This document shows, piece by piece, positions 1-64,000 of a stretch of 64,000 nucleotides of DNA. Below the pieces are notes generated by a model. The model searched no databases. It was not told the DNA's origin and saw nothing but the letters and a program-made list of their open reading frames with translations. Source of the stretch: Naegleria gruberi (taxonomy: Eukaryota). The first letter of the stretch is position 1, and each line of letters opens with the position of its first letter. The position numbers and the translations under genes were made by a program. Location of the stretch: the NCBI GenBank assembly GCA_000004985.1, contig GG738846.1, one strand, 5' to 3'.

Positions 1-1026
1 CGTTTCCTCGTTTGAAACAATTGAATAGGTTTGTGAATTAATTGGAGGTGTAGAAATTTCCTTAATTTCTACTACATTTGTAACGGAAACTATTTCTTCC
101 TTATTATTTCTTATTGACTGGTTGATTTGAGTAATTTCTTGTTGTTTCATATCATGAGAACTATTGAGGTGATTAACAAATACGTATTCAGAATCTATAG
201 GATCACTTAATTTCTCGAGAGCTATCTCACCACCATTTAACATATTGTGATGTTCAGATTGAGTCTCCATAAATTGTGAAGGTGGAGGAATGATATGCAA
301 ATAACCAGTTCCTAATTCTATCCCTAAATGTCCACCATCACTCATGTTCACAACTACATGTCTAAATGAATCTGTTTTCCAATTATAAACAAATAAAGAC
401 AAATAAATAGATGATGCTGAAATGCCTTGATAATGGCTCAATAATTCTGTTAGTTCATTTGGCTCAGAGAATAGTCTATTATCATAACCAACAATATAAT
501 CAGTTCCGTCAGAAGATATAGAGGCTCTTTCTGCTGGTGAATCAGGTTTAACTCCAATAACATGCCAAACACAATTCAAAGCATTTTTTACCGATTCATA
601 CCTAATAGAACATCCTAAATGCATTGCACTTTTTGATTGCTTTAATTTTTCCAAATCATCACTTGTACTATTATTGTGTTCCTCGTTTTGTTGCTGATCA
701 TGAGGTTCTATCCAATCCGATCTAGGAATTACTGTTACTAGTCTTTGTTTCATTGTCTTTAGGCTATATACATTCATTTTGAGGGGTTGATTCAAACTTC
801 TGGAAATCTTTTGGGGTTGAAATGATCATTACCTTCGGAATGAATCACTTACATAAGTTAAAAAAAATTGTCTATTCTCCTGTGTAAGATCAATATCGTC
901 CATAGAGAGAATGAAATCAAAATATGGGCAAAGTCCAGCTTTTTCTGCAGGGGAATGGTGAGTTACCGAAATAACTTGGTAACCAAAAATATTTTCAGTT
1001 GGAATAGAAGAGTCGACATTGCCCAT
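1..1026 (-). CDS. GORASP: GRASP (Golgi reassembly stacking protein) homolog, 3'-truncated by window edge. Two exons seen: about 833..1026 and 1..763, with an intron of about 69 nt.
   Basis: N-terminus MGNVDSSIPTENIFGYQVISVTHHSPAEKAGLCPYFDFILS matches the myristoylated GRASP PDZ start (MGxxxS...[28 protein letters not shown]). Exon 2 continues with VWHVIGVKPDSPAERASISSDGTDYIVGYD...GTGYLHIIPP, which is the second GRASP PDZ domain. GTAATG donor / TATATAG acceptor keep frame. Confidence 0.75.
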
Positions 1027-1123
1027 TTTTTTTAATTTAATTTATTAATATAATTGATCATTCTAATTTATTTACTATCAACTCTATCAAGAGTTGTTTC
1101 AGACAAATATAACGAATATATTA

Positions 1124-1609
1124 TTATTGACAGCTACCTCCAGTACAAGATGGACAATTATTACTGAGCTTGGTTAAATCAACAGACATTCCACTCCTTC
1201 CAATGATATTTAAATTATTGATTTGTGTAGTATTAGCACCAAAGTTATTTGTGACAAATAGTGTTAGCACACTTATATTCTTAAATTTGGCAATTTTTAG
1301 AGGAATGGCAACTTCCTTAACACATTGTTCTGGATCCATTTCAATCACTTGCGTAGGTTCATTGGAATCAACGTTATCAAAATCTATTGAAACGCCATTC
1401 TTGTTTGTAAAGACTAAAATTTCTCTTGGGCATTTCAACCTGTCAAGGCATTTGATTATCAAGCAGGTTATATCTACATTACTAATGAATGGAATTCGAA
1501 TGATAAGTTGCTCATCAACATCAGATTCTAAAAATTTTCTATCACTCAATTCGAATATATTTTGTACAATATTTGGTTTCTTTTGATTTAAACATTCAAT
1601 TGATTTCAT
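1124..1609 (-). CDS. PITH-domain protein (PITHD1-like); first ATG at 1609. The frame stays open upstream to 1715, so a further 5' exon is possible.
   Basis: DRKFLESDVDEQLIIRIPFISNVDITCLIIKC and NFGANTTQINNLNIIGRSG match PITH/DUF1000 motifs ([49 protein letters not shown]). ECLNQ matches QCLNE. Confidence 0.6.
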   Translation of the reverse strand: MKSIECLNQKKPNIVQNIFELSDRKFLESDVDEQLIIRIPFISNVDITCLIIKCLDRLKCPREILVFTNKNGVSIDFDNVDSNEPTQVIEMDPEQCVKEVAIPLKIAKFKNISVLTLFVTNNFGANTTQINNLNIIGRSGMSVDLTKLSNNCPSCTGGSCQ

Positions 1610-1709
1610 ATTTACAATGTTATTCACACTGGTAAAGATATTTTGATTTTCATGTTTTTCAATATTAGAATTATCAAAAAATTGTTTAACCTTTCCACCA
1701 TCAAACGAA

Positions 1710-2265
1710 TTAAGAAATATTGAAACTTACCTGTGCTTGGTCAATTAAACTTTGCTCGGTTTTCTTTGGTAAGAAATTGCTGAAAAAGCTACCAACACTG
1801 GAAGTTCTATTTACCCAAGAAGGAATGTTGGCACCAACCAGTATTTTACATAATTCATTTGAAAAATGATTACAATTTTTCCTTAGAGGATGATATTCTG
1901 ATGGTTTGAAGCTTGTTTTCAATTGATTAATAATATTATTCAATTCCAAAATCGTTGTATACTCTGTATTTCCCATAAAAATTGATTGCATAAAGGTTGC
2001 TCCATTCGGATATTTTGGTTTATGTGATACAACTCCTGCAGTAGTAACCAAAATATTTTCAAAGAGTGAGTTGATTTACCAATTATTGCTTACCTTCAGA
2101 AGAGAACATGTATTCCGTATTTCTAATCTCTACACCGGAATGGTAGGTTCCCAAACCAACAGAATTTTGTAAACCAGAGAAAAACCCTTGTTGTTTTTGA
2201 AGATCATAAACGTTCAAATACACCTTTAAACCCTCTTCCGAAGAGATCTTTTTGTTTTGAAGCAT
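1710..2265 (-). CDS. DESI/PPPDE-family desumoylating isopeptidase. Two exons, about 2094..2265 and 1710..2035; GTAAGC...TACTGCAG intron of 58 nt.
   Basis: VYLNVYDL...GLGTYHSGVEIRNTEYMFSSEG | GVVSHKPKYPNGATFMQSIFMGNTEY...YHPLRKNCNHFSNELCKILVGANIPSWVNR matches the PPPDE peptidase His/Cys core (HSGVEV, NCNHF). The ORF track splits it into two ORFs across the intron. Confidence 0.65.
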
Positions 2266-2748
2266 TTTTTTAAAATGTTATTGTAATAAGATCATATGAA
2301 TGGATATTGACAATTCCAATCTTAATCAATTTTTATATTGATAATAATTACAATACAGCTCAATTCCAGAGGAGCAATTCAATTTGTCTAATAGATGGTT
2401 TGAAGCTTTATTAATTTGGTGTAATTCGGGGTGAGAGGAAACCGAAGCAAAATTGGCGGGAATTTTATTCTGCATATTCGTTGGAACCTGACAGCACAAA
2501 ATCGTGGTAAAAAACGCTTTCACATTTTCATTTTACTCAACAAAAAACTTGCCAACACTGCTGCTTACGTAAGTCTCTTGTTTAAAACAATGTAAAGTAA
2601 CACCTCTTCTTGCTGTTTATGTTTGATTATTTACACGAATAATTCTCCGTGTGGAATGAACTATTTCAAAACATTTATCACCCAATTTTATTATTATCTA
2701 ATGCGTTCATCATGATTGGTGTGAAACTTTATAATTTGACGAATAGAC

Positions 2749-4134
2749 ATGAGCGTAAAGACTTTTTCTTGGGAAGAAATTGAAAAGCACAACCATGAAG
2801 GAAGTGCTTGGTTAGTCATTCACGGAAAGGTTTATGATGTAACCAAGTTTATTCCTCAACATCCTGGTGGTGATATGATCTTGTTGGGTGCCGGTAGACA
2901 CTCTACAGAACTCTTCATCAGTCACCATCCAACCAAGACCATCACCAATACTAAATTCTTGGAAAAGTTTTACATTGGAGATGTTGAACAAGAACAATCA
3001 GTTACCAAGGAAATGGTAATCAAACAATACACAAAGCATATTTTCGCTCCTGATAGTCAAACCACGTTCTATGATGAATGTAGAGCTGAAGTCGAAAAAT
3101 ACTTTAAAGAAAATAATTTAACTCCACGTGATGTACCTGCAATGTACTTGAAGACCATTCTCTCCCTCTCTGTTTGGTTCATTTTGTACTTGGCTACCTT
3201 TTATTATTTTAATTCCATAATCCTTTCTTTGCTTGTTGCTATTGTGTGGGGTTGGTCTAATGCCAATATTGGTATGGGTATGATGCACGACGCTAATCAT
3301 GGAGGTTATTCTGATAATCCAACTATTAACAGAATTGTCGGATTGTGTTTCGATATTTTGGGTGGTTCTTCTTTTACTTGGAAGATGATTCACTCTGTTG
3401 GACACCACGTTAATACCAATGTCGAAGAACGTGATCCTGATATTCACACCAATGAACCTCATTTTAGAAAGATTAAGGAAGGTCAAAAACAACACTGGTG
3501 GTATTCATATCAACATATTTATTTGCCATTCCTCTATTGCACTTTACTTTTTGAATTGGCTTTCCGTGACTTTGCTGCCATGATGATTGGTGCTTGGGGC
3601 GGTGTTAAATTCCAACCTGCTCCAAAGAATGAATATCTTCTCTTTGTTTCTTCCAAGATGTGTTGGTTGACTTATTCATTGGCTTTCCCATTAATGTTCT
3701 CTCATCATTCTACTGCTACTGTCTTTATGTTGTGGACCATTGCTTATATGGTTGCTTCATTCATTTTGGTTTTGATGTTCCAAGTCAATCACGTCACACC
3801 ACTTACTGATACTTATCATGTTGAAAATGATGGTATGGTTCATGCTGACTGGGGTGTAACTCAAGTCAGTGGTTCTAGTAACTTTGCTTGTCGTTCTTGG
3901 TTGTGGAATCACATTAGTGGTGGTTTGTGTCATCAAACCGAACACCATCTTTTCCCAACTATTTGTCACATTCACTACCCTCAAATTCAACCAATTGTTG
4001 AAAAGTGTGCCAAAAAGTATAACATTAGATATAACGCTTATCCATCTTTCTGGGACGCTGTTGTTGGTCACTTTACCTTATTGAAGGAAATGGGTGCACA
4101 AGGAAAGAAAGTTACCGGATGGAAAGATTTGTAA
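2749..4134 (+). CDS. Front-end (delta5/delta6-type) fatty-acid desaturase with N-terminal cytochrome b5 domain; single exon.
   Basis: Cyt-b5 HPGG motif (IPQHPGGDMILL). Three histidine boxes: HDANHGG, HSVGHH, QTEHHLFP (Q-for-H box 3 is typical of front-end desaturases). Multiple TM segments between boxes. Confidence 0.85.
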   Translation: MSVKTFSWEEIEKHNHEGSAWLVIHGKVYDVTKFIPQHPGGDMILLGAGRHSTELFISHHPTKTITNTKFLEKFYIGDVEQEQSVTKEMVIKQYTKHIFAPDSQTTFYDECRAEVEKYFKENNLTPRDVPAMYLKTILSLSVWFILYLATFYYFNSIILSLLVAIVWGWSNANIGMGMMHDANHGGYSDNPTINRIVGLCFDILGGSSFTWKMIHSVGHHVNTNVEERDPDIHTNEPHFRKIKEGQKQHWWYSYQHIYLPFLYCTLLFELAFRDFAAMMIGAWGGVKFQPAPKNEYLLFVSSKMCWLTYSLAFPLMFSHHSTATVFMLWTIAYMVASFILVLMFQVNHVTPLTDTYHVENDGMVHADWGVTQVSGSSNFACRSWLWNHISGGLCHQTEHHLFPTICHIHYPQIQPIVEKCAKKYNIRYNAYPSFWDAVVGHFTLLKEMGAQGKKVTGWKDL

Positions 4135-4286
4135 ACTAGATCACAATTTTGAATAAAATTTAATTTATAAATTAATTTTCTTTTTATTAAAAAGCTTATT
4201 ATTTATGCTATTTAAATTATAAATAATAAATTATAAAAAAGCTATTTAAGCTTTATTTTAAACAACATTACATTTATTCTTAAAAA

Positions 4287-5192
4287 ATGGCAGGAAAATC
4301 AAAACGTAAAACACCCTCTAAAAAAACACCTGTTGAAACTTTATCACAACAAAACAAAAAGGAGGGAGAACAATTGAAAAGAAAAAATCCTATTCTAATC
4401 ACAAAACCAATTGTATTAGGAAATTTTGCAGTCGGAATTAAAAAGAAGGATGGTGATCAAACTTGGTGTAAATGGGTTTGTTATGTGAGAGGACTGACTT
4501 TGGATGATGACTTGAGTTATATTTCACAAATTACTTTTCATCTTCATGAATCCTTCAGCCCACCACAGGAAACAATCACCAAAGCACCTTTTGAAGTCGA
4601 AAAGGAGGGATGGGGACAATTTCCTCTACGAATTGAGATACATTTCCACGAATCAAGCGGATTACAGCCACTATCTCTTGACTATGACCTTCAATTACCT
4701 GCGGAAAGTCAAAAAAAGAAGAAAAAACCTTGTGTTTATGAAAAATATGAGGAATTACTTTTCTATGATCCTACAGAGAAATTTGAACAGTTGTTGAGAG
4801 AGAATACAGAGCAAGTTCAAAACTCTGTAAAGAAGATTAAATTATCAACAGAGATGGAATTAAAAAATGCAGATCTATCCGAATCAGAACAAGAAGTCTC
4901 CCCTTTAACATCCAAAAAACCATCGGAGGATATTTCATCTGCACCTTCGAATAGTACTACAACTAATAGGTTATCAATTGCTTCAATGATTGAACAATAT
5001 GCTACAATTATTAAGGAGGAAAATTCTCTTAAAGCACTAAATGAATTGAGTGAAAAACTGAAAGAGAAAATCAAAGAAAAAGAAGACCCATCATTTATCA
5101 AAACCGAAAGTTCTAGAACAAAAACAAAGAAATCTAAAAAGCAAACAAAGAAGGAAAGTAGTGACGAGGATGATAGTGATTATGTTGATTAA
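4287..5192 (+). CDS. YEATS-domain protein (Yaf9/GAS41-like) with C-terminal coiled coil and acidic/basic tail.
   Basis: ITKPIVLGNFAVGI...QTWCKWVCYVRG...ITFHLHESFSPPQETITKAPFEVEKEGWGQFPLRIEIHFHESSGLQPLSLDYDLQL matches the YEATS fold consensus (H-W-vYvr, FxLHeSF, PFEvxExGWGEF). Confidence 0.8.
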   Translation: MAGKSKRKTPSKKTPVETLSQQNKKEGEQLKRKNPILITKPIVLGNFAVGIKKKDGDQTWCKWVCYVRGLTLDDDLSYISQITFHLHESFSPPQETITKAPFEVEKEGWGQFPLRIEIHFHESSGLQPLSLDYDLQLPAESQKKKKKPCVYEKYEELLFYDPTEKFEQLLRENTEQVQNSVKKIKLSTEMELKNADLSESEQEVSPLTSKKPSEDISSAPSNSTTTNRLSIASMIEQYATIIKEENSLKALNELSEKLKEKIKEKEDPSFIKTESSRTKTKKSKKQTKKESSDEDDSDYVD

Positions 5193-5199
5193 TTTATTA

Positions 5200-6315
5200 T
5201 CATGGAATTGAATTCTCTACGGTATTGTTGCTTCCACTATTTCCATACTCTTTCGTCAAGATAAATCTACAAACATAACTAATCTTACAAAACACTTTCC
5301 AATAGTAAACTATTGATTTTAAGCTTGTTCCTTTTGGAGGAGTCATTGTTGAGAGATCAAAAGGATCAGATGGTAATCCTTGACTCTCAAATAAGGTAAC
5401 CACAGCTTGTTGCATGTTATTTAATGGTTGTCTGGGTGCTCCTCCAATAATAAAGTTGCTTGCTGTTGCTAAGAGAGGATTTTGAACCTTAGTGTTTGTT
5501 GAAATTCTTTCTCTGTTTCTATAGAATTGAATGAGTTGCTTGTCCCGTTGGGATTGTTTCTCTAGAAAGGTTAAATTTTGAGAAACAGATTCGATTTTTT
5601 CCTCTAAATCCCTTGTTGCCTTGACAAGTAGAGTGTTTTCCTTTGTTTTCTTTTCAATTTCAGATAAAATTTGTTTGGATTCCACATGCTGAGCTTCATC
5701 TGAATTTAATTGTCTTTTTTTCCTTTCCATTTCCACAAATTTGATTAAGAACTTTTTTGAAGTTTTCCTTAAACTTTTTTTCGTGTTTACTCCTTTTGGG
5801 GCATACCTATCTGTCAAGTTTTTAACTGCCTTCAACGACTTGTGAGATAATTGAGGGATGGGATAGGAAGTCGTATTAAGTTGTATTGGTGTTCCAGGAG
5901 TTGATGATAATGGTGTCAATCGTTTTCCTTCATCTATATGTACACTGTTTCTTCTGGGAGAGAATTTTTCCTTTTTCTTTGATTCCAAATTATTGTTCGA
6001 TAAGGCTATGATTTTACTTTGTATATTTGGTATTGTATTTACATTGGAAGATGTATGTTGATTTGGATCATTGTTTGAAGCGAGAATGGGTGAAGAAGAA
6101 GGGAAGGCATTATTTCCAACTATTGATGTTGTTGTGGTACTAGTAGAATTATTAAGGGATTGAGATTCTTTCCGTAGCAATGCATTATTAGACAATACTC
6201 TACTTTGTGAATCATTTAATTGTTGTTGAATTTGTTGATGTTGCATTGAAAATTGCATCATTAGTGAGGGAGAAGAAAACCCATGACGATTACTCTCCAA
6301 TTTATTTAGAGGCAT
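5200..6315 (-). CDS. Hypothetical Ser/Thr/Gln-rich protein with a basic segment followed by a coiled coil (possible DNA-binding leucine-zipper-like region); possible small 3' intron.
   Basis: 371-aa ORF from ATG at 6315. Basic stretch KKSLRKTSKKFLIKFVEMERKKRQLN, then heptad-like LLVKATRDLEEKIESVSQNLTFLEKQSQRDKQLIQF. No family recognised. Confidence 0.4.
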   Translation of the reverse strand: MPLNKLESNRHGFSSPSLMMQFSMQHQQIQQQLNDSQSRVLSNNALLRKESQSLNNSTSTTTTSIVGNNAFPSSSPILASNNDPNQHTSSNVNTIPNIQSKIIALSNNNLESKKKEKFSPRRNSVHIDEGKRLTPLSSTPGTPIQLNTTSYPIPQLSHKSLKAVKNLTDRYAPKGVNTKKSLRKTSKKFLIKFVEMERKKRQLNSDEAQHVESKQILSEIEKKTKENTLLVKATRDLEEKIESVSQNLTFLEKQSQRDKQLIQFYRNRERISTNTKVQNPLLATASNFIIGGAPRQPLNNMQQAVVTLFESQGLPSDPFDLSTMTPPKGTSLKSIVYYWKVFCKISYVCRFILTKEYGNSGSNNTVENSIP

Positions 6316-6567
6316 TATTTTTTATCTCTAAATTTAATTATTAATAATAAACAGCCACCTGGAAATGTATTGTTTGGAAGAGATAAATATTTCGATTTAA
6401 TTTGATAAATAAATTTATTAATGATGGTGATTTACAAGTGTAAAAAATTAGGGTATGAATAACTAGCAGTGGTCGCTCTAATAACAAGTAAATGATGATG
6501 ATTATTCCAATCTATCATTCGCATGCTATCAGTAAAATTAAATTTGTTTCAATATCTTTCCAATAAA

Positions 6568-7257
6568 TTAAACAACATAACGATATGTAACATATCTGCC
6601 AGCTGTTTCCGAAGAACGAATAATCTTTACAATAGCACCTCTTTGAAGACCATAATATCTTGCAATCGGATCCGTGACCTTCATTCTTGGTAATTGTGTT
6701 TCTTTCAATTTATATCTTTGGAGCAATTCTTCATGTTGGGCCTTGTTGAGTGGAACGTGTTGTGGCACCAAGACATGTTCTGTAATATTTACCAAAAGTT
6801 CAGTTTCCTTGAATGTTTCAAGAATATATCCAATAGCTTGAAGAGCTTCAATTGCTCTCTTAGCTTGAGAGCTGAGATCCTTTTGTTGGAATGAATCAGC
6901 TGGTCTCAAGACAAGAATAGCTCTCTTTACATTGTTATCCTTCATTTTAGAGTGATAATCCTTGATTTGTTTCATACCAATAGCTTTTGTTGCTGGGAAG
7001 AAAACAAATATCATTTCGGAAGGATCATCAGCCATTGATGTAACAATACTAAGTCTGTCTCTTCCTATTGTTGTATACCCACGGGCTTGACCAGATTGAG
7101 AAACATTATTAGGTCCTGTACCAAATTTACTTTCAAATTCAGCAAGGTCCATATTCTTTTCAGATTCAAGAACCATATAACCACGAGCATCCAACATTTG
7201 GAGGACAGTCTTTCTTATTCTCCACAAACGATAGCTTTCAGAATTTGCGTTGTTCAT
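6568..7257 (-). CDS. POLR2E: RNA polymerases I/II/III common subunit RPB5 (ABC27).
   Basis: Near-colinear with RPB5 over the full length: SYRLWRIRKTVLQMLDARGY, LVNITEHVLVPQHV, KLKETQLPRMKVTDPIARYYGLQRGAIVKIIRSSETAGRYVTYRYVV. Confidence 0.95.
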   Translation of the reverse strand: MNNANSESYRLWRIRKTVLQMLDARGYMVLESEKNMDLAEFESKFGTGPNNVSQSGQARGYTTIGRDRLSIVTSMADDPSEMIFVFFPATKAIGMKQIKDYHSKMKDNNVKRAILVLRPADSFQQKDLSSQAKRAIEALQAIGYILETFKETELLVNITEHVLVPQHVPLNKAQHEELLQRYKLKETQLPRMKVTDPIARYYGLQRGAIVKIIRSSETAGRYVTYRYVV

Positions 7258-7474
7258 TTTTTTTTGAAGTTGGTGAAAAATATTGGCAATCTATTTTTCT
7301 ATGCATAATGATAATGGCAGTTATCAAATAGTAGTTAAACTAAAATTTAAATATTTAATTAAATAATTATGTGATCAAAGTAATAAATAATAAAACCAAA
7401 ACAACATTCATAGTATTCGATTAAAAAATATTATTCAATTCTGAAGAGGAAGGAAAAAATTCGAAGATAAAAAA

Positions 7475-8687
7475 ATGTCAGAATCCAAATTAATTGCTTT
7501 CGGTAGAGTTGCCACCACTCTTGAAATCGGTATTGTTGGTTTGCCAAACGTTGGTAAATCCACCTTCTTCAACGTTTTAACTAATTCTCAAGTTCCTGCT
7601 GAAAACTTTCCTTTCTGTACCATTGATCCAGCCACATCTCGTGTTGCTGTTCCTGATGAAAGATTTGATTGGTTAGTTGGACATTGGCAACCAGCTAATC
7701 ATGTTCCAGCTATCTTGAACGTTACCGATATTGCTGGTTTGGTTAAGAATGCTTCCGAAGGTTTGTATTTAATGTTGTGATGATGTTTATTGTTATTCCA
7801 AAATAATAATAGGTGAGGGTTTGGGTAACGCTTTCTTGTCTCACATTCGTGCCACCGATGCCATCTTCCATATGGTTAGAACTTTTGATTCTAAGAATAT
7901 TACTCACGTAGAAGGTAGTATTGACCCAGTTAGAGACATCAAGATTATTGAAACTGAATTGATTAAAAAGGATATCTCCTACTTGGAAAATATTAGAGGA
8001 CCAACTGAAAAGCTTGCCAAGCAAAAGAAGGAAAAGAAGGATGAATTGGACAGTATTGACAAGGCTCTTGCCATGTTGAAGGAAGGTCGTGAAGTTAGAT
8101 TTGGTGATTGGAATGGAAAGGAAATTGAAATTTTGAATCCTCACCAATTGTTGACTACCAAACCAATGATTTACCTTGTCAACATGACTCCAAAGGATGT
8201 TGTTGATCCAGAAAAGAATGAATGGATTGCCAAGATTAGAGAATATGTCAGCTCAAAGGGTGATGCTGAACCAGTCATTCCATACAGTGCTGCTTTCGAA
8301 AAGAAATGGCAAGAAACTGATGAAGAAAAGAGAAAGGAATTGACAGGAAAGGGTATCACATCCAAGCTTCCAGAAATCATCAAGATTGGTTACAAGACTC
8401 TTAACTTGATTTACTACTTTACTGCTGGTAAGGATGAAGTCAAGGCTTGGACAATTAAGAGAGGTACTAAGGCTCCACAAGCTGCCGGTAAAATTCACTC
8501 TGACTTTGAAAAGGGTTTCATTTGTTGCGAAGTTATGAAGTTTGAAGATTACAAACAATATGGAAGTGAACTTGAATGTAAGAACAATGGTAAACTCAAA
8601 GAAAAGGGTAAAGTTTACGAAGTCGAAGATGGTGACATTATCTTCTTCAAATTCAACACTGCTGGTGGTGGTCCAAAGAAGAAGTAA
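7475..8687 (+). CDS. OLA1: Obg-like ATPase 1 (OLA1/YchF). Two exons, about 7475..7760 and 7813..8687; GTTTGT...AATAATAG intron of 52 nt.
   Basis: P-loop [15 protein letters not shown]; FCTIDP; splice restores NASEG|[24 protein letters not shown]; C-terminal TGS domain ([19 protein letters not shown]). The ORF track shows it as two ORFs, the second starting on TTG. Confidence 0.9.
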
Positions 8688-8786
8688 ATTATAAAGATAA
8701 TTAAATTATTATTATGAATGAAATTATCGATCCGAACCTAAATTGCATCCAATTTTAAAATTGCACAAAAAGTGGAAGAATAAAAA

Positions 8787-10850
8787 ATGGCACCAAATGA
8801 CGTAACAACCTTGAAAGCTTTGGAAACTGTCCACAGTATCAATCCATCCCTCTTTCTTAGTGTATGTAAAGAATTTGATATTAAATTTTATTTAAACATT
8901 GATTTATTCGGAAAATAGGCAAGAAGAGAAGAATTGAAAAATCTCCAAAGAGAAGTGTTATCATCATCAGGAAGTGCTCGTGTATTTCAAAGGCTTCCTA
9001 GATATTCGAGAAGGAGGGCCATGTCAAAAGTTCCTCACCTTCTACCAAGACATTTACGTAATGCAGCTATTAGAGAAATGACTCTTCCGAAACGAGTTAG
9101 ACAAAGAAAAAGAAGAAAGGATTTGAAAAGAAAACAACATAGAAAAGAATTTATTGTTAAATTACATGATTTACCGTCTCTCAATAATGATCAAGAGAAA
9201 AAATCATTTAGACTCTCAACACATTTATATCATGCCAAGAGAATGAAAATGGACGATAGATGGGGATTTAGAATTGCTGTAGAACATATTACGGACAAAA
9301 TATTTAGGAATGGTTACAGATATATGAGGAGACATTGCACTCTTCATGAAAGAAGTTACATGATTTGCTTGCAAATTGAGTTTAATTCAAGTGGAAATGT
9401 GGAAAAACTTTTAAAATCAATGATGCAAATCCATCAAGAATCACAATTACCATTCCATGAGGATTATTTGATTGGAAAAAGAGAGGGAACTTTCGAATGG
9501 TTGGATGATAGTAATTTTACAATTTCACCAGTGGATTTTCTAGTAAAACCTTCTGAATCAGCAAATTGTGCTAATACAATTATGATATGGCTCCATCCAT
9601 CAACTCTTCCAGAGAGCTATCATCACTTGACAGATATAGTTACAAAATTGAATGGAAAAGTACACCACAGAAATGATCTTTCAAGATTTGAAATAAGAGG
9701 GCCATTAACTATGAAAACAATTTCAAATGTCATTAGAATTCACATAGAAGATACAATTAATGAACTAAGACAAAGAAATGGCTCAGATAGTGCAATTAAA
9801 TCAATAGTTAATGAATGGGAAAGAATGAAGACAGACATTCAAATGGCAACGTCCCTCCCATCAGATATGGTTCTAGGTTTCATGGCAAAACATCCAATCT
9901 ATACATCGTCATTTAATTCAACGTTTGAAGATTACAAGAGAGAGTCTCGTTTATTGGCAAACGCTGTCACACCAAACACATCTTACACTTCTCCAAATCA
10001 TGAAGAGAATCTTAATGCATTACAAAAAAAGATTATGGTAAATATACCAAACCAATTGAATGATATTGGATTAATTTGGAGTCATTCAGAATGTAAAGAG
10101 AGATATCATTTTCCATATTTAAGAAAAAATAAGAGGACTAAAAAGTTGTATACTCAAGGTGCAGAAGGTCCAAGGTCTTTCCCAGTTATTTTGATACAAA
10201 AAACGTCTAGTTTGAATAGTGGAAGCACAATGGGAGGTGGATTTGATATTATTTTACCAACAGTAGACGTTTCTGCTCATGTTTGGTCGAAATTGTCTGA
10301 ACAAAAGAATACTATGGTTCTTCCACTTTTAGATAGGAATAGACTCTTACTAGAACAGGGTAAACGTGTATTTCCAGATGACTATCCTTCCAGTCAAGCT
10401 TTTCAAAGAATGGCAATTGAAAAGGAAGAATCAATGGAAACATTAATTCAGAATCTTTCTTGCCCTCTTCCTTCTTTCAGATCTATTCACATTTTTGGTA
10501 TTTGGGGAGGAAGCTTGGCGCCTTTTGATACCATTCACTTGCCAACCAATCCAACTCAAATCAAAGAGCTACTGAAAAGAGCCAAACCAAAATCTAAAAA
10601 GGGAGAACTAGATACCAAGATGCATGCTATACACAATTCTCTCATTGATACAACTTGTATTGGATTTGTGACTTCTGCCAATTATTCACTTTTGCGAGGT
10701 AAAAAGTTTGGAATTGGTTTCATTACGGCCAATTCAAGCCAACAACTTCCCTTCATACCAGGGCATCACCAAAACTTAATTCTTATCAAGAGAAAAGAAA
10801 AATCCAATGAATACTTTTATCCTTTTCAGGTTGCTGTTACCTCTAAATAA
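8787..10850 (+). CDS. POP1: RNase P/MRP protein subunit POP1. Two exons, about 8787..8861 and 8919..10850; GTATGT...AAAATAG intron of 57 nt.
   Basis: N-terminal POP1 signature after splicing: FQRLPRYSRRRAMSKVPHLLPRHLRNAAIREM...THLYHAKRMKMDDRWGFRIA (compare LPRHMRRRAMSHN...THIWHAKRFHM..WG). Long POPLD-type C-terminal region. The 5' exon (MAPNDVTTLKALETVHSINPSLFLS) is predicted from splice signals only. Confidence 0.7.
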
Positions 10851-10866
10851 ATATTTTAGTTTAATT

Positions 10867-11718
10867 TTACAAGTTTTTGGTTGATAATGAGCTTTGAGCT
10901 TGACTCACAAGTCTTTTTGCTTCTTCCTTTTGTTTTTCAAGTTCTTCAATACGTTTCCTCATTTCCTCAATTTCCCTTGTCAATTGCAAGACAGTGTTAG
11001 AAGTTTTTTCATTCTTAATTTTAAGCTCTTGGTTTTGATTTGAAAGCGACGAGAGGGAAGATACAGAAACTGATCCAATTTTACAAATAATGAAATTAAA
11101 ATTATACTTACTATTTGAGTTTTTAGCTCTACAAACAATTCTGTCAGTGTCTGTGATATCCTTCATTGAATTAATAGGTTGTAAAATAAATAATTCCAAA
11201 TCTTCTCGTTTTATGCTATTGTCAAGTTCGGCCTCAATTCGTGCCTTGACATCTTCAGTATCTGCAGAATCCAAGCTTAGTGTACATAAATTAGGGATTA
11301 ATAGGTCAACGGAAAGTTGGTCAGTTTTAACAGTTGTAGGAGCTGATTTGCTGACATCAGCATTCGACATGCTAGGAAGTTTCAAACTAAATTTTGGAAT
11401 TGTTGGGGATGTAATGGTAGCTTTTGGAGATTCTTCCATATCCTCACTGTCAAATTCGTCTTCCTCTTCAACTTGAATTTTTCTTCCTGATGAATCCCCT
11501 CCTATTCCACTCAAATTTAAACTAAATCCACCAGTGCGAGCAGCACCACCAAGTTGAAGTGATGGTACTTTTGCTACTTGATCTTCACTGGTATCCATAC
11601 TATTTTCACCTGTTGTTAGAGATGATTCCGGAGTGGTAGTTGATGTTGCAGTTGATGATGATTCCAAACTTGTCTCATCTTTTTTCGTTAACGCACCCAT
11701 ATTCAAAGAGAGCTTCAT
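10867..11718 (-). CDS. Hypothetical Ser/Thr-rich protein with C-terminal coiled coil. Two exons, about 11112..11718 and 10867..11069; GTAAGT...GGATCAG intron of 42 nt.
   Basis: ATG at 11718. The 42-nt intron is read through in the ORF track (KYNFNFIICKIG is intronic). C-terminal LQLTREIEEMRKRIEELEKQKEEAKRLV heptads. Family not recognised. Confidence 0.45.
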   Translation of the reverse strand: MKLSLNMGALTKKDETSLESSSTATSTTTPESSLTTGENSMDTSEDQVAKVPSLQLGGAARTGGFSLNLSGIGGDSSGRKIQVEEEDEFDSEDMEESPKATITSPTIPKFSLKLPSMSNADVSKSAPTTVKTDQLSVDLLIPNLCTLSLDSADTEDVKARIEAELDNSIKREDLELFILQPINSMKDITDTDRIVCRAKNSNSKYNFNFIICKIGSVSVSSLSSLSNQNQELKIKNEKTSNTVLQLTREIEEMRKRIEELEKQKEEAKRLVSQAQSSLSTKNL

Positions 11719-11850
11719 TTTTTTTAATTTAATTTTTATTAAAATATATATTATTTTAAATATTAAACAAATTGTAATGTTCTTTAATTTAGATTGATAC
11801 TATTTGTATCTTTGGATTCTCTAAAGAACGTTGGTTTAAATTTAAAAAAA

Positions 11851-12622
11851 ATGAAATTCAGCAAGCTTGTCGATCCATCAATTGTTAACTATGTTCGTGA
11901 TCATTGCGTAAGGGAGAGCACAGAACAGACAGAGTTGAGAAGAGTTACTGGAGAAAAGCTTGAAGATAAATCAAGAATGATTTCAAGCCCAGAACAAGTG
12001 AGTACACTTTCAATTCCGATCATCACAACAATTATATATTAAATTAATATTGATTCAATTTATTCGAGATGGCATTATTGCAATTGTTGTTGAAATTGAC
12101 TGGAGCAAAAAAGATATTAGAGATTGGTTGCTTCACTGGTTATAGTGCCCTTTCATTTGCTCTTGCCACAGAAGCAACAAAAGCAACCATTGTTACTCTT
12201 GATGTGAGTTCAGAGTTTGTTGATATTGGAAGAGAATTTTGGGATAAGGCAGGTGTTAGTGATAGAATTACAACAATGATTGCTCCTGCTTTGGACAGTT
12301 TACAAGTTTTGAAGAATAATAATGAAACTTTTGATTTTGTTTTTATTGATGCAGACAAGTAAGTGATTGACTATTGTTGAATATTAATCTTGTTAGAGTC
12401 AATTATCCAAAATATGTTGATTTGGTCTATGATTTAGTCAATTCAAACGGTTTGGTGGTCATTGATAATACATTATGGTCTGGTAGAATATTAGATGAAC
12501 AAGATACAACCCCAGAAACTCAAGCCATCAGAGAATGTAATGATAAGGTAAGGGATGACTATAGATGGGATATTGCATTGGAGATTATTGCTGATGGAGT
12601 GTTTTTCCTTAGAAAAAAGTAA
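11851..12622 (+). CDS. Class I SAM-dependent O-methyltransferase of the caffeoyl-CoA/catechol OMT family (PF01596-like). Three exons, about 11851..11997, 12069..12358 and 12397..12622; introns of 71 and 38 nt.
   Basis: KKILEIGCFTGYSALSFALA (SAM-binding motif I), FDFVFIDADK|VNYPKYVDLVYDLVNSNGLVVIDNTLWSG matches CCoAOMT ...[39 protein letters not shown]. Splice phases are consistent. The ORF track shows three separate ORFs. Confidence 0.7.
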
Positions 12623-12696
12623 ATAAAAATCTCTGGAGTTCAATCTAAGTATTATAATATATGAGAATACTTATATTGAAGTATGAGACTCAAGTA

Positions 12697-14478
12697 TTAT
12701 ATATGAGAATACTCATCTGGTTGAAGAATGGATGTTCCAAACATGTTAAATCTCTTCTCCTTTCCAACTCTATAAGAAACAAGACAAGTTTCAATAACGT
12801 GCTCTGCACTAGTGAGTTGATTAATCTTTTCCTCTAAAATACGTTTGCTTGTAGGATTTTCTTTGAGATTACATGCTGGCATTTGTAATAAATATTCAGC
12901 TTCTTGATCTAAAACAAAACACGTCAGACAACATCCACTCTCTAAATCCTTAATTAAAAATTGGAAGAGAAATCTATACTCTTGATTGGAATGATTATTG
13001 TTTGCTTTGGTAAAGTTTTCAATATTTTTTGGAAAGTAATCAATAATCTTTCCCCTAGTTCTGTACTTGTATGGGATATTATCTGTATTTACAATGTCTG
13101 ATATTGGTGTAAGATTCGCTTGTAAAAAGTCAACTTTCGTAACTATGTACTTGTTGTACAAAATTTGAGTCTGGTGAGCATTTTCGATACACCTAGTTAC
13201 ATAGAAATGATCATTTGGAAGAATAACAATAGATCCATTATAAATTCTGAGTGGAATTAAGGATTCATCAGCCCATTCAGAGAGTGGTGGACATTGGGCA
13301 TTTCTTAACTTTACCCATACATCTCTTCCATTGAAAGCTGAGCGAACTTCTTTCATGATATAATCGGTGAGTTCAATAGATTTCACTTGAACTGTTGAAC
13401 GTAAATTACTGCAGTCATTAACAGTGAGACTAATTGATGTTTCGTCTTCGTGTAAATGGGTAACCTTACATATCACATCTACAAAGAAGGATACTGACAT
13501 TTTGCTGGCTTTTTCTTTAGCTTGGTTTAAAGTCGTAAGATATTTCTGATCAGCCATTACAATTGGCTGTTTTTCAACATTGGAAAAGGGTTGTGAAAAG
13601 TATTTTCTAGAGAATATTTTCAATTGTTTGATTCTTTCAAAATCTTCATCAGTAAAAGTTTTCCTGCATAGTATCTCGTCTGGTATTGATTCATCAATAT
13701 CATTACTCAAAAAGAAATAATCAAAACCAGGGCCGACATTGGCCTGATACCCGTACCTCGAGTTCTTAACAATGAATCTATGGCATCTAAATATTGATCC
13801 AACTTTTTTACAATTGAAGAGATTTTTCTGATTGGTATGATTAATGGTTATAAGGAGAGAATCTGTTTTAGAGTTTGAATCAAAACAAGTGTCATCAATA
13901 ATTTTCAATGTAAGACTGTAGGCCTTGTTTTCCATTTGTCTCATTGTTTTATAATCATAAACAATTCCATAAATATTATGATTCCCTTCCTGCAGTTCAG
14001 ATAGTTTAGTATAGATATAGTCAGTATTTTTTCTTTTCTTTTTTGTCAAATCTGTTGTAGATTCCAAATCCACTTGTTTACCATTAAGCATAATAACGGA
14101 ATCCTTGTCAGCAACTAAAAGATATGGGTGATGTGAATCTTGATGAGTAGTATTATACTCATCATCACGATCGGAATCATCATCCTCAATACAGGGCACA
14201 ACCATAACATTATATATTGTCAGAACATTCTTTTTTACATCACTAATCCATTCATCAATTTCCAAACCACTAATCCTCGTTTTTGTAAATACTAATTCAA
14301 TAATAGATGATCGGAGTTGTGTTTTATCAACATGTACATCTTCCAAAAGGAGAGAATAATGTGATTGTATTTTTCTCTTCTTCTTTAAATGATCACCAGA
14401 AGTGTGATGGAGACGAACTTGTAGAGGGTTTGATTGATCAATACGGGAAAAGGTTCCATCAATTTGATGTATTTTCAT
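12697..14478 (-). CDS. POT1-like telomeric ssDNA-binding OB-fold protein, with about 150-aa basic N-terminal extension. First ATG at 14478; the track's 14505 start is GTG.
   Basis: DYIYTKLSELQEGNHNIYGIVYDY...SLTLKIIDDT...SLLITINHTN...GSIFRCHRFIVKNS aligns by eye with human POT1 OB1 ([25 protein letters not shown]...[22 protein letters not shown]...GDIVRFHRLKIQ). Confidence 0.55.
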   Translation of the reverse strand: MKIHQIDGTFSRIDQSNPLQVRLHHTSGDHLKKKRKIQSHYSLLLEDVHVDKTQLRSSIIELVFTKTRISGLEIDEWISDVKKNVLTIYNVMVVPCIEDDDSDRDDEYNTTHQDSHHPYLLVADKDSVIMLNGKQVDLESTTDLTKKKRKNTDYIYTKLSELQEGNHNIYGIVYDYKTMRQMENKAYSLTLKIIDDTCFDSNSKTDSLLITINHTNQKNLFNCKKVGSIFRCHRFIVKNSRYGYQANVGPGFDYFFLSNDIDESIPDEILCRKTFTDEDFERIKQLKIFSRKYFSQPFSNVEKQPIVMADQKYLTTLNQAKEKASKMSVSFFVDVICKVTHLHEDETSISLTVNDCSNLRSTVQVKSIELTDYIMKEVRSAFNGRDVWVKLRNAQCPPLSEWADESLIPLRIYNGSIVILPNDHFYVTRCIENAHQTQILYNKYIVTKVDFLQANLTPISDIVNTDNIPYKYRTRGKIIDYFPKNIENFTKANNNHSNQEYRFLFQFLIKDLESGCCLTCFVLDQEAEYLLQMPACNLKENPTSKRILEEKINQLTSAEHVIETCLVSYRVGKEKRFNMFGTSILQPDEYSHI

Positions 14479-14858
14479 TTTTTTAACAAGAAGTTTTATT
14501 TCCACTCGAACTGTATCAGATAACTTTTAACAAGTTTACAATTAATATATTTACAATTTGTCAGTTGGCACAGCTTATCCAAAATATATTGAACCATCAC
14601 CAGGACCTAAATAACCAACACTCACAAGAACTAGATCAACTATTGCCCACAACCCAACACCACCTTTTATAATAATAAAATTGTCACTTAATTGTCACAA
14701 CTATTAACTTACCTAGTGTAAATAATTTGAAAACTCCCCAACCAGCATGACCCAAATAAAATCTATCAGCAGAAAATCCAGATAAACTAATATTTCATTT
14801 TGTAATGAGCAATTTCAATAGATTTTTCAAGTTGAAGTTCTGAAATTAAAAAGAAAAC

Positions 14859-15399
14859 TTACAATAGGGAAAATACAAAAGTAGATGACCATTTCTTTCC
14901 AGTACTATAATTCACTTGGGATACTTTTGAGAAGGATCTATTTCCTAAACAAATAATATTTCTATTCACTTTACAATTTACAATAGTTGTATCTTGGCCT
15001 GATTGGAGTCCAGTTTGTGATGGTTTATAATCACAAATATAATGAACATTTTCAATTAATTGCCAACAATATTTACAATAATAAGTCTTTGCAAAACTTG
15101 TATCACCATCACAATTTGTTGCTGTACTATTAATTGTACATTGTGTATGATAAATATTTCCTAAAGTACAATTGGATGACATGTTACAACTCAAATAATC
15201 AGCACTTAAATCACTGCAATATTCCTAAAATAATGATCATCCGATTAGTAATTCCGAATATATTTATCATCAATTAATAACATACTCTCAATTCCGCACT
15301 GGTAATTTGAATTTGTAAAAAACCCAATACAACAACCATCACAAGAAGGGTAGAATAATTCGTTAATGATGGACGAAATCGTCCATTTTGTTGTGTCAT
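14859..15399 (-). CDS. Small secreted Cys-rich, N-glycosylation-motif-rich protein. Two exons, about 15286..15399 (signal peptide) and 14859..15224; GTATGT...TTTTAG intron of 61 nt.
   Basis: Exon 1 MTQQNGRFRPSLTNYSTLLVMVVVLGFLQIQITSA|ELR has n/h/c signal-peptide architecture. Mature part has 10 Cys and many NxS/T motifs. Phase-0 donor and acceptor join it in frame to the 111-aa ORF in the track. Confidence 0.45.
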
Positions 15400-15517
15400 T
15401 TTTTATTTCCTTCTTTTTTAAAATTGTAAATAATTCAATTTTGCCAATTTAAATATTATTAAATCTTTCCAATCTTGTAACAATAAGAATATGTTCTCTC
15501 AAGTCACAATGCAAAAG

Positions 15518-16189
15518 TCAATCAATAGAATCTATGATATATTGTAGAGAAAATAATCTAATTGATGGCACACCATCAAAATATCTTTGACTTTTCACTC
15601 TATCGAATAAATTTGATAATAATGTTGAATTTTGATAGTCCAATCTAAGAGTTAATCCAATTTCATGGTAATGAGTTGAATTTTCATGATCTAATAGATT
15701 TTGAATTGTATTCTTGCATTCCTGATGTACTTTGGCAGCTTGTTGCATTTTCCACATCCAAAAACAAAATAAAATTACAAAGCAACACAAACATAAAATT
15801 ATAATTCCAATAATTATCAATGTTAACACTAGCTCGAATAATCCTTCATCAACAAGTAAATTTTCTCTCACCATCACAACAAATGTAACAAATAATAATA
15901 TTAGAAATAAAACAAATCCTCCAATCATGATAAAAAATAACCAGAATACAAGCCATCCGACAGGTACATTTACATTCCTTAAATAATGTTTAAATATTTG
16001 TGAAGATTCTATCAGGGTTTTTGAAATTTCATCCTCATGATCTTTAATGATATATTGAACACTGGTGAAAAATTCCAAACTCTTCAAATCCAATTTGAAT
16101 TCGGACAAACATAATTCATGTTCCTCATCTTCAATAGGATCAAATACTGATTGTTTCAGAGTTGGTTCTTGTTTTTGGATTTGAGACAT
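15518..16189 (-). CDS. Hypothetical membrane protein, 223 aa, with 2-3 TM helices.
   Basis: ATG at 16189. Hydrophobic core VGWLVFWLFFIMIGGFVLFLILLFVTFVVM and IIIGIIILCLCCFVILFCFWMW. No family recognised. Confidence 0.4.
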   Translation of the reverse strand: MSQIQKQEPTLKQSVFDPIEDEEHELCLSEFKLDLKSLEFFTSVQYIIKDHEDEISKTLIESSQIFKHYLRNVNVPVGWLVFWLFFIMIGGFVLFLILLFVTFVVMVRENLLVDEGLFELVLTLIIIGIIILCLCCFVILFCFWMWKMQQAAKVHQECKNTIQNLLDHENSTHYHEIGLTLRLDYQNSTLLSNLFDRVKSQRYFDGVPSIRLFSLQYIIDSID

Positions 16190-16248
16190 TTTTTTATTTA
16201 TTTAAAGTTTAAAATATTAAGATAATATATTATTCAGGATTATCAATT

Positions 16249-19200
16249 TCAATACACCACCTCTTCTTGATCATGATGTGAATGAAGGGATGGTTTTGTC
16301 TCCACAACTTCAATATCATTTTCTTCTAAATTTATACAACTACTTGATACTTGATGTTGTAAAGTTGGAGGGGTTTTGGAAAAAATTGGATTTACATGAT
16401 GTTTTTCTTTCAAGAGATAGGTTTGACACATTCCTTTTCCTTTCACTTCAATACTTCTCTCCTCAAATTCATACAGGTCATATATTCTTTCATATGTTGA
16501 ACGAGAAATATGGATTCTTCCTGGAATTCCAGTTGACTCCATCCTAGATGACAAATTAATAGTATCTCCCCATAAATCATAGGCAAACTTTTTACGTCCA
16601 ATCACTCCAGCGACAACACTTCCTGTATTTAATCCAATTCTGTATCAAATGAGTCAATCAATTTAGTGATAAATGAAAGTTATTAAACAATGATGAGGAT
16701 GAAATCAACACATACCTGATATTAACTTGAGAAGATGGATTTTCTGCATTATACGTTCTAATAACAGTCAGAGTTTCAATAGAGAACTTGATACACCTCT
16801 CTGGATGATCGGATTGAGGATTATTATGTAGACCACCCACACAGAAATAAGCATCTCCAATGGTTTTAATCTTTTCCAAACTGTACTTATCAGTCAGGTC
16901 ATCAAAACCATTCACAATACTATTTAACATTAGAACTAATTCAGATGGATTCATATTAGAAGATAGTTTGGTAAACCCAACCATATCACTGAAAAAACAT
17001 GTAATGTCTGCAAACTTTTCAGCAATAAAAGTTTCACCATTCTTTAATTTGGTTGCAACAGCGTCAGGTAAAATATTTCTCAATAAATTCTCAGAATTCT
17101 TTTTCTCTTCGGCAAGAAGTGCATTTTGCTTCTTTTCTGTTGTAATGTCCTTAATTACAAGTGAAATAATAATTGATCCATTATTGACCTCCGTTCCAAA
17201 TATACTTATTTGGGCTGGGAATTTTGTTTGATTTTTTCTGATACACTCAATTTCTATCACTTCACCCACAGACAGTTCATCACTGTTATCAGTTGAATGA
17301 ATTAAATGATGGGTAAGGTTTTTGATCAATTCATGTGAAATTTCATCAAATAAAATTATACAAGGCAGACCAATGACATCAGTTGCAGATTTTCCAAACA
17401 TTTTCTGTGCAGCAACATTAAAAAGTGTAATTTCTCCCTTTTCATTACATAGAACAGCCCCTTCAACCATAGAATTGAGTAGATTTCTTATGGAATCATC
17501 AGTATCAATTTTCTTTCGTTTGGTGCTATGTTTAGTCATGGTATTATACAAGGCAAAGTTTTTCAAAGTATCATTTGAATCAAAATAATCCACTGGGATA
17601 TAATTCAAAAAGGACCGAAGCATGGTAATTTCATTATCACTCATTTGATAATTCAAAAAGATTATATAATTGAAAAGTGGCAATGTAATAATCCCAACAA
17701 TAAAAAATACAATACTAATAGCCTTGGAAGAGTTTGAAGTATTGGTTGATAGAGAGTTCAGTAATTCTGTCAAACGATTAATCATTTCATCAGTTAAATT
17801 AAAAATATCGAGATAACTTATGAATGTATCTTGTCTAATTGCAAAGAATGGATTCCAAATGTCTTCGTTAAATTTGCTACAAGCATGTGTAACAATGGCA
17901 ACTAATTCCTGTAGCTTGTAACAAGTACCATTGAACGAACATGTGAGTGGTGATGTTATGATTTCGTCCACTCTCGAATACTTTCCAATAATAGGGGCTG
18001 TAACTTCACTACCAAATAATAGTTCTGTAAATCTTGTTTGAACCTCAGATATATAATCTCTATTATCTGTTCTATAGGTAGCCAATTGTGATGCAGAACC
18101 TATAGCAACATTGTTAACATTTCTACCAGGTTTAACACCCAAAAACGCGTATAGCTCACTCAATCGAACTGTTAATCTGATCGCTGCTCTCATAACAGCA
18201 GTTGCAGTGTCAATATTAACCATTGTTTCAGAGGCTGTTTGGACATTGAGATAATTCTCCATATACATCAATGAAACGTATAATGAAAAACAGAGTAATG
18301 CAAGAAATCCTACAGCTATGGATATCCATTTTGGATTCATAAACTCACCCAAATGTTTAGCCTCTTGGTTTGTCTTTCGCTGCAAGTCTTGATAGATATT
18401 TCCAATAATATCCTTGGGCAATCTCTTAAATAGAGTAATGATATTTGTCGATTTTCTCATTTCAATTCTACTGATAACTAGAAACATGGAATAAATGATA
18501 ATCAATACGCCAGTCGAAATAAATAGATAATATCTGAGAATGAGGTCAATGTCTGCATTTTGTACTCGTTTGCTTTCTTGAAATTTAGAACAAAATAGTG
18601 CATTAGCATCTGCTGCAGTTCTTCTATTCAAATACAAGTACATAAATAAATAAGATGTTATAGTTTCATTGTAATCTTTTGGTGTCCAATCAATGAATGA
18701 CTTGGTTAAGGTCATGAATTCTTGAGTGAGTTCACTCATTGATACATTCTTTTTGTAACTTGTCAAATAAGATATTGTACTCTTCTCTACTGAAGCAATT
18801 GGAACAACAATGGGATTTTCTGGGGATGTATAATCATTAAACATTTGTTCTGTATACTTTGAAGTCATTGAATTATCAGCCAGTTGTTGCAAATATAGCA
18901 AATGTCTCTCGAATCTCATTTTGTGATTTGTTGTGAAATAATTGAGTACTTTACCATCTGTTGAATTTTCATTAGGAATTGCCCAATTCTGATTACCATA
19001 TAGCTCCTTATATATTTGTCCCATTCTCACCTTTAACAATAAGCACACAATATAATATGATGAAAAACATTAAACTTACCTCTCTGATGAGGGCACTAGG
19101 TGATGTACCTGGAAGACAACTCTGAAGAGTTAATGGAATTTCTGTAACTAAACTTCCAAATATCATACATAAAGCAAAAGCCACCACTAACATTAGAACT

Positions 19201-21476
19201 GATAGAATTGACAAACCAATTAAAAACACATTTCTAAATTTTGATTGGTAGGGAGTATTGAGAGAATTTCTGAAAAACACTTGTTTCTTATCAATAGTTT
19301 CTTCTGCATTCTCAATACCGTCAAAGTGGTCTTCCTTCTCATGATCTTCCATTGGATTATCGACAAGTGTGAAGGAATTCTTTCTAATATCAAATACATT
19401 GACTGGAGAGTTTGGAGTGGAATTAAAATAGGGAGTTATCTTGTTTTTAAATCGTTTCTCGCTCTTTCCTCTGGAGAATAATGAAACTGTTCTTGTTTTT
19501 GACTCTTCTTCTTCCATTTGAAAGGCTTGTTCAAAGAGTATGGATGATGTCTCTTTATCAAATTTGAAATTTTCCAAATAACTTGCATAAAATCTCAAAA
19601 CAGTCTTGTCATGTTTAAAATTTGTCATAAGGTGGTTGAATAGTTTGTCACAATACACTGTGAGAGAGGTTGCTTTTGAATTGAGCTGAGAAATTTTCTT
19701 TTCATTTGGTAGGTCGCTTAAAACTTCTTTCCAAAACATTCTATGCACGGCCCACAATTCATCTTCTTTCCTTTCAATGTCGTTCAACATTGCCTTAACT
19801 TCCACTTGATTTATGCCATTACTTTTTGTGGAATTATCAATTTCAATTTCCTTCATTCTCTCATGAATTAAAGTTCTGGTCCATGAGTTTTCCACAAATC
19901 TGAGTGCCTTCTTCAAGATGAAAGAACTGAATGAAGTTCTATTCTCATCAACCCATTGATAGGCAATGATGAGAGCACTCGTGAGTAGAATTTCTGGTGA
20001 CTGCACGCACTTGTTTGCAATGACCAATTTAATGAAAGTTAATGCCATAGCCGAATCATCTGAATTCTCTCCTGAAAATCGAAGAAATAAATTCAAATTC
20101 CTTAAAGACTCCTGTTCCATATAGATTGCAACTGCCTCCTTTTCCATGACACTAGTGCTCTTTCTATTCTCATCGAGTGAAGTTGCGTGTATTATTCCTT
20201 TCCTTAGAACTTTCCTCACTTTATAACACACCACCCTAGTGTAAATTTCCATTGCTATTCCACCCAAAATTCCACCAACAACAATGAGAGAAAGAGTAAG
20301 GCCCATCAACCCCAAGCTCTTCTCCTTATTGTAAGTGGGATCAAAGACAAAGACTAATTGATTGATGAAAACACCAATTGATGCTCCGAAACGCCCGAAT
20401 ACTGCACTCGAATAAACACTGTTGAAATTTCTCTTCAGTAAAGGAACCAGTTTTAACAAGAGAAATATTTGTAATATGGAGCTTAAGATGTGAATAATTC
20501 CTCGAATAAAAATTAAATGTTGTGGAATTAGAAATATGACAAATATTTCCAAACCAATAGATGCTACTGTTGACATGATTGGAAAATTATCGTTGGATGT
20601 GAAAGGCAGTGAGCTATGTCCATGATTGGGCATTAACAGAATAGAACAAGATGTTGCAAAAATTATCACAGGAGCCATGCAGCACATTACAATGAATAAT
20701 ATTAAATTAGGATCTCCATGACATGCTACAGTGCTATTTCTTGTCAACATGTAAAGATAAACATTTTCCTTCTCAGCATACACCTGAACAGTGGTATTAC
20801 ATTGAATGAAATAACTCATTAGGAACATGGTTAATGGAGATAGAATGGCACAAACAGCTCCAGCTCTCTGTCTCAAGTTTCTTAAACGTGTGTGGGCTTT
20901 TCCTTTTAGAGTCTTGTACTCAATGAATAATACGAGGAAGAAGAGACAATACAACGATAACAGAATACAGGTCAGTATGATGGTGGATGTGTAGTCAATA
21001 TCATCGAGAGAGAACGTAATGGGATAGTTCAAAACTTTGAATACCCAACCAGAATAGACGCCATATGGCCCAATCACATGTTCTGTTTCCTTCAGGTCAT
21101 ATCTTGTATCGGAGGAAATGGTTGGAAATATTACATTCACCCAATAGAGGTAAGCGTAAGCCAAATAGATGAGTATCTTTTCATATTTCTTTACGCTTAC
21201 CTCACTACTCTTCACTGAAATGTAAAAATTGATAAGTTTTTCATTAAAGACATGAAGGAAGGAGCTGTGAGTATGTGAAGTGGCAGAAGTTTCTGAATTT
21301 GCTGTTGAACCTCCGTCAACAACAGACTGGGTGTAGTAGCTTAGTCCGCCACCACCACTTCCTACATGGCTTTGATTTCCTTGCAGGAAAGGAATTGTAA
21401 TATTACTTGATGAGACATTGATCAATGGTCCACTATTTGAGTGTGGCTGTTGAGGATGCAACTCATGACTTTGCAT
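16249..21476 (-). CDS. Very large class III adenylyl/guanylyl cyclase of about 1700 aa. Order: polytopic N-terminal membrane domain, helical cytosolic region, TM-flanked extracytoplasmic sensor-like loop, PAS domain, single cyclase catalytic domain. Three exons, about 19080..21476, 16716..19030 and 16249..16639; introns of 49 and 76 nt.
   Basis: Catalytic domain FADITCFFSDMVGFTKLSS...KIKTIGDAYFCVGG...VNIR|IGLNTGSVVAGVIGRKKFAYDLWGDTINLSSRMESTGIPGRIHIS...VKGKGMCQTYLL is split by a phase-2 intron exactly before the conserved RIGxxTG. PAS-like SMVEGAVLCNEKGEITLFNVAAQKMFGKSATDVIGLPCIILFDE lies upstream. Exon1/exon2 junction is GAG|GTAAGT...TTAAAG|GTG, in frame (IRE|VRMGQIY). An alternative model of two overlapping genes is less parsimonious. 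Confidence 0.6.
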
Positions 21477-22001
21477 GGTGTTGTGATATTAGTTTTAATA
21501 ACCAAAGGCGGTTCAATTCATGAGAAGAAGGTAAATTTCAATTGAGCGTTGGGCCGACTTTCAATCAGTTAAATGGATATTAAGGAGTTTAAAATGTTGA
21601 TATCCTGATTTGAATATTTTGAACAGCTCTAATAACTGTAACTGTACTGGGTGAGCGATCCTCAATTTTCTTGACATTAAAAAGGGATTTATTTTGATAT
21701 TCACAAAGTTCTATGATGAGAGAATTTAAAAGACTTTTTGACTCGAACCATCCTCAATATTTACTTGCTAATTTCAGGTTTTAAGAAGCTGATCATTAAA
21801 GAATAATGGGTGAGGAAATTGAAAGGAAAAATAAACCGTTTCATTTAAAACGTGTTCCTTGTTTGCTACAACAAAAAGGAATTCTGCTTGGGTTCTATCT
21901 TGAGTTAAGGAACATTCTAAAAAAAAACTATTATTAAAAAAACGTCTCGATTGTCGTCTTCTACCCTCTCGGAAACAAATAGCACCACCATCACGTTTAA
22001 A

Positions 22002-25000
22002 ATGTACCAAGTCTATTGTGCTGCAACAGGAAAAGCTGAGCAACAAGATCAAGTTGAGTACAAAGAATCTGTTTTAGAACTTGATGCCACAAAAAAGATT
22101 ATTCCATTCCGTCTTGCTTTGGATGAGAGCACACAATTCCTCTATCAACCAAGCAAATTTTCTATTGAGACTAATACCCCTTTAAACTCTCAACCAGCTA
22201 CTTTGCAATCTCTCGTCAATCATTCAAATTTTCTTGATGTCCAAAATATTTACGAAAGATTGAATTTGATTGTCAATCAGGCTCAAGAAATTTGTCAAGT
22301 TACTGAGGCAAGATTTGTAGAATGTGACGATAAGAAAAATAAGAGATTCATTATCCAATCAGCAAAGGACACTCTTGTATCATTTATTAGAGAAAAAACC
22401 TTCAAAAACTATTGTGATATTATTGAAGAACTCTCCAATAGTTTTTCCTCTAACAGTCAATATGTAAATGACCTCTCTTTTGAGAGCATCAAGGATGAAC
22501 TCACCCAAAACAAAACTGTAAATAACTGTGACCTCATGACTGCTCTCAAATTGGATGAGAAAATGTTATCAAACCTCATTACAACTGTAAAATCACAGCA
22601 ACAAATGATCAATTTGAATCAGAGTAAGACCTACATTCTCGAGCAATTGAATGAAATTTCAGGAAAGGACGAAGAACAAGTCGAAGAATTATCATCACTC
22701 GACCAAAGAATGCAATCACTTATCCAACACCAAAGAGAAAAGATTCAAACTCTCCTTTCAGAATACGAATCAGTTAAATTGACCAACGATGATCTTCAAT
22801 TGTACAGCTTTGAATATCAAGCAAGAAATTTGCACGAAGAAATTTTAACAATCGAAAATAATGTAAGAGAGAATCAAAGTATTTACTTGGTAAAAGATTA
22901 TGCATTCAGAGTATTATTGAACCAACAAATGTTAAAGGTTTGCGAGAGAACAACACTCATTTTGTTAATGATGAGATTTTTCAATCAATCAAAAGAAGGA
23001 GGTGCTCTTGAAAAGTTAATATTCCTCTCAAAGCTCCCAGACGTTAATAGACAATTGATGAATGAAATTGTAGCCAGAAGAGAAAACTTTGTTGAGAATA
23101 TTCTTATTCAAAACTTTAGAAGTTTTACTGAGTCTATCAAGCAAGCATGTCAAGATGAAAATGATAGAAGAGATCAAGTAGAGAAGAGTGCTATTGATGG
23201 TTTAACTGAGATTCAAACTCAAGAATTGAAATCGATTATTCCTGGTATTGTAGGGGAAAGAATTCCAATTAATCTTATAATTGATGGTCTTGCCAAATTG
23301 GAAAGAAGCATCTCTAGAACTATTGATACTCATCTTCCACAATCTAATTCAGGAGAAAATGAAGAGAATGACTTTTTCTTAATTTCAAAGCCATCAGAAA
23401 ACCTCACCCAATCCACTCATGACTTGTCAAGTATGACTACTAGTGCTTTGATTGAATATACTGACCGTAAAACTGAGGCATTACCAAATCCAAATTTTAT
23501 TTACCAAAATGTAGATAATGAATTTGTTGAAGTACCAACACAACTTTTACAATCTGTGGTACAACAACCATCTGAAGACTATTCACAACTTCAAAATACC
23601 ATTCTCATGCTTAAAAAAGAAGTTGATTCTTTGAAAGAACAACTTGAAAAGAGTGAAGAGCAAATCAAAGAGAGTGAAGAACAAATCAAAGTTAGCTATG
23701 CCAAGCTCATTGATAGAGAAAATACAATTGACGAACAAATGAGATCAATCAAAAATCTCGAAAGTAATCTTTCAGAAATGAAAAAAGAATTAGATGAAAG
23801 TGCACAATATGTTCAAACTCTCAGTAATAATGTCGAAGATTTGACCTGCAAGATTGAACAAAGTGAAAGAGAAAAGCTTCTGAACTCTGGAGTGCACTCA
23901 GAATCAGTTTCACAACTTGAATCTGTAGTAACTCAATTAGAAACATCCAAGAAGGATCTTCAAGACAAGTTGATTAGAATGGCCACTGAATTCAGCAAGC
24001 TAGACCAATCATCAAAGGCTAAAGATGAACAAATCAAGGCCAGCGATGAACAACTTAAGGCTCAAGACGAGAAAATTCATTCTGATGCCGAACAAATTAT
24101 GTTACTTACAAAGTCATTGCAAGATTCTGAATCAGTTAACGAAAAGTTACAACAAGATCTTGACTCTTTGAATGAAAAACTTGAACAACAATGTATGAAC
24201 TTGTTGTTATCTGATAGAAAAGTAGAAACTCTAGAAGAAGCAACCAAGAACCTCACTCAACAACTTGATGACTGCCAGACCGAGTTGAATGTAGTGAAGG
24301 AAGAAAGAGTTCTAGTAGAAAGAAATTTGAGAGTACAAGTTAATGAACTCACCGAATCTGTTAACAAATTATCAGAAACCAACAATCAATTGAAAGAGAA
24401 ACATTCCGACCTCTCAAATAAGCATTCTTCTACTATTTCCGAATTAGAATCCCTCTCTCAAAATTTGTTTGCTCAACACAAAACTGCTCAAGAGAACGAT
24501 ATCAAGCTGAAGGTAGCAGATGAAACTAACAAAGTTCTGCAAGAAAAACTTACTTCTAGTGAAGAAAAGTTAGCACACTCACAAGAGAAAATTAACACTT
24601 TAACCTTCGAGTTGGAAAATACCAGAACAATGCTCGAAAAAGCCAAGTCCCAACCTCCAGTAGTCCATTCACCTGTTATTTCCTCCAACAACGATGAAAA
24701 CGAAAAGTTAAAGAAAGAAGTTAAGGAACTCACCATTAAGGCTCAAATGTACGAGACAGCAACTCTTAAGAGCGCTGCCTCAGTAACTACTTTACAAAAG
24801 AAGATTCAAGAACAACAAATTGCTCTCAAAGAACAAGAAGATACACTCAAATTCCTTCAAGAGCAATATTCTCAATTAGAAAAGAGCTATATTCAAGTTC
24901 AAAACGACAAGACACAACAACCAACAGGAAAGACCTTTGTTAGTTTAGAGCCAGAATTGAATGATCTTGTCATTTTCTTCAAAGGAAACAACAGCAATAA

Positions 25001-25211
25001 GGATATTTTCACTGCTATTAGCAAGAATGCCAATAGAATTATAATAGCTCCTGAATCTCTCGGCACTTTGAAGGAAAGATATGGCGAGGCATTCGAAAAA
25101 TTGAACATTGTTGTAGGTAAAATTGTTTATTTGGAACAATCCAATCCTTCCTACAACCCATTCAATTTGAACACTCCTTACGCAACTGCTTTTATTGAAG
25201 AGTTGTTGTAA
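22002..25211 (+). CDS. Atg11/FIP200 (RB1CC1)-like autophagy scaffold, about 1070 aa, dominated by coiled coil, with C-terminal Atg11/claw-type domain.
   Basis: First ATG at 22002; the track's 21951 start is TTG. About 700 aa of heptad-rich sequence. C-terminal LNDLVIFFKGNNSNKDIFTAISKNANRIIIAPESLGTLKERYGEAF...IVVGKIVYLEQ resembles the Atg11-domain consensus (fgdlvLFlPtr...waaf...pxyfLs..sl...wivgrIv.ie). Confidence 0.45.
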   Translation: MYQVYCAATGKAEQQDQVEYKESVLELDATKKIIPFRLALDESTQFLYQPSKFSIETNTPLNSQPATLQSLVNHSNFLDVQNIYERLNLIVNQAQEICQVTEARFVECDDKKNKRFIIQSAKDTLVSFIREKTFKNYCDIIEELSNSFSSNSQYVNDLSFESIKDELTQNKTVNNCDLMTALKLDEKMLSNLITTVKSQQQMINLNQSKTYILEQLNEISGKDEEQVEELSSLDQRMQSLIQHQREKIQTLLSEYESVKLTNDDLQLYSFEYQARNLHEEILTIENNVRENQSIYLVKDYAFRVLLNQQMLKVCERTTLILLMMRFFNQSKEGGALEKLIFLSKLPDVNRQLMNEIVARRENFVENILIQNFRSFTESIKQACQDENDRRDQVEKSAIDGLTEIQTQELKSIIPGIVGERIPINLIIDGLAKLERSISRTIDTHLPQSNSGENEENDFFLISKPSENLTQSTHDLSSMTTSALIEYTDRKTEALPNPNFIYQNVDNEFVEVPTQLLQSVVQQPSEDYSQLQNTILMLKKEVDSLKEQLEKSEEQIKESEEQIKVSYAKLIDRENTIDEQMRSIKNLESNLSEMKKELDESAQYVQTLSNNVEDLTCKIEQSEREKLLNSGVHSESVSQLESVVTQLETSKKDLQDKLIRMATEFSKLDQSSKAKDEQIKASDEQLKAQDEKIHSDAEQIMLLTKSLQDSESVNEKLQQDLDSLNEKLEQQCMNLLLSDRKVETLEEATKNLTQQLDDCQTELNVVKEERVLVERNLRVQVNELTESVNKLSETNNQLKEKHSDLSNKHSSTISELESLSQNLFAQHKTAQENDIKLKVADETNKVLQEKLTSSEEKLAHSQEKINTLTFELENTRTMLEKAKSQPPVVHSPVISSNNDENEKLKKEVKELTIKAQMYETATLKSAASVTTLQKKIQEQQIALKEQEDTLKFLQEQYSQLEKSYIQVQNDKTQQPTGKTFVSLEPELNDLVIFFKGNNSNKDIFTAISKNANRIIIAPESLGTLKERYGEAFEKLNIVVGKIVYLEQSNPSYNPFNLNTPYATAFIEELL

Positions 25212-25268
25212 ATAAATTTGTAATAATACGTCTACTTTGGATAGCATTTATATTTATTATTAACTGAT

Positions 25269-26601
25269 TTACATATATTGATCGATTTTAGCTGGCATTT
25301 CCTCAATGGTTGTGGAATAGTGTTGTTCAATATCTTTCAAAACACCAACATCCATTTCTGTAACAAAGTTAATTGCAACACCCTTTCTTCCATATCTACC
25401 AGATCTACCAATTCTGTGAATATAATTTTCTCTATTTGTTGGCAAATCATAATTGATAACAAGTGACACCTGTTGTACATCAATACCTCTAGCCCACACA
25501 TCTGTAGTGATTAACACTCTCGATTGACCTTTTCTGAATTCTTCCATAATGGCTTCACGTTCCTTCTGTGGCATTTGTCCATGCATAAATGATACTGTAA
25601 AGTTATGTTTCTTCATTTGTTTAGCAAGCCATTCTACTTTATCTCTCTTATTACAAAATATGACAGCTTGTGTAACAGTAAGAGAGTCATATAAATCACA
25701 TAAAGTTTCAAATTTCCAATCTTCCTTTTCTACAGCAATGAAAAATTGTTTAATTCCTTCCAAAGTAACTTCATCTCTCTTTACAAGAATTCTAATTGGA
25801 TCAGTCATAAATTGTTGTGTAATTTCCAAAACTTCTGCAGGAAGTGTAGCAGAAATTAATACAATTTGTGTATTATTCAATAGACGATAAATTTGATAAA
25901 TTTGTTCCTTAAATCCTTGACTTAACATTTCATCAGCTTCATCCAATACCAGTAATTTGATATGTTTAGTATTGAGGTGTTGTTGTCTCATCATATCATA
26001 AACTCTTCCAGGTGTACCACTCACAACATGAACTCCACTTTCCAATTTTTTAATATCCTCACCAACTTTATTACCTCCAACACAGGCATGGACTTGTGCA
26101 TGAAGATAATCTCCTAGGTATGACATGACTCTTTGAGTTTGTTGAGCGAGTTCACGTGTTGGTGAGAGAACAATTGCTTGTGGATGTAATTGTTTAATGT
26201 TTAACATTTGCAAAATTGCAATTGAAAATGTTGCAGTTTTACCTATAATGATGATTAATTTTTTAATTCTTTTTAAACTTACCTGTTCCTGATTGACTTT
26301 GTGCAATTAAATCATTTCCTTGTGTAATTGGTTTAATAGCTCGCTGTTGGATAGCTGATGGTTTTGTAAATCCATATTGATAAATTCCACGAAGTAAATC
26401 ATCATTTAATCCCATATCTTCAAAAGTAGGACAAACTTCCAACTTGACAGAAGCACTAATATCCTCTCCAGTTTCTGTTTTTCCTTGTTTTTTTAAATTA
26501 TTTACAGATGATTCCGATTTTTTTGATGTTTTACTTGAATGAGAAGTAGTGGAGGAGGAAGCTGCTGATGATGACTTTTTACCTGATGATGTTGATTTCA
26601 T
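25269..26601 (-). CDS. EIF4A: DEAD-box helicase eIF4A. Two exons, about 26283..26601 and 25269..26242; GTAAGT...CATTATAG intron of 40 nt.
   Basis: Q-motif [13 protein letters not shown], Walker A AQSQSGTG|KTATF restored by splicing, then PTRELA, DEAD (VLDEADEM), [16 protein letters not shown]. About 65% identity by eye to eIF4A-I throughout, with an N-terminal Ser-rich extension. Confidence 0.9.
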
Positions 26602-26887
26602 TTTTTATTTTCTTTTATTGCATTCATGTACATATTGAACATCATAAAGAGGATACACCAAAATTCTCAACAACAGGAGATGAAGCCAATTCGTTATTAA
26701 AGTGGATCCACACTGGTTAAATTGGAGATGTTTCCTCTCTGCATATGTATATCCTTCTCGGAAAACAATATTGCCCTCTATGGAACACATAAAAAGAATA
26801 CACAAAACAATCATTATTACAATTTAAAAACAATTTTATTTTGTTATTATATATTTTGTTAATATAATTTTAATGTACATTCACAAT

Positions 26888-27317
26888 TTACAAGCCAAGA
26901 AGTTGCTTCTTCTTCAAATCAAACTCTTTTTGAGTAATGACACCCTTATCCCTCAAGCTGGCCAATTTTTCCAATTCAGAATATTTATCAGAATCACCAA
27001 CACCTCCAGTTTTAACTTCTCTCTTCACTTCACTCTTTAAAGATTGTTTCGTCTCTGTTGTAGTTATGGAAGGAACTTGACCCTTCTCATATGGATTTTG
27101 GTTGACAGTTTTTTGTTTATTCCAATCGTGAAGTACTTTTTGATTGGAGAAGGTAATTTTACTATCATCCTTTTCTTTTGCATTGAGTGTTAACATGGTA
27201 TTGTACTTGTGAGCTGAGTGAAAAAAACTTATTCCAAATTTTATATAAATTGTGTAAAAACTCACCTTCCTTGTCTTTTTGCTCAAAGCTGTTTAATCTA
27301 TCTCTGATTGAACTCAT
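26888..27317 (-). CDS. Small protein of about 126 aa with C-terminal SHOCT-like motif. Two exons, about 27266..27317 and 26888..27213; GTGAGT...TTCACTCAG intron of 52 nt.
   Basis: Spliced product MSSIRDRLNSFEQKDKE|AHKYNTMLTLNAKEKDD...SELEKLASLRDKGVITQKEFDLKKKQLLGL. The tail matches the SHOCT consensus (e.LekLkeLkdkGiIteeEFeakKkkLL). Confidence 0.45.
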
Positions 27318-27564
27318 TTTTTTTTATAATTATTGTTTGATGACATTTGAAGGATTTTTTAACTTCCTCTCATCAAATTTAAAGAGTTTTCATATGTAAG
27401 AGAGAGTGTAAAAAGAAATATATTGCCTTTACAAACAATAACCATTCAATTGTTTTCTTTTACTGTTTTCTTTTACAAAAACTTTCAAAAGTAAATTTAA
27501 ATTCAACAACACATCAAACTCATTTGGTCCAGTCAAGTCAAAAGCCAAATCAATCAAAAAAAAA

Positions 27565-28071
27565 ATGACATCTAACACAACAGTTGCTAATGATGCTTTA
27601 ACCAAAGTAAAGGAGAACGTGGAAAAACTCAAGAAGGATGCTCTTAACCTTGTAAATAATGTCAAAACCAAGAAACAACTTGAATCAGATGATCTCAGAG
27701 TTGTTTCACTTGCCTTGTTAACACTCTGGACAGTTCTTTCCTTACTTTTACCTGGTGTGATCAGATTTATTTTAGCTAGTGGTTTATCTTTCTCAATTTC
27801 TGATAATTATGATAGTGTAAGAGTTGTTGATGAATTTATCAGATTGAGTGGATGTTTCACTCTTGCATTATTCATCTTGAATTACTTGTCAATTAATTGG
27901 AACAATGATGCTCAAACAGATGTTTTACGTGTAATGGCCTTCTTCAATGCACTTGTTGTGGCAGTTGGTATTTTAAATTTGGTTTCAGGTGGTTCATTTG
28001 CCTATTTGCTTCTTTCCATTGTTGCTGGTGGTTTGGCCTTCTTTTATGCAAAGGCTTCAAAATTATTCTAA
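27565..28071 (+). CDS. Hypothetical membrane protein, 168 aa, with 3-4 TM helices.
   Basis: ATG at 27565. N-terminal amphipathic helix, then hydrophobic segments LALLTLWTVLSLLLPGV, LALFILNYLSI, FFNALVVAVGILNLVSGG, LLLSIVAGGLAFFYA. Confidence 0.4.
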   Translation: MTSNTTVANDALTKVKENVEKLKKDALNLVNNVKTKKQLESDDLRVVSLALLTLWTVLSLLLPGVIRFILASGLSFSISDNYDSVRVVDEFIRLSGCFTLALFILNYLSINWNNDAQTDVLRVMAFFNALVVAVGILNLVSGGSFAYLLLSIVAGGLAFFYAKASKLF

Positions 28072-28234
28072 ATTATTAACAATTTCTTGTTATTATTTTA
28101 TAATAAATAGCAATTAAAATAAATATGTGATCAAATGATATTGAAGAAACGTGTTTAATAAAACGTGTCTATTTGGAATCTATTATTAAAAGGTTGGTTA
28201 TCATCATCATCATCAGATGTATTAAAGTTGTATT

Positions 28235-29629
28235 ATGTACATGATTTTAGTTACAAACAAAAAAATGTCTACCGAGAAGGAGGAATCAACAAGGGAAAAC
28301 ACAACAACTGTTGTTCCTTCCACTAATGACGATAATCAAAAGAAAAATATTACATCATCAAGTGGTAGCAGTAGTACTAATGCATCCACATCATTACCGG
28401 AAGAGAGTGATTTTATTTCTAAAGCCCTCAGCCTGTTAATCATGTTGGGAGTTGTTGGAGTAGCACTGTATTTGAGGTCAGTCAATCAATCAGAAAAAGT
28501 CTCTCGCTTAGATACTTTTCAAAAAGTTGAAATTATTCCCGAATTATTTATTACTTCTGAGGATGGTAGTAGAAGAAAGGACAATATTGATTCACTTGTT
28601 GTCTATAAACATGAATGGTTAATAACTACAGCTAAAGCATCCAATGCATTATTTATATTTGAAGCCAAGACTGGAAAATACTTGTTTACTAAATCTCTGA
28701 AAACTGGAGACTACGAAGCAAATAGACCAAATGGAATTACTCTCTTCACCATTCTTGATAAGGAATATTTATTTGTCACAGAAAGAGATGGAAGGAGAGT
28801 TTGTATTGTAGATATTGGAGATGATTTCAAAATTGTCTACTCATTCGGAGAGGAAGTATTGAAGAGACCTTATGCTCTCGATTTGATGAAAACAAATTCT
28901 AATCAAGACGAGGAAACTTATCATGTCTTTGTAACTGATAATTACATGCTCAAAGATTCTAAAGGAAAACTCAAAGTGGTTCCACCATCTGACAAGTTGG
29001 ACAAGAGAATTCAACTCTTTGAAATTATCGCCAATAAGAAGGATTATACATTCCAATCTAAATATGTCAAAAAGATTGGAAGCATACTTGAGGAGGCAAC
29101 ATCTGGAGTTTTGAACATTGTGGAAACTGTCGTTATTGATGAGGCATATGATAGATTACTCATTGCTGATGAGCATATTTTGAATATCAAAATATACAAT
29201 TTTTCCTCACACGAATTTTCAGGTAATACCATTGGATTGGCAGCAGGTCAAACCACTAGTACCAATAATGTAAAATGTCCAAAAGATTTTTCATTTGCTG
29301 GCGAACCAGAAGGGTTCGTTATTTATTCCTGTCAAACCACCAATAAGGCTAGAAGTGTAGAAACAGGATTTTACATTTTCACAGATCAACTTGATGATAG
29401 AACCAAGTTCCACATTGTAAGAAGAGACAATTTGTGTTATGTTGGATCTTTTATGGGCAATGTTGTTTCCAAGACTGATGGTGTCACTATTGATGAAACA
29501 TTGGGAATTTTCTACGCTGTACATAATGATAGTGTTATTGGTACATTTAAAATTAAAGATATTCTCAATCGTGTAGTGAAGAAGAATTTGAGTGCAAGTG
29601 AGCTAGCTCAAATATGTCCACCTCTCTAA
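28235..29629 (+). CDS. Type II membrane protein with predicted beta-propeller ectodomain; weak resemblance to beta-propeller (3-)phytase-like proteins.
   Basis: N-terminal Ser-rich region, then TM LSLLIMLGVVGVALYL. Repeated blade-like segments (YLFVTERDGRRVCIVDIGD, YHVFVTDNYMLKDS, YDRLLIADEHILNIKIYN, ETGFYIFTDQ) loosely align with Bacillus PhyC blades (YGSLYIAEEDEAIW). Confidence 0.3.
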   Translation: MYMILVTNKKMSTEKEESTRENTTTVVPSTNDDNQKKNITSSSGSSSTNASTSLPEESDFISKALSLLIMLGVVGVALYLRSVNQSEKVSRLDTFQKVEIIPELFITSEDGSRRKDNIDSLVVYKHEWLITTAKASNALFIFEAKTGKYLFTKSLKTGDYEANRPNGITLFTILDKEYLFVTERDGRRVCIVDIGDDFKIVYSFGEEVLKRPYALDLMKTNSNQDEETYHVFVTDNYMLKDSKGKLKVVPPSDKLDKRIQLFEIIANKKDYTFQSKYVKKIGSILEEATSGVLNIVETVVIDEAYDRLLIADEHILNIKIYNFSSHEFSGNTIGLAAGQTTSTNNVKCPKDFSFAGEPEGFVIYSCQTTNKARSVETGFYIFTDQLDDRTKFHIVRRDNLCYVGSFMGNVVSKTDGVTIDETLGIFYAVHNDSVIGTFKIKDILNRVVKKNLSASELAQICPPL

Positions 29630-29795
29630 AATCTATTTTTCAAACCAGAATGCATAACAATTTCAATTTTCTAATTTGAAGATTTTGAACGGCACCCAAT
29701 AGTATTAAGATATTTGAAAATCATATTGCTAGCCATTCAACTTCAATTATAAAAATAATAATAGATAATTTATTGAATATCAAAAAATTTAAAAA

Positions 29796-30559
29796 ATGGC
29801 CTCTACATCACACCACAACTCGGAAACTGTTGTTCTTTCCCAAGCTCTTGATGCTACAAATAAACCAATTGTTGCTGTAGATATTGATGAAGTATTGGCA
29901 CCTTTTGTACCATTATTGATTGAATTTTATAACAAACATCATTTACTTGAAGGACAAGAGCCATTAACTATGGATTTGTTTCATAATTATCATTTTAGAT
30001 ATGTATGGGGAGGAAGTGAAGAAAGATCAAGAGAAATTGTGAATCAATTTCTTGAAAGTGATTTATTTATTAATCAACCAATGTTGGACAAGTCATCATT
30101 TAATGTTTTACAAAAATTAGGAGAAAAGTACAAGTTGGTTATTGTCACATCTAGACAATACAAGATTAAGAATCAAACAGAAAATCTTTTAAAGACATAT
30201 TTTCCAGAAACATTTGCTGAAATTCTTTTAGGTAAGTATTGTTAAATATTTATTTTAATAATTCTAAAATATTTTCATTAAAATGATTTAAAAAAGGAAA
30301 CCATTATGGTGACAATGGAGAAACCCAAATGTCTAAACCAGAAATGTGTAAACAATTGAATGCAGTATTACTTATTGATGATTCTCTGAAATATTGTGAA
30401 CAATGTGTAAGTGAGAAAATACCTGCCATTCTATTTGGAAATTATGCTTGGAATAAAAATACTGAACCATTGGATAATGGGTGGATCATTAGGGTAGATG
30501 GATGGAGTCAAGTTGAACAAGCTGTAGAAAACATGCTTAAACAACATAATCACATATAA
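29796..30559 (+). CDS. HAD-superfamily hydrolase, 5'(3')-deoxyribonucleotidase (NT5C)-like. Two exons, about 29796..30231 and 30297..30559; GTAAGT...AAAAAAG intron of 65 nt.
   Basis: HAD motif I VAVDIDEVLAPF (DxDxV/T), motif II VIVTSR; exon 2 supplies LLIDDSLKYCEQ (motif IV region). Splice keeps frame (ILLG|NHYGDNGE). Confidence 0.5.
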
Positions 30560-30890
30560 ACATTTTAGAATAATTTTAACTAAACAACACAAAAATAATT
30601 GAAAAATCAGGTCATTATATTTTCAAGTATTCCAATGTAACGCTCTTAATAACAACCTAATTTCCACAAGGTTCGCTCCCATTAAGGTGCTTAGTTTTTG
30701 ACTATTCGAGAAGAGTGCTGTAATTCAATTTTCCAAATTGGTCCAATAGCTCCATTGCTTGCATTAATATGAAGTTGTGGATTTCATAATGCCAATCTGC
30801 ATAATATTATTAGCGTGTGTTATCTTAGTGGCTGCACATTATCTTCAATTTAAAGAAATTAAAAAAAATTGCAACCACTTTATCAAGAAA

Positions 30891-32792
30891 ATGTCCTCTT
30901 TTCGAAGAAAAGGTGTAAAAACAATACTTACACTCCTCTCCGCCACAACAGCTGTTTTTACAGGTTATCAATTTAATGAATTTTTGAAGAAACAAGATAG
31001 ATTTATGAAGAATGATATTTCGGAAGAGACAAGTAATTTACTAACCTATGACAGAAGTAAATTATTAAATAGTAAAACAAGGATTGGAGAAAATTTAACT
31101 GATAAATTAGTATTAAAAACAGATAGAGAAGAAAATATTAGAAAATTGGAAAGTCAAGAATTATTTGACATTATTGTTATTGGTGGAGGTTCTGTTGGAA
31201 GTTCTGCTGCTCTAGATGCCACATCGAGAGGCTTAAAAGTTGCACTCATTGAAAGAAATGATTGGGCAAGTGGTACATCATCACGTGCTACTAAAATGGC
31301 TCATGGTGGTGTTAGATATTTAGAAAAGGCTGTCATGAATTTAGATTGGAATGAATTGATGCTTGTTTATGAATGTTTGAGAGAGAGAAAGCATTTTTAT
31401 CAAGTTGCACCACACCTTTCATCACCTTTACAATTATTAACACCTTGTTATACTCTGTATGATTCTGTGAAAATGTTTGCTGGTTTGACATTATACGATT
31501 TTCTCAGTGGTTCTGAAGCTAGATTGGGTAATTCTGGGTGGGTATCAAAGAAAAGTGCTCTCACTGTTTGGCCATCTCTAAAAGAAAAAGGACTCTATGG
31601 TTGTATGACATATTATGATGGTGTATTCAATGATTCTAGAGTGAATGTGAGTACAGTTTTGACATCCAATGCTCTAGGTGCTGTAACTGTTAATTATTTG
31701 GAAGTAATTGATTTGTTAAAATCAACAGAGAATGGTGAAGTTAATGGTGTTAAAGTGAAAGATAGATTGACAGGTAAAGAATTTGAAATTAAGGGTAAAT
31801 GTGTTGTAAATGCTACTGGTGCTTTTGTTGACAAGATTAGACAAATGGATGATCCAACATGTGCTCCAATCATTTCCCCAAGCGCTGGTACTCATATCAT
31901 GTTAAATATGGATAAATTTGTTAAGGGTATAGGAAAGCAACTTGGCATATTAGTACCAAAGACAAGTGATGGAAGAGTTTTATTCCTCGTCCCATGGGAA
32001 GGCAAATTAATTGCAGGTACTACAGATCAACCAACTAATTTAGATGAACGTCCTTCACCAACTAGCTCTGAAATTGATTTTATTTTAGATACAATGAAAT
32101 CTTGCCTCAATGTTCCACTTTCAAGGGAGGATATTTCATCTTCATGGACAGGAATTAGGCCTCTCGTAAAACCTCCAACCAATTCATCGGAAGGAACAAA
32201 GAGTATCTCCAGAGAGCATTATATTGACACGAGCAAGAATTCTTTAATAACTGTAGCTGGCGGAAAGTGGACAACATTCAGAAAGATTGGAGAAGATACC
32301 ATAGATATGGCATTGACCGTTTTATTTAAAAAATCCCCAAATTTAGCCATTGTTATGGATCCATTATCCAAGACAAGGGACATTCCATTAATTGGTGCCT
32401 CAAAGGAATGGGAAAATATCAAACAAGTTAACAATAGTCCATCTTCATCCATTAGTGATGAGACATGGGATCATCTGAAACATTTTTATGGAGATAGAGC
32501 TACTGAAGTATTGGAGCTCTCAGAAAAGTCAAAACTCACCAGCAAACTCTCAGAAAAGTATCCAATCATTGAAGGAGAAGTTCTCTATCAAGTTAAAAAC
32601 GAAATGGCACTCAAAGCACACGATATTATTGCCTATAGAATGAGTTTAATGTTCATTGATAGAAATGAATCAAAAAATATTGCAAGAAGAGTAGTTGATG
32701 TAATGGGTGATTATTATAAGTGGAATGATCAAAGGAGATTGAAGGAATACCAAGAAACCATTTCATATATTGATGAATGCACAAAAAATTAA
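30891..32792 (+). CDS. GPD2: Mitochondrial FAD-dependent glycerol-3-phosphate dehydrogenase (GPD2-type), without C-terminal EF hands.
   Basis: Presequence-like MSSFRRKGVKTILTLLSATTAVFTGYQF matches human MAFQKAVKGTILVGGGALATVLGLSQF. FAD fold DIIVIGGGSVGSSAALDATSRGLKVALIERNDWASGTSSRATKMAHGGVRYLEKA. Colinear to the end of the catalytic domain. In-frame upstream ATG at 30789 is an alternative start. Confidence 0.85.
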   Translation: MSSFRRKGVKTILTLLSATTAVFTGYQFNEFLKKQDRFMKNDISEETSNLLTYDRSKLLNSKTRIGENLTDKLVLKTDREENIRKLESQELFDIIVIGGGSVGSSAALDATSRGLKVALIERNDWASGTSSRATKMAHGGVRYLEKAVMNLDWNELMLVYECLRERKHFYQVAPHLSSPLQLLTPCYTLYDSVKMFAGLTLYDFLSGSEARLGNSGWVSKKSALTVWPSLKEKGLYGCMTYYDGVFNDSRVNVSTVLTSNALGAVTVNYLEVIDLLKSTENGEVNGVKVKDRLTGKEFEIKGKCVVNATGAFVDKIRQMDDPTCAPIISPSAGTHIMLNMDKFVKGIGKQLGILVPKTSDGRVLFLVPWEGKLIAGTTDQPTNLDERPSPTSSEIDFILDTMKSCLNVPLSREDISSSWTGIRPLVKPPTNSSEGTKSISREHYIDTSKNSLITVAGGKWTTFRKIGEDTIDMALTVLFKKSPNLAIVMDPLSKTRDIPLIGASKEWENIKQVNNSPSSSISDETWDHLKHFYGDRATEVLELSEKSKLTSKLSEKYPIIEGEVLYQVKNEMALKAHDIIAYRMSLMFIDRNESKNIARRVVDVMGDYYKWNDQRRLKEYQETISYIDECTKN

Positions 32793-32870
32793 TTCTTGAA
32801 TTTATGAGAGACTATGTGGTTGACTTGATGATATTACTTTATTTCTGATAAATAAATTTCAACTAAAAAA

Positions 32871-33857
32871 ATGTCTCACTATTTGCCAACCACACTCTCA
32901 ACATATGTTCTGGCAACTAATACAGCCTTGTTCAGTTTTATTTTACTCCTGTTAATATCATGTTTTTTATTATTGTGGATAACAAGTAGAGTGAAAGGAA
33001 ATAAGAATCAATTAAATAATAATTTGATGATTGCACTACATGTTTCTGTGACTGTAAAATTATGTAATATCGGAATGATTTGCCTTTTTTTATTAATAAT
33101 ACAATCAGCTGTATTTATTTGGTATGGATGGATGTTTGATCAAAGTGGCCAATATCAAATTGTTCACTTGTCAGGATCAATAATTTTAGTTATTTTGGAT
33201 TATTTATTTCAGGTTGCATTGACATTGTTCGTATCAACTCTATCTTTTGAATGTATTAGGAAAGCTTGCAAAGTTTCAATTATCAAATATCATGGAAAAT
33301 GGTTTTCAATTTTATGTTCAATTTTAATATTTGTCACTATTTTCACACCCTTTTTTGCTTATATTGTCACACCTATAGCTTTTATTTTACACCAATTTTG
33401 TTCATTTGTTTCACCAGGAATTGTGGAAAGTGCTACCTGGTCTTCAAATCTAGTACATGCGTCAGTGATAGGATGGTGCTCAATCACAATGATTGGATTT
33501 GGATTAAAATTGAGGAATGAAAATAATCATCTTGTTGATCATTTAGATAATGATTTTAATGAAAACGAAACTCAAGTTTCATTGAAATCAAAACAAGCTG
33601 GAAATTTATTTATTTTCATATCAATTGCATTATTGTTATATTGTTTAATATTCCTCATCCAAAATTCATTTTTGCAAATACCACAAATCTATTCCAGAGA
33701 ATTGAGTAGTTTGAGCTCGAACACAACCTCTGTAAATATTCATTTGTGGTTGAACATTATACCTCAATTCTATAATCCTATCTTGTTCCTAGTTTTTGGA
33801 CTTTGTCTTGGAAAATTCAACAGCGTTAGAGATCTAGATATGTACATTAATCAATAA
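32871..33857 (+). CDS. Hypothetical polytopic (about 7-TM) membrane protein, 328 aa.
   Basis: ATG at 32871. Seven hydrophobic segments of 19-23 residues. Family not recognised. Confidence 0.4.
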   Translation: MSHYLPTTLSTYVLATNTALFSFILLLLISCFLLLWITSRVKGNKNQLNNNLMIALHVSVTVKLCNIGMICLFLLIIQSAVFIWYGWMFDQSGQYQIVHLSGSIILVILDYLFQVALTLFVSTLSFECIRKACKVSIIKYHGKWFSILCSILIFVTIFTPFFAYIVTPIAFILHQFCSFVSPGIVESATWSSNLVHASVIGWCSITMIGFGLKLRNENNHLVDHLDNDFNENETQVSLKSKQAGNLFIFISIALLLYCLIFLIQNSFLQIPQIYSRELSSLSSNTTSVNIHLWLNIIPQFYNPILFLVFGLCLGKFNSVRDLDMYINQ

Positions 33858-33868
33858 ATTATTATTAT

Positions 33869-36800
33869 TTAATTATCTGAAGAACTACAAATTGGACAAG
33901 CCACAACTCCGTTATTATTTGTAAAACATCCCTTATGGAAAACAAGTTTACATGATTGACACTTGATAACCTGGCTAATGTTAAAGTCATAAATTGGACC
34001 TGTTGCACAAGAAGCACATAAATTCTTTGCCTTTGTTTGACATAATCCACACTGATTAATTATGTGTTCACTTAAAATATGGAATAGTTTGGAAAGTTTT
34101 TGTAAAAATGGAGAATCAACTTGTTTCATGTTCAATTCTTCTAAATTCTTAATACTATACATTTCAGTATCGGTCAGGTAGTGTAATCTGTGTTGTAAAT
34201 TATGTTGTTTGATTAAATTGTCTTTCATTGGACATCTGGAAACATATTCCCATTGGATGATTAATCTCTTTCTGATCATTCTGGCTGCTCCAAGATTTTG
34301 AATTTCATCAAATAATGTTGGTTTTATGGCACTGACACAAATAATTGGTTGTCTGTGAACACTTTTAAGATATTTGGAGGCTTCATCGCAAACTTTGTAT
34401 GGTTTGAAATCCCAACTACCCAATATCTTTGCTGGAATAACTTCTGTACAGGTATTGGAATGACATTTGGTACAATAGTATTTGTTTGTATAATTACAAT
34501 AACGTGGCTTTTTGAGGAATCCGTAATCTTTCCAAATCTCTCTACCACATGGACACTTATCACCTTGTAATTGAATTTGCTTTGTTTGATCTAACTTTTG
34601 AGCATTCTTAGCTTGTTCATCCTCTTCAAGAATTAATTGATAGTCAACATCATTAATGATAGACATTATATCACTACCATCTTCGGTGAGTGCCTCATCA
34701 TTGTTTTGATCGAATAACAAGTCACGATTATCCATAGCCGATAAAGTAGTTGACTTGTTAGAAATTGTTGAGGAAGGAGGTGGTACCATCTTTTCAACAA
34801 ATACGAAATCATCACTTTCTTCTCTCTTAACTGGTGTTGTTTGTGATTCCTTATCAGCTAGTGCTACAGTGTTGCTGGTTGTTGGTGGATTGGATTTAAG
34901 TGTTTCAATTTCAGCATCTTTTGTTCCTAATTGCTCATTTGCTTGTTCGAGTGATTGTTTAACAAGTTGAATTTCTTGTTTGATAATCTCATTTTCAGAT
35001 TCTCTTGTTTTGAGATTAACTTTGGTCTGTTCAAGTGATTGTTTTAGAGCTTCAATTTCTTGCTGCATTTGTGATATCTTATTTTCAAACTCAATTTGCT
35101 TGTTAGATAATTCAGAACGTTTAGATTCCAGCTCTGTTTCAATTTTTGTCCTTTGATCCATTAATTCTTTTTCCTTCTTTTTGTAAATTTGTTCTTGAAT
35201 TTCACACTTGTTAGAAATTTGAATCTCCTTCAGTTTCAATCTATCTTCTCTATATCTGACCTTTTCAGCAAGAATTGAAACATCCAATAATGAGGTTGAA
35301 TGAGGAAGAGTGTCTTCAATAATAATGTCTTTTCTTTCTGAGTATTGCATCCTTTCTAAAATGTTTTCGTATCTGTCCTTTTTGGCTTTCATTGAAATTT
35401 GTAAATCTTCAGATTTTAACAATGGATGAATATAACTCTTAAAAAAAGAATACATTTCACTGGCTGTTAATAATTTCTGGGCTGATTCAACATTACGATC
35501 AAAATCAACAATTATCACCTTTTGTTCTTGTTGTGGAGGTTGATCAGCATCATCAATTTCTGTAGCGTCTTCTTCAAATTCAGATAAAGTGTCAGAATCA
35601 GCAGACTCAGAACCAAGTAAAGAGTCAACTTCTAGATCAACCCTGTTAAGTGGAGGAGCTAATGATACATTTTCAGATAATTGAGCAATATTCGAAACAG
35701 TCAATTCAAGTTTTGGTTCTTCTATGGTTTCAATCTTGTCGGTTTGTTCCTCAAGCTGAATAGATATTACTGAATCCTTCTGTTCTTGTGTTGGAGAGAT
35801 CTTTTCCGATTCTTCTTTTGGAGGGCTTTCAACAACTGGACTAACAGTTTCGGTTGAAATTTGTATCTTAACTTCTTCCTCCTTCGATGATGTTGGAATA
35901 GCCCCTTGTTTGATTTCACTCTCAGGTTGAACAATATCTGAAGAATCATGAATTTCAGGTGTTGTTCCTCTAGACGTCTCTTCTGATATGAAATAGGATT
36001 CCATAGCTGCAATGATGGAATTTTCAGAATCATTGTCAGAGAATGAGTCATTTGTCTCTACCTTTGGAGAAAGCTCAAATGCTCTCCAGTATGGCAGCAC
36101 TTTATCAAGCTCCTTTTCGAAGATATCCTGTAAAACCTTGGCCATTCTAACCTGAGGTGATGACTCTAAATGGAACATGAACGAATTCGTAAATACGGTT
36201 TGTATATCCCTAATAAATTCATCAATATAGACATAGTGAGATTTTTCAAAGTTAGTTTTGATGATTGTAAAATCTATAGGTTTTTTGATAAACTTGGAAT
36301 AATCTCTAAATTCGGCGAGCTTTTCATTAACAGGAGAGTTGAAATGGGATGCATATTTATGGCTCATAAGAATGGAAAGAATTCGTGTCATATTATCTCT
36401 AAGTTCTGAATTGTCTCTGAGACTGGATGAAAATCTTGGAGGTGGAGTTGACAGCAGACTAATATCATTAATCTTTGAAGAGGTATTTTCTGGGGTGGAT
36501 GAAATTTCCTGAGATGATATATTTTCTTCTTTTTGAGCCAGAATATCTATTGGTTTGGATTGTTCTACTTGTTGAGTTTGAATTGAAGGAGGTATTATTT
36601 CTTCAATGAATTGGTTTTCTTGAATTTCCTGATTAATATTAACCTCTTGTTTTGAAACCTCTTCAGTTGATTCTAAAATATCGTTATTCTCCTCTATAGA
36701 AGAGATATTCTCAATAGGAGTATCCTTAGGAGTTTCAATATTTTCTATAGATATTGTGTTAGAAATAGTAGGCTGTTGTTCCTCTGATTTTTCCTCTAAT

Positions 36801-37974
36801 TTTTCATTTACCTGCTGTTCAGCAATTGCTGTAGGAATGGTAGATGAATCATCATCGACCCTAGCATCTTGTTCAGTAGGATGCGTAACAACAACCTGCT
36901 CATCTTTAGAGATTTTTTCAATAGTTTTTTCCAGTTTTTCTTGGCCAACACTGTTTGATACTTCTTGATTTGATTGAGTGATCATACTCGATTCTAACTG
37001 GTTCGATTGAACATTCTCGGATTGATTAGGCACTGATGAGAAATCATCTAGTAAATCAACTGGATCTTCCCTTATGACTTTTCTTTCAATTGTTGTGGTG
37101 GAAACTGTTCCAAAATCCTTTTCAACACTGGTGTTGGTTGTAGGCGTAATAGGTGTTGGAGTACTTGGTAGCGATTGTTTAAAGCTTGTACTCTTATCAC
37201 TTTCACTGGTAGCACTTGTTGGAGTTAAATCCTCCGATCCAATACTGCTACTTGTTGCAGTGTTTGTATCAATTGTTTTTTTATCCAATTTAGTCTTCTT
37301 TTTCTTTTCAGTTTTTTCAGGTTTAACCTTCTTTTCAGTTTTCTTTTTTTTACGAGTTGATGTCACAACAATTTCATCCTCTTCCATGTTGGTTATTTCC
37401 TTGCTTTTTTTTGTTTTAAATATCCAAATGGATTTGAAAAGGAAACTTACAAATTAAAGTTAATTGTTGAAAGAGGAGATACTAAACTCTTTAAAAATAA
37501 TATTTCCTCATCCATAAAGAATAAATCATTCACTCGCTCATTGTAAAATTTCTCTTTTGGTATCATTGAAAATAGGTCAACCAAATCAATTAATATTTTC
37601 TCATTCAAAGTTAATTTAATAATAGAACTATCATGTGACTCAAAATTTTGTAATTGTTTAACTTTTGATTTTAAATCTGATTTGTCAATGCTGAACGTCT
37701 TGTTCAGAGGAAATTGAGAAAAATTTGTATAAATATATCGGAAAATGTCTTGTAAAGTAATGGATGCCACCAATCCATCGGAAAATAAACGATGTAAAGT
37801 TTCACTATTGATGATGTTTAAATTAATAATAATTTAGTTGACATGTGTTTCAGCAGCAACCTACCATAATTCATTGGCTCCTTTAGACTCTTCATCAATT
37901 TCTGGCAATGTTAATGAGGCTTGAAATATTGTCTTGATGGCCATCTTGACCATCTGCAGTCGCTCCGAAAACAT
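33869..37974 (-). CDS. Rubicon-family protein of about 1330 aa. Order: N-terminal RUN-like domain, atypical bromodomain, acidic/coiled-coil region, C-terminal Rubicon-homology (RH) zinc-binding domain. Three exons, about 37865..37974, 37451..37804 and 33869..37403; introns of 60 and 47 nt.
   Basis: RH domain CPCGREIWKDYGF..YCNYTNKYYCTKCHSNTCTEVIPAKILGSWDFKPYKV...CGLCQTKAKNLCASCATGPIYDFN...CQSCKLVFHKGCF...CPIC is colinear with Rubicon (CAGCGEKIW..YCHYTGQYFCSGCH..VIPARVLHKWDF...CELCQGKGFICEFC..IFPF..FHKQCF..CPRC). Bromodomain-like ILSILMSHKYASHFNSPVN...DYSKFIKKPIDFTIIK...FIRDIQTVFTNSFMFH matches the GCN5 bromodomain. The 5' exons are joined by GTAGGT/GTAAGT donors in frame (NEL|CETLHRLFSDGL...; NFNL->FKEITNMEED). 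Confidence 0.6.
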
Positions 37975-38078
37975 TTTTCAAAAAAAAAATTTGATGAGAG
38001 TGTTACACCACTTGAATAGATCTTGATTTTTTTTTCGGAGTTGGAAAATTTTATTTTTCCTTTAACATTCCAACATTA

Positions 38079-39393
38079 CTACAATTCTGAATAGAGTGAT
38101 TCTAATCCTTGGCCTAATTCCCAAATCATCACACCTGCCAATCTCTTCTCCTTTACAAAATCAACTCTTGACTTGATGGACTCAAGAGTTGGGTAGGCCA
38201 CCAATGTGATTTTATCAGGTTGTACAAACTCAAAAATGTGCTCTCTGGCCTCACTATCCCAAATTATACTATGAAGTGTTTGTGTATTATTCAATAATTC
38301 TTTCAATTTGGAACCAAGAATATGATCCAATTTAGTTTGTTTTGGTGTAAGATATTTTGAAATGAGGACTGTAGCTTCTTCAGTGGAATCCTTAATTAAA
38401 TCTGATAATAGAGAATTGGTATTTTCCATTTCAATTTGAATGCCATAAAAATTTAAGCCAACAAATAACTTTTGAGCGATATTGGTGTTTGAGCCACTCA
38501 ATGTAAAATAATTAACTGTTTGGTCAATAAATCCCTCAAGAGGACCATTGAAAATATACTTTTGAGAAGTGTCCTTAGAGCTCATATGAGAGAAATAATC
38601 ATAGGTCATTAATAAAAATCCATCAACATATGGTTCAATTTCAATTAAATGTTCAACTCTGAACAATGCTGAAAACTTTTGTTCATTTCTCGTTGGGGGA
38701 ACAAGAGATGGAACAACCAAATGAATTTCTCCCTTTTTGTTCAAGCTGTTTACCTTTTCCCTTAAAGATTTCATAAAATCTACAATAATGTGTTTAATTT
38801 GATCCATAGGTAAAAATCCAACCTCTACAACAATTCCATCCAAGTCGTAGGCTCTTATGAGTTGTCCTATTTTATCAATAATTGGCTGATGTAAATTCTT
38901 GTTGAATTTTGGTTGACCATAAAAATATCTAACTTGTTCTTGACCCCAATGGGAATAATCGAATTGAACTCTTGGTAAAATCTTGGCTAAGATTCATGAA
39001 TTATTATCATTCAAAATTCATTAAATAATTACCTCCAATATTTTGTTTTTTCACTTGTTTAATCCAATTCATGTCCACATCTTGAATTCCTGTAATTTGA
39101 AATGGAGAGTTTGGTTTTTGTTGGGATGGTCGAATTTGTAACCAAACAGGACTAATTAATTTAACTTTTTCATGTGTTTTGGCAACATTATATCCATTGC
39201 TATTCCATGGTGTGACAAAACCTAACACTTTATTTGATCTAAGAGAGGCGCTACTGCCAGTCTCGGAAAGTAATTTTTCAATAACTTGTTCCTTTTCATT
39301 TTCCGATAATTTTCTCAAGGTACTTTGAATACTGCTGCTACTAGTGATCAAAAACAAGATGAGAAATAATGTAAATAAAAGGGATGTTTGCAT
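38079..39393 (-). CDS. CHID1: Chitinase domain-containing protein 1 (CHID1)-like GH18-fold protein with signal peptide. Two exons, about 39034..39393 and 38079..38987; GTAATT...AATCTTAG intron of about 46 nt.
   Basis: LGFVTPWNSNGYNVAKTHEKVKLISPVWLQI matches human CHID1 [59 protein letters not shown] matches GLHDVDQGWMRAV..HIVPRLLFEDWT. LDGIVVEV..., MTYDY and VMIWELGQGL match FDGFVVEV, LMTYDY and VSIWELGQGL. Confidence 0.65.
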
Positions 39394-39435
39394 TTTTTTT
39401 TAAAATTTTAAATTAAATATTAATCAAACATTTCA

Positions 39436-40371
39436 CTAAAAGTATCTTCTGTCATTGATATCATCAGAAACTTGGCTCCCACTATCTGATTCCTCTTGGT
39501 CATTCATTTCCATATGGCCCATTGTCTCAATATCACTCTTGTAGGAATAACACCTCTTAATAGAAACAATAGTTAAAGGAATTACGAAAAATGCAAAAAT
39601 TGCACCAGATGCAATCAAAAAACCCAATGCCAGATATCCTGCCAAACTTGTCAATTGAGATCTTCCTGGATAATAAAAATCAATTGTTCTTTCATAAAAT
39701 CCAATAACGCTCTTATCAAGAGGATTAACGTAGCAAGATCTTGTTTCCATAATTTTGGAAAACATGAGATATTGAGCTGGTATGGCTGTTGAATTTTCGT
39801 TACCAGGGAAGTGAATATTTAAAATGTCGCCACTTTGTAAAGGTTTAAAGTTCTCATCTGTTTTATATGAAACTACAAACTCATCAATTGTAATTTCATT
39901 TCTTTGGCTGACACCATCACTTGAATAATTTACCAATGCTTTGCATAATTTGAATTCCAATTTATCCGTAGACACTGTAATACCATCAACTATTACAAGG
40001 TGATCCCTTTCATCATCCGATAAGTAATGTAAGTGATCGAAAAAATCAGAAAATTTCCATTTATCTTTTGTGACAAGTAAGTCCTCCAAATCAGATTCAG
40101 TACAATTCACGGACAAATCCCTGACTGTACAAGATATTACATCAGAAAGTAAAGGATCATCTTTAGAATTTCGGGCTAAAATTGTTGATGAAGCGTAAAC
40201 ATAGAGGAATAGAGTGGCCAAACCAACAATAATCAGAAAAATCAAACAACAAATAATATTAAAAATTGATAAAATTGACAATCGGATGAGAGCCTTTTTT
40301 TTGATAGAACTCCTCTCCAAGGAGTGTTCATTATTTCTGGATAACACGTCTCTAGAAACAATACTGTGCAT
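39436..40371 (-). CDS. Hypothetical type-II-like membrane protein, 311 aa, with N-proximal and C-terminal TM helices flanking a lumenal domain.
   Basis: ATG at 40371. TM1 LSILSIFNIICCLIFLIIVGLATLFLYVY, TM2 LAGYLALGFLIASGAIFAFFVIPLTIV, acidic C-tail. Confidence 0.4.
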   Translation of the reverse strand: MHSIVSRDVLSRNNEHSLERSSIKKKALIRLSILSIFNIICCLIFLIIVGLATLFLYVYASSTILARNSKDDPLLSDVISCTVRDLSVNCTESDLEDLLVTKDKWKFSDFFDHLHYLSDDERDHLVIVDGITVSTDKLEFKLCKALVNYSSDGVSQRNEITIDEFVVSYKTDENFKPLQSGDILNIHFPGNENSTAIPAQYLMFSKIMETRSCYVNPLDKSVIGFYERTIDFYYPGRSQLTSLAGYLALGFLIASGAIFAFFVIPLTIVSIKRCYSYKSDIETMGHMEMNDQEESDSGSQVSDDINDRRYF

Positions 40372-40497
40372 TTTTTTTAAATTTAGTTTTGAATAAGATT
40401 AAAATTCAATTTATTATTTTAGTAATATGACTTGAAACTAGTTTAAATAAATTTAATTTTAATCAATTTTCAATTTATTGAAAATTTTGAATGAAAA

Positions 40498-42651
40498 TCA
40501 ATCAATGATTTGAGTCAAATTTATTAATTGAAAATGAATGGAAAAGGATAACTTTGGTCCAACAAAAGAAAATAATTGTTCATTGCTAATAAATTCCTTC
40601 AAAACCTTACGAACATTAAGATGACGATCTATCCATTCCTTCTTTAGTTTGGAGGAAAGAAAATTCTTTTCATAATATGAGTTTAGTCCAAATGTAACAC
40701 AACCATAATCTAAACAATTAACAACAATATCAAATCTATCCAAAATTTCTAATGGAAGTGTTGGATTTTTGGAGAGAACACTCGAAAACGTATTAAAAAC
40801 AAAATCCACTAATTTCACCATATTGTTAGCAGTAATTCTTGTTGAAAAGTGAATAGGAGGTGATAGTAGAACTATTTGTTCAATAGAACAAGACAACTTG
40901 TGGTCTTGCTTATACTTGAACTCTTTTCTGTCAAAATAATCCATTCCACTTAAAGAAAACAAGTCATAATCTATGGGAATAGCTTGGCTGTCGGCATGTT
41001 GATAGTAGTAAATGGATCGGCTCTTATTCCATTTTATCATGAATAGAAACCCATTGCTTAGACCATTGAAATTGGGATCATGGCTCTTATTGGAATAAAT
41101 AGTCCTTTCTATGAAATCATCCTTATAGTACAGAGAAGTAACAAGGTCCTCCATTGTCTTGGCACAACATTTCACAACAAGAGTATCCTTATCAAATTCA
41201 ATCTCATCTCTCTGCAAATCAAAACACCAATCAAATCTTAGTGAAGAAAATGAATAGTTAGAACACTTTCCAGAGTTATTCCTTGTAAATATTGATCCAT
41301 CAGAGAGTAAATAACCAAAATCTTGAAAAAACTCTCTATGAACACCACAATTAATCAAAATACCATTATGTTGATACTGTTTTGAATTTTCTTCACAGAG
41401 TGACCTTACTAGATATTCGTGCACTCCCGAGGGAATGTTTACAGTTACTTCATAGGATACCAAGGAAAGTGAAACTGTAATAGATTGAGGATAAATATCA
41501 CTACCGATCTTCATATGGAATGAACCGTAGTCGGTTGTATCAGTGATCATAAAATCTGTAACCTGTGACAGTGTTTTAAACTGATATGAACATTCTTGTT
41601 GAGCCTTCTCTTGATGGACTTTGTATGTTGCACTATTACAATAATTCGATAATGATTGATTTAACCTTTTGGAAAAACTATTCCAATAAGTTGTGGGAAA
41701 GGTGGCATTGTTAAAACCCTCTTGTAGAAGATATCTCGTCAAACCTCTGTTTTGTATTTTTAAAAATGATTCTCTGTTTAGCATTCTTATTATGAGAATG
41801 GGAGATTTGATTGCCGTTGGATTGAAGTATTGTAATGGTACACATGATTGAGAAGTAATGTTATGGAATAGAATTGCAAATAAGTTGTTATCATCATATT
41901 CACGGTTGTTAATATCTTCTAAAATGTCTGGTAATACAAGTATCAAATTATTCCTTAACAGTAAATTACTTTTTTTACAATGTGAAAAGAGACGGTTGTA
42001 GAGTGGAATTATGGCATCAGCAACAGGTTCAACAAGATGTGAAAATACAAAATCTAAAACAAAACTTTCTTCTCTTGAATTGGAAAATTCCTTCTTATTC
42101 ACTTCCGAATATTGTTCTTCAAGAGATGCTGGTTGTATCAAAGTAGTAGACTTGTCGTTTTCTACAACTTGATTGTATTCTTGTTGAATCTTATTCTGAA
42201 GAGATAACAGAGTGTGTTCAGTATCGAAAACGGTGAGCAATTCACATTCATAAAAACCTTCCGTTAAAAAGGCAATTGTGATACCGAGTCTATTATTTCT
42301 ATCAATAATGTTATCAGTTTGTTCATTAAATATTATTCTTTTGAATAAAATTATTTTCAATTTCAAACCTTGTTCATTGATGAGAATATTGGAGAGGAAA
42401 GGTACTTTTCCATTATTCTTGTTATCAGAAGATATGTTGGAATTATAATGTTGTTCTTGATGGATATTATTATTTTGGAAGGAAATAGTAGTAGTATTGA
42501 GTAGTAAATCATTACTACTATCAATATGTGATGGTACTTTGATTGAAGAACATAGATCTTTTAAATTTTGTTCAATTAATTCTTCTAAAAGAGATTCAAC
42601 AATCCATTCGATTTTTGTCTTGTCATCTTGTTGATATTTACTTCCTAGCAT
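40498..42651 (-). CDS. Hypothetical 717-aa soluble protein, no family recognised.
   Basis: Single uninterrupted ORF from ATG at 42651. Ordered-looking composition, no TM helices. I could not assign a family by eye. Confidence 0.45.
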   Translation of the reverse strand: MLGSKYQQDDKTKIEWIVESLLEELIEQNLKDLCSSIKVPSHIDSSNDLLLNTTTISFQNNNIHQEQHYNSNISSDNKNNGKVPFLSNILINEQGLKLKIILFKRIIFNEQTDNIIDRNNRLGITIAFLTEGFYECELLTVFDTEHTLLSLQNKIQQEYNQVVENDKSTTLIQPASLEEQYSEVNKKEFSNSREESFVLDFVFSHLVEPVADAIIPLYNRLFSHCKKSNLLLRNNLILVLPDILEDINNREYDDNNLFAILFHNITSQSCVPLQYFNPTAIKSPILIIRMLNRESFLKIQNRGLTRYLLQEGFNNATFPTTYWNSFSKRLNQSLSNYCNSATYKVHQEKAQQECSYQFKTLSQVTDFMITDTTDYGSFHMKIGSDIYPQSITVSLSLVSYEVTVNIPSGVHEYLVRSLCEENSKQYQHNGILINCGVHREFFQDFGYLLSDGSIFTRNNSGKCSNYSFSSLRFDWCFDLQRDEIEFDKDTLVVKCCAKTMEDLVTSLYYKDDFIERTIYSNKSHDPNFNGLSNGFLFMIKWNKSRSIYYYQHADSQAIPIDYDLFSLSGMDYFDRKEFKYKQDHKLSCSIEQIVLLSPPIHFSTRITANNMVKLVDFVFNTFSSVLSKNPTLPLEILDRFDIVVNCLDYGCVTFGLNSYYEKNFLSSKLKKEWIDRHLNVRKVLKEFISNEQLFSFVGPKLSFSIHFQLINLTQIID

Positions 42652-43379
42652 TTTAGAATTACTAGTTTACTTTAAAACTATTAAACAAGCTACAACTAGG
42701 TATTATTATTAGGAAGTGATTATCCACATAATTTTTTCAATTATTATTATTTATTAGAAAATATAATTGTTATTGCATGTTGATTATTATTATTGATATT
42801 TAAAAACATTGTATTGCTGTTTTTGGCGGGAATGGAACAATTCCACAATGGTTTTGGATTGTTCACTCAAACGAAAGAACCAATATAGCAAGCGTTTTCA
42901 ATGACAGTAGTTTTTCACAATTCTGTCAATTGTATAAACTATATTTCACTGATCAAAATAATTGTATAAATCTTTCATGTATGGGTCATGACAGATTAGT
43001 ACTATGGAACAGAGATGTGGATTGTTGTGGTAAACCAATTCTTTAAGAGTCTCACTCCTATAAAATCATGTTTCAAATTCAATCGATGTGAGAAAAGATC
43101 TGAAATTCATAAGTTTTCAAATAGTTCCAACTTATCTGGTCACTGTTATTTCAAGTAAAAGCGCAAAAAAGAAAGAGATAGTATAAATGATAATCTTTAC
43201 TATTACATTTTCACATCACGTCCATTTTGTTAAAATATTATTCTAATAGTTTTTGTTGAATATTGATACTGAATAATAGTAGTATTGTTATAACTCAAAC
43301 AATTTCATTCATTTACTTTTTTGAAATTTTATCTTCCTAATTGCGTAAAATAGAGAAGTGAATCAAAAACATCTGGAGA

Positions 43380-43700
43380 ATCCTATTTGTGTGAAGCCAA
43401 CGTAAAAGGAACATTCAGCGCAAAGTGTGATTTTATACGCCATAAATGTTTCTTCATGACTCACTTCGGCGCTAAAAGTTTGCGCATCATATTAATAGAC
43501 GCGTTAAAAATTCAGTGCTCCAAAAAACATCAAAAAAAAACCATTCTTCTCTCCCTTACACTTGTTAAAATTTTTTAGCATACAAGGCAGACGTTATTTT
43601 CATCACAGAGAAACCTTGCCAAAATATTTTTTCTAAAACCCGCTTTTTCTCTCAATACGCGCCTGATTGCCTCACCCCTCAACAACAACTTCCACAACTA
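43380..43700. other. GC- and CpG-rich island (about 45% GC with about 12 CpG) inside the only long non-coding interval (42652..43858); candidate ncRNA gene or core promoter block.
   Basis: Composition contrasts with the 85-90% AT spacers elsewhere. The ORF in it (43387..43578) uses codons (CGC, GCG, GGC, GAC) atypical for this genome's genes. Contains CCTTACACTTG, which resembles but does not equal the dictyostelid Class I RNA motif CCTTACAGCAA. Confidence 0.3.
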
Positions 43701-43858
43701 GGCTTTAAAAACTTGTGTACAGATACATCTTCATCATTCCTTTCTAGTTTCCCTTCTCCTGTTTCAACAATAACTCTAATCATCACCGGATATAACTCTA
43801 TTTATTCACTACATCCTTTCCCTAGCATTTACTAAACATCACAACTCCTAACAACACC

Positions 43859-44410
43859 ATGAATTTCTATTCAGCTTCATCATCATCTTGTACAAATAAT
43901 ACCATGTCAACCAAGTTACACCAACCATCCACATCCAGCCAGCCTACTTTATACATGGATGTACAAGAGACTTTTAGCGACTTTACTCTAAACGGTTCAG
44001 ACATTTCTCCAACCACCACTCCAACTAGATTCAATGATTTGTCAGTTTTTAATATTGACAATGATGACGAAGAAGGTTATTCCACACCAACGGGTGATAT
44101 AACCTTTGTGCCTGAAGAAAGTTGGGTTTACTCAACACCAACCAAGGCAAGAGGAGAACCTGTATGCCCTGGTGCTCCTAAAAGAAAGAATAATATCAAT
44201 GATGATTCTTTTTCTAGTTCTCACTCCCTCTCCTTTTCACAATCCCTCCCTTCTGACAACGTCATTTCTCCAAAGAGAGGAATTACCAAGCAAAAAAAGT
44301 ATAGAAAGACCTCTCCTTCTGCTGCATTTGTAAGAAGACGTAGCTTCCCTAACATTAGACTTGATTTTAGTGATATCGATGTTAGTGACGAAGGACAAAA
44401 CACCAACTAG
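43859..44410 (+). CDS. Hypothetical Ser/Thr/Pro-rich 183-aa protein with basic C-terminal segment.
   Basis: ATG at 43859 in good context (ACACCATGA). Low-complexity S/T-rich composition. C-terminal KQKKYRKTSPSAAFVRRRSF. Confidence 0.35.
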   Translation: MNFYSASSSSCTNNTMSTKLHQPSTSSQPTLYMDVQETFSDFTLNGSDISPTTTPTRFNDLSVFNIDNDDEEGYSTPTGDITFVPEESWVYSTPTKARGEPVCPGAPKRKNNINDDSFSSSHSLSFSQSLPSDNVISPKRGITKQKKYRKTSPSAAFVRRRSFPNIRLDFSDIDVSDEGQNTN

Positions 44411-44977
44411 ATTTTTCACTAGTTTTGAATATAACACTACTAGTGCTTAACTACTAACACAACCCTCCATCATCATTACATCAACATTTAAACAATCTGC
44501 CAACATTTTGTCATGTTGTATTGCTGGTCGCACAAACGTGATCATCAATATCTTGCGTTGACAAACTTGAAGATTGGTTTATTGTTTTTTTTTTGATTGT
44601 TTAAATGTTGACACCATTGTAAATATCTGAAAACAGCCGTTTCATTCTAGGAGCTGTAAAATAACAAAAATAAATAAAAAGTATAAAATTATTCATTATC
44701 AAACGAAAATTTTACTTTTAAATTATAATCGAGATATTTAATCTCCCTTAAATATAACCAAACACTTGGTTTATTTGGTAGTGTATTGATTTTAGCATTG
44801 TTACAAAACCGACAATGAATCTGTAAACATTAACTGAATCTCAGAGTGATGTTGAACTGTTTTACATAATACTGCTGAATGTGTTAATAAAAACTCAAAT
44901 CTCAGTAAAACAAATACAATGTTGAATCTCAGTAGTTGGCTCAATAACAATAGGAATATTCGTAAATTTGAGAGATT

Positions 44978-46570
44978 TTAATTTTCTTGTACTGACAAAT
45001 AATATTCAACAATGGTTAATAAATGTTTTGGGGGAATTCTCTCTTCAACAAATGATCTATCAATAAGTAAATTGGTTTTTGAAGCATGAGAATTGTTAGA
45101 GCTTGCTATAAAATTGAAACTGACATGTCCTGACTTCTTTTTCATATGTTCCTTGGCTTGTAATTTTTCTTGTTTGTCAATTTCCTCTCTAAAAAAAGAC
45201 TTGAGAGGATCTGAACTAGGTCTCCTCTTTACAATATGACTGTCTCTTCTTTCAATTCCAACAAGATTATTTGATGCTTTTGCTATTTGTAAATTGGCTA
45301 CAAGCGAGCCACTTGGGATACTAGAAACATCATCATTACTTAAACTGTGCTTTTTCAAACGTTCTGAAATACTACTACTTGGAGATCCAACAGATGATGA
45401 AGGTGTAGTTGGACTCTTACTACTATTATTATTACTTCCCCAGTTGTTACTATTAATCATTAGGAGATTGTTGGTGGTATTGGCTGGTGATGATTGTGAA
45501 ATGGAATTTCTCAAATGGTGTGAGAGTGAATTCCTTTGTGAATGAGTTACATAGGATGGATTGGAGATGGTCTTTCTAAATGCTTTTTTAATTTCATCAC
45601 TCAAATGTTTCTTGATGTGGGAATCATTGAATTCTAATGAATTATTTTGAGAGATTAATTCGTGTGAATTTTCATTGAGCCAAGTGTTAAAATCCCACTC
45701 TGATAGAAAATTGTCGAGTTCTCTGGTTTTCTGTTCCTCTTGTTGTCTTAGCATTTCTTGTTGGAGAATTAATTGTTGAACGTGTTCTTGTTGTTGTGTG
45801 AGTGAATATCCATCCTTCCATGAATATATTGCTTTCTTGTTTCTATTGATAATTAAAACTCCAGGTTGAGTAAATCCAGTATTTAGCTTGTTATCTACAT
45901 TGAATAATTGTTTCCATTTAGTTTCGAAAAATTCCACTATAAATTTTTCATCAATTTCAATATTATTTACATTGTTAGGTGAGTCGTCATCATTGTCATC
46001 ATCACTAATAATTAGTGAAATATCATTCAATTCACTACCAATCGTATTTCTATTATGTGTATTGGTGGTACTTGAAAAGGCATCGTGTGAATCCCTCTTG
46101 TAATGATCTTTGTAATCTTCATGATTATGTTGTTTCTGTTGCTGGATTTTTGTTCGTTTCTGATTTGAATCCTGTTCATTCTTTTGTTTTCTATTTTTTT
46201 TCTTTCTATTGTTCTGAGCTTGTTTCTTATCAATAAATTCAATAATTTCAAATAGATAATCTGTAATTGTACTTCCAGTTTTTGTCATGTATCTATTCTT
46301 GTACATATTTTCAACCTTATTGTAAACTATTGAACCTTTCATGACACAATTCATATTATACTTTTCTGCCAGAATCATTCTTTCATCACTCACAATTTCA
46401 AATCTCAAATTTAATTGATTTTTTAATTGGATGGCTTGCTCTCTTGTTCCTGAAATGATGGCAGCCATATTTCCTCCAAATTCTTTTGAAATTTTATCCC
46501 ACAGAATTTTATCTAATTGTTGTAAATAATTTACACATTCTTCACACCATATTCCTCTATATAGTAATGT
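44978..46570 (-). CDS. Thioredoxin-fold AhpC/TSA-type (PRXL2-like) redoxin domain followed by about 400-aa low-complexity tail; 5' exon or exons not resolved.
   Basis: Frame is open upstream of the track's M to 46540 with no ATG, so an upstream exon is implied. LYRGIWCEECVNYLQQL...AAIISGTREQAIQLKNQLNLRFEIVSDERMILAEKYNM parallels peroxiredoxin FYPLDFTFVCPTEI...IGASVDS...IPLVSDPKRTIAQDYGV. CxxC motif WCEEC. The tail is rich in N, S, K and Q. Confidence 0.4.
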   Translation of the reverse strand, partial: TLLYRGIWCEECVNYLQQLDKILWDKISKEFGGNMAAIISGTREQAIQLKNQLNLRFEIVSDERMILAEKYNMNCVMKGSIVYNKVENMYKNRYMTKTGSTITDYLFEIIEFIDKKQAQNNRKKKNRKQKNEQDSNQKRTKIQQQKQHNHEDYKDHYKRDSHDAFSSTTNTHNRNTIGSELNDISLIISDDDNDDDSPNNVNNIEIDEKFIVEFFETKWKQLFNVDNKLNTGFTQPGVLIINRNKKAIYSWKDGYSLTQQQEHVQQLILQQEMLRQQEEQKTRELDNFLSEWDFNTWLNENSHELISQNNSLEFNDSHIKKHLSDEIKKAFRKTISNPSYVTHSQRNSLSHHLRNSISQSSPANTTNNLLMINSNNWGSNNNSSKSPTTPSSSVGSPSSSISERLKKHSLSNDDVSSIPSGSLVANLQIAKASNNLVGIERRDSHIVKRRPSSDPLKSFFREEIDKQEKLQAKEHMKKKSGHVSFNFIASSNNSHASKTNLLIDRSFVEERIPPKHLLTIVEYYLSVQEN

Positions 46571-46635
46571 GATTTTGATTGTATATTTTTATGTATTTAT
46601 ATACAATAAAATTAGGATTTTAAAAAGAATGTACA

Positions 46636-47556
46636 TTAATCACACACATACCTAATGAAAATGAGAATTACAAAATTTGCCTTCCTCTTCTTTTTACTAA
46701 TAGTACTATTACCATTTGGAGAATCATTTGGTTTGTTATTCTTTGAAAATTTAACCGAATACCTAGAAGAGGATAAAGTTTGAGATGAATTATTATTATT
46801 ATTGGGAGGAGTTGATGATGATGTTGTGGATGGAGAAAAGAGTTTAAATATTGATCTTCTCTTTTCAGGTGTTGTGTTGGTTGATTTTCTATTGGAATTA
46901 TTTTGAGAATTATTGAGTGATGATGATAGTGATGGAGGTGGTTGTCCATTTGAGGAGTAAATTTGTCGATGTAAACTTGATGAATTATTGGAAGGAGTAT
47001 GAACAAATCCATTTGATGAAGTACTCTTTCTCTTTGAATCAAAATCATTCATCGAAAATACACCACCTCCATCACCATTTGTTGTTGATATTACTATATT
47101 CGAAGTATTATTATTATTATTATTACTATGATTATATAAATTATTATTTGTGTAATTATTATTGGGAAGAGAGCTAGTCGTACTAGTGGTATTATTAACA
47201 AATGATTGATTGGTGGAGGGTGTACCTTTCAACTTGGTACTATTTCTTCTATTGAAAAACCATGATTTCCTCTTTGAATTATCTTCTTGTGATGTTGATG
47301 CCAATGATGATGATGGTTGAAGTGGAGGAGATGATGAAGTAGAATCATTTAAAAATTGTTGTTGTTGTTGTTGTTGTTCGAGGAGTGAATTATTATTGCT
47401 AGTTGAATTATTGAGTGAGGAGGAATTATTGGTAATTATTGATGAAGAAATTGATAATTCATTATCGGAGGAGGAGGAGCATTGAGGAATTTTAAATAAA
47501 CTTTTCAATGTAAAATACATTGAACATTTATCTAAAAACAGTGTACGATTGGGCAT
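46636..47556 (-). CDS. Low-complexity Asn/Ser/Gln-rich hypothetical protein, 306 aa.
   Basis: ATG at 47556. Poly-Q (QQQQQQQ) and poly-N (NNNNNN) tracts with S/T-rich linkers. No recognisable domain. Coding status is supported only by ORF length and codon usage. Confidence 0.35.
   Translation of the reverse strand: MPNRTLFLDKCSMYFTLKSLFKIPQCSSSSDNELSISSSIITNNSSSLNNSTSNNNSLLEQQQQQQQFLNDSTSSSPPLQPSSSLASTSQEDNSKRKSWFFNRRNSTKLKGTPSTNQSFVNNTTSTTSSLPNNNYTNNNLYNHSNNNNNNTSNIVISTTNGDGGGVFSMNDFDSKRKSTSSNGFVHTPSNNSSSLHRQIYSSNGQPPPSLSSSLNNSQNNSNRKSTNTTPEKRRSIFKLFSPSTTSSSTPPNNNNNSSQTLSSSRYSVKFSKNNKPNDSPNGNSTISKKKRKANFVILIFIRYVCD
47107..47125. repeat. (TTA)6 microsatellite inside low-complexity coding sequence (poly-Asn on minus strand).
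   Basis: TATTATTATTATTATTATTA. Confidence 0.8.
47357..47378. repeat. (TTG)7 / (CAA)7 trinucleotide microsatellite encoding the poly-Gln tract of the 46636..47556 gene.
   Basis: Perfect tandem TTGTTGTTGTTGTTGTTGTTG on the plus strand. Confidence 0.9.
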
Positions 47557-47593
47557 TGTGGTTGGTCATTCAAATGTTTTTGATTCACAGGTG

Positions 47594-47611
47594 GTGTTGT
47601 TGTTGTTGTTG
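47594..47611. repeat. (GTT)6 microsatellite in the spacer just upstream of the 47556 start.
   Basis: GTGGTGTTGTTGTTGTTGTTGTGG. Confidence 0.85.
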
Positions 47612-47951
47612 TGGGATAGACAGCTATTTGACGTTTTTTATTTAAATAACATGTCAACCTTCAACTGAACTTGGGGTAATAAAATGGCGCACAGTGAGGA
47701 CCTTGTTTGAAAACTAGTTGGATTTAAGGCAAGTAATAATTCAAAGAACTAATTGTCCAGTTTCATTCCAATTCTTATTGTAATATTAAATTAGAATCTC
47801 CTTTCATTTCTTGAAATTGTCTTGCCAAATTTGAAAATGTTTTAATATAGTTTTTATCCATAAATGTATATTAACTATTTATCGAAGGTCCATGTAATAT
47901 TTACAAAAAGATTCATGTTCGAAAGAGGGGAGTTTAATAATTCGAAAAAGA

Positions 47952-48605
47952 ATGCAACCAAAATTCAATTCACACATTACACTTGCAGTTATTTTAGTAC
48001 TAGTAGTACTACTGTTGACTATTAATCCAACGAGGGCTCATATTTCATGGGGAAAATGTAAAGATACCATCAAGGCCATGGAAAACTTTCAATTGGCTCA
48101 ATTTACAGGAAATTGGTTAGAAATAGCCAAGTACAGAAATTATTACGAAAGAGGAGTTTGTCAAAAAATAGATTTCACAATTAATCCAAACAATACAACT
48201 CAAATTCTTGTCAATGCCTCAGAGTATAGGAAGGGGTCCTCTCGTTCTATGAATGCTACAGCAAGTGCAATTTCTTCCGATACTCCTGCTCAATGGATTC
48301 TCTCAGTAAATGTTACTAGAAAGTGTAAGAAGAAACTAATTCATTACACAATTGAAACTCCACTCATGGTATTAGATACAGATTATTCAAATTATGCAAT
48401 TCTCTACTCTTGTAAGAATACTAAATTTGAACTTTTTCATAAGGAATATTTGTGGATTTTGGGAAGAAGAATTGATAGCATTTCTGAAACAATGATGAAT
48501 GATTTATTTAACAAACTGAAAGATTTAGAAATTTCTAGAAAGTATATAATGTTTTCAAGACAAAACTATTGTTCAGTAAGAAGAAGAGGAAAGAAAGATG
48601 ATTAA
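47952..48605 (+). CDS. Lipocalin of the apolipoprotein D / bacterial Blc type, with signal peptide.
   Basis: GKCKDTIKAMENFQLAQFTGNWLEIAKY matches ApoD [27 protein letters not shown] (SCR1 GxW). LDTDYSNYAILYSC matches LATDYENYALVYSC (SCR2). YLWILGRR matches FAWILARN (SCR3). Confidence 0.8.
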   Translation: MQPKFNSHITLAVILVLVVLLLTINPTRAHISWGKCKDTIKAMENFQLAQFTGNWLEIAKYRNYYERGVCQKIDFTINPNNTTQILVNASEYRKGSSRSMNATASAISSDTPAQWILSVNVTRKCKKKLIHYTIETPLMVLDTDYSNYAILYSCKNTKFELFHKEYLWILGRRIDSISETMMNDLFNKLKDLEISRKYIMFSRQNYCSVRRRGKKDD

Positions 48606-48943
48606 CAAATGCTATATGAAATATAAATTGAGATCAATAAATTTGAATTCAATATTAAATGAAAAGCAAAATTATCCTAATTAATGAATCTGCTTACTGA
48701 ATCTTTAATTAAATACTCTGCTGTATACTACTGAGAGCATTACTATTCATGAAGTTAAATTTTTGTAATAATTGCAATATTTTTATTAGAAGTGTTTCAT
48801 CTAACACAGGACCTTTGAAACTAATGCAGGAGTGAGTGTCCCACTTCTCCTCTAGCCATGGAAGGAAATGCTGACTTCTAAATTAGATAATATATTTACA
48901 ATTTATTTACAATAAATTATGCAACAAGTTGCTCGTTTCAAAA

Positions 48944-50410
48944 TTATTCAGTACTTTCCCAAATATTTGTAGATCCATGATTCATTGTTTCAAAGAAGGA
49001 TTTATCTAATCCTCTCTTCTCCAAATTGCTTTCCAAATCAATCTTTGGTTGCATTATTGGCTCAGTGGTTAAAATGAAAGTTCCCCAGTGCATACCAATT
49101 TGTTTTTTTGATTTGACATCTAGAGCAATCTGTACAGCCTCTTCTGGGTTAATGTGTTGTGGTTTCATCATCCACCTAGGTTCATAAGCTCCAATTGGAA
49201 TAAATGACATGTCAATTGGGCCATATCTATTACCTATTTCTGTAAAACATTCAGAAGAATAACCGGTATCACCAGCAAACCATAATTTGAACTTTCTAAT
49301 CTTTTCTTGTTCAATTGTATCAACATTCTGTACTGTTTCAATGTTATCATGATCTTTGATAAATTGGAATTCAACACCCCAAGATCCCCACAATGCCTCA
49401 TTTTTATCGAAACCTGATCGCAATGACCAATGCTGAGCTGGAAGGAATGTGAAGGTAATATTAGAATCAAATTTCAATTGAGAATCAGTTTTGTGTTTCA
49501 TAGATGTGTTAAAACTAACAGATTTCCACCAATCCAATTCCACTAGTTTCAAACTGCTCAATTCCTTGTGGTTCTTTTCCTGATAAAATTTTTCCATCCA
49601 TGAATATTTCATTCTCAATGGAAGTAAAATTATTGGATCATGATGTTGTTGAATCTTAATGAGTGCATTATAATCAAGGTGATCATAGTGATTATGTGAG
49701 ATAATTATGTAATGAATTGTTGGAAGATTTTCAATATCTATTGGAAGGGGTTTTATGCGTGAAGGACCAAAATATTGTGAAGGACTGCATCTTTCTGAAA
49801 ATACAGGATCTGTGAGAATATTTACACCTCTGTATTGAATTAAAAATGTAGAATGTCCAATCCAAGTTACTTGTGGAGTAACATTATTGTCACCTTTGAC
49901 TGATCGAATATCAGGATTGAATAAAAGATCCGTATTTGGTTTGATTTGTGGAAGTTCTGTATCGGAAGGAATTTGTGGTTTGTTCTTTGCCATTTCTCTT
50001 TGAAATTTTATAACATCCGTTGTAGAAGCTGATTTAAACCCTTCGTATGGATATTGAAATTCAGTTAATTTACCATCATTTTTTACAATCCAATGAGAAG
50101 GTATTGTATTTGAATAGTTATTATCCCTTCTAACTTGTTCTACATAGTGTTTGTATGAATACTTATTTTCCTCCATTTGTTTTTCAATACATGATCCTAT
50201 AATTTGAGTAGTAGTTTCATCATTTGCTGATAAAGATGGTTGTTGATGGCTTGCTTGTTGTCCCATTTTTTCCGAAGGTTCTGTTTTCCTTCCGTGTAAA
50301 CATGTTGTAAAATTGCGTCTTGAAACCATTGTCTTATTGTGAGAATAAATATTTGTCAAGCAGTAGTTGTTGAAAATAATATTATTATTATTGAATTTGC
50401 ACCTTAGCAT
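48944..50410 (-). CDS. NAPEPLD: N-acyl-phosphatidylethanolamine-hydrolysing phospholipase D (NAPE-PLD, metallo-beta-lactamase fold).
   Basis: [68 protein letters not shown]...FAGDTGY...[23 protein letters not shown]...HWGTF is colinear with human NAPE-PLD ([40 protein letters not shown]...[12 protein letters not shown]...FAGDTGY...[23 protein letters not shown]). The start may be ATG at 50410 or the internal MVSRRNF. Confidence 0.85.
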   Translation of the reverse strand: [488 protein letters not shown]

Positions 50411-50446
50411 TTTTTATTTGTAAGGAAATTTAATTTATGAGAAAAT

Positions 50447-50512
50447 CGGTGTGAGCGCACTCTTGCAGTTCTATTGGGATGGACCTTTGATTATGGTTTT
50501 GTGCGCACGAAG
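50447..50512. other. GC-rich imperfect inverted repeat (GTGAGCGCAC ... GTGCGCACGA) about 40 nt upstream of the NAPE-PLD start codon.
   Basis: GCGCAC / GTGCGC arms about 45 nt apart in an otherwise AT-rich spacer; could form a hairpin in DNA or RNA. Confidence 0.25.
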
Positions 50513-50788
50513 CTAACAAGGTATTGTTGCTTATCTATTTCATTTGGTATTAAGTGGGTGCATCTTTCTTTGGTTTATTACTTCCTGCCATTAACCATTT
50601 CTCAAATAATGATTTAAAATTGGAAATGCTATTAGTGGTTGGATTGAGTTTTCTGTTTAGCTCACCATGTCTAACATCAAACAGTCAATTAATGTTCAAA
50701 CTCTCTATTCTTTTCTTTTTTATTGGTTTTGTTGTAAATTATCGATGGTTTTGGATTGGTTTGAAATAAATTTTACAAAATAGAATAT

Positions 50789-51613
50789 TTATTTACCAAT
50801 ACAGGAAATACACACTCTAATTAATCCTAATATGATACCACAACAACATGCCAGTACAGGTACAGTTACTCCTACCACTATACCTGCAATGGCACCACCA
50901 CTCAAAGGTTCACATCCATCTCTATTCAAATCATTGGCTAATTTGAAAAATCTCGCTCTTTCACAACCAACAAATGATGTAAAAGTTCTTCCCACATAAC
51001 TTTCCATTTGACTTTGAAGACTTTTCCCACCACTAGACCAATAATAACCATTTGTAACACGAATGGCTGGATTGTCACATTGAGATTCATCACAAAAATA
51101 CTTGATTGTTGGATTGAAAACTGTAGTGTCCAAATCAATACTATTCTTCAAGGGACCATTCACATAAATTTGAGTCAACCTTGGTCCAAAAGATTTGTAT
51201 TCATCTGAAATCTTTAGTTTAAAAGTGACTCTCTTATCAGAGGACACTACAAGTATTGTTTCCTTGATTGGAAAATTAATTGCAATCTCAATAGGTTCAT
51301 TATCAAGAGCTTCAGAAACGACAAAATAAAGTACAGCTGGAGCTGCTTGCCAAGGATATAATTTAGATGAAGTTAAATTTGCAGGATTATTCTCTACTAC
51401 AATTGCATCTCCATCAGCAATTTCACATTGGAGGCAGAAAAAACATGGATTTAATACTCCGTATAAAGCTTTTGTAAGTCTTTGATATCCACTTGCTGCA
51501 TAAACAGCAGATAGTACCACAAGCAAACCACAAGTGACGACCCATAAAGTTCTTCTTTTTATCATCATGGCTGATGATGAAATATTGTTGGCTGATACAT
51601 TTAATTGTTTCAT
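50789..51613 (-). CDS. Hypothetical single-pass (or bitopic) membrane glycoprotein with Cys-rich C-terminal TM (CCC cluster).
   Basis: ATG at 51613. N-proximal TM LWVVTCGLLVVLSAVYAA, ectodomain with paired Cys, C-terminal TM AIAGIVVGVTVPVLACCCGIILGLI. Confidence 0.4.
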   Translation of the reverse strand: MKQLNVSANNISSSAMMIKRRTLWVVTCGLLVVLSAVYAASGYQRLTKALYGVLNPCFFCLQCEIADGDAIVVENNPANLTSSKLYPWQAAPAVLYFVVSEALDNEPIEIAINFPIKETILVVSSDKRVTFKLKISDEYKSFGPRLTQIYVNGPLKNSIDLDTTVFNPTIKYFCDESQCDNPAIRVTNGYYWSSGGKSLQSQMESYVGRTFTSFVGCERARFFKLANDLNRDGCEPLSGGAIAGIVVGVTVPVLACCCGIILGLIRVCISCIGK

Positions 51614-51801
51614 TTTTTAATGAAAAGATAAGTTCACAGGTAACGACAAGTATTGTTTAAAAACCGTTTAAAATTGTTCTGACATGTTCAAATGGTCGAC
51701 CTTTCGCAAATTCTTATTAGAAATGATTAAATAGCTTATTGGAAAGTTTATTAAACTTCAAATTTTATAATTGTATCTACAACTTTATCGAAATCAATAC
51801 A

Positions 51802-52221
51802 ATGTATGTGAATTTTGTTGAAACGGAGAGAGATTCTCCTACCAAACTCCTTTCAAATAACAACAAAAAAATGAGCCAACAACAAGAATCGGCACCTCTC
51901 AACGCTTCCTACTATTCTAAAAATCAAGACAATGTTCCGTTTGTGATTAATAGTGATGAAGGAGGATATGAAGTAAATCCACAAATAACAATAGTTGATG
52001 CAGAGAGTGATAAAAAGGCCTTTTGGTTATTTGTGCTCGGATTTCCAATCTTTTTCTTACCGCTGTGGATTGTTTGCTGTATTCTCTATGCCCGATCGAA
52101 GAGTGAAAAGGCAAAGAAATATGGAGTGATGAGTGGATATTTTGTAATTTTTAACTTTGCATTTTGGGTACTGGTGATCCAATTTGTTATCGTTCCTCTG
52201 GCCATGATGTACTCAAAGTAA
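51802..52221 (+). CDS. Small hypothetical membrane protein of about 139 aa from the first ATG, with two C-terminal TM helices.
   Basis: The track's 51739 start is TTG; first in-frame ATG is at 51802. TM helices FWLFVLGFPIFFLPLWIVCCILYA and YFVIFNFAFWVLVIQFVIVPLAMM. Confidence 0.35.
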   Translation: MYVNFVETERDSPTKLLSNNNKKMSQQQESAPLNASYYSKNQDNVPFVINSDEGGYEVNPQITIVDAESDKKAFWLFVLGFPIFFLPLWIVCCILYARSKSEKAKKYGVMSGYFVIFNFAFWVLVIQFVIVPLAMMYSK

Positions 52222-52515
52222 ATAATTAATAGATATGAAAACCAGTTGAAAAAAAACATTTGAAAAATAATTTAATTGTGTGCATAGTAAAATAGTAACT
52301 TATTTCGAGAACACTTCAATAAATCATTTTAAACTATTTTAATAAATAAATTATCTTTTTATTAAATTAATTGTTAATGTAAATGGAAAACTATTTTTTG
52401 GCGGCAATTAATTTTTCACCCTTGCGCCCTGCCACAATTTTTTTGAGGTGGTAAAAAATTGTTTCCCGCCATCGACAATGTAAAGAGGAAAATACTTTAA
52501 AAAAAATACACAACA

Positions 52516-53941
52516 ATGGAATTGAAGTCTTTGCCAGTCACCTTGCTTTCTGGTTTCTGTGATACCTCCAAATATGCATTGATTAAAAAAGTTGCTGAAA
52601 ATACCGACAATTTGAAAGTACTCATCTTTGCTTGTCATTTGGAAAAGTGTAAGTTTTGAAAAGCTTGTGGAGAAATTTACCTAGTTGTTGAAAATAGTAC
52701 ATTTGGATGAATCTAAGGTTGAAAAGAAGACTGATGAACAAATCACTTTGAAAAACAAGTGTTTAATTGTCAAATTGACTGATCTTTTCTTTGAACAACT
52801 CAGTGATCATGTATTGTCTAAGGAATTTGATTATTGTCTTTTGGAAACTAATACATATGACGATCTTGAAGGAATGAAGGAAATGTTTTTAACTGATTTG
52901 GATGCTCATGACGAAGAACACGAACACACTGATGAGTGTGAACACTCCGAAACAACCATGAATCAGTTGGCTCCAATTTCTAATATTGCCACTGTTGTTG
53001 ATGCTGCTACTATTGTAAATGATATTAGAACTGAAGAAACTCTTGTTGATAGATTTGGTGAAAAGGTACCAGGTGCTGAAAACAGACATATCCCATTCTT
53101 GATTGTTTCTCAAATTGAAGATGCTAAAATCATTGTTATTAACAATGCTGAAAAGGCCGAAAACATTGAAGAAGTTCAAGCTTTAATTAAAAAGATTAAT
53201 GGAAAGGCCAAGGTCTTTACTGCCAAGAATTGTGATATCAGTCCTAAGGAACTTTTCGGAACTGAACTCTTCTCATTGACTGATTCAAAGAGTCAAGTTC
53301 CATCTTGGTTGAGCGAAATTAAGGGTGAAATTAAGTCTGAAACAATTTCTGGCATTTCAAGTTTTGTTTATAGAAGAAGAAAGCCATTCCATACTGAAAA
53401 GATTTACAAATTCATCTATGGTAGCGACTACTTGAATAAGGAATCAGGAGTCATTAGAAGTAGAGGTTTAATTTGGTTATGTACTAGAAATGATGACTGT
53501 TGTGATTGGAATCATGTTGCTCAAATTGCTGAAATTACCAACGCTGGTAAATTCTTTTCCTCATTAGATGAAGAAATTATTGCTGATTTGGAACCAGAAA
53601 TGGTTGAAGAATTAAAGGCCAATTGTGAAGGACCACACGGAGATAGAAGATGTGACCTTCTCTTTATTGGTAAGAATATGAACCAAAAGGAAATTGAACA
53701 AAAGTTGGATGAATGCTTAATTTCTGATGAAGATTTGGCTAAGGGCCCAACTCACTATGAAACTATGTGCGAAGATGAATTCCCTGAATTTGAAGAGTTA
53801 GATCATTTACTTGAAGATGTTTCTGATGATGAAGAAGATGAAGAAGAAGATAAGGATGCTGATATTGACATTACTTCGACTCCAAAGAGAAAGAGAAACG
53901 ATGACTCCTCAAAAGGTGCCAAAAAGACTAAGAAGGATTAA
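52516..53941 (+). CDS. CobW/ZNG1 (COG0523)-family homolog with degenerate GTPase P-loop and lost CxCC metal motif; acidic C-terminal tail. Two exons, about 52516..52648 and 52698..53941; GTAAGT...AAAATAG intron of 49 nt.
   Basis: SLPVTLLSGFCDTSKYALIKKV matches CobW/ZNG1 [22 protein letters not shown], so the Walker A GxxGxGKT is replaced by GFCDTSKY. NKCLIV replaces the NGCLCC metal motif. FDYCLLETNTYDDL matches FDYILLETTGLADP (conserved). C-terminal CobW_C-like SGVIRSRGLIWL. A TAG at 52682 forces the acceptor to be downstream of the track's TTG start. Confidence 0.6.
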
Positions 53942-54084
53942 AACTCGACTACGAACTAGGATAGTAAATTGTGTGTAACAAATTACTAAATCATAATTTC
54001 ATTTTTACATTGTTAAAATCTCTTATCCTGATATTGTAACAAAATACACGTTTGTAAAAAATTACTTTTTATCTTAGCTTTTCA

Positions 54085-55475
54085 TTAGTTCAAAAGTGTG
54101 GCTGATTGACCATTTCTATTCATCTTCTTTTCAACACCATAAATGACTCTATCCAATAAGGCACTGACTGTGAAAACACCACCAATAATTGCACACAAAC
54201 TTGTTAAGAATTGTACAAATGACTTCTTATTCTCTGTGATGTGAACCATAATTGGAGAAAGGTCATAGATAAAGAATACACCTGGAACTACATTTGGATG
54301 TAATCTATTCTTTGGTCTAGAGTGTTGAGTTACAGAATATTGATTGGTAATGATAGAATTGGATGAACCATATTTTTCATAAATGGTTGGAACAACCTTG
54401 ACAAAATATTGGAAGAGAGCTGATTCTCCTTCGACACGTTGTCCAGTTTCAGCATTATATCCAATAATCTTACTTGTACCATCCAAAGGATTAATGAGTC
54501 CAGGAATCTTTTCACCAAATCCAAGATAATTGATAATGTGACTAGTATTAAAGTGATCAACCTCATAGTTTGTATAATCATGCATGTGTTGTTGAGCACG
54601 AACAAATGATTTGCCTGGAGCAAAATGGAAATTACCAGCAACCTTATTAACCAAAAAGTAACCATGCAAGTTGCATCCTTCTTGCTTGGAGTATTTCATC
54701 TTTCTTTCCAAAATTTCCTCATAACATTGTTCAATATCTTCGTTTGGAGAGAATGCCCATCCAACACGACGATAAGATTCACGAACATCATCACAAGTGT
54801 TACAACATTGATTAGCATCTCTATTAGATCCGTAGCAACTTCCACAATACTTTGGATCTTTGACTTTCTTTGCTCTCTCAGCACGTATTTTATCCAATTC
54901 AGCATTATTAACTAAATCATGTTTAACAGCACCTGGTGGTGGCTTTAAAATGTCCAAAGTTGGTTTGTCATCAGATACTTGTTCAGCTTGTTGTTCAATA
55001 ATTGGTTTTCCATCCAAAGTTAATCTCATCTTGTAAACAGTGTGGTAGTCGAGATGAACGTGATGTTCTCCACTGACATCCATAACATCCAAATTTAAAG
55101 CATCACAAGAAACAGCAGGGAAGGTAATATTAATATAAATTGGAATTTTACGTTCTTGTTGAGTATCAACATATAATTGATCAAATCTTTCCACTTGTAA
55201 ATACAAATAAAACTCTCCTAATACAAGGATCAAGATGACTAAGAGTGAAATGATAGAGACTGTCCGAATGTAATTATCAAGTAATTTAATTATCACCATC
55301 ATCAAATATTGAATATGATAATGAATTAATAATATCAACAATATTAATAAAAATTGAAATTCAGGTAAGAGATCATATATATTTCCTCCCAAAACTTACT
55401 CAGACCACCTCCCAAAGTCTTGACCCGAAAATCATCCTGTGTTTTTGGATAAAAATCAAAACTTTTTAAACCCAT
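54085..55475 (-). CDS. ERGIC3: ERGIC3/Erv46 ER-Golgi intermediate compartment protein. Two exons, about 55400..55475 and 54085..55259; GTAAGT...CGGACAG intron of 140 nt.
   Basis: Exon 1 MGLKSFDFYPKTQDDFRVKTLGGGL|ISIISLLVILILVL matches human MDALGKLKQFDAYPKTLEDFRVKTCGGATVTIVSGLLMLLLF. Downstream CGSCYG...CCNTCDDVRESYRRVGWAF...GCNLHGYFLVNKVAGNFHFAPGKSF...FQYFVKVVPT are near-identical to ERGIC3 blocks. Confidence 0.85.
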
Positions 55476-55710
55476 TTTTTTCAAGCCTTTGCCGTTTTAT
55501 TCGCCAATACGTGTTCGTTCTCTCTAAATTTCATGCAAGAATAGTGTTAATTATTGTTTCATTATCCATCATCTTGTTATAAACTGATTAGAAAACCCTT
55601 TTGCAATTATTGAAAAGAATCCCTTCCTATCAATTTGCATGATCATTAAAAAAAAATAATCATCATTTGGAAAGAGTTTTAATCTCTCAAAGATTTTGAA
55701 TGATTCGGAA

Positions 55711-56764
55711 ATGGAACAACAAAAACAACAAGAAAAAACATTCTCTCCTCTCACACAGAAATATCAACATGTAAATACAATGATTTCTGGTGTCTTTTCA
55801 GGTGCAATTGCAAATTTTGCACTTCATCCACTTGATTGTATAAAAATTAGAATGCAAGCCAATGAGAGAGGAGTTAAAAGGTCAACCTTTGTTGGATTGA
55901 AGGAATCTGCTAAGGTAACAAAGGCTATTTATTTAGAGGAAGGATGGAGAGGATTTTATAGAGGTCTTAGTACAGCCATGGTTGGCTCTGGAACTGCTTG
56001 GGGACTTTATTTTACAATGTATGTGTGTTATTACATTTTCATAATATTTAAATGAAAATAGTTATAATATGCAAAAGCATAATTATGAAAAAGATTTTGG
56101 AGTTAATCAAGTACCTGCTTTGCAGTTGACTTGGTGTGGAGTACAAGCTGGAGTTATAACTAATCTCATTACACATCCAGTTTGGTTGATAAAGACCAGA
56201 TTACAATTACAAAATAATAATACAACAATACCAATATCAGAAGCATCTCATCATTTAGAACAAATCAGATATAATGGACCAATTGATTGTGTTCGTAAAA
56301 TAATCAAACATGAAGGAATCAAATCTCTCTATATTGGACTGACTCCAAGCATGTTACTTGTTTCACATGGTGTAATACATTTTGTTTGTTATGATAGAAT
56401 GAAATCTCTATATTTGAATTATAAGAATGAAAATTCAAATTCCACTCAATACTATCTCAATGGATGGGAATCATTTACACTTGGATTTTTAGGAAAAGGT
56501 GTTGCTGGATTGGTAACTTATCCACTCCAGGTTATTAAAACAAGGCTTCAAGACAAGAGTAACTACTATCACCAAGAACGATATACTGGATTTTTAGATG
56601 CTACAAGAAAAATTTATAGAAATGAGGGATATAAGGCTTTCTTTAGAGGAATTGTTCCTCATGTTTTAAAGGTCTCACCTAATGGAGCAATTGTGTTTAT
56701 GCTAAATGAGCAAATTTTGAAATTATTATTCACAACAGCGGAGAGAAAATTCAAGAATGAATAA
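55711..56764 (+). CDS. Mitochondrial carrier (SLC25) protein, folate/FAD transporter (SLC25A32/Flx1)-like. Two exons, about 55711..56018 and 56062..56764; GTATGT...AAAATAG intron of 43 nt.
   Basis: Three carrier repeats: PLDCIKIRMQ, PVWLIKTRLQ, PLQVIKTRLQ. Junction GLYFT|IYNMQKHNYEKD matches human SLC25A32 GLYFFFYNAIKSYKTE. First ATG at 55711; the track's start is TTG. Confidence 0.7.
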
Positions 56765-56896
56765 ATACATATCATACTTTGGTAGTCTTAATTGACCAGA
56801 ATTATTTTAGAGAATGACACAAGTAGCTCTAAAAATCTTAATGACTTTAACAATCAAAAATTATAGTTTTAAAATAAATTTATTTGATTAGCAAAT

Positions 56897-57823
56897 TTAC
56901 TTCTTAACACTAGAAATTTCAGTACCACCCTTAGCACCAAGCAAGTACTTAATACGAACATAGATAGCGAATTGACCAGCAGTCAAAGCACCAACCATGA
57001 TAATTCTAGGACCGAGACCCAAGAAGAGACCACGTGGACCCAATTCCTTAGCCAAACCAGCCAAACGAGAGGTGATAGAACCTTCAGCACCCTTTTGCTT
57101 GTTGATCTTTGACAACAAGGTATCAGCAGGTTGAGAAATGATGGCAGCACAAGCACCAGCAATCAAACCAGAGCTCAAGTCAACAGCAGTTTGTCCACCA
57201 GTTGACATTTCACTCTTTGGCTTTCCGACCATATTAACAATTTGTTCAACAGCCAATTCGTAAACAACGAACTTAGCCATAGTGTATGGAATTTGCTTCA
57301 ACAAGATTGGGAAGAAACCAGAGTAGAAACCACGGAGGACACCTTCTTCCTTCAACAATCTCATGAAACCACCTAACAAACCATTAGCAAAGTCTGGTTG
57401 AGAGACCAAACGAATACGAGTAGCTTCCAATGGACACAAAGCAATATCAGCAAAGAATTCAGCCAAAGCAGATGAAGTCAAATAGATAGCAGTACGATTT
57501 TCAGAAGCCTTTTCCATACCCAAAGAGTTGACGAATTGCTTCTTGAAGAATTCGTAACCACCAAACTTGAAGGCACCTTGTAAGAAATAACCAGCGAAAG
57601 TTGGACCAACACCAGTCAACAAAGCAGCTGGACCTTGTTCAGAAGCAACTTGACGGAAAGTAGCAGCCATACCTCTGTTGTATTTAACTGGATCCAATTG
57701 CTTGAGGGTCTTGACAACGTCTACAGGTGTGAGGGCACCGTGAGTGAGTGAGCAACACAAAGCTCCAGACAAAGCGAAACGGGCGTACAAGTCAACACCG
57801 GTTGGGGTCTTATCAGCGCTCAT
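56897..57823 (-). CDS. SLC25A3: Mitochondrial phosphate carrier (SLC25A3/Mir1-type).
   Basis: LYARFALSGALCCSLTHGALTPVDVVKT matches YALCGFGGVLSCGLTHTAVVPLDLVKC. SSALAEFFADIALCPLEATRIRLVSQPDFANGL matches ASASAEFFADIALAPMEAAKVRIQTQPGYANTL. IPYTMAKFVVYE matches IPYTMMKFACFE. Confidence 0.9.
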   Translation of the reverse strand: MSADKTPTGVDLYARFALSGALCCSLTHGALTPVDVVKTLKQLDPVKYNRGMAATFRQVASEQGPAALLTGVGPTFAGYFLQGAFKFGGYEFFKKQFVNSLGMEKASENRTAIYLTSSALAEFFADIALCPLEATRIRLVSQPDFANGLLGGFMRLLKEEGVLRGFYSGFFPILLKQIPYTMAKFVVYELAVEQIVNMVGKPKSEMSTGGQTAVDLSSGLIAGACAAIISQPADTLLSKINKQKGAEGSITSRLAGLAKELGPRGLFLGLGPRIIMVGALTAGQFAIYVRIKYLLGAKGGTEISSVKK

Positions 57824-58124
57824 TATGATGTTTAAATATTTTTTTTAAAACAAAAATATTTAATTATTTTAAAAAATGATTGTTATCCGATATTTCCCTC
57901 TCGGATATTTTGAAATAATCGAATTAGCTTGCACATGTGGTGACTCTAGGTATGGAAACTGGAAAACATCAAAAGATTAATTCTTAAATGTAGTAGAGAA
58001 TCATGATCTTCTGAATTACAATTGCAAAGAAGTGGAGAGTAAAATAATAGGATTTTGATTGAATGGTGATTATTTTTGTAACTTATTCTTTTTTTAGTAA
58101 TTTTGTTTAAACATGTCATTCATC

Positions 58125-59485
58125 TTATTTATTGAATTTTATTTGAAACCGTTCAATCAATGCAAGAATGAAATTACAAAATTGTATTGATTCATTGTTT
58201 CCCTTGTCATGTTTCCTTAAAAAAGTGACATAGTTTTGGCAACAACTAAAATGTTCAGCTGATAAAACTAATGGTTCTATTGTGGATGCTAAATGAGAAT
58301 ATTCAGAATTTGATAAATGCAGTAAAAAATAAAGACAAACTAATGTCATTCCTCCAGAATTGGAATGATTTTGAACTTTTGTTCGTTCCAGTTTTTCCAC
58401 AACAATTTTGAAAAAATCCTTGAATGATTCTGGGGAAGTTACTGATAGATTCAGATAGGGAGAGAAAACAATATTCATCAATTTACAACTACTTGATTCA
58501 TCTATGCACGGTACAAAAAAATATTCCAATAATCTGAATTTCAATTTAATATTAATATAATCCTTCCTATCCCTTGTGTACATGATGAGTCTGTATTCAA
58601 ATCTTCTTCCATTTCTGCCAGAGCAGTGATATAGAGATGCTTTATATTGAATTGTTATCATTTTAAAATAATTAAAAAAAATAATTAAAACGTACCAATT
58701 AGTTTAGAGATGCACTTAATATTGTTTAACATAGCAATATCGAAATCATCATAAGTCTCATGTAGGAGTTCAATGTATTCATTAATATACTTCATCAAGT
58801 GATTTTCACTCTCATATTTTTTTTCATAGAGTAATAATGATAATTCAGAATAATCATTTTCAATACTAAATAGAAATTCTTCAAAGAATAAATTAGAAAA
58901 ATAATCGAGCAAGTATCTAGCCATATCGAATTCCATATTTCTCAAAATGTGCGAAAATAGAAAGGTACAAACAAACTTTTGATTCTTGTCACCAGGATAA
59001 ATATGAAAAAGTTTGGATTCATCTCTTGAATTATAATTAGGACTCTGCTCAATTTTCAAATCAAATCCAAAATATAATTCTCTTCTAATGATTGGTATTT
59101 CAATAAATATCCAAGTACAATCTTTTAAAAATTGAATCAAATCAATAATATCAAAATCAGATGAATTGAAATACATCCTCTTTGATTCAATTTGATCTCT
59201 GAAACATTGAAGAATATTTCTCCACAAAATAATCAATAATTCCTTTGAAGGTAAATGGTAGACTTGTTTTTGGTCTCGAGAAAAAGTTGATGTTAGCATT
59301 CGTAGTCTCTGAAGGGCTAAAGATCGATACTCATTCGCAGAATAATGCTCTGATTTAGCACTAGATATTAAAAAGCTTTCATTGTGAGCAAGTATTTTGA
59401 AGTGTGGTAATTTTCCAAAAGTTGATGATGTATGATAATATTCATCATCAGACATTGTAGAGCTATTATTTTGATCCTCATTCAT
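58125..59485 (-). CDS. Hypothetical protein of about 435 aa. Two exons, about 58696..59485 and 58125..58639; GTACGT...ATATAAAG intron of 56 nt.
   Basis: Two track ORFs joined in frame by a phase-1 intron (KLI|ASLYHCSG). Helix-rich composition; no family recognised. Confidence 0.4.
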
Positions 59486-59550
59486 TTTTTTAGTTAATAA
59501 TAAATAAGAAAAAAATAATTTTTTTAAAATAAAACTCGAGTTAAAAAGAT

Positions 59551-60882
59551 TTACTTCTTGGATGGTTCCTTCTTTTCGACGGACTTGATAACACCAACAG
59601 CGACAGTTTGTTTCATGTCTCTGACAGCGAATCTACCCAAAGGTGGATATTCAACGAAACCTTCAACACACATTGGCTTGGTTGGAACAATCTTGACGAT
59701 AGCAGAGTCACCCTTCTTGATCTTTTCTGGGTTAGCTTCTTGAGTCTTACCAGATCTTCTATCAATCTTTTCAATGATAGTTTCGAACTTGCAAGCAATG
59801 TGGGAGGTGTGACAATCCAAAACTGGAGTGTAACCGTTTCTGATTTCACCAGGGTGATTCATGATAATGACTTGAGCATTGAAAGAAACAGCTTCTCTTG
59901 ATGGATCATTCTTAGCATCAGAAGCAACATAACCTCTCTTAATATCAGTGGTGGACAAACCCTTAACGTTGAAACCAACATTGTCACCTGGACCAGCTTC
60001 TGGGACAGAAGTGTGATGCATTTCGACAGACTTAACTTCAGTATCAGCAGCTTGACCTGGAGCAAAGTGAACAACCATACCTGGCTTCAATTTACCAGTT
60101 TCAACTCTACCGACTGGGACAGTACCAATACCACCAATCTTGTAAACATCTTGGAGTGGCAATCTCAATGGCTTATCAGTTGGTCTAACAGGTTCAACCA
60201 AGTTATCCAAAGCATCCAAAAGACATGGTCCCTTGTACCATGGCATCTTATCAGACTTTTCAATCATGTTGTCACCAGTCCAACCAGAAATTGGGACGAA
60301 TTGGACACAGTTTGGCTTACCTTCTTCAGTTTGGAAACCCAAAGACTTCAAGTATCTACCAACTTCAGACTTGATTTCTTCATATCTCTTATCAGAGTAT
60401 TTGACAGATTCATCATCGAACTTGTTCATACAGACAATCATTTGCTTAATACCCAAAGTGTAGGCGAGCAAAGCGTGTTCTCTAGTTTGACCATCCTTGG
60501 AGAAACCAGCTTCGAAACCACCGTTAGTTGAGTCAACAACCAAGATAGCAACGTCAGCTTGGGAAGTACCAGTGATCATGTTCTTAATGAAATCTCTGTG
60601 ACCTGGAGCATCAATGATGGTGAAGACGTACTTCTTAGATTCAAACTTCCAGAGAGCAATATCGATGGTGATACCTCTTTCTCTTTCAGCCTTCAACTTG
60701 TCCAAAACCCAAGCATACTTGAATGAGGATTTACCCATTTCAGCAGCTTCCTTTTCGAACTTTTCGATGACTCTCTTATCAATACCACCACACTTGTAGA
60801 TCAAGTGACCAGTAGTGGTTGATTTACCAGCATCGACGTGACCAATGACGACGACGTTAATGTGTGACTTTTCCTTACCCAT
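59551..60882 (-). CDS. EEF1A: Translation elongation factor 1-alpha; single exon.
   Basis: [81 protein letters not shown]...; full-length colinearity with EF-1alpha. Strongly biased codon usage (GGT, GCT, AAG, ATC, TTC, TAC, TTG, AGA) unlike neighbouring genes, consistent with high expression. Confidence 0.97.
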
Positions 60883-61100
60883 TGTGTTGTTTGTTGTTTT
60901 TTTTCGACGAAAATTGTAATAGTTGTGCTTCGTCAGTATTTATCTTGCGTTTCCTTCAACAAAACTATGCACCGTTGGCTTGCGTGTTCAAAAATCGCGA
61001 TACATCTCTCTGCTGCACGTTCCGACTTGAAGGCCAAGCTTGGTTGACTCTTTTACAACGGAAAGTGGCAAAATGGCTTTGAAGGTGACACTTCAGGTAC
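60883..61100 (-). promoter_or_regulatory. EF-1alpha upstream leader/promoter, unusually GC-rich for an intergenic region; possible 5'-UTR intron.
   Basis: On the minus strand the ATG is preceded by TTTTCGTCGAAAAAAAACAACAAACAACACA and further upstream by a CpG-containing GC-rich block. A GTAGGT motif (about 61110) and CATAG|TTTTGTTG (about 60960) could bound a leader intron. This is unverified. Confidence 0.3.
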
Positions 61101-61244
61101 CTACTCTATCCTTCTACAGTTTTCTCTCTTGTCATTACTAAAGTAGACCTTTAGTGAGTTTATTATTGAGGTTGGTTAGAGTTTGTGATTCTTGTCGTAT
61201 CATTCAAAAATATCCATATTGGCAGTTAGCTCCAACTGAAAAGC

Positions 61245-61260
61245 CACTCATTAATGAGTG
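61245..61260. promoter_or_regulatory. Perfect 16-bp palindrome CACTCATTAATGAGTG in the spacer between EF-1alpha and the 61342 gene.
   Basis: Self-reverse-complementary. Located about 85 nt upstream of ATG 61342. Candidate dimeric transcription-factor site. Confidence 0.3.
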
Positions 61261-61341
61261 CAGCAATACTTAGTAATTAAAATTTGAGCTTTGGATTTTA
61301 TGGGAAGCAATACGCAAAAAAATTGGAATTGAATAATAGTC

Positions 61342-63570
61342 ATGCAAGTGGATTATTCTCCATCATTACAACTAACATCATCAATAATTAATATTGATAA
61401 TAATCAAATAATAACAAATAATTCTTTTGCCGACAATAATAATAATGAAAGTAGAGTAAGGGATAGAGAGGAAATTTATCAACAAATTATTCATCATTTA
61501 AATTACCTTAGAAACAATACCTGTACTAAAATTCATCAAATTCAGCTCTGTAATTTAATAGTATCCAATATTGATTACTTACTTTATGAGTGGCAAGATA
61601 TAACTGATGACCTTGTTCAAATTTGGATGAACGGAAAATCAAACTCTTCACTCTTAAATTTAATAGTTTGGTTATTGTCTGTCTATTCATTTCTCTCGCA
61701 CGAATATCCAATACATACACAAATAGGTATTTTAAAATGGATCATAGATTTAAAATCGGGTAGTGTTAAAATTCAACCTGACCAAAGAACATTTATCCAA
61801 AAATTAGAAATTTTATTCAAACATCATACTACATCAACACTAATGATTAATTATTGTTTAAAAAATGTTTTTAGTTCTTGTTGTGAACCAATTTGGTTGA
61901 AAAATATGAAAAGTAATATTTCACTTCAAACCAAGCTCAATATTTCCTTTTTAAACTTGTTCAATTTTTCAAAACAACTTTTAGAGACAAATGATTTTAG
62001 ATTAATTGTTCAATCTCTTTTAAAATTCGGTCAACATGACTTAGCTATAGAATTTCTTGATGACAAGACATCTAAAATTGACTCACAGTATTCATTAGAT
62101 ATTGGTTATTGTCATTTATGGTTATGTAGCATTGTAATAGACAAGTATAGAAATAATGTACTTGACATGTACAGAATACCATTTAGTGAATTGATATATT
62201 TCATCAAGGAGGTAATTTGTTCAGAAAATGGACTTTTTCAAAAGACTCAATCTTCTGGAAAAATTGTTGAAATTCCAAAAACTTTATTTCATCTATTTGA
62301 GGATGCATCTCTCCCTCAACAATTCATGCTCAATGGGCAATTAATCGTAAGCAATCATATTGAGTTAATTATTGATAGATTAGTCCATGCATCAACACAT
62401 TTTCACAATGGTGGTCATTTGAAAATTGCTTTCAATATTTATCAAAGACTTATTGAATACTACACACAAGTGCCAAACTCTGAAAATATTCTTGGAGATT
62501 TGCACAAACAATGTTCATTATGGTACAATGACAGAAAAGAGGGAATTGAATATCTATCTAAATACTGCAAATATTATTATGTCTCTGTAAAAATAAGCTC
62601 AGAGAGACATGAGGAATTTATTTACAGATCATATCATTTTGAAAATATTGATACTCTAATTGAAAAGAGAATCAAAACTGATTTTCCAAATTTTACAATA
62701 ATCAATTCTAGAAATGTTCAAATATCAGAGGGTTCTGTTAGAATTTTACCAGCATTTGAAGAAAAATCAAATTGTTTTATAGTTTATGATTATCAGAGAG
62801 AGGACGATAGAGTTTTTCCTGAAGATGATAAAATTTTTGGATGTAGTAAATCAAGGTATTTCATAGGAGATGTTGATATATTTAATAATCAGCTAGATCA
62901 ACACTACTCATTAATGATTTTAAGGGCTAGGGTTATTAGCTCAATATCAGTGTTTGATGAGGCAAATCAAATGCATGCCAATTGTCATTATTTGACAAAT
63001 ATGGATAAATATATCAAGAGAACGAGCCAAATACTGGCCCAAAATATTGTCAATGGTGTTTCACTGACAGATTCAACAACGTGCTATAATTTATTTCTAT
63101 TCATTGGTAATTTAATATTTGATATTATGGAGGGAGGAAAGTTGGATTATGTTTTAGGATTAAATCAATGTAAACAAATTATTTATTGCTACAAAGGAAT
63201 TTATAGAGATGAATTGGCAGATAGAAAGAAGGAAATTAGAAGAAAATGGATGAAGGAGAGAAAGTTCGCCACTGAAAACAAACTTGAACCACCACTAGAA
63301 CCAAGTTTGACAAATCTAATTGAACATAATGAAGAATTCTTAAAGCTTAAAGATGCATTTAATCAATTAATGGACTCTATCAATCATGCATTCATTCTTT
63401 ATAAGGAATTGGGAACAGCAATCTATAAAAATTACAAAGGTGTACCAGAAACGTTGGAAAAGGTACAAATACTCAAGTTACAAACCTTAACATTACTAAG
63501 TGAATTACCCTCAGTTATTGAAGAAATCACAACAAGCACCAGCACTGCTTCAGAACAATTAAATATTTAA
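61342..63570 (+). CDS. Hypothetical 742-aa soluble, helix-rich protein; family not recognised.
   Basis: ATG at 61342. Long uninterrupted ORF with N-terminal Asn-rich stretch. I could not recognise any catalytic motif. Confidence 0.4.
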   Translation: MQVDYSPSLQLTSSIINIDNNQIITNNSFADNNNNESRVRDREEIYQQIIHHLNYLRNNTCTKIHQIQLCNLIVSNIDYLLYEWQDITDDLVQIWMNGKSNSSLLNLIVWLLSVYSFLSHEYPIHTQIGILKWIIDLKSGSVKIQPDQRTFIQKLEILFKHHTTSTLMINYCLKNVFSSCCEPIWLKNMKSNISLQTKLNISFLNLFNFSKQLLETNDFRLIVQSLLKFGQHDLAIEFLDDKTSKIDSQYSLDIGYCHLWLCSIVIDKYRNNVLDMYRIPFSELIYFIKEVICSENGLFQKTQSSGKIVEIPKTLFHLFEDASLPQQFMLNGQLIVSNHIELIIDRLVHASTHFHNGGHLKIAFNIYQRLIEYYTQVPNSENILGDLHKQCSLWYNDRKEGIEYLSKYCKYYYVSVKISSERHEEFIYRSYHFENIDTLIEKRIKTDFPNFTIINSRNVQISEGSVRILPAFEEKSNCFIVYDYQREDDRVFPEDDKIFGCSKSRYFIGDVDIFNNQLDQHYSLMILRARVISSISVFDEANQMHANCHYLTNMDKYIKRTSQILAQNIVNGVSLTDSTTCYNLFLFIGNLIFDIMEGGKLDYVLGLNQCKQIIYCYKGIYRDELADRKKEIRRKWMKERKFATENKLEPPLEPSLTNLIEHNEEFLKLKDAFNQLMDSINHAFILYKELGTAIYKNYKGVPETLEKVQILKLQTLTLLSELPSVIEEITTSTSTASEQLNI

Positions 63571-63584
63571 AAAATCTATTTAAA

Positions 63585-64000
63585 ATGTCTTTTCATGATG
63601 TCAAAACACTCCTGCAGGATCGATCGGTTAGAATTGTGAATGAAACTAGTAGGCTTTGCCACTCACTGTTGGAAGGATCAAAACAAGATGAATACATTTC
63701 AAGTTGTACCCGATTAATGGCAACCAAGTATGAACCAATGATTACTGGATTTTCGGAACAAATAACATATATTTCCACAACAACAGTTGATTTATCTGTG
63801 CAGTATGTAAATTAAAACATTATTTAAATATTTATTAATTTATATGGATTTATCACCATTTATTTAATATTTTGATTATTTAAAAATTATTTAATGATTA
63901 TTAGAATTAATTTAATTGATAAAAGGCTTCAAAATATGAAACAGGCAAAAGAATCACTTGATGAAATAGTAAGCAAACTGAAAAGGATGGGATTTGAAAG
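63585..64000 (+). CDS. 5' part of a small hypothetical gene. Exon 1 is about 63585..63802; a possible GTATGT intron of about 130 nt follows, then exon 2 runs into the window edge.
   Basis: ATG at 63587 (AAAATGTCT). Candidate donor CA|GTATGT at 63803 and acceptor GATAAAAG at about 63934 give ...DLSVQLQNMKQAKESLDEIVSKLKRMGFE. Truncated by the window end. Confidence 0.25.

What the first reader, a model, noticed from the sequence alone, without database searches (positions are those of the whole stretch)
16249..21476. Nucleotidyl cyclase of about 1700 aa with an unusual fused architecture: polytopic N-terminal domain + TM-flanked sensor loop + PAS + cyclase
The catalytic domain is a canonical class III cyclase, and it is split by an intron immediately before the RIGxxTG motif. 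Upstream it is preceded by a PAS-like module. Further upstream, two TM helices flank a roughly 200-aa extracytoplasmic loop, as in sensor cyclases with a CHASE-type ectodomain. If the 49-nt GTAAGT...AG intron at 19031..19079 is real, this whole sensor cyclase is fused to an 800-aa N-terminal module. That module has about 10-12 TM helices plus a helical cytosolic region, and it matches nothing I recognise. Such a fusion would couple an unknown transporter- or receptor-like membrane domain to cAMP/cGMP synthesis. A lone PAS module between membrane sensor and cyclase is also not the textbook layout of eukaryotic cyclases.
Basis: partly seen in the sequence, partly recalled or inferred. Interest (0 to 1): 0.65.

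Follow-up and report, generated by a model that had tools for sequence, protein, structure and literature searches.

The report
Naegleria TmcB-like membrane adenylyl cyclase
This is one real, correctly spliced Naegleria gruberi gene for a 1700-residue, 12-helix membrane receptor that makes cAMP; it is one of dozens of similar genes in this group of amoebae, and its large N-terminal part belongs to the poorly understood TmcB family, which Dictyostelium genetics links to cAMP signalling.

Summary
The minus strand 21476..16249 carries three exons that splice into a 1700-aa protein. It is identical to an existing N. gruberi database entry called 'predicted protein'.

The disputed 49-nt intron is real. 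The spliced junction LIRE|VRMGQI lies inside a family-wide motif, and that motif is uninterrupted in intron-free relatives. One relative is a single 1736-codon ORF that encodes the whole architecture. A Pharyngomonas transcript also encodes the fusion.

Domain order:
- an 8-TM bundle
- TmcB-type TPR repeats (Pfam PF25474)
- four TM helices enclosing two extracytoplasmic loops, predicted to be helical four-helix-bundle sensors rather than CHASE
- a PAS domain
- a transducer helix
- a class III cyclase with all catalytic residues and the Lys/Asp pair that specifies ATP

About 30 representative relatives share this order in Naegleria, Willaertia, Acrasis and Pharyngomonas. The closest paralogue is already annotated 'membrane bound adenylate/guanylate cyclase with PAS domain'. 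The gene is therefore an ordinary member of a lineage-expanded but unstudied receptor cyclase family.

The 8-TM module matches no solved fold. Its fusion to a cyclase hints that TmcB proteins act directly on cAMP synthesis. That hint is the only moderately novel point.

The parts
19080..21476 (-). Exon 1, codons 1-799. It encodes the N-terminal tail, the 8-TM bundle, the TPR_TmcB region, a linker, TM9 and the start of ecto-loop 1.
   Evidence: ORF list; sequence at the start codon and at the donor; spliced translation; identical public protein.
19031..19079 (-). Intron 1: 49 nt, GTAAGT...TTAAAG, phase 0. If retained, translation shifts frame and stops after 24 codons.
   Evidence: The junction LIRE|VRMGQI is collinear, without a gap, with the uninterrupted LIREVRMRQI in L001 and LLRDIRMRQI in L002. 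It lies within the family motif LLRExRxxQ.
16716..19030 (-). Exon 2, codons 800 to 1571 (first two bases of codon 1571). It encodes the rest of ecto-loop 1, TM10-12, ecto-loop 2, PAS, the transducer helix and the first half of the cyclase.
16640..16715 (-). Intron 2: 76 nt, GTATGT...ATACAG, phase 2, inside the Arg1571 codon of NIR|IGLNTG.
   Evidence: The Pfam Guanylate_cyc match runs unbroken across the junction.
16249..16639 (-). Exon 3: the second half of the cyclase, a 52-aa C-terminal tail and the TGA stop.
20247..21188 (-). 8-TM membrane bundle, residues 97-410. It has conserved extracytoplasmic motifs (WGxYGxWxFxxLNYPxTF; a Cys226...Cys252 beta-hairpin) and a cytosolic PFxRRxENS motif.
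   Evidence: Hydropathy; AlphaFold2 model with pLDDT 79 and pTM 0.72; family consensus; coordinates checked.
19497..19835 (-). TmcB/TmcC-type TPR repeats, residues 548-660. They sit within a cytosolic helical-repeat region of about 430-670.
   Evidence: Pfam PF25474, 39.5 bits against a cut-off of 27; 20 of 20 relatives hit it, best E 5.7e-19.
17648..19223 (-). Sensor module: TM9 (752-776), ecto-loop 1 (777-964, contains intron 1), TM10 (965-988), a cytosolic segment with the motif IPKDxIGKIYHxL, TM11 (1033-1056), ecto-loop 2 (1057-1236) and TM12 (1237-1260).
17141..17491 (-). PAS domain, residues 1313-1429.
   Evidence: Pfam PAS_9 at 8.3e-13 and PAS at 3.4e-7. The nearest solved relatives are the FixL/DosP PAS domains, E 1e-5.
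17042..17086 (-). Signalling helix (cyclase transducer element), LLRNILPDAVATKLK, residues 1448-1462.
   Evidence: It aligns with the helix that precedes the catalytic domain of AC9 (LLRNIIPYHVAEQLK), and matches to AC5 and the ANP receptor also begin upstream of the catalytic domain. The upstream EKKQNxLLxEE segment is conserved in relatives.
16408..17023 (-). Class III cyclase catalytic domain, residues 1469-1648 (contains intron 2). Key residues: metal Asp1481 and Asp1525; substrate Lys1521 and Asp1592; Arg1571; transition-state Asn1599 and Arg1603.
   Evidence: Pfam PF00211, 184 bits; PDB alignments; residue positions; conservation in 20-23 of 23 relatives.

Best explanation
One gene encodes a 1700-residue, 12-TM receptor-type adenylyl cyclase of a family specific to Heterolobosea.

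Shown by the analyses:
- The three exons splice into one ORF.
- The domain order is 8-TM bundle, TmcB-type TPR repeats, a 4-TM sensor module with two extracytoplasmic loops, PAS, transducer helix and class III cyclase.
- The catalytic domain keeps all seven key residues, including the Lys/Asp pair that selects ATP. It carries both the metal-binding and the substrate/transition-state residues.

Inferred from what is known of class III cyclases and four-helix-bundle receptors:
- The enzyme should work as a homodimer with two symmetric active sites.
- Both ends of the 8-TM bundle, the TPR repeats, PAS and the cyclase face the cytosol.
- The two loops each form a four-helix bundle continuous with their flanking TM helices, as in bacterial chemoreceptor and histidine-kinase sensor domains.
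- A ligand or physical cue changes the packing of these bundles. TM12 and the conserved juxtamembrane segment (LRxxLNYxPxxxLDSNE) pass the change to the PAS dimer. The coiled transducer helix then sets the register of the two catalytic domains, and so the rate of cAMP synthesis.
- The TmcB-like 8-TM and TPR part probably serves as a second input or as a docking and regulatory module. Its specific role is unknown.
For: Gene structure:
- Splice model and identity to a public protein.
- Junction collinear with an uninterrupted 1506-aa ORF in L001.
- A fully intron-free 1736-codon ORF in L002 aligns as a single HSP to residues 101-1691 at 41% identity.
- A complete ORF from a Pharyngomonas kirbyi transcriptome has the same TM layout plus PAS and cyclase.
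- About 30 representative relatives share the same domain order.

Topology:
- Eight plus four TM helices put every soluble domain on the cytosolic side. A protein starting at Met802 would have three TMs and would place either its N-terminal region or the cyclase on the wrong side.
- Conserved Cys pairs and N-x-S/T sequons lie in the loops.

Domains:
- Pfam matches; TPR_TmcB found in 20 of 20 relatives.
- Catalytic and specificity residues are present and conserved.
- The transducer helix aligns to the one in AC9.
Against: - There is no transcript or protein evidence for this N. gruberi locus itself. The splice is inferred by comparison.
- No enzymatic data exist for any family member.
- The PAS cofactor is unknown. 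The heme-ligating His of FixL is not conserved.
- The 8-TM bundle has no structural or sequence relative of known function, so its role is a guess.
- Dimerisation and the signalling path are inferred from other cyclases and were not tested.
Confidence: 0.75

Rival explanations
1. Two-gene model. An independent membrane protein of about 820 aa ends at 19008, and a separate sensor cyclase of about 900 aa starts at Met802 (about 19024).
For: Read-through of the donor gives a stop only 24 codons later, and an ATG lies just after the acceptor. N. gruberi is compact: the next gene downstream starts 59 nt after this gene's stop. Some N. fowleri relatives are annotated as split genes.
Against: - The two genes would overlap by 16 nt.
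- The junction sits inside a conserved motif that is continuous in intron-free relatives.
- A transcript-derived ORF from Pharyngomonas carries both halves.
- About 30 representatives have both halves in one protein.
- A three-TM protein starting at Met802 without a signal peptide would put the cyclase outside the cell.
- The split N. fowleri models coincide with continuous ORFs or with full-length alternative annotations.
Confidence: 0.03
2. Transceptor model. The fused protein is real, but the TmcB-like 8-TM bundle is the primary working part, acting as a channel, transporter or lipid-facing sensor. Its state drives the cyclase, or cAMP/PAS regulates it, and the ecto-loops are mainly structural.
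For: - The most conserved motifs of the N-terminal half lie in the 8-TM bundle and its outer face: WGxYGxWxFxxLNYPxTF and the Cys hairpin.
- The bundle is always found with the cyclase in the relatives examined.
- Known precedents, from general knowledge, include the K+-channel-fused adenylyl cyclases of Paramecium and Plasmodium and the P-type-ATPase-fused guanylyl cyclases of alveolates.
- Dictyostelium tmcB is described as a regulator of the cAMP pathway (PMC8516963, PMC12750705, citing Muramoto 2005).
Against: - The bundle resembles no solved transporter or channel fold.
- About 340 residues of cytosolic repeats and a disordered linker separate the bundle from the rest, and four more TM helices lie between it and the cyclase. 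Direct mechanical coupling is therefore less obvious than for TM12.
- No transport signature was found.
Confidence: 0.17
3. The enzyme is a guanylyl or dual-specificity cyclase rather than an adenylyl cyclase.
For: Database names for relatives say 'adenylate/guanylate cyclase' or 'guanylate cyclase domain'. Membrane guanylyl cyclases are close in sequence: the ANP receptor scores E 1e-44.
Against: The two specificity positions are Lys1521 and Asp1592, the adenine-selecting pair. Guanylyl cyclases have Glu and Cys/Ser at these positions. The pair is conserved in 22 of 23 and 23 of 23 relatives respectively. The best PDB matches are adenylyl cyclases.
Confidence: 0.05
4. A decaying, non-functional copy within a large paralogue family.
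For: The family is very large, and the closest relatives are only 59% and 41% identical. There are no expression data for this locus.
Against: The 1700-codon reading frame is intact, both splice sites are canonical, all catalytic residues are retained and the family motifs are conserved throughout.
Confidence: 0.04

Closest known systems
Naegleria 'membrane bound adenylate/guanylate cyclase with PAS domain' paralogues (e.g. XP_002674931 and XP_002672713 in N. gruberi; relatives in N. fowleri, N. lovaniensis, Willaertia magna, Acrasis kona and Pharyngomonas kirbyi)
   Same: The full domain order is the same, as are the TM layout and the conserved motifs, including the one that spans the intron-1 junction. 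Identity is 59% and 41% to the two closest.
   Different: The relatives are separate paralogues. Intron positions differ: L002 has none, and L001 has one at FSDM|VGFT instead. No member has been studied experimentally, as far as my searches show.
Dictyostelium TmcB/TmcC ('tiny macrocysts protein B') family, Pfam PF25474 TPR_TmcB
   Same: They share the TmcB-type TPR repeat domain above Pfam's cut-off. TmcB is linked genetically to the cAMP signalling pathway (PMC8516963, PMC12750705).
   Different: Here the module is covalently fused to PAS and a cyclase. I could not test whether Dictyostelium TmcB also has the 8-TM bundle and the four-TM sensor module, because its sequence could not be retrieved.
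Dictyostelium ACG and trypanosomatid receptor adenylyl cyclases
   Same: An extracytoplasmic sensor joined through the membrane to a single homodimerising class III catalytic domain (general knowledge; PMC9928731 summarises ACG).
   Different: ACG has a CHASE-type sensor between two TM helices, and the trypanosome enzymes have a periplasmic-binding-protein-like ectodomain with one TM. This protein has tandem helical bundles, 12 TM helices, a PAS domain and a TmcB module.
Bacterial four-helix-bundle sensors (Tar/Tsr, PcaY, NarQ, TorS, NasR NIT domain)
   Different: No detectable sequence similarity. Two bundles sit in one chain. The output is PAS-cyclase rather than HAMP-kinase or methyl-accepting domains. 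The fold class is generic.
Mammalian membrane adenylyl cyclases (AC9, AC8, AC5) and mycobacterial Rv1625c/Cya
   Same: The class IIIa catalytic domain and the preceding transducer helix are shared. These are the best PDB sequence matches, E 1e-71 to 1e-47.
   Different: The mammalian enzymes are pseudo-heterodimers with 2x6 TM and two complementary catalytic halves. This protein has a single complete catalytic domain and an unrelated membrane part.
Channel- or pump-fused cyclases of alveolates (K+-channel-AC of Paramecium/Plasmodium; P4-ATPase-GC of Apicomplexa/ciliates)
   Same: A large polytopic membrane module of another kind sits N-terminal to a class III cyclase (general knowledge).
   Different: The membrane module here is unrelated to channels or P-type ATPases, and it matches no solved fold.

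Membership tests
Class III nucleotidyl cyclase (Pfam PF00211) | Full-length match to the catalytic-domain profile above the curated cut-off | tested here: met
   184.4 bits against a cut-off of 21.9, covering profile positions 3-182 of 183.
Class III nucleotidyl cyclase (Pfam PF00211) | Two metal-binding Asp, the phosphate-binding Arg and the transition-state Asn and Arg all in one domain, making it competent as a homodimer | tested here: met
   D1481, D1525, R1571, N1599 and R1603 are present and conserved in 20-21 of 23 relatives.
Adenylyl (not guanylyl) cyclase | Lys and Asp at the two base-specifying positions | tested here: met
   K1521 in IKTIGDAY and D1592 in YDLWGDT; conserved in 22 of 23 and 23 of 23 relatives.
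Adenylyl (not guanylyl) cyclase | Measured conversion of ATP to cAMP | not testable with these tools
   Needs an enzyme assay.
PAS domain | Match to a PAS profile above the cut-off | tested here: met
   PAS_9 49 bits against 27; PAS 30.7 bits against 22.6.
Heme-binding PAS of the FixL/DosP type | Proximal His on the F-alpha helix (His200 of B. japonicum FixL) | tested here: not met
   The aligned position is Ile here and is hydrophobic in 39 relatives. No His is conserved in that helix.
TmcB/TmcC ('tiny macrocysts B') family | TmcB-type TPR repeat domain (PF25474) above the cut-off | tested here: met
   39.5 bits against 27; found in 20 of 20 relatives, best E 5.7e-19.
TmcB/TmcC ('tiny macrocysts B') family | Homology of the polytopic membrane parts to those of Dictyostelium TmcB | not testable with these tools
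   No Dictyostelium sequence could be retrieved. The single-sequence exhaustive search reached only Heterolobosea among the looked-up hits that carry an organism name; several had none. The profile word-index search returned nothing.
   No CHASE or Cache Pfam match at E<=1. The loops are predicted to be almost entirely helical, and the best fold matches are four-helix bundles.
Four-helix-bundle (4HB_MCP/NIT-like) sensor domain | An antiparallel four-helix bundle whose first and last helices continue into TM helices | tested here: inconclusive
Known transporter or channel folds (for the 8-TM bundle) | Structural superposition over most of the membrane domain | tested here: not met

The most novel reading that the evidence does not exclude
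The heterolobosean fusion works as a 'Rosetta stone' for the enigmatic TmcB family. On this reading, TmcB-type 8-TM/TPR modules are membrane sensors or transceptors that directly control class III adenylyl cyclases. That would explain why loss of stand-alone TmcB disturbs cAMP signalling in Dictyostelium sexual development. It would also predict that TmcB-related proteins elsewhere, for example the one in the Chlamydomonas ciliary proteome, partner physically with cyclases. The 8-TM bundle would then be a new fold of signalling membrane domain.
Probability: 0.25. Interest if true: 0.6.

Novelty: new member of a known kind. Interest (0 to 1): 0.4.

Why it matters
Naegleria has one of the largest cyclase repertoires of any eukaryote: at least 81 cyclases in the genus pangenome (PMC9928731). 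A substantial number of them (about 30 representative clusters across Heterolobosea here) use this one 12-TM TmcB-PAS-cyclase design, and no member has been characterised.

Settling the gene model has practical value. Several N. fowleri relatives are annotated as split genes, so cyclase counts and drug-target lists for the pathogen are affected.

The fusion also gives a testable hypothesis for the function of the widespread but unexplained TmcB family, namely direct control of cAMP synthesis. It also defines a compact soluble fragment (PAS, transducer helix and cyclase) and a double four-helix-bundle ectodomain that could be expressed to search for ligands.

Tried and rejected
- Word-index homology searches failed. 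The full protein returned only itself plus generic cyclases. Residues 1-1306 returned only itself. A 20-sequence profile of the N-terminal half returned nothing. The exhaustive HMMER search was needed to find the family.
- The bacterial promoter and terminator scan around the junction is irrelevant for a eukaryote and showed nothing above chance.
- I tested whether loop 1 and loop 2 are an internal duplication. hhalign gave a probability of 8%, so this is not supported at sequence level.
- A heme-PAS reading, suggested by the FixL/DosP matches, was rejected because the proximal His is not conserved.
- The CHASE/Cache reading of the ectodomain was rejected.
- I looked for stand-alone versions of the N-terminal module without PAS or cyclase. 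The shorter hits I checked were ORF fragments of intron-split fused genes.
- Literature searches for TmcB, tmcC, 'tiny macrocysts' and TmcB plus cyclase found no description of this fusion. The Naegleria genome paper and Muramoto 2005 are not held.
- The N. gruberi DNA of the nearest paralogue, P0013, could not be fetched.
- There is no paralogue elsewhere in the window.


Full report
**What is there.** The window has 29-41% G+C and is eukaryotic. On the minus strand, three ORFs follow one another: 21476..19008 (822 aa), 19048..16658 (796 aa) and 16605..16249.

The sequence at the first boundary reads ...ATC AGA GAG | GTAAGTTTAATG...TTGTTAAAG | GTG AGA ATG GGA CAA.... The second reads ...AAT ATC AG | GTATGT...TTGATACAG | A ATT GGA TTA AAT ACA GGA.

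I removed 19079..19031 (49 nt, phase 0) and 16715..16640 (76 nt, phase 2). This gives a 1700-codon ORF ending in TGA at 16249. That protein is 100% identical over 100% of its length to a public entry, 'predicted protein [Naegleria gruberi]'.

**Is the 49-nt intron real?** No transcript data for this locus were available, so I tested the splice by comparison.

An exhaustive HMMER search with residues 78-1261 found 118 relatives. About 30 of the representative proteins are 1400-1800 aa long. They carry, in the same order, the N-terminal membrane region, the helical region, both loop regions, PAS and the cyclase. The hits that carry an organism name come from N. gruberi, N. fowleri, N. lovaniensis, Willaertia magna, Acrasis kona and Pharyngomonas kirbyi.

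Three pieces of evidence are decisive:
- Contig L001 is a Logan assembly. Its ORF clusters at 90% identity or more with N. fowleri FDP41_003060. It holds an uninterrupted 1506-codon ORF that is 41% identical to this protein. It reads CLPGVAPSSLIREVRMRQIMIEL where the spliced product here reads CLPGTSPSALIRE|VRMGQIYKEL, with no gap.
- Contig L002 clusters with N. gruberi XP_002672713. It holds an uninterrupted 1736-codon ORF that aligns as one HSP to residues 101-1691 at 41% identity. The entire architecture therefore exists without any intron.
- P0111 is a complete ORF from a Pharyngomonas kirbyi transcriptome assembly. It has the same 8+4 TM layout followed by PAS and the cyclase.

The junction lies inside the family motif CxPxxxPxxLLRExRxxQ, in which Arg801 and Gln804 are nearly invariant.

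Topology agrees with this. With 8+4 TM helices, every soluble domain is cytosolic. A protein starting at Met802 would have three TM helices and no signal peptide, and its cyclase would end up outside the cell. The two-gene alternative is effectively refuted.

**Anatomy, N to C.**

1. *Residues 1-96.* A low-complexity tail.

2. *Residues 97-410: eight TM helices.* The AlphaFold2 model has pLDDT 79 and pTM 0.72. A short beta-hairpin lies between TM3 and TM4, bracketed by the near-invariant Cys226 and Cys252. The strongly conserved segment WGxYGxWxFxxLNYPxTF lies between TM1 and TM2. The basic motif PFxRRxENS follows TM6. These features fit a topology with both ends in the cytosol.

3. *Residues of about 430-670: cytosolic helical repeats.* Residues 548-660 match Pfam TPR_TmcB at 39.5 bits against a cut-off of 27. 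All 20 relatives tested match the same family, best E 5.7e-19.

4. *A disordered linker.*

5. *Residues 752-1260: the sensor module.* It comprises TM9 (752-776), loop 1 (777-964), TM10 (965-988), a short cytosolic segment with the motif IPKDxIGKIYHxL, TM11 (1033-1056), loop 2 (1057-1236) and TM12 (1237-1260). The model of residues 741-1300 is confident (pLDDT 87, pTM 0.79) and almost entirely helical. Long helices run straight out of and back into the TM helices.

   Conserved Cys pairs (787/946 and 1163/1169) and conserved sequons (KNxS, YNxT, NCT) in the loops fit an extracytoplasmic location.

6. *A conserved juxtamembrane segment*, LRxxLNYxPxxxLDSNExLxNF (residues 1270-1295).

7. *PAS (1313-1429).* The closest solved relatives are the heme PAS domains of FixL and DosP (E 1e-5). 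The heme-ligating His is not conserved in this protein or in 39 relatives, so the cofactor or ligand is unknown.

8. *A transducer helix.* The sequence ...EKKQNALLAEEKKNSENLLRNILPDAVATKLK aligns with the helix that precedes the catalytic domain in AC9.

9. *Class III cyclase (1469-1648).* The Pfam score is 184 bits. All key residues are present: D1481, D1525, R1571, N1599 and R1603, plus the adenine-specifying K1521 and D1592. They are conserved in 20-23 of 23 relatives.

**How it most likely works.**

Shown: this is one polypeptide with the architecture above, and its catalytic domain is complete on its own.

Inferred from established knowledge of class III cyclases:
- It acts as a homodimer with two symmetric ATP sites.
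- The coiled transducer helix sets the relative position of the two catalytic domains.

Inferred from the predicted fold and from the analogy with chemoreceptor and histidine-kinase sensors:
- The two ecto-bundles bind a ligand or sense a physical cue.
- They move TM12 and so change the PAS dimer and the helix register.
- The PAS domain may add an intracellular input.

The TmcB-like 8-TM and TPR half is the unexplained part. It matches no solved structure. I rate a docking, regulatory or second-sensor role as most likely. A 'transceptor' role, in which the bundle itself is the main input, is the chief rival at about 0.17.

**Comparison with what is known.** The gene is a member of a large heterolobosean paralogue family. 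Its nearest member (59% identity) is already annotated 'membrane bound adenylate/guanylate cyclase with PAS domain'. The Naegleria pangenome paper counts at least 81 cyclases in the genus (PMC9928731). The lone PAS between membrane and cyclase is therefore normal for this lineage, even though it is unusual among textbook eukaryotic cyclases.

The protein is not ACG-like in its sensor, since no CHASE or Cache domain is present. It is not related in its membrane part to mammalian 2x6-TM cyclases, or to the channel- and pump-fused cyclases of alveolates.

The N-terminal module belongs, by its TPR domain, to the TmcB/TmcC ('tiny macrocysts') family. Two papers, citing Muramoto et al. 2005, describe Dictyostelium tmcB as a regulator of the cAMP pathway in sexual development (PMC8516963, PMC12750705). 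A 'tiny macrocysts protein B-related' protein is listed in the Chlamydomonas ciliary methylome (PMC11244166).

I found no paper that describes a TmcB-cyclase fusion. I could not retrieve a Dictyostelium TmcB sequence, so I could not test whether the membrane parts are also homologous.

The gene model is already in public databases, and the architecture is the common one of a lineage-specific family, so this is a new member of a known kind. The remaining interest lies in the fact that the whole family is uncharacterised, and in the hint that TmcB modules act directly on cAMP synthesis. Interest 0.4.

Noticed in passing
L001 538-5058 (Logan SRR29240419 contig); also the clusters listed: Several N. 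fowleri family members look mis-annotated as split or truncated genes. FDP41_003060 is annotated at 951 aa, but a protein in the same cluster (90% identity or more) is a continuous 1506-codon ORF. FDP41_007427 and FDP41_007428 (178 + 1512 aa) correspond to a 1724-aa product in another annotation. FDP41_000410 and FDP41_000411 correspond to a 1700-aa product.
   Followed up: partly
L001 about 5050-5146; L002 754-5964; window 16640-16715 and 19031-19079: Intron positions are not conserved among paralogues. L002 has no intron at all. L001 lacks both introns of this gene but has one of about 70 nt at FSDM|VGFT, inside the first metal-binding motif of the cyclase.
   Followed up: partly
window 15518-16189 (-) and 16190-16248: The next gene downstream encodes a 223-aa protein with hydrophobic, TM-like stretches and no Pfam family above cut-off. 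Its ATG lies only 59 nt after the cyclase stop codon, so the 3' UTR, terminator and next promoter must be extremely compact or overlapping.
   Followed up: partly
window 21951-25211 (+): A divergently oriented ORF of 1086 aa lies about 475 nt upstream of the cyclase start. It is rich in E, K, Q and L, which suggests a coiled coil. It has only sub-threshold Pfam hits (ATG16, PspA).
   Followed up: partly
residues 1270-1295 (window about 17543-17620) and 1003-1015: Two short cytosolic motifs are conserved across the family and have no known counterpart. LRxxLNYxPxxxLDSNExLxNF lies between TM12 and PAS. IPKDxIGKIYHxL lies between TM10 and TM11. Both are candidates for the signal-relay elements.
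   Followed up: no
L003 252-2981 (-), next to a paralogue at 4001-9075: A TrkH-family cation transporter gene lies divergently next to another family member in an N. fowleri-like contig. This is probably coincidental.
   Followed up: no
The word-index protein search missed this whole family: it returned only the query itself or nothing, although 118 relatives exist. TM-rich, low-identity families seem to swamp its candidate list. A negative result from that tool alone would have wrongly suggested an orphan.
   Followed up: yes

What the first reader, a model, noticed from the sequence alone, without database searches (positions are those of the whole stretch)
33869..37974. Rubicon-family protein carrying an embedded, atypical bromodomain
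The C-terminal roughly 230 aa is an unmistakable Rubicon-homology zinc-binding domain, the module that binds Rab7 in Rubicon/PLEKHM1/DEF8. Two short 5' exons encode a RUN-like N-terminus (LCETLHRLFSDGL...), as in Rubicon itself. Between them sits a roughly 110-aa segment that aligns well with bromodomains (SHKYASHF.SPV...DY..FIKKPIDF..I......Y....FIRDIQTVFTNSFMFH). However, the acetyl-lysine-anchoring Asn of the YN motif is replaced by His (FH). I am not aware of a bromodomain in characterised Rubicon-family proteins. A degenerate or reader-dead bromodomain in an autophagy/endolysosomal regulator would be a new domain combination.
Basis: partly seen in the sequence, partly recalled or inferred. 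Interest (0 to 1): 0.65.

Follow-up and report, generated by a model that had tools for sequence, protein, structure and literature searches.

The report
Naegleria Rubicon-like protein with a bromodomain
This is a real Naegleria gruberi gene for a Rubicon-type membrane-trafficking scaffold that also carries one well-conserved bromodomain, in which the key acetyl-lysine-binding asparagine is a histidine; I found this combination only in Naegleria and one close environmental relative.

Summary
The window is Naegleria gruberi. A single 1172-codon ORF (33869..37387, minus strand) contains a Pfam Rubicon-homology (RH) domain (E 1e-49) and a Pfam bromodomain (E 1e-15).

An AlphaFold model of the bromodomain (pLDDT 83) superposes on BPTF, BRD4 and GCN5 bromodomains. 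The Kac-anchoring Asn (BRD4 N140) is His in N. gruberi, N. fowleri, N. lovaniensis and one environmental relative. The other pocket residues I mapped (the F83, Y97, N135 and Y139 equivalents) are kept. dN/dS for the domain is 0.05, as low as for the RH domain, so it is not decaying.

The two 5' exons are supported. Their intron positions and phases match those of the N. fowleri and N. lovaniensis gene models exactly. RUN identity is borderline (Pfam 21.8 bits against a cut-off of 22; hhalign P 3e-5 with a widened profile).

Among the best 150 of 8663 hits in 1.84 billion representative proteins, only the Naegleria proteins combine a bromodomain with RH. A fourth orthologue appears there as a truncated model. 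Heterolobosean relatives (Acrasis, Percolomonas) lack the bromodomain. No paper on this combination was found.

Verdict: a new variant of a known kind. Function is inferred: a Rab7-effector scaffold with a built-in, atypical acyl-lysine reader.

The parts
37865..37974 (-). Exon 1 (110 nt, aa 1-36 plus two bases of codon 37), with the start codon at 37972-37974.
   Evidence: Sequence and splice reconstruction. Exon 1 is also 110 nt, ending in phase 2, in N. fowleri and N. lovaniensis.
37805..37864 (-). Intron 1 (60 nt, GTAGGT...AG).
   Evidence: The position and phase are the same as intron 1 of the N. fowleri and N. lovaniensis models.
37451..37804 (-). Exon 2 (354 nt). It encodes most of the RUN-like region (LCETLHRLFSDGL ... 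TINFN).
   Evidence: It equals exons 2 and 3 (252 + 102 nt) of the N. fowleri and N. lovaniensis models, so N. gruberi lacks their middle intron.
37404..37450 (-). Intron 2 (47 nt, GTAAGT...AG).
   Evidence: It lies after CDS nt 464, phase 2, like the last intron of N. fowleri and N. lovaniensis. The same GTAAGT follows '...TINFA' in the environmental contig L003.
33869..37403 (-). Exon 3 (3535 nt, aa 155-1332 plus stop). It holds the polybasic stretch, linkers, bromodomain, conserved middle region, coiled coil and RH domain.
   Evidence: The ORF 33869..37387 is uninterrupted. It is 100% identical to the public N. gruberi 1172-aa 'bromodomain-containing protein'.
37451..37872 (-). RUN-like domain (aa 35-155; the span includes intron 1).
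   Evidence: Pfam RUN scores 21.8 bits, E 2.2e-4, covering profile positions 1-127 of 131, against a cut-off of 22. RUN matches all three orthologues at E <= 1 and is the top family for N. gruberi. hhalign against RUN domains of other RH proteins gives P 0.0018 alone and P 3e-5 (probability 73.5%) when Percolomonas-type N-termini are added. 59% of columns are invariant among three species.
37274..37354 (-). Polybasic stretch RKKKKTEKKVKPEKTEKKKKTKLDKKT (aa 172-198).
   Evidence: A Lys run follows 'IVVTSTR' in all four orthologues. Its function (nuclear localisation signal or membrane-binding patch) was not tested.
36068..36415 (-). Bromodomain fold (aa 485-600; the Pfam core is aa 495-577, 36137..36385).
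   Evidence: Pfam E 1e-15. BRD4 BD1 is the best solved relative, at about 52 bits and E 2e-13 to 1e-12 for single-domain chains. The AF2 model has pLDDT 83 with helices Z, A, B and C. Foldseek top hits are all bromodomains. dN/dS is 0.054.
36170..36172 (-). Codon for His566, the residue in place of the acetyl-lysine-anchoring Asn (BRD4 N140).
   Evidence: Ungapped alignment to BRD4 BD1. In the model the His directly follows helix B, as N140 does. It is invariant in four orthologues. Among 419 bromodomains from the best library hits this column is N in 371 and H in 17.
35213..35656 (-). Conserved middle region (aa 738-885): an acidic motif LNRVDxEVDSLL...DSDTLSEFEEDAxEI, then a helical block ...SEMYSFFKSY...KKDRYENILER...ILAEKVRYREDRLKLKE.
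   Evidence: 53-56% of columns are invariant, against 11-21% in the linkers. dN/dS is 0.09. The end motif recurs in other heterolobosean-type RH proteins such as P0007. There is no Pfam match.
34823..35212 (-). Probable coiled coil (aa 886-1015, rich in E/K/Q/L).
   Evidence: Read from the sequence. No coiled-coil predictor was run. It is variable in length and sequence among the species.
34790..34822 (-). LIR-like motif EESDDFVFVEK (aa 1016-1026): acidic residues followed by F-x-x-V/I.
   Evidence: It is conserved as DEFILIEK in N. fowleri and N. lovaniensis and as DEFVLIEK in L003. This is a motif match only; ATG8 binding was not tested.
33881..34504 (-). Rubicon-homology (RH) zinc-cluster domain (aa 1122-1329).
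   Evidence: Pfam RH_dom scores 169.5 bits against a cut-off of 28.1. Human Rubicon RH (6WCW) matches at E 3e-22. The Cys/His aligned with Rubicon C721, C739, C747, C750, H751, C826, H842, H877, C881, C884, C891, C894, C912, C915, H920, C923, C929 and C932 are all conserved. 71% of columns are invariant and dN/dS is 0.043.

Best explanation
This is one real three-exon gene of Naegleria gruberi. It encodes a 1332-aa scaffold of the RH-domain family, to which Rubicon, PLEKHM1, Pacer and DEF8 belong.

From N- to C-terminus it has:
- a divergent RUN domain;
- a polybasic stretch;
- a long disordered linker;
- a single BET-like bromodomain whose Kac-anchoring Asn is His;
- a conserved acidic and helical block;
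- a coiled coil;
- an LIR-like motif;
- a C-terminal four-zinc-cluster RH domain.

Shown here: the domain identities, the gene structure, the conservation of the whole layout in four Naegleria-clade genomes, and strong purifying selection on the bromodomain.

Inferred: the RH domain docks the protein on a GTP-bound Rab7-type GTPase on late endosomes, phagosomes or autophagosomes. The RUN domain and coiled coil hold partner proteins. The bromodomain adds a ligand pocket that most likely still recognises an acyl-lysine or similar mark on a non-histone partner, with His566 as the hydrogen-bond donor. This would tie trafficking or autophagosome maturation to protein acetylation.

The bromodomain was probably copied from a BET-like domain into an ancestral RUN...RH gene after the Naegleria lineage split from Acrasis and Percolomonas. 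The timing rests on the known branching of these taxa; I built no tree.
For: - **Same ORF.** RH and bromodomain lie in one ORF.
- **Bromodomain fold.** Confirmed by the AF2 model and Foldseek.
- **RH domain.** Homologous to the human Rubicon RH structure, with the zinc ligands kept.
- **Pocket residues.** The equivalents of F83, P86, V87, Y97, P104, D106, Y119, D128, N135 and Y139 (F or Y) are kept. Only N140 (to H) and the W and P of the WPF shelf differ (alignment; offset worked out).
- **Selection.** dN/dS between N. fowleri and N. lovaniensis is 0.054 for the bromodomain, 0.043 for RH and about 0.31 for the linkers.
- **Conserved layout.** The same layout, the same His and the same flanking genes occur in N. 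fowleri and N. lovaniensis. The environmental contig L003 has the same layout and His.
- **Intron positions.** Conserved across species.
- **Relatives without a bromodomain.** Acrasis kona and Percolomonas relatives have RH, and Percolomonas also a RUN-like N-terminus, but no bromodomain.
- **Isolated subfamily.** The orthologues' bromodomains score 167-252 bits against the profile. The nearest outsiders score at most 65 bits and are canonical CYxYN BET-like domains.
- **Precedents.** Acetylated Beclin 1 recruits human Rubicon (PMC4455096). Cytoplasmic bromodomain proteins exist in another discoban, T. cruzi TcBDF1 and TcBDF3 (PMC11473290).
Against: - No experiment or transcript data exist for this gene.
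- Only 2 of the 5 mutated hydrophobic-pocket residues of human Rubicon's Rab7 interface are identical (L883, K887). T825 is R, A886 is T and F889 is N.
- RUN falls 0.2 bits below Pfam's cut-off. Its AF2 model was unusable (pLDDT 44), and a profile search of PDB found no RUN structure.
- His is not among the replacements (Thr, Tyr) that Filippakopoulos et al. 2012 (PMC3326523) suggested could substitute as hydrogen-bond donors.
- The W and P of the WPF shelf are lost.
- The polybasic stretch could be a nuclear localisation signal.
Confidence: 0.7

Rival explanations
1. The bromodomain is reader-dead. It keeps the fold but no longer binds acyl-lysine, and it serves as a structural or protein-protein interaction module within an otherwise ordinary RH-family scaffold.
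For: The anchoring Asn is His in all four orthologues. The WPF shelf is SHF. Alanine mutants of this Asn abolish acetyl-peptide binding by BRD4, and human MLL, with Asp at this position, is thought either not to bind Kac or to use a different mechanism (PMC3326523).
Against: His can donate a hydrogen bond. The other pocket residues (the Y97, N135, Y139, F83 and P86-V87 equivalents) are conserved. dN/dS of 0.054 shows the surface is constrained, though this cannot tell which function is kept. His recurs at this column in 13 other bromodomains of multi-bromodomain proteins, including proteins from Allomyces, Plasmodiophora and Spongospora. That suggests a tolerated variant rather than a dead end.
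Confidence: 0.3
2. The protein is a nuclear chromatin factor. The bromodomain and the polybasic signal define its function, and the RH zinc clusters act as generic zinc fingers rather than as a Rab7-binding module.
For: Most bromodomain proteins are nuclear (PMC11304739 abstract). A KKKK-rich stretch is conserved. Three of the five Rab7-pocket residues differ from human Rubicon.
Against: The RH domain is the best-conserved part of the protein (71% invariant columns, dN/dS 0.043). It matches the whole RH profile, 203 of 206 positions. The layout RUN ... coiled coil ... RH is that of cytoplasmic Rab7 effectors. No chromatin-type domain other than the bromodomain is present.
Confidence: 0.1
3. 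The RUN-like exons belong to a separate small upstream gene, and the real protein is the annotated 1172-aa product that starts at Met161.
For: The public N. gruberi model starts at that Met. Left unspliced, exon 2 ends in a stop codon inside the GTAAGT donor. No transcript evidence was available here.
Against: Only 47-54 nt separate the two parts in three species, too little for a terminator plus a promoter. The GT..AG boundaries at identical CDS positions and phase restore the frame in N. gruberi, N. fowleri and N. lovaniensis, despite different and unconserved intron lengths. Both other species' models join the parts. Met161 of N. gruberi is Leu in the other two species. RUN plus RH is a common layout among the family members I scanned.
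Confidence: 0.1

Closest known systems
Human Rubicon (RUBCN; RH domain structure 6WCW)
   Same: The C-terminal RH domain is homologous (E 3e-22) and the zinc-ligand Cys/His are conserved. The overall order, N-terminal RUN-type domain, long disordered middle, coiled coil and C-terminal RH, is the same.
   Different: Human Rubicon is not known to have a bromodomain (my own knowledge); in this protein, Pfam finds no families other than RUN, Bromodomain and RH. Rab7-pocket residues T825, A886 and F889 differ. No Rubicon-specific middle region was detected. Orthology to metazoan Rubicon was not tested by phylogeny. Bhargava et al. (PMC7382272) describe the Rubicon class as metazoan.
PLEKHM1, DEF8 and Pacer (other RH-domain proteins)
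   Same: They share the RH domain. PLEKHM1-like library hits also begin with RUN (P0128: RUN-PH-RH; P0107: RUN-C1-RH). From my own knowledge, PLEKHM1 has an LIR between its PH domains and the RH region; here an LIR-like motif lies about 100 aa upstream of RH.
   Different: This protein has no PH, C1 or PX domain. None of the 20 RH-domain hits I scanned with Pfam has a bromodomain.
Heterolobosean RH proteins: Acrasis kona KAL0478663.1 / KAL0477971.1 and Percolomonas sp. WS EP00818_P009042
   Same: Apart from the Naegleria orthologues, these are among the closest RH relatives in 1.84 billion representatives, at 220-295 bits. The Percolomonas protein has a comparable N-terminus, a basic stretch and a long linker.
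   Different: They have no bromodomain. This dates the insertion to the Naegleria lineage.
BRD4 BD1 / BET-type bromodomains
   Same: BRD4 is the best solved sequence relative: about 52 bits and E 2e-13 to 1e-12 for single BD1 chains, aligned without gaps over 102-103 residues. Foldseek lists about 30% identity for BRD4 BD1 structures. The fold is the same. The nearest library bromodomains are BET-like CYxYN domains.
   Different: There is one bromodomain rather than a tandem pair, and no ET domain. N140 is His, and the WPF shelf is SHF. The domain sits in a trafficking scaffold, not in a chromatin protein.
Trypanosoma cruzi TcBDF3 and TcBDF1 (cytoplasmic bromodomain factors)
   Same: They set a precedent, in another discoban, for a divergent single bromodomain working outside the nucleus on a non-histone acetyl mark, acetylated alpha-tubulin (PMC11473290).
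   Different: They have no RH or RUN domain. They are not orthologous. This is a functional analogy only.

Membership tests
RH-domain family (Pfam PF13901; Rubicon, PLEKHM1, Pacer, DEF8) | Full-length match to the RH_dom profile above the curated cut-off. | tested here: met
   169.5 bits against a cut-off of 28.1, covering profile positions 1-203 of 206.
RH-domain family (Pfam PF13901; Rubicon, PLEKHM1, Pacer, DEF8) | Conserved Cys/His that build the zinc clusters (nine Cys and one His conserved among Rubicon, PLEKHM1 and Pacer; PMC7382272). | tested here: met
   In the alignment to 6WCW, residues aligned with C721, C739, C747, C750, H751, C826, H842, H877, C881, C884, C891, C894, C912, C915, H920, C923, C929 and C932 are identical. 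They are also invariant in three species.
RH-domain family (Pfam PF13901; Rubicon, PLEKHM1, Pacer, DEF8) | Rab7 switch-II pocket residues of human Rubicon (T825, L883, A886, K887, F889). | tested here: inconclusive
   L883 and K887 are identical. T825 is R, A886 is T and F889 is N. The human A886D mutant had no effect. The sequence of Naegleria Rab7 was not examined.
RH-domain family (Pfam PF13901; Rubicon, PLEKHM1, Pacer, DEF8) | GTP-dependent binding to Rab7. | not testable with these tools
   This needs a pull-down or a co-localisation experiment.
Rubicon proper (RUBCN orthologue) | N-terminal RUN domain. | tested here: inconclusive
   Pfam RUN scores 21.8 bits against a cut-off of 22, E 2.2e-4, over nearly the full profile. 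hhalign gives P 0.0018 alone and P 3e-5 (probability 73.5%) with a widened profile. The AF2 model was unusable and there was no PDB hit.
Rubicon proper (RUBCN orthologue) | Middle region that binds the Beclin 1-VPS34 (PI3K) complex. | not tested
   A conserved helical block and a probable coiled coil are present. No homology to the Rubicon middle region was detected by Pfam. Binding cannot be tested here.
Rubicon proper (RUBCN orthologue) | Orthology by phylogeny of the RH domain. | not tested
   No tree was built. The nearest relatives are heterolobosean-type proteins, not metazoan Rubicon.
Bromodomain (Pfam PF00439) | Profile match above the curated cut-off. | tested here: met
   57.9 bits against a cut-off of 21.7, covering profile positions 3-83 of 84. 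The environmental orthologue scores 66.6 bits.
Bromodomain (Pfam PF00439) | Four-helix bundle (helices Z, A, B, C) with ZA and BC loops. | tested here: met
   The AF2 model has pLDDT 83 and helices at 15-30, 61-69, 76-93 and 99-118. Foldseek gives E about 1e-7 and TM 0.7-0.87 to BPTF, BRD4, GCN5, PCAF and CBP bromodomains. Handedness was not checked separately.
Bromodomain (Pfam PF00439) | Kac-anchoring Asn at the start of the BC loop (BRD4 N140). | tested here: not met
   It is His566 in N. gruberi and His in all four orthologues. This does not exclude membership of the fold family: the column is not Asn in 41 of 419 sampled bromodomains, with 7 more gapped there. It does mark the domain as atypical.
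Bromodomain (Pfam PF00439) | Other conserved pocket and core residues (the BRD4 F83, P86-V87, Y97, P104-x-D106, Y119, D128, N135 and Y139 equivalents). | tested here: met
   All are present in the ungapped alignment to BRD4 BD1. Y139 is F in N. gruberi and Y in the others.
Bromodomain (Pfam PF00439) | Binding of acetyl-lysine. | not testable with these tools
   This needs peptide arrays or ITC with the recombinant domain.
BET family | Tandem bromodomains plus an ET domain. | tested here: not met
   There is a single bromodomain and no ET domain. It resembles BET bromodomains in sequence only.

The most novel reading that the evidence does not exclude
The protein is an acetylation-gated Rab7 effector. 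Its His-type bromodomain reads an acyl-lysine mark on a cytoplasmic trafficking or autophagy partner, for example a Beclin 1/VPS34-complex subunit, tubulin or a Rab. Autophagosome or phagosome maturation in Naegleria would then be wired directly to the cell's acetylation (acetyl-CoA) state. In human cells this link exists only indirectly, through the preference of Rubicon for acetylated Beclin 1. As far as I could find, this would be the first bromodomain built into membrane-trafficking machinery, and a natural example of a His-anchored acyl-lysine pocket.
Probability: 0.3. Interest if true: 0.75.

Novelty: new variant of a known kind. Interest (0 to 1): 0.5.

Why it matters
Bromodomains are treated almost entirely as chromatin readers, and RH-domain proteins as Rab7-bound regulators of late endosome and autophagosome traffic. 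A conserved, selected fusion of the two says that in at least one eukaryotic lineage lysine acylation is probably read directly at the endolysosomal system.

It offers a natural test of how Rubicon-type proteins sense acetylated partners. In human cells acetylated Beclin 1 recruits Rubicon (PMC4455096), and from my own knowledge human Rubicon has no acetyl-lysine reader domain.

It also offers a test of whether a His can replace the canonical Asn in an acyl-lysine pocket. The orthologue exists in the pathogen N. fowleri. A divergent bromodomain pocket there could be of pharmacological interest, by analogy with the T. cruzi bromodomain work.

On a practical level, the public N. gruberi gene model appears to lack its first 160 codons.

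Tried and rejected
1. **Domain-only searches with the search for homologous proteins.** Queries with the RH domain alone and the bromodomain alone returned nothing, not even the N. gruberi protein itself. These are false negatives of the word index and not evidence of absence.
2. **AF2 of the RUN-like N-terminus.** It gave pLDDT 44.5, so no fold search was attempted with it.
3. **PDB profile search for RUN.** A profile of the three N-termini found no RUN structure; the best E was 0.19, to arenavirus glycoproteins, which is chance.
4. **Metagenome scans.** Two scans of metagenome contigs for further bromodomain orthologues found none.
5. **afdb50 fold library.** It was not available.
6. **Exact-sequence look-up of the N. 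gruberi protein.** No contig was found.
7. **A wrong inference, corrected.** I first took a single tblastn alignment (N. fowleri aa 122-1230) to mean that half of the RUN region lies in the same exon as the bromodomain. This was wrong. The alignment read through a 54-nt intron that contains a stop codon. The exon model rests instead on conserved intron position and phase.
8. **Gene-fusion or assembly artefact.** Rejected, because both strong domains lie in one ORF in four independent assemblies.
9. **Literature searches.** 'Rubicon homology' with bromodomain, and Rubicon with Naegleria, gave zero papers. Naegleria with bromodomain gave nothing relevant.

Full report
**What is there.** The window is AT-rich (about 32% GC) and comes from Naegleria gruberi. 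The ORF 33869..37387 on the minus strand (1172 codons) is 100% identical to the public N. gruberi entry named only 'bromodomain-containing protein'. Pfam finds two strong domains in this single ORF. One is the Rubicon-homology domain RH_dom (169.5 bits, E 1e-49, cut-off 28.1). The other is Bromodomain (57.9 bits, E 1e-15, cut-off 21.7). Because both lie in one uninterrupted reading frame, the combination cannot be a gene-model or assembly artefact.

**Gene model.** This gives a 3999-nt CDS and a 1332-aa protein.
- The annotated orthologues of N. fowleri (1230 aa) and N. lovaniensis (1292 aa) contain the same N-terminus joined to the rest.
- I reconstructed their exon maps. Both have introns after CDS nt 110, 362 and 464, all in phase 2.
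N. gruberi simply lacks the middle intron.
- An environmental contig (L003, ENA, 3431 nt, 39% GC) also shows a GTAAGT directly after '...TINFA'.
- The flanking genes are conserved in all three species: a GH18 gene upstream and a convergent gene for a roughly 328-aa protein downstream.
- I first read a tblastn alignment as showing ORF continuity in N. fowleri. That was wrong: the 54-nt intron contains a stop.

No transcript data were available, so I put the three-exon model at about 0.85-0.9. The public 1172-aa model starts at a Met that is Leu in the other two species, and it probably lacks 160 codons.

**Bromodomain.**
- Sequence: phmmer against all PDB chains gives 356 hits. The single-domain hits shown are BRD4 BD1, aligned without gaps over about 102 residues (E 2e-13 to 1e-12 for single-domain chains).
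- Structure: an AlphaFold2 model built from a seven-sequence alignment has mean pLDDT 83. Its four helices are arranged as Z, A, B and C, and the ZA loop is less confident. The best Foldseek matches in the PDB are all bromodomains (BPTF, BRD4, GCN5, PCAF, CBP, BAZ2B) at TM 0.7-0.87.
- Conserved pocket and core residues: with the ungapped offset to BRD4, the equivalents of F83, P86-V87, Y97, P104, D106, Y119, D128, N135 and Y139 (F in N. gruberi, Y elsewhere) are all present.
- Differences: N140 is His566, and the WPF shelf reads SHF. The His is invariant in the four orthologues.
- Rarity of His: among 419 bromodomains extracted from the best library hits this column is Asn in 371 and His in 17. 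Four of those 17 are the orthologues. The other 13 sit in multi-bromodomain proteins, among them proteins from Allomyces, Plasmodiophora and Spongospora. His is therefore rare but recurrent.
- Literature: Filippakopoulos et al. 2012 (PMC3326523) suggested Thr or Tyr as workable substitutes. They regarded Asp (in MLL) as either non-binding or using a different mechanism.

**Is the bromodomain decaying?** No.
- Between N. fowleri and N. lovaniensis, where synonymous sites are not saturated (dS 0.5-0.9), dN/dS is 0.054 for the bromodomain. It is 0.043 for RH, 0.09 for the middle helical block and about 0.31 for the linkers.
- Invariant columns among the three species run at 52-71% in the RUN-like, bromodomain, middle and RH blocks. 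In the linkers they run at 11-21%.

[quoted passage not shown] I set the residue numbering from the construct described in PMC7382272 and checked it on T825. All the zinc-cluster Cys/His that align are identical. Of the five Rab7-pocket residues mutated in that paper, L883 and K887 are identical, while T825 is R, A886 is T and F889 is N. Membership of the RH family is secure. Rab7 binding is inferred.

**RUN domain.** This is the weakest element.
- Pfam RUN scores 21.8 bits (E 2.2e-4, cut-off 22.0) over 127 of 131 profile positions. It matches all three orthologues and is the top family for N. gruberi.
- Local hhalign against RUN domains taken from other RH proteins in the hit list gives P 0.0018 for the Naegleria profile alone. 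It gives P 3e-5 (probability 73.5%, 114 columns) when the N-termini of the Percolomonas-type proteins are added.
- By my own reading, the aligned blocks are the classical RUN motifs (L..L...GL, LNE..L, FY, L..L..L..I.F).
- The AF2 model of this region was unusable (pLDDT 44.5), and a PDB profile search found nothing.

**Distribution.** A profile running from the bromodomain to the C-terminus was searched against 1.84 billion representative proteins. It found 8663 hits, of which the best 150 are listed.
- I rescanned the listed hits with separate local profiles. Only the Naegleria proteins contain more than one of the RUN, bromodomain, middle and RH blocks. Otherwise 87 hits have only bromodomains and 62 only RH.
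- One bromodomain-only hit (P0019, 586 aa) scored 167 bits (local profile; 182 bits in the library search). It is a truncated gene call. Its contig encodes the whole layout: the RUN end, an intron, the KKKK stretch, a bromodomain with IYH, the acidic motif, the helical block, the coiled coil and RH running to the contig end.
- Among the closest RH relatives outside the clade are Acrasis kona and Percolomonas proteins without a bromodomain.
- The nearest bromodomains outside the clade score at most 65 bits and are canonical BET-like domains.
- The simplest history is that a BET-like bromodomain was inserted into a RUN...RH gene in the Naegleria lineage, with Asn replaced by His before these species diverged.
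- Caveat: only the top 150 hits were visible, so a distant RH-plus-bromodomain protein with a combined score below about 113 bits would have been missed.

**Mechanism (inferred).** By analogy with Rubicon and PLEKHM1, the RH domain should dock on GTP-bound Rab7 at late endosomes, phagosomes or autophagosomes. The RUN domain, the conserved helical block and the coiled coil should hold partners. A conserved acidic F-x-x-V/I motif (DDFVFV, DEFILI, DEFVLI) about 100 aa before RH looks like an ATG8-interacting motif. The bromodomain most likely supplies a pocket for an acylated lysine on a non-histone partner. Two published facts make this plausible. Acetylation of Beclin 1 promotes Rubicon recruitment in human cells (PMC4455096). 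Cytoplasmic bromodomain proteins that read acetylated tubulin exist in another discoban, T. cruzi (PMC11473290). The main rivals are a reader-dead structural bromodomain, a nuclear role (bromodomain plus a possible polybasic nuclear localisation signal), and separate genes for the RUN exons.

**Novelty.** Literature searches for the combination found nothing. The domain pair is visible in the precomputed Pfam annotation of the three public entries, so it is undescribed rather than unseen. I rate it a new variant of a known kind, with moderate interest. It is a clean, conserved and selected domain fusion that links acyl-lysine reading to endolysosomal traffic. It is confined to one small clade and has no functional data.

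Noticed in passing
window 37451..37974 (minus strand): The public N. gruberi protein model (1172 aa) starts at Met161 and omits the two 5' exons, which the N. fowleri and N. lovaniensis models include. It is probably truncated by 160 codons.
   Followed up: yes
window 37451..37804; L001 3520..3580; L002 3492..3536: N. fowleri and N. lovaniensis have a third intron (61 and 45 nt, after CDS nt 362) that is absent from N. gruberi, where exon 2 is the exact sum of their exons 2 and 3 (252 + 102 nt). This is an intron loss or gain within the genus.
   Followed up: partly
window 34790..34822 (minus strand): An acidic F-x-x-V/I motif (EESDDFVFVEK) is conserved in all four orthologues about 100 aa upstream of the RH domain. 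It fits the consensus of an ATG8/LC3-interacting region.
   Followed up: partly
window 35213..35656 (minus strand): A conserved block with no Pfam match: the acidic motif LNRVDxEVDSLL...DSDTLSEFEEDA, then a helical region ending ILAEKVRYREDRLKLKE. A similar 'ERIKYREERLKL' motif occurs in another RH protein (P0007, Logan assembly), so it may be a lineage-specific partner-binding element.
   Followed up: partly
window 38079..38843 (minus strand): The upstream neighbour is a glycosyl hydrolase family 18 gene (Pfam E 1e-20). The 254-aa ORF matches only profile positions 126-316, so it is the 3' part of a longer gene with exons further upstream. The N. fowleri and N. lovaniensis orthologues are 431 and 428 aa. 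Gene order is conserved in all three species.
   Followed up: partly
window 32871..33857 (plus strand): The convergent downstream gene encodes a 328-aa hydrophobic, apparently multi-pass membrane protein with no Pfam match. Genes for 329-aa and 327-aa proteins, also convergent and without Pfam hits, sit at the same place in N. fowleri and N. lovaniensis. Only 11 nt separate the two stop codons in N. gruberi.
   Followed up: no
proteins P0028, P0032, P0039, P0059, P0079 and others (library hits): His replaces the Kac-anchoring Asn in 13 further bromodomains, each one member of a multi-bromodomain protein. Named examples are an Allomyces TAF2-like protein and proteins from Plasmodiophora and Spongospora. 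A His-type pocket may be a recurrent bromodomain variant that has not been characterised.
   Followed up: partly
L003 1880..1895 (ENA metagenome contig k141_902085): In the environmental orthologue the reading frame shifts from frame 0 to frame 1 just after the bromodomain ('...SPKVETD'). This is either a short extra intron or an assembly frameshift. The prokaryote-style gene caller split the gene into two products there.
   Followed up: no

Follow-up and report, generated by a model that had tools for sequence, protein, structure and literature searches.

A selectively maintained ZigA-like COG0523 paralogue with degenerate GTPase and zinc-binding motifs is a candidate pseudo-GTPase in Naegleria

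Naegleria gruberi encodes, in addition to an intact ZigA-type COG0523 protein, a second copy in which the GTPase motifs and the zinc-binding motif are all degenerate. Purifying selection has acted on this degenerate copy in at least four lineages of Naegleria, and the protein is made. The GTP and zinc motifs have been lost, yet the gene has been kept by selection and is expressed, so that its product probably acts through the partners it binds and not as a catalyst. The best explanation, which we consider moderately probable, is that a duplicated ZigA-type paralogue has become a pseudo-GTPase adaptor or regulator tied to metal limitation, possibly acting in the nucleus.

Results

Gene model

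The gene was analysed within a 64,000-nt stretch of N. gruberi DNA (the window). Spliced translation joined exon 1 and exon 2 in frame across a 49-nt GT..AG intron and gave a 458-aa product that matches the annotated N. gruberi protein XP_002682744.1 (NAEGRDRAFT_77978, D2UZV5; P0001) along its full length at 100% identity. The phase-1 intron is found at the same position and in the same phase in the orthologues from N. lovaniensis (235 nt) and from two environmental Naegleria-like contigs, L002 (38 nt) and L007 (258 nt). The intact N. lovaniensis paralogue has the same phase-1 intron, of 69 nt, within NDMAE-L-NID. The initial annotation had proposed this gene model, with its intron and a long intact ORF, and the identity of the in-frame product to the annotated protein and the conserved intron position and phase bear it out. 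The features of the gene are listed in Table 1. No tRNAs or tandem repeats were found in the window, and the neighbouring genes have functions unrelated to this one.

Table 1. Features of the degenerate COG0523 gene, in window coordinates
Feature	Position	Strand	Details
Exon 1	52516..52648	+	133 nt; residues 1-44 and base 1 of codon 45; houses the degenerate P-loop
Degenerate Walker A / G1, GFCDTSKY (vs GFLGAGKT)	52552..52575	+	Residues 13-20
Intron	52649..52697	+	49 nt, GTAAGT...TAG, phase 1; interrupts the Leu45 codon
Exon 2	52698..53941	+	Residues 45-458, then TAA stop
Degenerate metal site, KCLIV (vs GCICC, CxCC)	52757..52771	+	Residues 65-69
Degenerate Walker B / G3, ETNT (vs ESTG, ExxG)	52844..52855	+	From alignment
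His/Cys/acidic loop, HDEEHEHTDECEH	52907..52945	+	From alignment
Degenerate G4, NNAE (vs NKxD)	53141..53152	+	Orthologues HNLD, NNLD, NNAD
Degenerate ZigA-cluster motif, SETIS-G (vs PETEEYG)	53336..53353	+	One-residue deletion; from alignment
CTD RxKG 'arginine finger' motif, RSRG	53456..53467	+	RSKG in the three other orthologues
Acidic tract, DVSDDEEDEEEDKDADID	53816..53869	+	Predicted disordered by model
Basic cluster TPKRKR-x8-KKTKK, NLS-like	53879..53935	+	TPKRKR invariant in 4/4 orthologues

Family and fold

The protein has the two domains of a COG0523 protein, a G domain of G3E type (PF02492) and, C-terminal to it, a CobW_C domain (PF07683). Profile alignment matched both domains, with degenerate motifs: Pfam CobW_C scored 60 bits (cut-off 22, E = 2e-16) and Pfam cobW 32 bits (cut-off 20.7, E = 1e-7). 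The NCBIfam ZigA model NF038288 aligned over its positions 1-389 of 390 (E = 9e-65). Homology to COG0523 is thus far beyond chance. The AF2 model had a mean pLDDT of 89.6 and a pTM of 0.85, a confidence that partly mirrors an alignment dominated by intact homologues. The retained fold consists of a Ras-like G domain and a CobW_C alpha/beta sandwich, and the top PDB matches of the model were E. coli YjiA (4ixm/1nij, E = 4e-18), followed by Shulin, HypB and MeaB.

In the tree the degenerate clade had 100% bootstrap support and was sister to the intact heterolobosean clade with 86% support. Its position next to ZigA-like eukaryotic proteins suggests descent from the ZigA family without functional equivalence; on the ZigA equivalog model NF038288 the degenerate copy scored 219 bits against a cut-off of 600, and the intact paralogue 485. 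The protein falls among the ZigA-like members of the family (SSN cluster 1 / Haas subfamily 1 type), outside ZNG1 proper. It is homologous to ZigA-type chaperones over its full length and has the same two-domain fold, sharing with them the PVTLLSG strand, the FDY..E block, the GDRR and RxKG regions and an acidic C-terminus. It shares the phase-1 intron with the intact paralogue. In contrast to ZigA-type proteins, its Walker A, CxCC, ExxG, NKxD and PETEEY motifs are all degenerate, its G domain evolves much faster, and it carries two additions, an invariant EHEH..C loop and a TPKRKR...KKTKK tail.

The initial annotation had called the gene a CobW/ZNG1 homologue. The COG0523 part of that assignment stands on PF02492, PF07683 and the ZigA model, and the ZNG1 part falls, as the nearest relatives are ZigA-like and just six residues precede the PVT strand, leaving no N-terminal extension. 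ZNG1 is the eukaryotic METAP1 zinc chaperone and reportedly binds METAP1 through an N-terminal extension. It belongs to the same COG0523 superfamily, but the Naegleria protein is without the catalytic motifs that ZNG1 needs.

GTPase and zinc-binding motifs are degenerate in all orthologues

Motifs were read by alignment to intact relatives. Conserved family blocks beside a lost Walker A and a lost CxCC had been noted from the sequence at the outset. The alignment agrees on both counts: PVTLLSGF, FDYCLLET and the CobW_C-like C-terminus (60 bits) are present, and GFCDTSKY and KCLIV occupy the places of the two motifs. Further losses, beyond those first listed, were seen at ExxG (ETNT), NKxD (NNAE) and PETEEY (SETIS-G).

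In the other three orthologues the Walker A region reads GVSDESKS (N. lovaniensis), GISDESKS and GFSDEGKA. Only G13, D16 and K19 are conserved, the catalytically critical positions 6 and 8 vary as S/S/S/G and Y/S/S/A, respectively, across the four proteins, and none of them matches GxxGxGK[ST]. The CxCC motif, located between switch I and Walker B, is the feature that distinguishes the family (PMC10642216). The corresponding region is GSLLV in two of the other orthologues and NCLVV in the third, and the thiolate triad is gone from all. G3 reads ETNT, EVDK or NTAT, none of which fits ExxG. Together with PETEEY, which is a ZigA-cluster motif (PMC13001444), the G motifs (G1, G3 and G4) and CxCC are degenerate in 4/4 orthologues, suggesting that activity has been lost. 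The residues retained are K19, G13, D89, the Arg of RxKG and, in three of the four orthologues, E94. RxKG lies in strand beta-2 and is the only invariant CTD motif of COG0523 proteins (PMC13001444). Its Arg and Gly are invariant across the four orthologues; its Lys is kept in three and is Arg in N. gruberi.

Combined loss of Walker A and CxCC is rare among homologues. Both motifs were kept in 401 of the 407 fetched homologues with a complete N-terminus, and both were lost only in the N. gruberi protein and its N. lovaniensis orthologue (P0002).

The degenerate copy arose by duplication and is under purifying selection

The N. gruberi genome also encodes an intact paralogue, NAEGRDRAFT_69138 (P0005), with GFLGAGKT, GCICC, ESTG and NKTD, and the intact and degenerate paralogues co-occur in N. 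gruberi and N. lovaniensis. The intact paralogue in the genome, the sister clades and the shared phase-1 intron show that the degenerate copy originated by duplication.

Four intact orthologues of the degenerate copy were recovered, from N. gruberi, N. lovaniensis and contigs L002 and L007. Their ORFs are intact at 458-472 codons, with 50-83% amino-acid identity and conserved splice sites. A profile search of 1.84 billion representatives yielded, besides the cluster representative, one more sequence of the degenerate type, a 144-aa fragment (P0259) that led to contig L007. A scan of metagenome contigs with the alignment of the degenerate clade returned distant relatives only, at 22-26% identity. 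No N. fowleri or Willaertia orthologue surfaced in the homologue searches, an absence that is uninformative because the word-indexed search is non-exhaustive and missed even the N. gruberi and L007 ORFs. The degenerate clade appears confined to Naegleria.

For the unsaturated pair, N. lovaniensis and L007, dS was 0.485, dN 0.088 and omega 0.18 (bootstrap 0.13-0.25). The saturated deep orthologue pairs gave dN/dS values of 0.25-0.28, likewise well below 1. By domain, omega in the N. lovaniensis/L007 pair was 0.15-0.21 for the G domain and 0.17 for the CTD, and it was ≤0.32 in every region, the degenerate G domain included. Purifying selection has thus maintained the gene in no fewer than four lineages of Naegleria.

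Constraint on the intact and degenerate copies was compared by protein identity between N. gruberi and N. lovaniensis rather than by dN/dS of the intact pair. The CTD is 62% identical in the degenerate pair and 67% in the intact pair, compared with 43-44% and 71-81%, respectively, for the G domain. Thus the CTD of the degenerate copy is nearly as constrained as that of the intact paralogue, whereas its G domain evolves much faster. The CTDs of the two copies are 46% identical to each other. In the tree, the N. gruberi-N. lovaniensis distance was 0.81 for the degenerate copy and 0.30 for the intact one, a ~2.7x faster rate.

His/Cys loop and basic tail

The His/Cys loop has the core E-H-E-H-x-[DE]-[EN]-C, which is invariant in the four degenerate orthologues and missing from the intact Naegleria paralogues. 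The AF2 pLDDT of ~62-66 at this site suggests a flexible loop, and the EHEH..C loop might sense metal with low affinity. The C-terminus carries the acidic tail and KRKR-type patch described by the initial annotation, in the form of an acidic tract followed by TPKRKR...KKTKK. The NLS-like call was made by eye, by matching to the K-K/R-x-K/R and bipartite consensus sequences, and the tail, invariant as TPKRKR...KK(T/S)K, may direct nuclear import. The intact N. gruberi copy also terminates in a basic cluster, KKKNQKKK.

The protein is expressed

XP_002682744.1 was detected in N. gruberi by whole-cell label-free proteomics (supplement of PMC9035749). Its fold change was 3.97 (p = 0.0036), an increase as read from its position in the flattened spreadsheet, where it stands in the first, UPREGULATION block (PMC9035749). 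The contrast was between N. gruberi grown for 72 h in 5 uM neocuproine and in 25 uM CuSO4, i.e. a copper-supplemented control, and the protein was one among hundreds changed by neocuproine (PMC9035749). No change was seen with the extracellular chelator BCS in the same study (PMC9035749). Neocuproine is an intracellular metal chelator. Full-text searches by accession, or for Naegleria together with CobW, returned nothing on this gene, and its sole mention is in the proteomics supplement.

Discussion

In our best explanation, the degenerate copy arose when the gene for a ZigA-type COG0523 zinc-metallochaperone GTPase was duplicated at the DNA level in an ancestor of Naegleria. This copy has lost the motifs for GTP and Mg binding and hydrolysis (G1, G3 and G4), the zinc CxCC and the linker/CTD motif PETEEY, and would be unable to act as a GTP-driven zinc-insertion chaperone. 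Instead, it may act as a pseudo-GTPase by protein-protein binding through its conserved CTD and a scaffold G domain, serving as an adaptor or regulator in the metal-limitation response with a logic comparable to that of mycobacterial Mrf. The protein keeps the G-domain fold, has lost at least one G motif and is under selection, and these are the properties by which a pseudoGTPase is recognised.

Two trivial explanations for the degenerate motifs have little to recommend them. The gene model is prediction-based, so a true transcript might use another exon that restores GxxGxGKT, CxCC or both. However, six-frame scans show that no alternative exon in the window encodes a P-loop: GxxxxGK[ST] does not occur within ~1 kb of the gene in either direction, GxxGxGK[ST] is absent from the whole window, and CxCC was matched near the gene just once, by CHCC at 52987, which is not in frame. 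In exon 1 the conserved PVTLLSG strand is followed immediately by the degenerate P-loop, which aligns column-for-column with the canonical one, KCLIV sits within the long exon 2, and the same arrangement recurs in three other species. An artefact of this kind is contradicted by our data, and we give it practically no credence. The second explanation, a dead duplicate that drifts neutrally and has stayed open by chance, would account for the missing catalytic motifs and for evolution ~2.7x faster than in the intact paralogue. It is very improbable given the intact ORFs and conserved splice sites in four lineages, the omega of 0.18 at dS = 0.49, with values ≤0.32 in all regions of the close pair, and the detection of the protein by mass spectrometry. 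We therefore reject a non-functional pseudogene, in agreement with the first reading of this gene as a maintained paralogue rather than a decaying one.

More serious is the possibility that, as in Shulin, a nucleotide (GTP, ATP or some other) sits between the G domain and CTD and plays a structural or allosteric part there, perhaps with slow, atypical hydrolysis. All four orthologues share the Lys and the first Gly of Walker A, which leaves some room, on sequence grounds, for residual nucleotide binding. K19, G13, D89, E94 (3/4) and the RxKG Arg are kept and N. lovaniensis GVSDESKS is one substitution from GxxxxGK[ST], making a Shulin-like structural nucleotide conceivable. The RxKG Lys is also present in 3/4, Shulin, which is YjiA-like with a structural GTP between C1 and C2, was the second-best structural match, and the degenerate G domain is clearly under purifying selection (omega 0.15-0.21). 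However, the Mg-coordinating Ser/Thr is Y, A or S depending on the orthologue, the Gly preceding the Lys is Ser in 3/4, and the NKxD Lys is gone in 4/4, with the Asp also gone in N. gruberi. Such variation among orthologues is unlike that expected of positions needed for binding. In addition, an invariant Asp occupies the anion hole and the G3 glycine is gone in 4/4, and we regard a bound nucleotide as unlikely. Slightly more doubtful is a role in trans, in which the degenerate copy would use its CTD to engage the G domain of NAEGRDRAFT_69138, as an arginine-finger trans-GAP or as a CTD-blocking inhibitor or decoy. The initial annotation had also raised a regulator or decoy role, as a conjecture. 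This would fit with the Arg kept in all orthologues, a CTD nearly as constrained as the intact one (62% vs 67%) and the presence of both paralogues in N. gruberi and N. lovaniensis. Against it, published trans rescue needed the cognate CTD, and CTD diversity has been proposed to prevent crosstalk; here the two CTDs are only 46% identical, and N. gruberi has Arg in place of the catalytically essential Lys. The import-like tail is invariant only in the degenerate clade, hinting at a different compartment, although the intact N. gruberi copy is also basic-ended (KKKNQKKK).

The preferred reading, a pseudo-GTPase adaptor or regulator, has a more specific form that we offer as speculation with a small chance of being right. 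The protein could be a nuclear metal-responsive regulator whose metal site has moved from CxCC to the invariant EHEH..C loop and whose CTD acts in trans on the active ZigA-like paralogue (as a natural stand-alone GAP or anti-GAP) or recruits a nuclear client under scarcity. If so, it would be a eukaryotic counterpart of Mrf and a natural separation of CTD function from GTP hydrolysis in COG0523.

Several known proteins invite comparison. PseudoGTPases include the p190RhoGAP pG1/pG2 domains, AAGAB and the septin pseudoGTPases. The Naegleria protein resembles pseudoGTPases generally in its retained G-domain fold, its degenerate G motifs and its presumed protein-protein interaction; the named examples are of Ras-like, septin or other classes, whereas the Naegleria protein is of the G3E/COG0523 class. 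In the literature searched, we found no description of a eukaryotic pseudo-GTPase that derives from metallochaperones of the G3E/COG0523 class. The mycobacterial protein Mrf (Rv0106, Mpy recruitment factor) is COG0523-like without a canonical Walker A or CxCC (Haas 2009) and is a zinc-responsive adaptor, not an insertase (PMC7431043). Both proteins are degenerate COG0523 relatives retained without the canonical chaperone motifs. Mrf is functional in this state; it differs in being bacterial, with a Zur-regulated operon and a ribosome client. The Naegleria protein scored 82 bits against a cut-off of 375 on the Mrf family model NF047431, over residues 129-408 only, and this weak, partial match suggests an origin independent of Mrf. 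Shulin/DNAAF9 provides a YjiA-like module (C1-C2) that serves structurally with a structurally bound GTP, and thus a COG0523 (YjiA-like) two-domain fold in another eukaryotic protein (6zyx_Y, E = 2e-9, second-best PDB match). Shulin, at ~1100 aa, also has a C3 finger and an N-terminal half that resembles Spt16 (domains N1-N2-M), whereas the Naegleria protein stands alone as a COG0523 paralogue of 458 aa. Membership of the Shulin/DNAAF9 family was rejected, as the likeness covers the YjiA-like part only and Pfam DAAF9_2 gave a non-significant E = 0.06.

The reach of the finding is limited because the clade appears Naegleria-restricted and a function is proposed by inference. Within this genus, which includes the pathogen N. 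fowleri, the degenerate copy is a candidate marker of metal limitation. With it, the pseudo-GTPases gain an example from the G3E class. To our knowledge, clients are known for almost no member of the COG0523 metallochaperones, and the role of the CTD is still unclear. The degenerate copy is a natural experiment in which GTPase and zinc chemistry have been discarded and the CTD has been held almost as constrained as in the active paralogue. Its partners could point to the binding targets of the CTD in ZigA-type proteins and show whether the recently described trans-acting arginine finger operates between paralogues in vivo.

A COG0523 paralogue with degenerate GTPase and metal-binding motifs

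The NAEGRDRAFT_77978 gene lies in eukaryotic DNA (GC of the window ~32%) and comprises two ORFs that are brought into frame by excision of one intron. The spliced product of 458 aa was identical (100%, full length) to an annotated N. gruberi 'predicted protein' (XP_002682744.1 / EFC50000.1, UniProt D2UZV5), and the gene model of the initial annotation is thus the public one; the identity also marks the window as nuclear DNA of N. gruberi. The other neighbouring ORFs are ordinary and bear no relation to this finding. No Pfam match was obtained for the two ORFs directly upstream, which may be lineage-specific genes or mere partial exons.

Features of the window around NAEGRDRAFT_77978
Feature	Position	Strand	Remarks
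Metallo-beta-lactamase-fold protein	48944-50410	-	
274-aa ORF	50789-51613	-	directly upstream of NAEGRDRAFT_77978
160-aa ORF	51739-52221	+	directly upstream of NAEGRDRAFT_77978; hydrophobic, membrane-spanning-looking stretches
NAEGRDRAFT_77978	52516-53941	+	ORFs of 47 codons (ATG start) and 418 codons
NAEGRDRAFT_77978 intron	52649..52697	+	49 bases, GTAAGT...TAG
Equivalent of the second-intron (RxKG) site	53456-53467		
ERGIC/ERV41-46-type ER vesicle transporter	54085-55392	-	
Mitochondrial carrier	56069-56764	+	convergent with 56897-57823
Mitochondrial carrier	56897-57823	-	convergent with 56069-56764
eEF1A-like translational GTPase	59551-60882	-	

Pfam found both domains of the COG0523 architecture, cobW (residues 7-218, 32 bits) and CobW_C (residues 264-385, 60 bits), each above its gathering cut-off. 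The top NCBIfam model was the ZigA zinc metallochaperone, matched over profile positions 1-389 of 390 at 219 bits, far under the equivalog cut-off of 600. Among solved structures, only E. coli YjiA was matched by sequence. An AlphaFold2 model from an alignment of 82 homologues had a mean pLDDT of 89.6 and a pTM of 0.85, a confidence in part inherited from live (intact) homologues within the alignment; uncertainty was confined to residues 111-130 and the tail beyond ~residue 410. A Foldseek search of the PDB with this model ranked YjiA first (E = 4e-18) and the YjiA-like module of Tetrahymena Shulin second (E = 2e-9), followed by HypB, MeaB and UreG.

Alignment to intact relatives revealed retention of the PVTLLSG first strand, the FDY..E block and the greater part of the C-terminal domain (CTD). 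The Walker A motif GFLGAGKT of these relatives reads GFCDTSKY, the switch-I region NDM reads ACH, the metal site GCICC reads KCLIV, Walker B/G3 ESTG reads ETNT, G4 NKxD reads NNAE and the ZigA-cluster motif PETEEY reads SETIS-, confirming the Walker A and metal-site losses initially proposed. Of the 407 homologues fetched whose N-terminus was complete, 401 keep both Walker A and CxCC, and among these 407 both are lost only in NAEGRDRAFT_77978 and its N. lovaniensis orthologue. The initial annotation had considered that a different exon might restore the P-loop; no other exon able to supply one was found in the window. The former P-loop residues G13, D16 and K19 are conserved across all dead (degenerate-motif) orthologues, and, judged from the alignment, the P-loop of this clade is degenerate, not obliterated. 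Two metagenomic COG0523 relatives, P0376 and P0378, have Walker A-like loops (GFYKTGKS and GFADAGKT) with CxCC wholly absent, a partial degeneration that runs opposite to that in Naegleria; motif-deficient COG0523 proteins are therefore not confined to Naegleria or mycobacteria.

Orthologues, intact paralogues and the origin of the dead copy

Equally degenerate motifs were found in N. lovaniensis C9374_010753 (472 aa, ~51% identity) and in a JGI environmental ORF (~54% identity), for both of which the DNA was recovered and the gene models were rebuilt. When 1.84 billion representative proteins were searched with a profile, one more member of the dead clade emerged, a 144-aa fragment, whose source, the ENA contig L007, carries a complete fourth orthologue (471 aa, 83% identity to N. 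lovaniensis). Downstream of the dead orthologue, N. lovaniensis and L007 carry the same CBS-domain gene. Queried with the L007 orthologue, a homologue search missed the N. gruberi protein and the exact ORFs of the query contig, probably because the acidic, low-complexity tail had saturated the word index; absences in word-indexed searches are not readable as gene loss.

The same N. gruberi genome holds the second, intact CobW gene that the initial annotation had suggested looking for, NAEGRDRAFT_69138 (GFLGAGKT, GCICC, ESTG and NKTD), with intact orthologues in N. lovaniensis, N. fowleri and Willaertia. The N. fowleri live paralogue FDP41_001525 is annotated at 432 aa, compared to 547 aa in N. 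lovaniensis; its '...ESTGISEPIQV' runs directly into 'SQIRALIQKLNPEA', and a segment of ~150 residues including NKxD is missing, probably reflecting a skipped exon or mis-spliced gene model rather than biology. In a neighbour-joining tree, a simple method in which long-branch effects are possible, the dead clade had 100% bootstrap support and a long branch, the live heterolobosean clade was its sister (86%), and both were nested in ZigA-like eukaryotic and bacterial sequences. Of the initial CobW/ZNG1-family assignment, the CobW part is upheld by the two Pfam domains, and the ZNG1 part gives way to ZigA on both the best model and the tree.

The 49-nt intron proposed initially corresponds to a phase-1 intron common to all four dead orthologues, at the codon after the switch-I region, and in the intact N. 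lovaniensis paralogue an intron interrupts precisely the corresponding codon, in the same phase. This shared position and phase indicate that the intron is genuine and that the duplication giving the dead copy was DNA-based.

Selection and expression

Deep orthologue pairs gave dN/dS values of 0.25-0.28 at a saturated dS of about 1.5. The close, informative pair, N. lovaniensis and L007, gave dS = 0.485, dN = 0.088 and omega = 0.18 (bootstrap 0.13-0.25), with 0.15 and 0.21 for the two halves of the G domain and 0.17 for the CTD; all are Nei-Gojobori estimates from our own script, not codon-model fits. Between N. gruberi and N. lovaniensis, G domain identity was 71-81% for the live pair compared to 43-44% for the dead pair, and CTD identity was 67% compared to 62%. 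By these identities, the loosening of constraint on the dead copy is concentrated in the G domain, and the CTD is scarcely affected.

Published label-free whole-cell proteomics in triplicates compared cells after 72 h of growth with either 5 uM neocuproine or 25 uM BCS to a 25 uM CuSO4 control (Ženíšková et al. 2022, PMC9035749, supplement). XP_002682744.1 is listed in the N. gruberi neocuproine column with a fold change of 3.97 (p = 0.0036). This column runs from 'IC' entries through numeric entries to 'IC' again, and the protein stands in the first numeric block, which we infer from the sheet layout to be 'UPREGULATION in copper deprived condition'. The protein is thus made and, by this placement, is more abundant with the intracellular chelator. 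Neocuproine alters hundreds of proteins, and XP_002682744.1 is absent from the BCS list. The N. fowleri COG0523 protein NF0104760 ('cobalamin synthesis protein p47k') is in the BCS copper-deprivation list as IC, one condition only. Translation, purifying selection and complete ORFs in the orthologues together bear out the initial reading of a maintained paralogue, for which dN/dS and expression had been proposed as checks.

Features conserved in the dead clade

An E-H-E-H-x-[DE]-[EN]-C sequence (residues 118-125) is invariant in the dead clade, in a flexible loop that follows what was the switch-II strand, and is absent from live Naegleria paralogues. P0124, an intact eukaryotic ZigA-like protein, has EEEEHSHQHSSKHD at the same position; His-rich stretches recur among such relatives (P0124, P0129), and the Andalucia godoyi protein of this set has a poly-His C-terminus. 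These stretches suggest that the loop readily accommodates auxiliary metal-binding inserts.

The acidic tail and KRKR-type patch described initially are present: the acidic tract is followed by an invariant (S/T)TPKRKR in all four orthologues and then by another basic cluster, KK(T/S)K. By eye, the monopartite K-K/R-x-K/R nuclear-import consensus is matched in 4/4 orthologues and the bipartite consensus in 3/4. RxKG, the sole invariant CTD motif in the COG0523 family, acts as an arginine finger able to work in trans (Rocchio et al. 2026, PMC13001444); it reads RSRG in N. gruberi and RSKG in the other three dead orthologues. In the N. lovaniensis and L007 orthologues this motif is split between RSK and G by a second intron (142 and 143 nt), which the N. 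gruberi and JGI environmental orthologues lack at that site, indicating intron gain or loss within the genus.

Discussion

NAEGRDRAFT_77978 is a real, translated and selectively maintained COG0523 paralogue that, by alignment, lacks the sequence motifs for GTP hydrolysis and CxCC zinc binding. Degenerate COG0523 relatives and pseudo-GTPases are known already; our literature search found no publication on NAEGRDRAFT_77978 and no eukaryotic COG0523-derived pseudo-GTPase of its type. The dead clade seems to be confined to a single genus.

In function, the nearest precedent is mycobacterial Mrf/Rv0106, likewise COG0523-like, which lacks both Walker A and CxCC (Haas 2009) and is a zinc sensor that brings a hibernation factor to ribosomes (PMC7431043). 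In Shulin, the same fold is used as a structural module in eukaryotes. We hypothesise that the EHEH..C loop is a metal sensor, that the protein is nuclear via its putative import tail, and that it regulates the live paralogue in trans; it may also retain a candidate residual structural nucleotide site. NAEGRDRAFT_77978 is predicted not to be a GTP-driven zinc insertase and to act via binding surfaces, chiefly its CTD.
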